From assembly GCA_013166835.1 (NCBI GenBank), contig JABLTI010000039.1:1-23162 (forward strand): 23,162 nucleotides of DNA. Direction: 5' to 3'. Below the pieces are notes generated by a model. The model was not told the DNA's origin. It did not search any database and saw only the letters and a program-made list of their open reading frames with translations. A program made the translations under genes and the position numbers. Source of the stretch: Promethearchaeati archaeon. GTDB lineage: Archaea > Asgardarchaeota > Heimdallarchaeia > JABLTI01. The number at the start of each line of letters is the position of its first letter. Positions within the stretch are counted from its first letter, which is position 1. Shown one piece after another: positions 1-23,162 of this stretch.

Positions 1-41
1 AGTAATCCGATTTTGGTCATTTTTTCTGTAACCTTGCTCAT
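1..41 (-). CDS. 5' end of a CDS running off the left edge (MSKVTEKMTKIGL...), product unknown
   Basis: Minus-strand ATG at 41-39 preceded by AGGAG SD-like site; frame open to the window edge. Confidence 0.55.
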   Translation of the reverse strand, partial: MSKVTEKMTKIGL

Positions 42-197
42 GGATAGTAACTCCTAAATCTCACAATAAATTGCTTACTATTATTTTTTTTGTATGATAT
101 CAGATTATCCACTTAAGAATATTTGCAAAAATAGAAAATAAATGTTTTCCATAACAAAAAAAACAGAAAAATACAAAACAAAGAAAAAGGAAAGGAA

Positions 198-677
198 TTA
201 TCCTTCTTTTCTCTTAACTCTTCGTCTGATTTTAAATAGCGCTGTGGATGATATGCCAATGAGAATAATACAGACATGTGCTGCAGGAACACTTGGAGTA
301 ATTGTGTTATCGGTGACTGTTATTTGTTCTGTTTTTGTGCCACCCTGATTGCATTCTGTAGTTACTTTTAGTATATCACCTATTGTTGCACTAATATTGT
401 ATGTATATGAGAAAATAGAATTGGTTGGTTGAGAAGTATAGCTAGTACTATTCACTAAGCCATCATTCTTCCAGATATCAACATCAATTATATAATGAGT
501 GTTCGAGTCAGCAACTGAATGAACCAGTAAGACTGTTAGTTGTTGATCTAAGAAGCCATATTCTAATGTTAAATTTGAAGGAGAATGACTAGTAATTTTT
601 GTACTATTAATTGAAAGCCCAATCAACAAAATGAACAGTGAAATTAGTACAAGATTTCTTTTCTTTTTAACCCACAT
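198..677 (-). CDS. Secreted, C-terminally anchored protein with a superoxide reductase (desulfoferrodoxin/neelaredoxin)-like domain
   Basis: Basic plus hydrophobic N-terminal signal; H31(SHSP), H53, H61(HYI), C109(CNQGG) in SOR-like order; C-terminal VP + hydrophobic helix + basic tail (KIRRRVKRK); several N-x-S/T sequons. Confidence 0.7.
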   Translation of the reverse strand: MWVKKKRNLVLISLFILLIGLSINSTKITSHSPSNLTLEYGFLDQQLTVLLVHSVADSNTHYIIDVDIWKNDGLVNSTSYTSQPTNSIFSYTYNISATIGDILKVTTECNQGGTKTEQITVTDNTITPSVPAAHVCIILIGISSTALFKIRRRVKRKEG

Positions 678-730
678 ATTGTATACCTATGGTTACAGCT
701 ATTGGATGTTAAAAAAGGTCTTTGGTTTAT

Positions 731-760
731 AAAAAAAGAAAAGAATCACTAAAGTGATTC
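731..760 (-). terminator. Hairpin plus T-tract after the first beta-helix gene
   Basis: GAATCAC-TAAA-GTGATTC (743-760) followed on the minus strand by TTTTCTTTTTTT. Confidence 0.55.
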
Positions 761-772
761 AAATTCTAAAGC

Positions 773-1945
773 TTAATCGTACGCTTTTGGTTCTGGTAAA
801 GTTTTAACTTTCTTTGGTTCATTGCTGATTCTAGCGCCTTCTTCTATGTAAATATCATTGGTGTAAAGTATTTCTCCAGAGATTCTAGCACCTTCTTCGA
901 TGGAAACATTGTCACCATAAATATTTTTTATACGGGCATTTTCCTCTATGCGAATCTCTTTGCCATACAAATCTTGAGCAGTTGCTCGAGAAGATATGAT
1001 TATTGTCTCAGCACTCACTATTCCTTGTACTTCTCCTCTTCTACCAATTTTGAAGTATTTACCTGTAATTAGCTTGGCTATTGCTGAACCACCGATTTCA
1101 ATTTCATCACCGGTTAGTACTTTTTCTATAGTGCATGATCCACCAACTTTGATGTTTCCTGAACAAGTTAGATTTTCATTGCAGGTTAAAGTTCCACCTA
1201 CTCTTATTGTTTCACCCTCAGCATTTCCCCCTATTCTTATTGTACCTCCAACATCAATTTTACCAAATTCTAGATTTGCACTTGTTTTTAGTGTGCCACC
1301 AACATCTAAATCCTGTATTTTGGCATCTTCTTCTAGTTTTACTGTACCACCAACATCAATAGAATCAATTTCTATTTTCTCTGAAGCTTTGAAAGTACCG
1401 CCCACTTTAATAACTTCAAATTTACCACCAGTAACTCTGACTGTTCCACCAACTTTTAATTTTTCAATAGATGAAGTTGCGAGTAATTTTACAGTGCCCC
1501 CAACGGCTATTGAACCAATGTTGTTTTCACCATAAATTTTGAGAGTTCCACCAACTTGAAGGGATTCTATTTTAGCATTTCCTCCAATTTTGATTGTTCC
1601 GCCTACTTTGACGGATTCACTTGTAAGATCTTTTGCGACATCTAGTGAACCACCAACACCAACTTCAGGACAAAGCATGTTTCCATTGACTTCTAATTTG
1701 TTATCGACTTGAGCATATTGTTCAAGCTCTAAATGACCGACAATTTCTACTGAGCCATTTTTAGTTCGTATACTTCTTGCTCTCAAGTCTCCTTCACAAG
1801 TAAAACTGCCTTTAGAATTAATGGATCCATCAACAACAATTATACCATTGTCAGCAATTAAGGTAGCATCTTTACCGATTTTGAGATTGCCTTTGACTTT
1901 TCCAAGTCTTACTGTTTGTCCTTTTTCAACTATTTTTTCAGACAT
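773..1945 (-). CDS. Long bactofilin-like / polymer-forming cytoskeletal beta-helix protein, paralog A (VGG-T repeats)
   Basis: 390 aa; 12 consecutive ~17-aa repeats with (V/I)GG(T/S) turns; C-terminal 'GDNVSIEEGARISGEILY' resembles YhbE/YhbF-type bactofilin ends; AAGGGTGA SD upstream. Confidence 0.75.
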   Translation of the reverse strand: MSEKIVEKGQTVRLGKVKGNLKIGKDATLIADNGIIVVDGSINSKGSFTCEGDLRARSIRTKNGSVEIVGHLELEQYAQVDNKLEVNGNMLCPEVGVGGSLDVAKDLTSESVKVGGTIKIGGNAKIESLQVGGTLKIYGENNIGSIAVGGTVKLLATSSIEKLKVGGTVRVTGGKFEVIKVGGTFKASEKIEIDSIDVGGTVKLEEDAKIQDLDVGGTLKTSANLEFGKIDVGGTIRIGGNAEGETIRVGGTLTCNENLTCSGNIKVGGSCTIEKVLTGDEIEIGGSAIAKLITGKYFKIGRRGEVQGIVSAETIIISSRATAQDLYGKEIRIEENARIKNIYGDNVSIEEGARISGEILYTNDIYIEEGARISNEPKKVKTLPEPKAYD

Positions 1946-1990
1946 TTTTTGATCACCCTTCGGTTTAATTTGAATATACTACTATTTTAA

Positions 1991-2045
1991 TTATATATAA
2001 AGCAGATTCACTTTTTGTACACTCAATATGAGGTCACAATTTGTG
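1991..2045 (-). promoter_or_regulatory. TATA box plus tandem 11-bp palindromic operator array upstream of paralog A
   Basis: TTTATATATAA on the minus strand (1991-2001); CTCA-ATA-TGAG (2022-2032) and CACA-ATT-TGTG (2035-2045); 37/47 nt identical to the region upstream of paralog B. Confidence 0.65.
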
Positions 2046-2052
2046 TCTAAAG

Positions 2053-2085
2053 AAAAAAAGTTTTGCTATTCCAACAGGAATAGCA
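2053..2085 (-). terminator. Hairpin plus T-tract after paralog B
   Basis: TGCTATTCC-AACA-GGAATAGCA (2064-2085), a 9-bp stem, followed on the minus strand by T7. Confidence 0.65.
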
Positions 2086-2095
2086 TATAAAAAAA

Positions 2096-3271
2096 TCAGA
2101 ATTTTGGAGCAGGTAGTTCTTTAACTTTCTTGGGTTTAGCACGAATCTTAGCTTTCCCTTCAGCATCAATTGAATCTGTGTACTCTACTTTGCCACTTAG
2201 AACTGCATAATCTTCGATTATGATCTTATCTGCAAAGACGTTTCTCGCTCTGCTTCTTTCCAACATCTCAAGTTCAGATACGTAGAGATTCTTAGCTCTA
2301 GCTCGTTCATTTAATACAACAGATTCTGCTTGAACTATACCGACAAGTTTTCCTCTTCTGGCAACACTGATAGATTCAGCTTTGATAAATTTGGCTTTAA
2401 TCTTTTTACCAGCAGAAAGTTTCTCTGCTTCAAGTTTTTTACCAGCTGAAACACTGAAACCAGCAGATAAACTACCACTGAGGGTGATATTTGATTTGCC
2501 ATGTACTCTCATACCTGCACTAGCTCTCTCACCTTTAGCGTCTTTTTTCAAGATGACACTCATGCCAGCGCTTAAGTCACCAAATTCAATAATATTCTTT
2601 GCTTTAACTTTCATACCAGCACTAGCTTTTCGTACCTTTGTTATACCAAATAGCTTGACACTCATACCAGCACTAACACTTTCTATTTCAGTGTCTTTTT
2701 TGGAGATCACTGACATTCCAGCACTGACTTTTCCGAATTTTCCAGAGGTAACTACAACTCTTGCTCCTGCACTAGCTTTCTCAACATTACTTATACCATA
2801 TAATTTGACACTAGCACCTGCAGAAATTTTACCAACAGTATGATCACCATTTAGTTTTACAATAGCTCCTGCACTAATTGAATCGGCTTCTACTTTTCCA
2901 TGTAGTCTTACAATAGCACCAGCGCTAATTTTATCAGCTTTAACATCTTTTTTAACATCAACAGTCATTCCTGCTGATACATCTTCAGCTTCAAGAGAAC
3001 CAGTTACAAGTAATTTCTTTTCAGCTTCAACTTCTCTTTTAACTTTGAGATCACCGAAAATCTTTACGCTACCTTTTTTGCTTTCAATGCTTAGAACTTC
3101 AAGATTTCCTTTACACTTGAAGCCACCTTTATTCTTAATCTTACCATGAACAACAATTGTTTTGTTCTCTGCAATTATTGTTGCACCTTTTCCGATTTTC
3201 ATGTCTCCATCGACTTCGGAGAATTTCATTCGAGCTCGATTCTTGACATGAACTCTTTTTTTAGCTGCCAT
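2096..3271 (-). CDS. Long bactofilin-like beta-helix protein, paralog B (SAG repeats, Lys-rich)
   Basis: Colinear with paralog A; 12 ~17-aa repeats with SAG turns. Start moved from 3283 to ATG 3271 (MAAKK) because GGTGA precedes it and promoter spacing then matches paralog A. Confidence 0.75.
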   Translation of the reverse strand: MAAKKRVHVKNRARMKFSEVDGDMKIGKGATIIAENKTIVVHGKIKNKGGFKCKGNLEVLSIESKKGSVKIFGDLKVKREVEAEKKLLVTGSLEAEDVSAGMTVDVKKDVKADKISAGAIVRLHGKVEADSISAGAIVKLNGDHTVGKISAGASVKLYGISNVEKASAGARVVVTSGKFGKVSAGMSVISKKDTEIESVSAGMSVKLFGITKVRKASAGMKVKAKNIIEFGDLSAGMSVILKKDAKGERASAGMRVHGKSNITLSGSLSAGFSVSAGKKLEAEKLSAGKKIKAKFIKAESISVARRGKLVGIVQAESVVLNERARAKNLYVSELEMLERSRARNVFADKIIIEDYAVLSGKVEYTDSIDAEGKAKIRAKPKKVKELPAPKF

Positions 3272-3315
3272 ATATTTCACCATATGTTAAATTACTAAAT
3301 ACAGTATAGTTTTAG

Positions 3316-3387
3316 TATTTAAAAAGTAAATTCACTTTAAGAACACTCAACATGAGACCACTATATGTGAAGTCACATTATGTGACT
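3316..3387 (-). promoter_or_regulatory. TATA box plus tandem palindromic operator array upstream of paralog B
   Basis: TTTTTAAATA on the minus strand (3316-3325); CTCA-ACA-TGAG (3346-3356), CACT-ATA-TGTG (3359-3369) and perfect AGTCACA-TTA-TGTGACT (3371-3387). Confidence 0.65.
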
Positions 3388-3399
3388 ATGATCTCTAAT

Positions 3400-4284
3400 T
3401 TACTTTTTTTTCATCTTTTTCAGTTTGAATTCTACAATTTCACTTAATAATCGAGGGTTATCTGAAAAGATTCCATCTACTCCCCAATCCAGTAATCTAA
3501 ACATGTCTCCTGGATCATTAACTGTCCAGACATGTATTGCTATATTTAGCATGTGGCTTACACTAAAGAATTTTGAATCTTTGAAAGTTTTAAGAAAGAA
3601 GAATCTTTCAGGTATTTGTAATGCAAAATATGGCACTGCTTTTCCTAAGATCACTTCTTGATCGAGTGGCATTTCTTGATAGTAATTATATGTTGGATTC
3701 TTCCTAATCCAATGCTTTACTTTTTGCTGAAACTGGAGAACTTCTATGGGACTAGCACTTGTTGGTGCACCAGTTTTCAATCTGAACCTTTGTAGTTGTT
3801 TGTGGTGGAAAGAACCGATCATAACTCTATCCTCAGCATCAAGTTCTTTCAATTTCCTAGCTAATATTTCTGGAGCTTTCGCGAAAGTATCTTTTATATC
3901 CATATTGAACTTTGTTTTCGGAAATTGACTCAGAACATCTTCTAAAGTTTGTATTTGTAATCCTTTACCTCTAAATGGGTACGGATCTTCTTTTTCAGGT
4001 CCTTTGTAGCGGTAACCTTGATCGAGTTTCTTGATTTCTTCTAATGTAAACGAACGTACAAATCCTCGCCCTTCGGTTGTTCGGTTTACAGTTGCATCAT
4101 GAAAGAATAACACTTCGCCATCTTTGGTTACTCGGAGATCAGTCTCAACTACATCTACTCTGTAACTAATAGCATCCTGTATAGCTTTCAAAGTGTTCTC
4201 TGGCACATAGGCACTATCTCCTCGATGAGCCATTACCAAAGGTCGTTTTCCCTTTAAAAAAGGAACAGGACTTCTCTTCCACAT
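3400..4284 (-). CDS. Glycerophosphodiester phosphodiesterase (GDPD/UgpQ family)
   Basis: AHRG...PENT, VETD...TKDG...FHD, WTVN and GVDGIFSD motifs. Confidence 0.92.
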   Translation of the reverse strand: MWKRSPVPFLKGKRPLVMAHRGDSAYVPENTLKAIQDAISYRVDVVETDLRVTKDGEVLFFHDATVNRTTEGRGFVRSFTLEEIKKLDQGYRYKGPEKEDPYPFRGKGLQIQTLEDVLSQFPKTKFNMDIKDTFAKAPEILARKLKELDAEDRVMIGSFHHKQLQRFRLKTGAPTSASPIEVLQFQQKVKHWIRKNPTYNYYQEMPLDQEVILGKAVPYFALQIPERFFFLKTFKDSKFFSVSHMLNIAIHVWTVNDPGDMFRLLDWGVDGIFSDNPRLLSEIVEFKLKKMKKK

Positions 4285-4445
4285 AATGTTTTATCTTTAA
4301 CTTTCATCAAAAATAACTTTTCCCTTGCAATGAAAATTTCTAAGATAATATCTGGGAATTATTAACAAATTAGATAGATTTATTAAACTTAAAACATCGA
4401 AGTTTACACAGTATCCAAACTATATCCCTCGGTGGTTAAAAAAAA

Positions 4446-5684
4446 TTGGCAGACTTTTTTGTAGGAGAAGCACTCCAAGGCAAAGGAAATGAACTTGCCC
4501 ATGTGGATTTAATGATTGGTGATAAGGATGGACCGGTAGGACATGCTTTCGCTAATGGGATGACTCAATTATCACAAGGTCATACTCCGCTTTTAGCATT
4601 AATCAAACCAAATCTAACCCCACATCCACGAACATTGATTGTTCCGAAAGTAACAATTGACAGTCTCGATCAAGCCGAAAAAATATTCGGGCCAGCACAA
4701 ATGGCAGTAGCTAAAGCAGTCGCAGATGCTGCTGAAGAAGGGGATATTCCTCAAAGTAAGATTTTTGAATACGTAGTAATTGTGAGCGTTTACATTCATC
4801 CAAAAGCAGAAGACGAATCAAAAATCTACTACTATAACTATGGTGCTACTAGACTTGCTATTAAAAGAGCGTTAAGCAATTATCCTTCAATGAAGAAACT
4901 AATTGCAGAAAAAGACAGAGCAAAACACCCAGTTATGAAATTCAGACCACAAACCATCTGGGACCCACCATATTTACAGGTTGCTTTAGATGTAGGCTCA
5001 CTATCAGCTGCTGTTAAAATTGTTGAACAACTACCAAAATCAGATAGAATAATCATCGAAATTGGTACTCCATACATCAAGAAATACGGTATAGAAGAAA
5101 CAATTGGCAGAATGAGAGCCTTAAAACCTGGAGCTTATATCATTGCAGATATGAAGACCATGGATGTCGGAAGAGCTGAAGTAAATGCAGCAGCCGATGC
5201 AACAGCAAATGCAGTAGTAGTTTCTGGAATTGCTCCTATCGCAACAGTGGCAGAATTCATCAGAGCATGCAATAAAAGAGGAGTTCACGCTTGGGTAGAT
5301 TCATTGAATACTAAACAAGCAGAATTCATAGCTAGTCTTCAAGGTTTGACAGAGAAACCAAAAGTTGTAATCCTTCATAGGGGAATTGATCAAGAAGACG
5401 CCCAAAAAGAAGGAGCAGCCAAAAAAGAAGGAACTTCCGCAAGTCGTTCTGTCTGGGGAGATATCAAACAAATTAAAAAGATAACAGGCGGACTTGCAGC
5501 AGTTGCAGGCGGTCTTAAACCAGGCAAACCATTAGCAGATGCTCTAAAAGCAGGCGCTGACATAGTCATTGTTGGAAGATACATCTATCGGTCAAGTGAC
5601 CCAAACAGAGCTGCTATGAGATTCCTTGATGAAATGGAAATCGAAGCAGACACCATGCGATTATTCGATAAACTAGATTATTAG
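4446..5684 (+). CDS. fae-hps: Bifunctional formaldehyde-activating enzyme / 3-hexulose-6-phosphate synthase
   Basis: N-terminal Fae (VGEAL..GNELAHVDL, FGPAQ.AVA.AV.D, IHP, YNY.AT); C-terminal Hps (LQVALD, EIGTP, ADMKTMD, LHRGID, AVAGG, IVIVGR). TTG start after GGTGG. Confidence 0.93.
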   Translation: MADFFVGEALQGKGNELAHVDLMIGDKDGPVGHAFANGMTQLSQGHTPLLALIKPNLTPHPRTLIVPKVTIDSLDQAEKIFGPAQMAVAKAVADAAEEGDIPQSKIFEYVVIVSVYIHPKAEDESKIYYYNYGATRLAIKRALSNYPSMKKLIAEKDRAKHPVMKFRPQTIWDPPYLQVALDVGSLSAAVKIVEQLPKSDRIIIEIGTPYIKKYGIEETIGRMRALKPGAYIIADMKTMDVGRAEVNAAADATANAVVVSGIAPIATVAEFIRACNKRGVHAWVDSLNTKQAEFIASLQGLTEKPKVVILHRGIDQEDAQKEGAAKKEGTSASRSVWGDIKQIKKITGGLAAVAGGLKPGKPLADALKAGADIVIVGRYIYRSSDPNRAAMRFLDEMEIEADTMRLFDKLDY

Positions 5685-5720
5685 AGGAGCAAATTTCAGC
5701 TCCTTTCATATTATTTTTTT
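5685..5720 (+). terminator. Hairpin plus T-tract between convergent fae-hps and DUF202 genes
   Basis: AGGAGC (5685-5690) / GCTCCT (5699-5704) followed by a T-rich tract. Confidence 0.5.
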
Positions 5721-6040
5721 CAATCATTAGTATCTATCTTTTCATTTTTTATTAGGTTATTCTGACTTAAAGTACTAATTGCCCTTCTAAACTTAATGAA
5801 TCTTATAATTCCAAAAATAATAACAATTAATCCTAAGGAAATTAATAACCACCCTGTCACTATAATTGCTATTGATTCTTCAAATAATTTTATTAGACCA
5901 ATACCGCCAGCTCCAAAAGCTAGTGCAGTTCTAATATATGCTAAAAATGTTCTTTCATTCGCTTGAGCAGTTCTATCTACTGCGAGGTAATCTCGTATAA
6001 TCATTTTTTCTGGATCTATTTCATATTGTTTTTTACTCAT
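5720..6040 (-). CDS. DUF202 / YidH-like small membrane protein
   Basis: 'RDYLAVDRTAQANERTFLAYIRTALA' signature followed by two hydrophobic helices. Confidence 0.88.
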   Translation of the reverse strand: MSKKQYEIDPEKMIIRDYLAVDRTAQANERTFLAYIRTALAFGAGGIGLIKLFEESIAIIVTGWLLISLGLIVIIFGIIRFIKFRRAISTLSQNNLIKNEKIDTND

Positions 6041-6168
6041 AAAGAATCACTCAAATTTCTCTAGTATTTAGGGATTCATGTTGAAAATCCTAACTAATTA
6101 AGGGATTTATCAGCTAAAAAATTTTTACTTTGAAGTAATATTTCCACAAGAAAAATAGGTCAATTAAT

Positions 6169-6259
6169 AATTAACACAATGGCGTTAATTTTGGTAGGAT
6201 ATTTTACGATTGTAAAATAGTAATTATCACATTGGTGTTATTGATACGTTCTTTAAATA
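6169..6259. promoter_or_regulatory. Cluster of three AC-N4-G(T/C) palindromes followed by a + strand TATA box
   Basis: AATTAACAC-AATG-GCGTTAATT (6169-6190), TATTTTAC-GATT-GTAAAATA (6200-6219), AATTATCAC-ATTG-GTGTTA (6222-6240); TTTAAATA at 6252-6259. Confidence 0.45.
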
Positions 6260-6277
6260 TAGTGTCCAATATAAAAT

Positions 6278-6438
6278 TGGCGAAAAGAAAGCCTCCGAAA
6301 AGACTCCAACAACATGGGATTGGTATTGTTGTTGTGTGGATTTCCGAAGGAAAAAGACTACAAAAGAATATTGCAGTACTCTTTCAATCTATATGGGTCT
6401 GCAAGACGCTTGAAATAGTCGTCTTTTCGCCACTTTTT
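6278..6438 (+). ncRNA. Candidate structured non-coding RNA (three-way junction, possible kissing loops); family not recognised
   Basis: 11-bp closing stem 6278-6288/6422-6432; two internal arms; complementary loops 6317-6323/6384-6390; TATA 26 nt upstream; T5 at 6434-6438; about 41% GC versus about 26% in 6061-6240 (hand count). Confidence 0.55.
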
Positions 6439-6468
6439 ACTTTGGTAAAAATAATTTTTGAAAGACTA

Positions 6469-8175
6469 TTATTTGATCATTTTCTGCAATTCTTTAAAGC
6501 TTAAGCAATTAAGGATATGTTTCTTCTCACACCAACTTCTTCGTGCGACATTGATTCCCCATTGCATGAAATTATAATCCTTGACATAATGAGCATCAGT
6601 TCCGATATAAATTAGTGCCTTCTCTTTCAAATCAAAAACCAGATGATCGTCAATATCTTGTCTATCAGGTTGAGCATTTATTTCCAGCCAAGTATTTGTT
6701 TGCGTGCATTTTTTAGCAATTTTCGAGAAATTTAAACCATAATCTGCTCTCTTACTAAACATTCTACCAGTTGGATGTCCTATAGCGTTTACGTATTCAT
6801 TATCTAAAGCAGTGAGTATTCTTTGAGTCATTTCTTCTTCAGGTAAATCGAAATGGGAATGAATGGAAGCAATTACAAAATCCATTTCCTTCAAGATTTC
6901 TTTTGAAACTTCTATTTCGCCTGTTTTTATTATATCAATTTCTAATCCATGGAGAACGTTAATTTCAACTTCTTCTACTAATTTTCCTAATTCCTTCTTT
7001 TGCTTTTGTAGTTTTTCTTCATCAAGAGGATTGTAAATTTTATTCTTACCGTAGTGATCTGTAATTGCTACATATTCCCATCCTTTTTGTTCTGCTCCTT
7101 TAATCATTTCTTCCAGAGTAGCTTTTCCATCAGAATAATTAGTGTGAGTATGCAAATCACCTTTTATATCCTCCATTGTGATTAATGCCGGTAATGCATT
7201 CTTCATTGCAGCTTCAATTTCTCCACGATCTTCACGTAATTCAGGAGGGATAAAACACATGCCTAGTCCTGCATACACATCTTCTTCGGTTTCACTTGCA
7301 AGAAGCTTACTTTTGTCTTTGTTATATAATCCATATTCATTTAGCAGCAATTCTTTTTTCTCAGCAAGAGTTCGGAGTTTTATCGTATGACTTCGAGCAC
7401 CGGTGGAATACAACAACCCAGCGCCATCTGATTCTTCTTCCAGAATACGCAAATCAACATTCATATTATTGAACAATTTGACAGTTGTTTTCAATTTTCC
7501 AGTGGCAATTACATCTATGACTTCTTCCATCTCTGTGAAATACTTCATAGCTTTCTCAAAATTCTCTGGTTTCCCAATTGCATGAAAATCTAAATCTCTC
7601 ACAGTAGATTTTCGTCTCCGAAAAGATCCCCCAATATCTACTTTTGTTAAGAGCTTTGATTGCATTAGCTTCTCTCTTAATCCATAAGCTATTTTTTCTA
7701 TTTTTGGTAAAGCTGTTCTTCCTCTTTTGAGGAATTTAATTGCTCTTTGTATTTTCTCTATTTTTCCTTCAGTAAAGCTGGATAATTTTGACAAGGCCCC
7801 AGTTTCAATCGCTTCTTCTAATCCGGCAATTGACTTAATTCCTAATTCCTGATATAATCTTCCAGCGGTTTTCCCTCCGATCCCTTCAACCCTCATTAAT
7901 GAAGTAACTTCTAACGGAACCTCTTGAGTGAGTTTTTGTAAATAGTAACTATCACCAGTTTTTACAATAACATCAATTTTAGTACTGATTGCATCACCAA
8001 TCCCGGGAATATCCTTTAGTTTTCCCTCTTCTACAAGGACACTGATGTCTTCTGTAACTAAATTAAGAGCTTCTACTGCTTTTCTATACGCTCTTATTTT
8101 GTAGACGCTTTCACCGATTATCTCAAGAATATCAGCAATCTGTTTTAGTTTTAAAATAACTAATTCATTCATCAT
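6469..8175 (-). CDS. polX: DNA polymerase X family protein with C-terminal PHP domain
   Basis: HhH motifs (IPGIG, VEGIGGKTA), GSFRR..TVRDLD, VDLR, FIPPELRE; PHP motifs DLHTHT.YSDG, ITDH, SIH, GHPTGR, GTDAH. Start likely ATG 8175 rather than GTG 8199. Confidence 0.95.
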   Translation of the reverse strand: MMNELVILKLKQIADILEIIGESVYKIRAYRKAVEALNLVTEDISVLVEEGKLKDIPGIGDAISTKIDVIVKTGDSYYLQKLTQEVPLEVTSLMRVEGIGGKTAGRLYQELGIKSIAGLEEAIETGALSKLSSFTEGKIEKIQRAIKFLKRGRTALPKIEKIAYGLREKLMQSKLLTKVDIGGSFRRRKSTVRDLDFHAIGKPENFEKAMKYFTEMEEVIDVIATGKLKTTVKLFNNMNVDLRILEEESDGAGLLYSTGARSHTIKLRTLAEKKELLLNEYGLYNKDKSKLLASETEEDVYAGLGMCFIPPELREDRGEIEAAMKNALPALITMEDIKGDLHTHTNYSDGKATLEEMIKGAEQKGWEYVAITDHYGKNKIYNPLDEEKLQKQKKELGKLVEEVEINVLHGLEIDIIKTGEIEVSKEILKEMDFVIASIHSHFDLPEEEMTQRILTALDNEYVNAIGHPTGRMFSKRADYGLNFSKIAKKCTQTNTWLEINAQPDRQDIDDHLVFDLKEKALIYIGTDAHYVKDYNFMQWGINVARRSWCEKKHILNCLSFKELQKMIK

Positions 8176-8328
8176 AGTTACCAGTCGCCTATTTAACACT
8201 CAATTCATTCTCGTTAGAATTTGTTTAAAAAGTAATAAAAATCTACTGATGTTCTAATTTCAGCTGGATTATTTAAATAAAAAGAAAATAAAAAATAGAT
8301 GAGATAAAGAAAGAAAGAAGCAAATAAT

Positions 8329-8559
8329 TTAATCTTGAACTTTTTTCTCCCAACTGGAAACAATTTTTACTAATCTTTGAATTTCGTTTATTTCTCCCTC
8401 AATATGAATTAGGACTTTTTGCCAGCTCCCATATTTCTTAATATCGACTTTATCATTACTGGAGGGTAAACCAAGCACAAAAACAACAGCATCCATATGA
8501 TTATTGAAATGTTTAACCTCATCTTTGTATTTTATTGAATATCTATCAACAGCAGTCAT
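8329..8559 (-). CDS. Small hypothetical protein (~76 aa)
   Basis: AGGTGAT SD before ATG 8559 (MTAVDRY...); protein-like composition; T-rich tract downstream on the minus strand. Confidence 0.6.
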   Translation of the reverse strand: MTAVDRYSIKYKDEVKHFNNHMDAVVFVLGLPSSNDKVDIKKYGSWQKVLIHIEGEINEIQRLVKIVSSWEKKVQD

Positions 8560-8745
8560 GGTAATTATCACCTTGTCTAAAGATAATATAATTCTATAGA
8601 GAATAACTTCACAATGTGTTTTATAGGCATTTTGGCAAGAACCAATATTCTGTTATCTTTTTACGGAATTGTTACTAAAAGCAGATAAATTCTTGAATGT
8701 GAATAATTATTCTTTTTTTGAATAAAGATATTAAGTAAGAATTAA

Positions 8746-9483
8746 ATGATGGGGTTAGGAAAATTGACTGAGACCGAAACTGAAACTATCTTGAGTCCAT
8801 ATCTCTCAGAAGAAGTTGTTCTAAAAAAGCGAACACCTTTTCATGCTCAGTGGGAGATTTTTAAGATTAGGTCTTGGAGATTCTTAACACATCATCCAGC
8901 TTGTAGTGAATACAAAAATCATTACTTCTCAATTGGACCTCTTAATCTTTGCATAGGTTGTTTTTCAATTTATTCTGCCATTTTATCTTACTTGGTGCTT
9001 TTTTTGACAGTTCCATCGGTTTTTCGCTTCAATCCCTATGTTATGTCAATTTTACCATTCGCTGGTTTTGGATTGGCAATTTTTCATCTAATATTTAAGG
9101 TCAAAAATAAATGGATTAAGTCTCTCTTTAGATTCTCAGCAGGTTTCGGGATAGCTGCTTATGGTGCTTTAGCGATAGCTACTTTTACAGAATTAAAAGA
9201 ATGGTGGTTAGGAATTATTTTACTTGTAATTCTATTCGCAGGAAATCAGCTTTATGGTATGAGTCGAGGTAGATCAGCTAACCGAAAAGAATGTTCGGAT
9301 TGTCCTTTACATAAAGCCAATCCACCGTGTCTGCCTGAAAAGAACACCAATATTAAAGTACGAAAAGTTTATGCAATAATAGAAGAAGAATTACAGAATC
9401 TTCAGGAAAAAAGAGAGAAGAAAAAAATTGAATCGGAACAAGAAGAACCGAAATCAGAAGAAGTTGTAACGGCAAAAACTTAA
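8746..9483 (+). CDS. Four-TM membrane protein with Cys/His clusters (loosely DUF2085-like), putative metal-binding
   Basis: HHPxC-x5-H-x9-CxxC before TM1; four hydrophobic segments; CxxCPxH-x5-C after TM4; charged tail. Confidence 0.75.
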   Translation: MMGLGKLTETETETILSPYLSEEVVLKKRTPFHAQWEIFKIRSWRFLTHHPACSEYKNHYFSIGPLNLCIGCFSIYSAILSYLVLFLTVPSVFRFNPYVMSILPFAGFGLAIFHLIFKVKNKWIKSLFRFSAGFGIAAYGALAIATFTELKEWWLGIILLVILFAGNQLYGMSRGRSANRKECSDCPLHKANPPCLPEKNTNIKVRKVYAIIEEELQNLQEKREKKKIESEQEEPKSEEVVTAKT

Positions 9484-9544
9484 TAATTGATGTTTTTCCT
9501 TTCATATTGTAACACAATAGTTACCAGGATATGAGGGTTATAAA

Positions 9545-10057
9545 TTGTCAGAGGAAGAAAAATTCCCAGAATATGAAGAAGAGGTTCCTTCTACACCGGA
9601 TGAAAAAGAACCAATTTTTGATCAGACTTATGCAGAAATGCAACCAGATAGTACAATAGAACCTGAAGTAATTGTTGATGAGGAAGCCAAGAAACGTAAA
9701 AGAAGAAGATGGATATTAATTAGTATTTTTGGCATTTTAACACCAATTCTTCTGATTGCTGGAGTATTAGTTTTTGTTGGATTAGCATTAGCTGGTGCAT
9801 TAGAATCATGTGCAGTGCAATGTTGTCAAAACTGTGCTACTTCTTGTTCTGAATCATGTGCAGCATCATGTGATGAATCCTGCAATAATTGTTGTAGTAA
9901 TGCATGTGAAAACTCCTGTAATTCTTGTTGTGAAAATTCCTGTAGTAGTACTTCTTGTTGTTCAAGTAGTGTTAGAAGAATAACAATGTTAGAAATACTA
10001 CAAAATGCAAAGAATCAGTTGATGTGGCTCATTTATCTTGTGTTTGGAATTCAATAG
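9545..10057 (+). CDS. Membrane protein with a CxxxC-repeat (17 Cys) segment
   Basis: Acidic N-terminus, KKRKRRR, long hydrophobic helix, Cys tract, hydrophobic C-terminus; GAGGGT SD before TTG. Confidence 0.8.
   Translation: MSEEEKFPEYEEEVPSTPDEKEPIFDQTYAEMQPDSTIEPEVIVDEEAKKRKRRRWILISIFGILTPILLIAGVLVFVGLALAGALESCAVQCCQNCATSCSESCAASCDESCNNCCSNACENSCNSCCENSCSSTSCCSSSVRRITMLEILQNAKNQLMWLIYLVFGIQ
9809..9961 (+). repeat. Degenerate 12-bp-period coding repeat (Cys every fourth codon)
   Basis: 12 Cys codons in exact 12-nt register; near-duplicates TGTGAAAACTCCTGTAAT / TGTGAAAATTCCTGTAGT. Confidence 0.8.
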
Positions 10058-10176
10058 TAAAAATGGAATTATCCTTTTTTTCTTTCTTTTATTACGGATG
10101 TTATAGTAGGAATAACTCTTTTTTTTAACAAAATAATAAGAAATGACATTGATTTAGTATTCATTATTAATATGGT

Positions 10177-10491
10177 TTGATGTCGATGTCAAAAGGTGTA
10201 GAGATAAAGCAAAAAGATCCCAAGAAGAAGAGAAGAAATAGAATACTAATAATTGTTTTTGCTGTGGTATTACCAATTGTGATAATACTTGTAGGTGGAA
10301 TTTTATTGCTTTTGATGGCGTTTGGTCTTGCTCAAGGTTTAGGTACTGCTTGTGGTAATGCTTGTGGCGATGCGTGTAGTGATAGTATTAGTAATTCCTG
10401 CAATAATTCAACCACAATTTCCTTTGGAGATGCTATTAGGAATCAATTGAATAATTTCAAATGGTTATTCTATACTGTATTCAAATTTTAA
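10177..10491 (+). CDS. Shorter paralog of the CxxxC-repeat membrane protein (4 Cys)
   Basis: Same layout: KKKRRNR, helix with central Pro, CGNACGDACSDSISNSC, NQL...WLFYTVF. Start may be 10180 or 10186. Confidence 0.78.
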   Translation: MMSMSKGVEIKQKDPKKKRRNRILIIVFAVVLPIVIILVGGILLLLMAFGLAQGLGTACGNACGDACSDSISNSCNNSTTISFGDAIRNQLNNFKWLFYTVFKF

Positions 10492-10493
10492 TT

Positions 10494-10530
10494 AGAAAAT
10501 GGTTTGAATTCATTTTCTTTTTATTTATTT
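10494..10530 (+). terminator. Hairpin plus T-rich tract after the second Cys-rich gene
   Basis: AGAAAATG (10494-10501) / CATTTTCT (10511-10518), then T-rich sequence; a similar weaker element follows the first paralog (10059-10090). Confidence 0.45.
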
Positions 10531-10627
10531 TAAAACGATGAGATTAGAAATAAGTCAGGTTTATTTAAGTTCGTCACAAAGTTAAATTAAGAAGCGGAAC
10601 ACACAAATAAAATGGAAGGGTAACAAG

Positions 10628-12328
10628 TTGTCAAAGTCTGCAAAAAAGATTGGATTCGTATTAGGGATTTCTAGAGATCAAGACACTATTATTGTACGTT
10701 TAGATGAAAATGTTGAGCATGAAGACATTGTAGAAGGAAGTTTTGTTAGTATCCCTCTAACGAATGGCAACACTATCATTGGACGTGTCAGTAACATTCG
10801 TGCTGAAAATCCTCAACTCAGTGATGAACGTTATGCAAAGTTTTGGATGGATAGGCTTAGACGATCCTTAGAATCACGTTCTATGTTGGAATTCACAGAG
10901 TTTCATGTTGTGGAAGTTGTTCTTGTTTCTAATATTTCAAATGATGGAGATCTCTCAACTCCAAATGCTTGGATTTCTCCAGGATCAATGGTTTTCGAAT
11001 GTAGAGACGACTTATTGGAATTAGCAGTATTTGGCAAAAAAAGGGGAGTAATGAGTATAGGATTATTCGCAGAACATTCAGGAGAAATAAATGTAAAATT
11101 AAATCCAAACATCCTAGGTTCTGATGGATTAGCAATTTTTGGTTCAAGAGGAAGTGGCAAATCCTATGCAGCAGGAGTGATAATTGAAGAACTCGCAGAA
11201 TTCGGACTACCAACTCTGATTGTTGATCCACATGGGGAGTATTGGGGACTTTCACACACCGCTGGACCGAAAGGCACTGCATCATTACCAAAATACTTCG
11301 TTCACGTGCTATATCCGAATAAATATCCTCCAAGATATTTTGAATTAATGAATAAACTAGCAAAGAAATTTGATGTAAATATCAAAATTGAACCTGTAAC
11401 TATGTTATTCTCAGAAATCAGCACTTCCGAAATGTTTGGTTTTATGTATGATTTAACATTTACTCAGAAAGAAAAAATAGAAAATACTTGGTATGCAATT
11501 AGGGATGCATTTGGCTCTGCAGTCTGCTACGATATTGATGGTTTCCTTGGTTTTGGTCTCGAGAATAATATCATTGATGGAGCTAGTCGTAGACCAATTA
11601 TTAGAAAGCTTGAAGTTTTTAGGAAGATGGGATTCTTCACTGAGTTAAGTGGTTCAATTTGCCATCTGTCAGGTTCAATCATACAAGAATATGATAGCAA
11701 TTACAAAAGAATTGAGACAAGTGAGAAAAGTAAGGATATGTCAACACTTGCAAGTGTTACAAGTCACTTTGGACCAGAAGTCATTACAATTCTAGATGTT
11801 AGTCAGCCTTTCTTGGATGAACGAGCTAGAAGAATCTTCGTCTCAAGTTACTTGAATCGTTTACGAAGGACTATGGAAAAGAAAGAAATCCAACGGGCAT
11901 TTCTCTTAATTGAAGAAGCACATCGATTTATCCCAATAGGAGAATCTCCAACAAAACGAGCAATAGAATGGTTCGCAAGAGAAGGAAGAAAAATGGGGGC
12001 AGGATTAGGGATTGTAAGTCAAAGACCAAGTGGTCTTGACCGAGATATTCTTTCTCAGTGCAATTCAAAATTAATTCTACGAATAACAGAACAATCAGAT
12101 CTCCTAGTTGCGAAGGATATTCTAGCAGGTTTTGCTGAAAGATATATTGGATTGCTTCCTTATCTCGAGCAAGGAACAGGTGTTTTATCTGGAGCTGCTC
12201 TGAGGATACCAATTTTAGTCACATTTCGAGAAAGAAAATCCTCTTCTAAGTACGGAGAAACAGTTTCTCTAGTAGCTCATCCTGAAGACAAAGTAAAATC
12301 TCGAGATGCAGAGAAGAAAAATTGGTAA
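10628..12328 (+). CDS. HerA/FtsK-superfamily ATPase (HerA-like, DUF87) with N-terminal HAS-barrel-like region
   Basis: Walker A GSRGSGKS, IVDPHGEY, Walker B LLIEEAHRF, arginine finger AREGRKMG, SQRPS, SQCNS. Confidence 0.9.
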   Translation: MSKSAKKIGFVLGISRDQDTIIVRLDENVEHEDIVEGSFVSIPLTNGNTIIGRVSNIRAENPQLSDERYAKFWMDRLRRSLESRSMLEFTEFHVVEVVLVSNISNDGDLSTPNAWISPGSMVFECRDDLLELAVFGKKRGVMSIGLFAEHSGEINVKLNPNILGSDGLAIFGSRGSGKSYAAGVIIEELAEFGLPTLIVDPHGEYWGLSHTAGPKGTASLPKYFVHVLYPNKYPPRYFELMNKLAKKFDVNIKIEPVTMLFSEISTSEMFGFMYDLTFTQKEKIENTWYAIRDAFGSAVCYDIDGFLGFGLENNIIDGASRRPIIRKLEVFRKMGFFTELSGSICHLSGSIIQEYDSNYKRIETSEKSKDMSTLASVTSHFGPEVITILDVSQPFLDERARRIFVSSYLNRLRRTMEKKEIQRAFLLIEEAHRFIPIGESPTKRAIEWFAREGRKMGAGLGIVSQRPSGLDRDILSQCNSKLILRITEQSDLLVAKDILAGFAERYIGLLPYLEQGTGVLSGAALRIPILVTFRERKSSSKYGETVSLVAHPEDKVKSRDAEKKNW

Positions 12329-12440
12329 AAATATATTATACAGTAATAACCCATAATAGTTAAACAAGAATAAAAAATCATATTTAAACTGGTTTGAGGA
12401 AGAAATATCTAACGAATAATGAACCAGTGGAAGAATTTTC

Positions 12441-13223
12441 ATGATAGTTGAATATCCCAAGAGTGACCATCATAAATTGATACCATTATTTTCTAATCAT
12501 AAATATCTGACAATTTTGATTAAAACGGTCTTAAAAGAAAGAGAAGGGGATATTTTTGTTGATAATGTTGAGGAACCAAATGTTGCTTTAATATCATACA
12601 AAGTCTATGAGGTTATAGGAGGAGATAGTAGTAATGAAATGGCATTGGATCTTTTGAAATGTGTTACTGAAAATCGGTTAATTCATTTCCCAGACTGTGA
12701 TTGGTACAAATTTGCTAAAGACAAACTCGTCTTAGCTCCCTATCCAAGAACCAAATTCTCATCTGAAAAATTATCTATTGAAAGAGCAGATGAAATACTC
12801 GAGAAAAAACTACCAGATGGGTATAAACTGCAGAAAGTCGACATTGATATTGTAAAAAAAATAAATCCAAAACTAGCCCCCGCTTTTCTTCCATTTTTTA
12901 AATCACAAGAGGATTTTGTTGAAAGGGGATTAGCATACTGTATTACTGAAAGTGATTTTATCATAAGTATAGCAGGATCAGCAATGCCAATTTATGATAA
13001 TGAATACGAATTACAAGCAATAACAGATCCAAATCCAATTTACAGACGAAAAGGTCTTGCTTCAGCAGCGGCTGCAACTCTAATAAAAGAAAGTCTTGAA
13101 AAAGGAATAACTCCTTATTGGGATGCAGACAATGAAATTTCAGCTAGATTTGCATTAAAACTTGGTTTCACTAAACCTGAAGCTTATGATGCTTATTTGT
13201 GTTCAAAGAATCCACTAAGATAG
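12441..13223 (+). CDS. GNAT family acetyltransferase (C-terminal GNAT domain)
   Basis: YRRKGLA acetyl-CoA motif; PYWDADNEISARFALKLGF. Confidence 0.85.
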   Translation: MIVEYPKSDHHKLIPLFSNHKYLTILIKTVLKEREGDIFVDNVEEPNVALISYKVYEVIGGDSSNEMALDLLKCVTENRLIHFPDCDWYKFAKDKLVLAPYPRTKFSSEKLSIERADEILEKKLPDGYKLQKVDIDIVKKINPKLAPAFLPFFKSQEDFVERGLAYCITESDFIISIAGSAMPIYDNEYELQAITDPNPIYRRKGLASAAAATLIKESLEKGITPYWDADNEISARFALKLGFTKPEAYDAYLCSKNPLR

Positions 13224-13232
13224 AGTTTTGAA

Positions 13233-14093
13233 TTAATCAAGTTTTAAGAATTCAGAAATGTCATTAAAAACTATTAATCGACTCTCTAGTAAATCATTGA
13301 AATTCTCGTGATAATTATCTTTGTAGTATTTTAATTTCATATTATCTTTATCTTTTAATTTATCAAATAATTTCAAAGAAAATTTACTACTGATTTCCAT
13401 ATCGTTACCTGGAATTAGGAATAATGTAGGAATTGATACTTGTTGGATACTTTTTATTGCTTGTTTTTGACAGGAGAACATCTCTCTTACCCAACGACCA
13501 GCGATTTTTGTAACATACAATGGATCATCTTCTCTTATATGAGCCATTTCTGAATCTCGAGCAAGTTCTTCTGGTTTCAAAAAACTAGGGGTTTTCATTT
13601 TGGGAATTAATGTTCCTAAGACCATTGCCAAAGGTTTTCTGAAAGGTGAAAGGAGATCCTTTGTTTTCAGTCTAAACGCAGGTGCAGATAGGATCAGTGA
13701 ATCAACTAATTCGGGATTTTCAGCAGCAACTATTGAATTAATTGTTCCTCCATTACTATGTCCTACTAGAAATATTTTCTTTGGTTTTACTTTTTCTTTT
13801 AAGAAATTTATGAATGAGATAGTATCTTTTACATAAATTTTGTAACTATCAATATAACCTCTCATTTTTTCATCACAATGACCAAAACTCCTCCTATCAT
13901 AGGCAAAGACTGGAAATCCTTTGTTTGCAAAAAATTCACCTAAATTCTGCATATTACTGCTGTGAACACATGCCCCATGAATACCTACAAAGATATAATT
14001 CTCTTTTACTTTGGTTGGTTTCCATGCACGATAAAATAATTTTAATCCATCATAAGAATCAAAATAATCAGTTTCCTCTACGAAATTACTCAT
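13233..14093 (-). CDS. Alpha/beta hydrolase, lysophospholipase / monoglyceride lipase family
   Basis: DGLKLFYRAW, IHG, GHSNGG nucleophile elbow, LSAP, catalytic Asp (GND) and His (YHE). Confidence 0.9.
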   Translation of the reverse strand: MSNFVEETDYFDSYDGLKLFYRAWKPTKVKENYIFVGIHGACVHSSNMQNLGEFFANKGFPVFAYDRRSFGHCDEKMRGYIDSYKIYVKDTISFINFLKEKVKPKKIFLVGHSNGGTINSIVAAENPELVDSLILSAPAFRLKTKDLLSPFRKPLAMVLGTLIPKMKTPSFLKPEELARDSEMAHIREDDPLYVTKIAGRWVREMFSCQKQAIKSIQQVSIPTLFLIPGNDMEISSKFSLKLFDKLKDKDNMKLKYYKDNYHENFNDLLESRLIVFNDISEFLKLD

Positions 14094-14266
14094 ATCATTA
14101 TCTCCGTTAGTAAAGAATAATTCAAAACATAAACTAAAACTATTTCCTTGTTTTTTTGAGCTTTGTGATAAAAATTACTTTATGAACCCACTTTTTCTCA
14201 CAAGTAATTCTTAAAAGGAAATTCATCCTTAGATTTGTATCTATTAATTACTACTGAGTGAAAACA

Positions 14267-15658
14267 ATGGCAATTCTAAAACCAGGTCAAAAAGCAGCAT
14301 ATGGCATATGTCGTTTTGGAACCAGTATATTCATGAGTGTAACAACTTTAGCAGCAATTTGGATTTATGATAATGTTTTCGGACTAGCAGGTTATCCTTA
14401 TTTGAATTCAGCTGCTGCAGCTGTTGGTAAAATAATAATTGCTTTTTCTAGCTTTATTTTTGGTTACATATCAGATATAATACCAGGAAATAAAGTAAAT
14501 AGAAGGAAATTTTTCATTTGGACAGGAGCACCAATATTAGCTCTGTCTTTTGTTATGATATTTATCCCGCATTTGTTTATCTCACCTGGCAGTACGTGGT
14601 TAGTTTTCGCTTGGTATTTAATATGGAATTCCATGTTTAACCTCTTTTATGGGTATCTTCTAACACCTTATCAATCATGGATGGCTGAAGTAACCACTGA
14701 AGATGATAGAGTTGGTGTCTCAGGTATTCAGAATTTCACAAACCTATTCGCTAACTTATTGGGTTTTGCTTTCGTCTTTATGATGCCATCATTACTTGGA
14801 CTAGAAGAAGGGGAAGCATTGTCAGGGACATCAAGTAAGATAATGATTGTTGCAATTGTAGCTTTTGCGGTTATTGAAGTTTTATTCTTCTTACCAGCAT
14901 TATTAATGATCAAGGAAAAAAGAATAGAAAGAAAACAAAGAAATATTCTGAGAGAATTCAAAGTAGTCCTAAAGAATCGGAATTATATCATTTGGTTTAT
15001 AGCTCAAGGAGTGTATTCAATGGGGCTAACGCTGATAACAGCTTTAGTACTGGATTTTGCTACGGACATCCTCATGTTTACCGATTTCATTCGAACAGTT
15101 GTTTTTGGATTACTGGTGTTTGGTACAATTATGGTTTGCTTTCTATTTTGGATACCAATCTCTAAGAGAATCGGGAAGAAATGGTCAATTATCATCAGTT
15201 TTCTATTCTTAGGAGCAGTACTTCCATTTTCATTAATCTTCAAAGTAATTACTATTGGAACATTAACCTTTGAATATATCGGATATTTATGGGCATTCCT
15301 TTTAGGTGCAGGATTGTCAGGACCATTCTTATTCCCATATGCAATAATTGCAGATATTGCTGACAAAGATGAGAGAGAAACAAAAGAATCCCGAGCTGGG
15401 ATGTATACTGGATTTAATTCCATTCCACTAAATATATTTCAAGCAATTGCATTACTACTTGTTGGATTTTTGAATAATGAGTTGTTTACGTTTAGACTCT
15501 ACCTTCTTGGACCTATTGCTGGTATTTTCATAGTTGCTTCAATATTCATTATTCTTCTAGGTAATTTCGATCCATTTATGAAGAAAAATGGAATGGAAAT
15601 TGTTGAATCGATTACTAAAGAATCAGTAGAAGATCAAATACAATCCAAAGGTGGTTGA
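14267..15658 (+). CDS. MFS transporter, glycoside-pentoside-hexuronide (MelB-like) type
   Basis: About 12 TM; FGYISD...RRK, PYQSWMAEVT...R, KRIGKK, IADIADKDE...RAGMYTG. ATG 14267 after GAGTGA preferred to GTG 14258. Confidence 0.88.
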   Translation: MAILKPGQKAAYGICRFGTSIFMSVTTLAAIWIYDNVFGLAGYPYLNSAAAAVGKIIIAFSSFIFGYISDIIPGNKVNRRKFFIWTGAPILALSFVMIFIPHLFISPGSTWLVFAWYLIWNSMFNLFYGYLLTPYQSWMAEVTTEDDRVGVSGIQNFTNLFANLLGFAFVFMMPSLLGLEEGEALSGTSSKIMIVAIVAFAVIEVLFFLPALLMIKEKRIERKQRNILREFKVVLKNRNYIIWFIAQGVYSMGLTLITALVLDFATDILMFTDFIRTVVFGLLVFGTIMVCFLFWIPISKRIGKKWSIIISFLFLGAVLPFSLIFKVITIGTLTFEYIGYLWAFLLGAGLSGPFLFPYAIIADIADKDERETKESRAGMYTGFNSIPLNIFQAIALLLVGFLNNELFTFRLYLLGPIAGIFIVASIFIILLGNFDPFMKKNGMEIVESITKESVEDQIQSKGG

Positions 15659-16526
15659 AGTGGCTTTATTATTCGGGTATAGACCATTTGATTTCTCTGA
15701 TTTATTTGGTCTTATAATGGATGGAAAAGTAGATCTCGCAAATCTGAATTATATCGATGTGATGAAAAATTCCGTTGAAGCGGGATTTAAACATATAGAA
15801 ATCACTGGAGATCTACTATATGTTCTTCCAGGAATTCTCACCCCAGAAAAGATTGAGGAATTGGTGGAATTCAAGGAGAAAGAAGGCATTACTTTTTCTA
15901 TTCATTTACCTTTGTGGGCGATGGAACCGGCAGCATTTTCAGAGCAGATTAGAGATGGTTCAATAGCAGCTTTCGCTGAGTGCATTGAATTAACTAAACC
16001 TTTAGATCCAACGTGTTTGGTGTTGCATCCGACCGGAGCATTGACGGTGGAATTTCTTAACATGAAATTGCCAGAATTCACAAAAGGATTAATTCTTAAT
16101 CAATTCTGCACATATGCTGAAGATTCAATTCGTAAACTTCTTGATAAAGTAGATGTTCCCCCAGAAAAAATAGCAGTAGAGAACATTGAATTTCCATTTG
16201 AATCAATGGAACCAATAATCGAAGAACTTGGATTAAGCATCTGTCTTGATACAGGGCATCTCTTAGCAGGTTTTTCCGGAGATATCAGTGTTTTAGATTT
16301 CGTTGAGAAATATTTCGATAGGATAGCTGAACTGCATTTACATGATGGAGCTTCGCCTAGAATTGATCACAAGTCACTTGGAAAACATGATTTACCTGTA
16401 AAAGAATTGCTTTCAAAATTGCATAAGAAAAAATTCAAAGGACCATTAGTTTTTGAGCTAACATTACAAGAAGCTCTAGAATCAATGGAATACATAGAAA
16501 AACATGTACCAGAAGTATTGAAATGA
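15651..16526 (+). CDS. AP endonuclease 2 / xylose-isomerase-like TIM barrel (sugar-phosphate isomerase/epimerase or CbiR-like phosphodiesterase)
   Basis: SIHLP, VLHP, VENIE, CLDTGH, LHLHDG, DH.SLG, VFEL metal motifs. Abuts the MFS stop; true start may be GTG 15660. Confidence 0.82.
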   Translation: MVEVALLFGYRPFDFSDLFGLIMDGKVDLANLNYIDVMKNSVEAGFKHIEITGDLLYVLPGILTPEKIEELVEFKEKEGITFSIHLPLWAMEPAAFSEQIRDGSIAAFAECIELTKPLDPTCLVLHPTGALTVEFLNMKLPEFTKGLILNQFCTYAEDSIRKLLDKVDVPPEKIAVENIEFPFESMEPIIEELGLSICLDTGHLLAGFSGDISVLDFVEKYFDRIAELHLHDGASPRIDHKSLGKHDLPVKELLSKLHKKKFKGPLVFELTLQEALESMEYIEKHVPEVLK

Positions 16527-16535
16527 GGTTAGGAT

Positions 16536-19337
16536 TTGTCTAAGGAAAATAAAGATACAATTTTCATTGTACCGTCTACGCATTGGGATCGTGAGTGGTA
16601 TCTGCCATTCCAGTCTTTTCGAACAAAACTCATCCATCTAATAGATCAATTACTCGAGAGTCTCTCAAAAAAAGATTATAATTTCATGCTTGATGGGCAA
16701 ACGATAATTTTAGAAGACTACTTTGAGATTCGACCTGAAAGAAAAGAAGAATTGTTGACCAATATTAAGAAGGGCAAGATTGATGTTGGTCCTTGGTATA
16801 TACTGCCTGATGAATGGTTAGTTGGCCAAGAAAGTCTGGTACGGAATCTTGAGATAAGCCTTGATTTAGCAAATGAATTTAAAATTCCACTCATGAATAT
16901 TGGTTATTTGCCAGATCAATTTGGACATACAAGAGCTATTCCACAACTTTTAGCAGATTTAACCTCCTTTGATGCTACAATGATTTGGAGAGGTGTTGGT
17001 CCAGAAATAACTACCGTTCCTTTTATCTGGAAGAGTCATCAGAAGGCAAAAACCAGTATTTTATGTAATTACATGCCTTTTGGTTATGGTAACGCAGCTT
17101 CGTTACCAGAAACGTTAGCAGAATTAGAAGAAGTCATTAAACAAAAAGTGGATGAACTGAAACCATTCTCTCCCGTTAACACATACTTACTAATGAATGG
17201 CACAGACCACACACTACCTCAAGATCTTCTGATAGACTTGGTTCCAAAAATCACAATTGAGAACTCAAGGATCAAAATTTCATTGTTGGATGAATATCTT
17301 CAGCAATTAAAAAAGACAATGGTGAAAGAAAATTATCAATCACCAATTTACTCCGGAGAATTTCGATCCTCTGTTCGAGCTCCACTTTTACAAGATACTT
17401 ATTCTGCAAGAATGTGGATTAAACAATGGGATAACAAAATTGAGGATTTACTTATTCATTTTGTTGAACCAATTCATACATACTTACACTTACAAAAACA
17501 ACTGGATTATCCTATCTCCTATCTGAATTTAGCATGGAAATGGTTATTGAAAAACCAACCTCATGATTCGATTTGCGGTTGCTCCGTTGATCAGACACAT
17601 GAAGAAATGAAGGCCAGATATTATTGGGCAGAGGATATAGCTAATAATCAAATAAGTGAAGCAATTGAACACATCCATAAAAATAGAAAAGATAGCAAAG
17701 AATCAGCCTTACTTGCTTTTAACCCAACAAATAGCTCTGAAATTCCTAATCTTGTTGAGTTCAGCATTTCAGCAAAACACGAAATAAAAGCTATTGAAGA
17801 TCAGTTTGGTAATGAGTTTGAAATCCAACCATTGAAATCAACTGAGAGAATATTCTTTGAGGGTACAATGAAACCATTCTTGATTAGATCAGGATTGAAA
17901 ATGCTTCCTGGGAGAAAATTAATGGACATTTACATAAATGAAGCTTTCATCTCTGAAAGCTCGGATCCGAAAACTTGTAACGTCACGATTATTTGTGGAG
18001 AAGAACCTATAGGTGAATTTAATCCTCAAGAGATGATTGAGCAAGTATATGAAATGCTTGATAGTAAGAAATATCAACAGTATCACATAAAAGTAACATT
18101 TGGGTCCGAACAATCCTATCTTTCTATTTTACCAATGAAAGCTTGGAGTTTTAATATGCTTCAATTAAAAGAAAAAGTAACTAGAAAAGAAGTATATCCG
18201 CAATTTGAAACAAATAAAAACACAATAAATAATCAATTTTACAAGATTACCTTCCATAAAAATGGAACTTTGGATATTTTAGATTTAACAACAAATACAC
18301 TGTATAAACAACAACATTGTTTTGAAGACTATGGAGACAGAGGAGACGAGTATACATTTGGTAGAGTGGAACCAGCAAATCCTAAAATTTCTAAAGTCAA
18401 GAGAAAAATAGTGAATAATGGATCATTATTCTGTGATATTCAGCAAGAATTGATTTTAGAAACATATTTCGAAGTTGATGAAAAAAGAGAGAAAAGAATT
18501 GGTTCAGTTAAAATTCCTGTGAAAACAATTTTCCGGTTTTATCGAGATATCCCACGGATTGACATTACAACAACTCTAACAAATACAGCAAAAGATCATC
18601 GTTTGCGTATTTGTTTTGATTCGCCTTTTGAATCAGATCACACATTAACATCAACTCATTTTGGAGTTGTAAAGCGAGAAGGAAACCCAGCAAAATATGA
18701 AGAATTTGTTGAACAACCATCTGGCATTCAAGCTCAAAAACGATTCATACGTATTGATGATGAGAACTCGCAAGCTTCTTTCACTCTTTTCAATAAAGGA
18801 TTACCCGAAGTGGAATTAGTAAATGGATCTCGATTAGCATTAACTCTTATTAGATCAACAGGTTATCTCTCAAGGATGGATTATCCGGAAAGACCAATGC
18901 ACGCAGGACCATTTCTAGCAACTCCAGGTGCTCAGGAAATGAATGTGGAATATACTTTCAACTATGGAATCGTTTATCACAACAAAGCGAATCCACTCAC
19001 TTTTACTGCAGATCATTCGGAAGTTTTTGCCCTACCATCAAAATGCATAACCTTTGAGAAATCAGAACCAAAAATAGATCTAACTAAAGCGATATTCTCA
19101 GTTGAAAATCCACTGATTAGAGTTTCTTCCTTTAGAATCAGACAAAATAAATTACACATTCTTCTATTTAATCTTGATGAATCTGAGACTGAATCAGAGT
19201 TCAACATTTCAAAGATGTTCTCAAAATATTCGGAAATAAAGATTAATGGCGAAGTAAAGAAAACTGAGAACATTTCTAAAGAGAAGTTTAAGCTGAAATT
19301 CGATCCATTTGAATTAAAACTAATCACTTTCAGCTAG
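16536..19337 (+). CDS. Glycoside hydrolase family 38 alpha-mannosidase (MngB/mannosylglycerate hydrolase-like)
   Basis: THWDREWY, LDGQT, VGPWY, YLPDQFGH (nucleophile), NGTDH, QPHDSICGCSVD, KDHRLR, LTLIRS. Confidence 0.93.
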   Translation: MSKENKDTIFIVPSTHWDREWYLPFQSFRTKLIHLIDQLLESLSKKDYNFMLDGQTIILEDYFEIRPERKEELLTNIKKGKIDVGPWYILPDEWLVGQESLVRNLEISLDLANEFKIPLMNIGYLPDQFGHTRAIPQLLADLTSFDATMIWRGVGPEITTVPFIWKSHQKAKTSILCNYMPFGYGNAASLPETLAELEEVIKQKVDELKPFSPVNTYLLMNGTDHTLPQDLLIDLVPKITIENSRIKISLLDEYLQQLKKTMVKENYQSPIYSGEFRSSVRAPLLQDTYSARMWIKQWDNKIEDLLIHFVEPIHTYLHLQKQLDYPISYLNLAWKWLLKNQPHDSICGCSVDQTHEEMKARYYWAEDIANNQISEAIEHIHKNRKDSKESALLAFNPTNSSEIPNLVEFSISAKHEIKAIEDQFGNEFEIQPLKSTERIFFEGTMKPFLIRSGLKMLPGRKLMDIYINEAFISESSDPKTCNVTIICGEEPIGEFNPQEMIEQVYEMLDSKKYQQYHIKVTFGSEQSYLSILPMKAWSFNMLQLKEKVTRKEVYPQFETNKNTINNQFYKITFHKNGTLDILDLTTNTLYKQQHCFEDYGDRGDEYTFGRVEPANPKISKVKRKIVNNGSLFCDIQQELILETYFEVDEKREKRIGSVKIPVKTIFRFYRDIPRIDITTTLTNTAKDHRLRICFDSPFESDHTLTSTHFGVVKREGNPAKYEEFVEQPSGIQAQKRFIRIDDENSQASFTLFNKGLPEVELVNGSRLALTLIRSTGYLSRMDYPERPMHAGPFLATPGAQEMNVEYTFNYGIVYHNKANPLTFTADHSEVFALPSKCITFEKSEPKIDLTKAIFSVENPLIRVSSFRIRQNKLHILLFNLDESETESEFNISKMFSKYSEIKINGEVKKTENISKEKFKLKFDPFELKLITFS

Positions 19338-19353
19338 AATTTTCTTTTTTCTT

Positions 19354-19391
19354 TGGTCACTTTCTCTCATCTCACTCTTATAGAGTGACCA
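19354..19391. promoter_or_regulatory. Nested inverted repeats between the GH38 operon and the large GNAT gene
   Basis: Perfect TCACTCT-TAT-AGAGTGA (19372-19388); alternative pairing TGGTCACT (19354-19361) / AGTGACCA (19384-19391). Confidence 0.4.
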
Positions 19392-19568
19392 GACTATTTC
19401 TAACATAACCAAGACTAATGTAACGGTTAAAGTAGGTAAATAACCCAAGAGTTGATGTAAATTGAAGAATTTAAGAAAACAAATTAAGAATCAAATAAAG
19501 AAGGAAATTGATCTGATAAAAAATCATCGAAATACAGATCTTGATGAATAATAGAATGCAAGGAGAAG

Positions 19569-22500
19569 TTGTTATTGATAGAAAATAAAGACAAGATTGT
19601 TACATATGATCCAAACATGGCTAGTCGAGCTGCAGAAATGTTCAATTTATTTAATGAACTGTGGCCCGGGGGTTTCGGAGGAGGTGTACCATTTACCGAG
19701 CAAAGAGTTCGTGATATGCTTGATAAAACATCAGCAATAGCAGATTTAATTGCTGTTGATGAAGAAGATGAGTTAGTGGGTTACTGTGGAATATATCCAC
19801 ATTGGCGTGATAAAAATGCTGCATACATTTCCATCTTAGGAGTTACGCCAAAAGCAAAAGGAAAGAAATTTGGTAAAAGATTACTTTTGAAATCATTAGA
19901 AGTTGCTAAAGAACATGGTATTCATCGTGTTGATTTACACACTTGGTCTGGGAATCTAGATGCTGTGCCACTTTACAAGAAAGTAGGTCTTTTCTGGGTG
20001 CCAGAAACATCAGTATACATGCAGGATTTCATTCCCGGTTTACTTCAAACACCAATTGCTAAAGATTACTTTGAAAAACATCCAGATTGGTATGGGAATT
20101 TCAGTAGAGAGCTTTTACAAACACAGGATAAGCAAATTGTTGATGGAATGGAGTTATATTCTTATAAATTTGAATCTGAAAAAGATTCTTTTGTTGCTGA
20201 AGTCGATCGTTTTGGATGGTATTTCTGTGGTTTTGAAAGAGTTCTTGCTGGTAAAAAAATTACAGTAAAAACCAGATTAGCATCTCAAGAAATTTTCATT
20301 GGAATCCCTAATTCCATGACTCTAATAATTCAAAATGAGGAACACGATGAAATTGAAGCTAAAATTGAAGTTGATGAATTCAAAGGTTTGAATTGGAAAG
20401 AGAAATTCCCGGATTCCGTTTTAGTTAAGAATGGTGAAATAATAAAAATTACTCGAGAGTTTACTATTGGTAAAGAAACGAAACTTTACAGAGACAATGA
20501 TAGGTCTTGCGAATCCATTAAGACTAGAGTTCGTATGGGTTCTCTCAATATTGATTTAGGAACAAGTGGAAAACTACAATCACCAATACAACTACGAGGA
20601 ATAACTGAAAATTACTTTAGTACTGCACCAATTGGCAATAAAATTACAATCCCTGTTGATCTTCTCAATAATACTAAACAGAAGATAACCGGTAAGGTAA
20701 TTGTTGAAATTGAGGATTTAGTAGATTCTTCTATAACGATTCCTCTTGAGTTAAAATCAGAAGAGATTAATGGTATTGAAGTTCCTATCACTATTCCTGA
20801 GAAGAGAAAGAAGAACAAATTCATTCTACAAGCAACACCAAGATTACAATTCAATGGGCAAGAAATTGAGTTACCAACATTCGAAATGCCAGTATTTACA
20901 AGAACAAAAGATCTCATCGAATTAGCTGAAATTAAAGATCGAGATAGATTGTATGTTATAACAGATAAATTATCAGTTCGTGTATTACTTGAAGGTGGGA
21001 ATTTACGAATCTATCAGCAAGAAAATAATGGCTTAAACCCATTAAATCACCAGACAGGTCCACCTTACGGTATATCGCTCGATAATACTCTGAAATACGA
21101 TTATGAATTTGTTAACGAAGGAAGTTACAAAGTACTAATTCTAAGTGCTGAGAGTTTACAAGTTCCAGGATTATTAGTCAAAAAATACCTGAAATTCATT
21201 CCAGGAGCAAATGAATTTGAATATTGGGTAACATACACAAATATTCACAAAAAAACAAAACATGCTTCTGCGAGAACAAACTCTGGTTTTGGTGGAATTA
21301 GCCTAAATCCATATTCAGCAAAGGGTTATGCATACACGCCAATAGGTGGTAAGATAATCGAAAGCGATTCGTTAACTAATTTTCTCACAGATCCTTTACT
21401 ACCAACTAGTCCAGAATTCTGGACTGAGACTTGGACTGCAGTCAAGGGGCTAATGAGTGGTGATTATTCAGCTTGGATGTGGAAGCATGACAATATAGAA
21501 AAAATCAAACTCAGACAAGGATCTCTATCTCAACTAGAAAGTAAAACTGCTGAAATTGAACCAAATGAAACGTATAAACCAGTTCACCTCTGGTTTAGTT
21601 TTGGATATTCAACAATACAAGATGTTAGACATAGATGGAATCAATTAATTGGAAACAAAGAGTTTGAACATGAAGAACAATTTATTGGACCTAGAATCAC
21701 AAAGGCTCTCAATGCAAAATTAGCGGATTCCAAAGTGCTTATAGCTGGTGAGACAGTAAAGAAAAACATCGAATTAATGTTTGTCTCAGCATATCCATTA
21801 CAAGGAACATTAAGTCTTGTGTTACCTAAAGATTGGGAAGGAGGATTTCTAGTTAATAATGAAGAACATGAAACCATCCCAATGCCAAAATTAGTACCTT
21901 TTACTACTACACCTTTAGAAATTACTCTGAAAATACCTGAGAAAACTAACTCACTAATTGAAAATGTTAAATTACATTTCAGTGGAGAATTTGAATTAGA
22001 CTTCGATAACTATGTTATTGTAACATCAAAAGGTCAAGTAAAGATTGAAGAAAAAGATTTCGAGGGTAAGAAAATCTATGATGTTTCAAATGGTGCCCTA
22101 TCCTTTAAAGTAGTTGCAGAAATCGGTGGTAATTTAATCCGACTTAAAGACTCCAAAGGCCGTAGTTTCCTTTTAGACAGCTTTCCAGAAATACAGCCTA
22201 AGTTCTTCCTAGAACATTATTTAGGAGGTTCACAACCTCAGCTATTCCATCTCGTAGCAGATGAACCCTTCTCTGAAATGGAGGAAACAAAAAGTCAAAT
22301 GGTGGAAGAAAACGAGTGGAAAGGGGTAAATACTACATGGACAATTAAAAAGGAAAAACATTTTCTCTACGGTCAGAAAGTAGAATTGAAATACCTCACA
22401 CTACCAAACAGTGAAATCATTCGAGTTGTGTTAACTCTCGATAATAAAACCTCAAGGACTATTCCTTGGATTGGGTCATTATTATCTGATGTTGGGTTAC

Positions 22501-22829
22501 AAGGATCAAAGGAAGGGAATGTCATAGAAGCTGTTGGTGCTGGTGGTCTATGGATACGTAACTCAATTAAGAAACAATTCATAAGTCAAGGATCCTTTGA
22601 GAAACCATATAGCAGAATAACTAAGGGAAATCAATCCATAGCATTCGTTTTACCAAAAGGTGGCAATGGTAGTTCAGTAATAGCTGACCTTGGAGTTATG
22701 CTACTTGATTGGTTACTTGGAATAGGACATGCAAAACCAAAGTCTAAGTCAACGATAGAATTCGCAATTTTGATCAATCAACCTCGAGAGAAAATGATTG
22801 AATTATGTGAAGCATTGGAAAAAGACTAA
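19569..22829 (+). CDS. Large protein with N-terminal GNAT domain and ~900-aa uncharacterised beta-rich remainder
   Basis: AYISILGV.P.AKGKKFGK, DLHTWSGNLDAVPLYKKVG; AGGAG SD; no TM helix or signal peptide seen. Confidence 0.85.
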   Translation: MLLIENKDKIVTYDPNMASRAAEMFNLFNELWPGGFGGGVPFTEQRVRDMLDKTSAIADLIAVDEEDELVGYCGIYPHWRDKNAAYISILGVTPKAKGKKFGKRLLLKSLEVAKEHGIHRVDLHTWSGNLDAVPLYKKVGLFWVPETSVYMQDFIPGLLQTPIAKDYFEKHPDWYGNFSRELLQTQDKQIVDGMELYSYKFESEKDSFVAEVDRFGWYFCGFERVLAGKKITVKTRLASQEIFIGIPNSMTLIIQNEEHDEIEAKIEVDEFKGLNWKEKFPDSVLVKNGEIIKITREFTIGKETKLYRDNDRSCESIKTRVRMGSLNIDLGTSGKLQSPIQLRGITENYFSTAPIGNKITIPVDLLNNTKQKITGKVIVEIEDLVDSSITIPLELKSEEINGIEVPITIPEKRKKNKFILQATPRLQFNGQEIELPTFEMPVFTRTKDLIELAEIKDRDRLYVITDKLSVRVLLEGGNLRIYQQENNGLNPLNHQTGPPYGISLDNTLKYDYEFVNEGSYKVLILSAESLQVPGLLVKKYLKFIPGANEFEYWVTYTNIHKKTKHASARTNSGFGGISLNPYSAKGYAYTPIGGKIIESDSLTNFLTDPLLPTSPEFWTETWTAVKGLMSGDYSAWMWKHDNIEKIKLRQGSLSQLESKTAEIEPNETYKPVHLWFSFGYSTIQDVRHRWNQLIGNKEFEHEEQFIGPRITKALNAKLADSKVLIAGETVKKNIELMFVSAYPLQGTLSLVLPKDWEGGFLVNNEEHETIPMPKLVPFTTTPLEITLKIPEKTNSLIENVKLHFSGEFELDFDNYVIVTSKGQVKIEEKDFEGKKIYDVSNGALSFKVVAEIGGNLIRLKDSKGRSFLLDSFPEIQPKFFLEHYLGGSQPQLFHLVADEPFSEMEETKSQMVEENEWKGVNTTWTIKKEKHFLYGQKVELKYLTLPNSEIIRVVLTLDNKTSRTIPWIGSLLSDVGLQGSKEGNVIEAVGAGGLWIRNSIKKQFISQGSFEKPYSRITKGNQSIAFVLPKGGNGSSVIADLGVMLLDWLLGIGHAKPKSKSTIEFAILINQPREKMIELCEALEKD

Positions 22830-22834
22830 ATTAT

Positions 22835-22870
22835 GAGAAGATACGAAATCTTCTCTCTAAATTTTTTTTT
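22835..22870 (+). terminator. Hairpin plus T9 tract
   Basis: GAGAAGAT-ACGAA-ATCTTCTC (22835-22855) followed by T9 (22862-22870). Confidence 0.65.
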
Positions 22871-23040
22871 AGAACTTCTTTTTTTATCAGAATTTTCCGA
22901 AATGTAAATTCTTATATTACGAGTTCAACCAAAATGAGCATAGACTACTTTAAAGTTAGTAAAAATTCCTTAAAATGAACGATTTTTCAGGAAAAAGGGC
23001 TGATAAAAACGTCATTGTGTTGAAAAGGATGGAAAATTAT

Positions 23041-23162
23041 ATGGCCAATTATACCTCCACACTCTTTAAAAAATCAAAGAAATTAAACAAAATATTAGTA
23101 TTAATCAGTATTTTAGTATTAACAGTTATTTTATCACTAAATAATTTTAATCCAACAAATGT
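23041..23162 (+). CDS. 5' end of a probable secreted or membrane protein running off the right edge
   Basis: MANYTSTLFKKSKKLNKILVLISILVLTVILSLNNFNPTN: basic plus hydrophobic signal-like start; alternative in-frame ATG at 23029. Confidence 0.65.
   Translation, partial: MANYTSTLFKKSKKLNKILVLISILVLTVILSLNNFNPTN

Follow-up and report, generated by a model that had tools for sequence, protein, structure and literature searches.

Purine-riboswitch-type aptamers (RF00167 and its relatives) combine a closing helix P1 with arms that lie side by side, a kiss between the loops of these arms and conserved junction strands. The same traits, with the kiss as a proposal, are found in a Y-shaped RNA at positions 6278 to 6438 on the + strand of the window, by which we mean the whole 23,162-nt stretch of Heimdallarchaeia DNA that was analyzed. 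The Y-shaped RNA is about twice the size of these aptamers, however, and its arms of about 60 nt carry internal loops whereas those of the aptamers measure about 7 bp; its junction is A-rich, it lies outside of any 5' UTR, it has a promoter and a terminator of its own, it occurs as two to three paralogs per genome, and it has no match to a purine aptamer model. In the Alu 5' domain of the SRP RNA, G-C pairs connect the loops of two hairpins. The likeness to the Y-shaped RNA is that of two helix-closed hairpins whose loops are, or in the Y-shaped RNA would be, joined by a few G-C pairs, but the Y-shaped RNA is a separate gene with far longer arms, no UGUNR-type motif was seen in it, and the Archaea_SRP model does not match it. 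The pRNA of phage phi29 is built from a closing helix, a three-way junction and two complementary loops, and it shares with the Y-shaped RNA a size of 120 to 170 nt, paired ends and loops that co-vary among relatives. The pRNA loops pair between molecules, however, and the pRNA gene belongs to a phage and neighbors the packaging genes, whereas the Y-shaped RNA is chromosomal and syntenic and has arms of equal length. In a broader sense, the Y-shaped RNA also resembles raiA, OLE, ROOL, GOLLD and the Y and vault RNAs, all of which are stand-alone, strongly covarying and lineage-restricted RNAs whose function cannot be read from gene context; the Y and vault RNAs share in addition the pairing of the 5' end with the 3' end, a terminal U-tract and the presence of several paralogs. 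None of these RNAs is similar to the Y-shaped RNA in sequence or at the level of models, the Y-shaped RNA is smaller than OLE, ROOL and GOLLD, and, unlike the Y RNAs, it resides in a genome in which no TROVE/Ro protein was found.

Heimdallarchaeia are usually placed nearest to eukaryotes among the archaea, and to our knowledge almost no noncoding RNAs are known from them beyond rRNA, tRNA, SRP RNA and RNase P RNA. We consider it very probable that the Y-shaped RNA is the transcribed, structured product of a real gene and belongs to a new family. The family would represent a new RNA class that combines strong covariation with a conserved promoter of its own and two to three ancient paralogs per genome and that is unlike the catalogued families. 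What is new is a family without a relative at the level of models, and an unprecedented working mode is not claimed. The RNA is small enough for probing, pull-down and structural work on in vitro transcripts, which requires no culture of the organism, and the identification of its partner would expose either a new archaeal ribonucleoprotein (RNP) or a new sensing RNA. Its importance is limited by its distribution in one order that is known only from sediment metagenome-assembled genomes (MAGs).

Architecture and fold

The RNA gene extends over about 155 to 160 nt from P1 to a T-tract (6278 to 6438, + strand), as supported by the Y-shape of the minimum free energy (MFE) structure, by a score of 174.9 bits with the covariance model R2 and by a metatranscriptome insert from 6297 to 6429. 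P1 pairs TGGCGAAAAGA (6278 to 6288) with TCTTTTCGCCA (6422 to 6432) over 11 bp, a pairing found both in the fold and in covariation; compensatory changes occur in 4/10 pairs of this helix 1, and 95.8% of its cells are paired. Among the three junction strands, J1/2 is AAG (6289 to 6291), with at most one departure among 26 copies at each of A6289, A6290 and G6291; J2/3 is AAAAA (6351 to 6355), in which A6351, A6353 and A6355 are nearly invariant across the 26 copies; and the third is the single nucleotide G6421. Arm 2 (6292 to 6350) is composed of a lower helix, an internal loop, an upper helix and a 12-nt loop (6315 to 6326), with compensatory changes in 7/8 pairs of helix 2 and 8/8 pairs of helix 4. 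By our reading its internal loop carries a tandem GA/GA, and A6303, G6318 and G6339 are further unpaired bases of this arm that depart at most once among the 26 copies. Arm 3 (6356 to 6420) rises from a GACUA/UAGUC base through two conserved internal loops (6361 to 6370 with 6405 to 6415) and an upper helix to a 13-nt loop (6382 to 6394). Helix 7 of this arm shows compensatory changes in 9/10 pairs, the 2-bp helix 6 covaries (AU 11, GC 10 in the 26-copy alignment), and A6363, A6370, A6406, C6407 and A6415 in the internal loops are nearly invariant in the same copies.

An initial annotation, made from the letters alone, had placed P1, the arms, the junctions, the loops, the TATA box and the T5 tract, and all of them were recovered at the same positions when the sequence from 6000 to 6700 was re-read. 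The three-way junction described there is also what RNAfold returns, both as the MFE structure and as the centroid. The + strand folds at -49.1 kcal/mol compared to -33.1 ± 4.0 kcal/mol for 200 dinucleotide shuffles, none of which was as good (0/200; z = -3.99). Given that the minus strand folds equally well (-49.6 kcal/mol; z = -5.07), folding energy alone has no power to pick the strand. The GC contrast that had been noted for the element holds as well, at 40.6% in 6278 to 6432 versus 24.9% in the upstream intergenic region (6041 to 6277).

Distribution, paralog groups and covariation

A search at the DNA level gave one copy in the RNA's own assembly (G000; 3.56 Mb, 260 contigs, 85% complete) and one full-length copy, at 76 to 94% identity, in 9/10 genomes of the same genus. 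The covariance model R1, built from the nine group-A orthologs (see below), revealed second and third full-length, divergent copies in several genomes; the second copy of the own genome lies beside folP at C227:14115-14284 and scores 93.5 bits with R1. With R2, which was rebuilt from 17 copies, one to three copies were found in 12/12 species genomes of one family, which is the whole order in the collection, for a yield of 26 convincing matches and one weak match. The records of these relatives are titled Candidatus Heimdallarchaeota, and all of the genomes are MAGs with a completeness of 64 to 92%. A gapped pattern of the family led to 16 metagenome contigs, 16/16 of which were confirmed at 110 to 176 bits, and eight rows (seven distinct) among the metagenome matches are new sequences.

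As far as was searched, this previously undescribed family is confined to one Heimdallarchaeia order; most genomes searched beyond the order are incomplete, and the result there is to be read as "not found" rather than as absence. Under strict filters, with few candidates scored per genome, R1 found the family in 0/71 genomes of the other families of the class and R2 in 0/149 other genomes of a phylum sample. Lax filters applied to five genomes of other families gave a best E-value of only 0.46, and the folP loci of other families, of which twenty syntenic ones were scored with the filters off, reached at best 15.7 bits (E 0.08). The number of viral contigs matching the gapped pattern was 0.

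By our reading of the alignment and of neighbor clustering, the family comprises three paralog groups (A, B and C) that differ from one another in their syntenic setting and keep it. Group A, to which the locus at 6278 to 6438 belongs, is present in 10/12 genomes. A DUF202 gene lies upstream at 9/9 of its loci, fae-hps lies upstream at 7/9, about 600 nt before the RNA, and polX lies downstream at 6/9; in the window, polX (NF006375, 461 bits) occupies 6469 to 8199 and is convergent with the RNA gene. Group B, found in 4/12 genomes and in metagenome relatives, sits between two family-4 glycosyltransferase genes. Group C, the folP group, is present in 12/12 genomes and lies 12 to 30 nt from the 3' end of the convergent dihydropteroate synthase gene (TIGR01496, 218.7 bits) in 10/10 genomes in which both were found; in G003 and G007 the group C copy is located at a contig end, and no folP match was found there. 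Downstream of each group, the next gene runs on the opposite strand, and no protein gene or protein family is common to the neighborhoods of A, B and C. The linkage of the RNA gene to polX is incidental.

The fold is conserved along with the loci. From a plain MAFFT alignment RNAalifold predicted 35 pairs, with compensatory changes at 7 of these, and the group-A orthologs, folded singly, gave the identical Y-shape in 9/9 cases. Canonical pairs fill 95.0% of the 1110 pair cells when the 26 copies are aligned, compared to 34.1 to 46.1% when the partners are slid by one to three columns, and two-sided (compensatory) changes occur in 30/44 pairs. None of 500 shuffles reached any of five covariation measures with the 26 copies (0/500), and the 17-copy alignment agrees, with the proviso that the alignments in question (A4 and A5) were made by fitting the copies to the model, which favors the structure, and that kinship among the copies makes the shuffle counts overstate significance. 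The unfitted evidence, that is, the RNAalifold result on the plain alignment and the single-sequence folds, agrees with the fitted covariation. The structured element suspected in the initial annotation is thus conserved in every genome of the order with strong compensatory change, all helices covarying, and from this conservation with compensatory changes we judge that 6278 to 6438 is a conserved RNA gene, beyond chance.

The two loops had been proposed to kiss through GGAUUGG in loop 2 (6317 to 6323) and its complement UCAAUCU in loop 3 (6384 to 6390), and re-reading of the DNA (GGATTGG and TCAATCT) confirmed five Watson-Crick and two G-U pairs between them. The best duplex of the own copy has an energy of -6.7 kcal/mol, which 4.2% of shuffles reach, and the nearly invariant G6318 falls within the loop 2 segment. 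In group A as a whole, the best apical duplex is better than at least 95% of shuffles in 9/10 copies. Group C is graded: 1.4 to 4.0% of shuffles are as good for L044, L038, L046 and L049, L040 and L047 are borderline (5.0 to 5.2%), L036 (6.6%) and L042 and L043 (14%) are weaker, and L039, L045 and L048 form 3 bp only (38 to 54%). Copy L033, from genus g2, has an internal bulge, GAGAGA, that faces UCUCUC, with 0.8% of shuffles as good, or 2.7% if pairing may involve the entire arm. The loop duplex of group B is not significant (5 to 43% of shuffles as good, 19 to 73% with the apical loops only); neither its apical loop nor its GAGGGAG bulge pairs significantly with loop 3, and a 4-bp GAAC/GUUC pairing is possible by our reading. 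Across 14 loop types, the cognate loops pair better than permuted ones, with a mean of -6.8 kcal/mol versus -4.9 ± 0.5 kcal/mol and 2/20000 permutations as good, a result behind which, through kinship of the loop types within groups, stand about four or five independent events. The loops of groups A and C retain a GG(G)/CC(C) core, and beyond this core the partners appear, by our reading, to change jointly (GGAUUG/CAAUCC, GGGUA/UACCC, GGGUU/AACCC). The lengths of the two arms across the copies, 59 to 66 nt versus 61 to 66 nt, are nearly equal, which fits an internal, intramolecular kiss. Pairing between the apical loops of arms 2 and 3 is supported but not proven: the proposal has support in groups A and C, where complementarity co-varies, and in copy L033, and falls short of significance in group B.

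Strand, promoter, terminator and transcription

The paired columns contain 78 G-U and U-G cells versus 8 A-C and C-A cells, and because of this asymmetry, together with the conserved TATA box and T-tract, the sequence evidence indicates that the RNA is read from the + strand. It had been cautioned that the base of arm 2 pairs better on the minus strand; this is not supported, since the covariation at the base of arm 2 is that of a + strand RNA helix. The TATA box, TTTAAATA (6252 to 6259, + strand), lies 26 nt 5' of P1, and its TTTAA core is invariant in 9/9 group-A orthologs; the remaining copies have an A/T-rich box at an equal distance upstream. At the other end, the T5 tract (6434 to 6438, + strand) is a likely archaeal terminator, with U6435 to U6438 nearly invariant across the 26 copies. 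At least four T residues follow P1 in 24/25 copies in which the 3' end is present, L033 being the exception with TTTCTT, and five or six follow it in 9/9 group-A orthologs in the flank-inclusive alignment.

A candidate upstream promoter element covers 6221 to 6251 on the + strand (about -57 to -27), where the 55 nt upstream of the group A and group C copies align without gaps. Searched with an nhmmer profile of these 55 nt, the own genome returned just its two RNA genes (6221 to 6276, E 2.3e-9; C227, E 4e-9), and the next match had an E-value of 3.4, so that no promoter regulon beyond the two genes was detected in this genome. This pattern suggests that 6221 to 6251 is an upstream element, or a regulator site, dedicated to the RNA genes.

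In public metatranscriptome data, only one run contained part of 5700 to 6900, at 7% of the sampled words. The contig in question consists of Illumina adapters around an insert that matches 6297 to 6429 with 0 differences at a depth of 3.5, and the same run has zero cover over 5700 to 6296 and 6430 to 6900, a gap in the flanks that is no proof of silence, the run being stored as contigs from which ends, strand and level are unreadable. We take the adapter-flanked insert as a hint that a small RNA is abundantly transcribed here, and DNA carry-over is a possible source as well. The transcript expected from the initial annotation thus receives a hint from one contig, which reveals neither its strand nor its ends. 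The broader proposal made there, a stand-alone noncoding RNA convergent with polX, is upheld by the lack of an Rfam match, the conserved promoter and terminator, the strong covariation and this hint of transcription.

Identity and working mode

No signature of the purine and lysine riboswitches, the SRP Alu domain, tRNA, 5S rRNA or the hammerhead had been recognized in the sequence, and the Rfam scan agrees: at gathering thresholds, the 4227 models of Rfam 15 gave 0 matches in the whole window. A scan in E-value mode, which covered copies from all three groups, returned only matches with E-values from 0.18 to 9.9, far under the thresholds; the sole Rfam family matched twice was CRISPR-DR6, over 14 and 26 nt on opposite strands. 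RF00167 was not among the matches at E-values up to 10, and a purine riboswitch acting in cis is set aside on the grounds that the T-tract directly follows P1 and that polX, which comes next, is read from the other strand, so that the RNA is no same-strand 5' leader. A Ro/Y RNA was rejected given that PF05731 (TROVE) matched nothing in the own genome, which is 85% complete, while a Deinococcus control was positive. In an H/ACA guide, the position after arm 3 should read ANA, whereas GUC, GAC or GCC is found there; moreover, the would-be pocket is filled by a covarying 2-bp helix and the ends are closed by P1. Matches of the element to SNORA families reached E-values of only 1.4 to 4.3. The junction strands AAG, AAAAA and G differ from the CUGANGA plus GAAA core of a hammerhead, which also gave no model match, and the defining boxes of a K-turn are absent from the alignment on reading. 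A phi29-type pRNA is set aside by the cellular, syntenic neighbors and by the 0 viral contigs with the family pattern. The literature listings and the beginnings of abstracts contained no description of the Y-shaped RNA. One study clusters all prokaryotic intergenic regions (10.64898/2026.10.21.760802); passages of its main text are without Asgard or Heimdall, and its supplements might list the family.

The most likely function of the Y-shaped RNA, going by its conservation, is that of a rigid platform to which a protein or a ligand would bind, given that the nearly invariant unpaired bases cluster in the junction and in the loops of arm 3 and that the neighborhoods have no protein gene in common. 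The paralogs share the junction and the arm 3 loops and differ in the arm tips. On this model, the loop-loop kiss would lock both arms side by side, as in junctions of the purine-riboswitch type, and the locked scaffold would display A6289, A6290, G6291, A6351, A6353 and A6355 of the junction together with A6363, A6370, A6406, C6407 and A6415 of arm 3. The A-rich junction and the arm 3 internal loops may then form a surface for a binding protein that is encoded elsewhere, while the variable arm tips would only maintain the fold, and the RNA would be one component of a small RNP that acts in trans. We favor such a protein-binding scaffold acting in trans tentatively, as a reading suggested by the pattern of conservation that we would not yet call probable.

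A ligand could take the place of the protein. The RNA would then be a riboswitch-like sensor of pterin/folate or one-carbon metabolism in which the ligand stabilizes P1 and sets how often transcription stops at the T-tract, with read-through giving antisense RNA to folP in group C and to polX in group A. P1, parallel arms, a loop-loop lock and a conserved junction are the layout of a purine-type aptamer, group C keeps its short distance from the convergent folP in every genome with both, group A follows fae-hps, which encodes a tetrahydromethanopterin enzyme, by about 600 nt at 7/9 loci, and the opposite-strand gene downstream of all three groups would provide the target. The lack of a same-strand downstream gene, however, leaves no room for a classical riboswitch in cis, and neither the glycosyltransferase genes around group B nor the polX that faces group A is linked to pterins. 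Synteny among 12 species of one order may also reflect plain inheritance, a junction of almost pure A would be unusual as a ligand pocket, and the THF, ZTP and all other riboswitch models gave no match. We know of no case in which ligand-controlled termination has been shown in archaea, and we regard a sensor of this kind as unlikely. Its most specific form, a first metabolite-sensing RNA of Asgard archaea in which a pterin/folate-related aptamer outside of any leader gates its own T-tract terminator and doses antisense RNA into folP or polX, is very unlikely in our view; if true, a terminator-gating aptamer would be a regulatory layout without description for archaeal riboswitches. An antisense small RNA that acts in trans, with an exposed segment pairing to mRNAs, would account for an independent gene, complete with a promoter and a terminator of its own, and for paralogs with differing arm sequences, and archaeal small RNAs of about 155 nt are known. 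It is an improbable reading all the same, given that nearly the whole molecule is held in covarying helices, that the conserved unpaired bases are scattered adenines and form no contiguous seed, and that the variable loops are complementary to one another and not free. Complementary, co-varying loops fit pairing between molecules as well as within one, and the list of parts equals that of phi29 pRNA, so that the Y-shaped RNA could assemble into dimers or rings as phi29 pRNA and ROOL/GOLLD do; RNA-only assemblies have been published (10.1101/2024.12.08.627333). The near-equal arms in all copies are needed for an internal kiss and not for an intermolecular one, however, and the neighbors are cellular genes with no viral contig matched, which makes self-assembly quite unlikely.

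We consider two further explanations to be extremely unlikely. A divergent universal RNA could be disguised here: 5S rRNA likewise has a three-way junction, is of similar size and is closed where its two ends meet, and RF00001 finds it in 0/12 genomes of the order, while the SRP Alu domain offers the kissing hairpins discussed above. The arms of 5S rRNA are stacked end to end, however, and their loops are unable to meet; RF00001 is not among the matches of the element at E-values up to 10, and contig C173 of the same genome carries a better candidate for 5S. A detached Alu domain is likewise set aside by a full-length Archaea_SRP match elsewhere in that genome (model positions 1 to 317, 110.5 bits), and three divergent paralogs fit neither RNA. 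The other explanation is that no RNA gene exists and that the locus is a polX 3' UTR or terminator element, a MITE-like repeat or the 90-codon open reading frame at 6232 to 6504, each of which the initial annotation had left open. The minus strand folds equally well, as described above, and the reading frame spans the element here, as does an open frame in G006. The asymmetry between G-U and A-C cells stands against a polX 3' element, however, and polX is adjacent at only 6/9 group-A loci and at none of groups B and C. The own genome holds only two copies, one at the DNA level and one further, divergent and syntenic match of the model, which is not the picture of a MITE or a dispersed repeat; and a coding region is contradicted by stops in all six frames in 4/9 orthologs and by frame-breaking indels in the helices. 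The protein-binding scaffold remains our preferred, if tentative, reading of the Y-shaped RNA.

An observation apart from the Y-shaped RNA concerns the 5S rRNA of these archaea. The Rfam 5S model has matches in only 10/83 genomes of the class. The candidate on contig C173 has recognizable 5S motifs, and the weak 5S matches in Heimdallarchaeia read like a putative circularly permuted 5S gene.

A second RNA copy and the element upstream of the TATA box

The genome that contains the window carries a divergent second copy of the structured RNA family at C227:14115-14284 (positions 1501-1670 of locus L040), which scored 93.5 bits with R1 and 145.7 bits with R2, the two covariance models of the family. 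This copy belongs to group C, the paralogs beside folP; a dihydropteroate synthase gene is convergent with it and has its 3' end 12 nt away, and the upstream neighbor of the RNA copy encodes a HEAT-repeat protein. We also identified an element of about 30 nt that precedes the TATA box at 6221-6251 in the window and at about 1447-1477 in L040, and that is conserved between group C and group A, the paralogs at the window locus. By reading, the group C version is an imperfect inverted repeat, TTAACA-N6-TGTTA. An nhmmer search of the same genome returned no further copies of the element elsewhere. The element may be bound by a transcription factor dedicated to these RNA genes.

Variation among the group A loci was also observed. 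In L023 and L024 (the loci of genomes G004 and G005), the stretch separating the DUF202 gene from the RNA contains an open frame of about 230 codons, located some 160-850 nt upstream of the RNA, whereas the other seven group A loci have only spacer at this position; the downstream neighbor of the RNA in L023 and L024 is not polX. A weak extra R2 match in G005 (C55:247091-247212; 27.8 bits, E 0.007) is on the same contig as the group A copy of that genome and may represent a fourth copy that has decayed or diverged strongly.

5S rRNA detection and a putative permuted gene

The Rfam 5S rRNA model, RF00001, matched 10 of the 83 Heimdallarchaeia genomes at E <= 0.001 and attained its gathering score in 4 of them, with no match in any of the 12 genomes of the window's order. 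Among the five single-contig genomes in the set, G016 and G026 each gave a sole match of 31 bits, and G039, G043, and G047 gave none. Given this scarcity, and given that the positive control produced a match in 13 of 14 model organisms, standard 5S annotation fails in this class.

In the window's genome and in the closed genome G016, 5S-like signals were confined to weak matches, at C173:36992-37145 (about 1490-1670 of locus L059; 16.4 + 13.8 bits) and at about 1500-1690 of locus L057 (31 bits), respectively. By reading, the 5S 3' half (GGAAGUUAAGCC ... GGGAAC ... helix I 3' strand) is the leading part in both loci, followed by a 6-nt linker that caps helix I and then by the 5' half, comprising the helix I 5' strand, helix II, and a loop-C motif (CCGAUCCCGGAA / CAUUCCGAAC), with the whole unit bracketed by a flanking complementary stem. 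Script alignment mapped the canonical 5' half to the downstream portion of each locus and gave an ambiguous alignment for the canonical 3' half. Each locus appears to be a 5S rRNA gene in circularly permuted form. Among the publications listed by a literature search, permuted 5S is described from organelles and permuted 23S from Thermococcales, with no such case from Asgard archaea.

Other genes in the window

Three open reading frames in the window, of 395 codons (2096-3283, minus strand), 245 codons (8746-9483, plus strand), and 170 codons (9545-10057, plus strand), had no Pfam match at E <= 0.001. A HerA-like ATPase with DUF87 and HAS barrel domains is encoded at 10628-12328.
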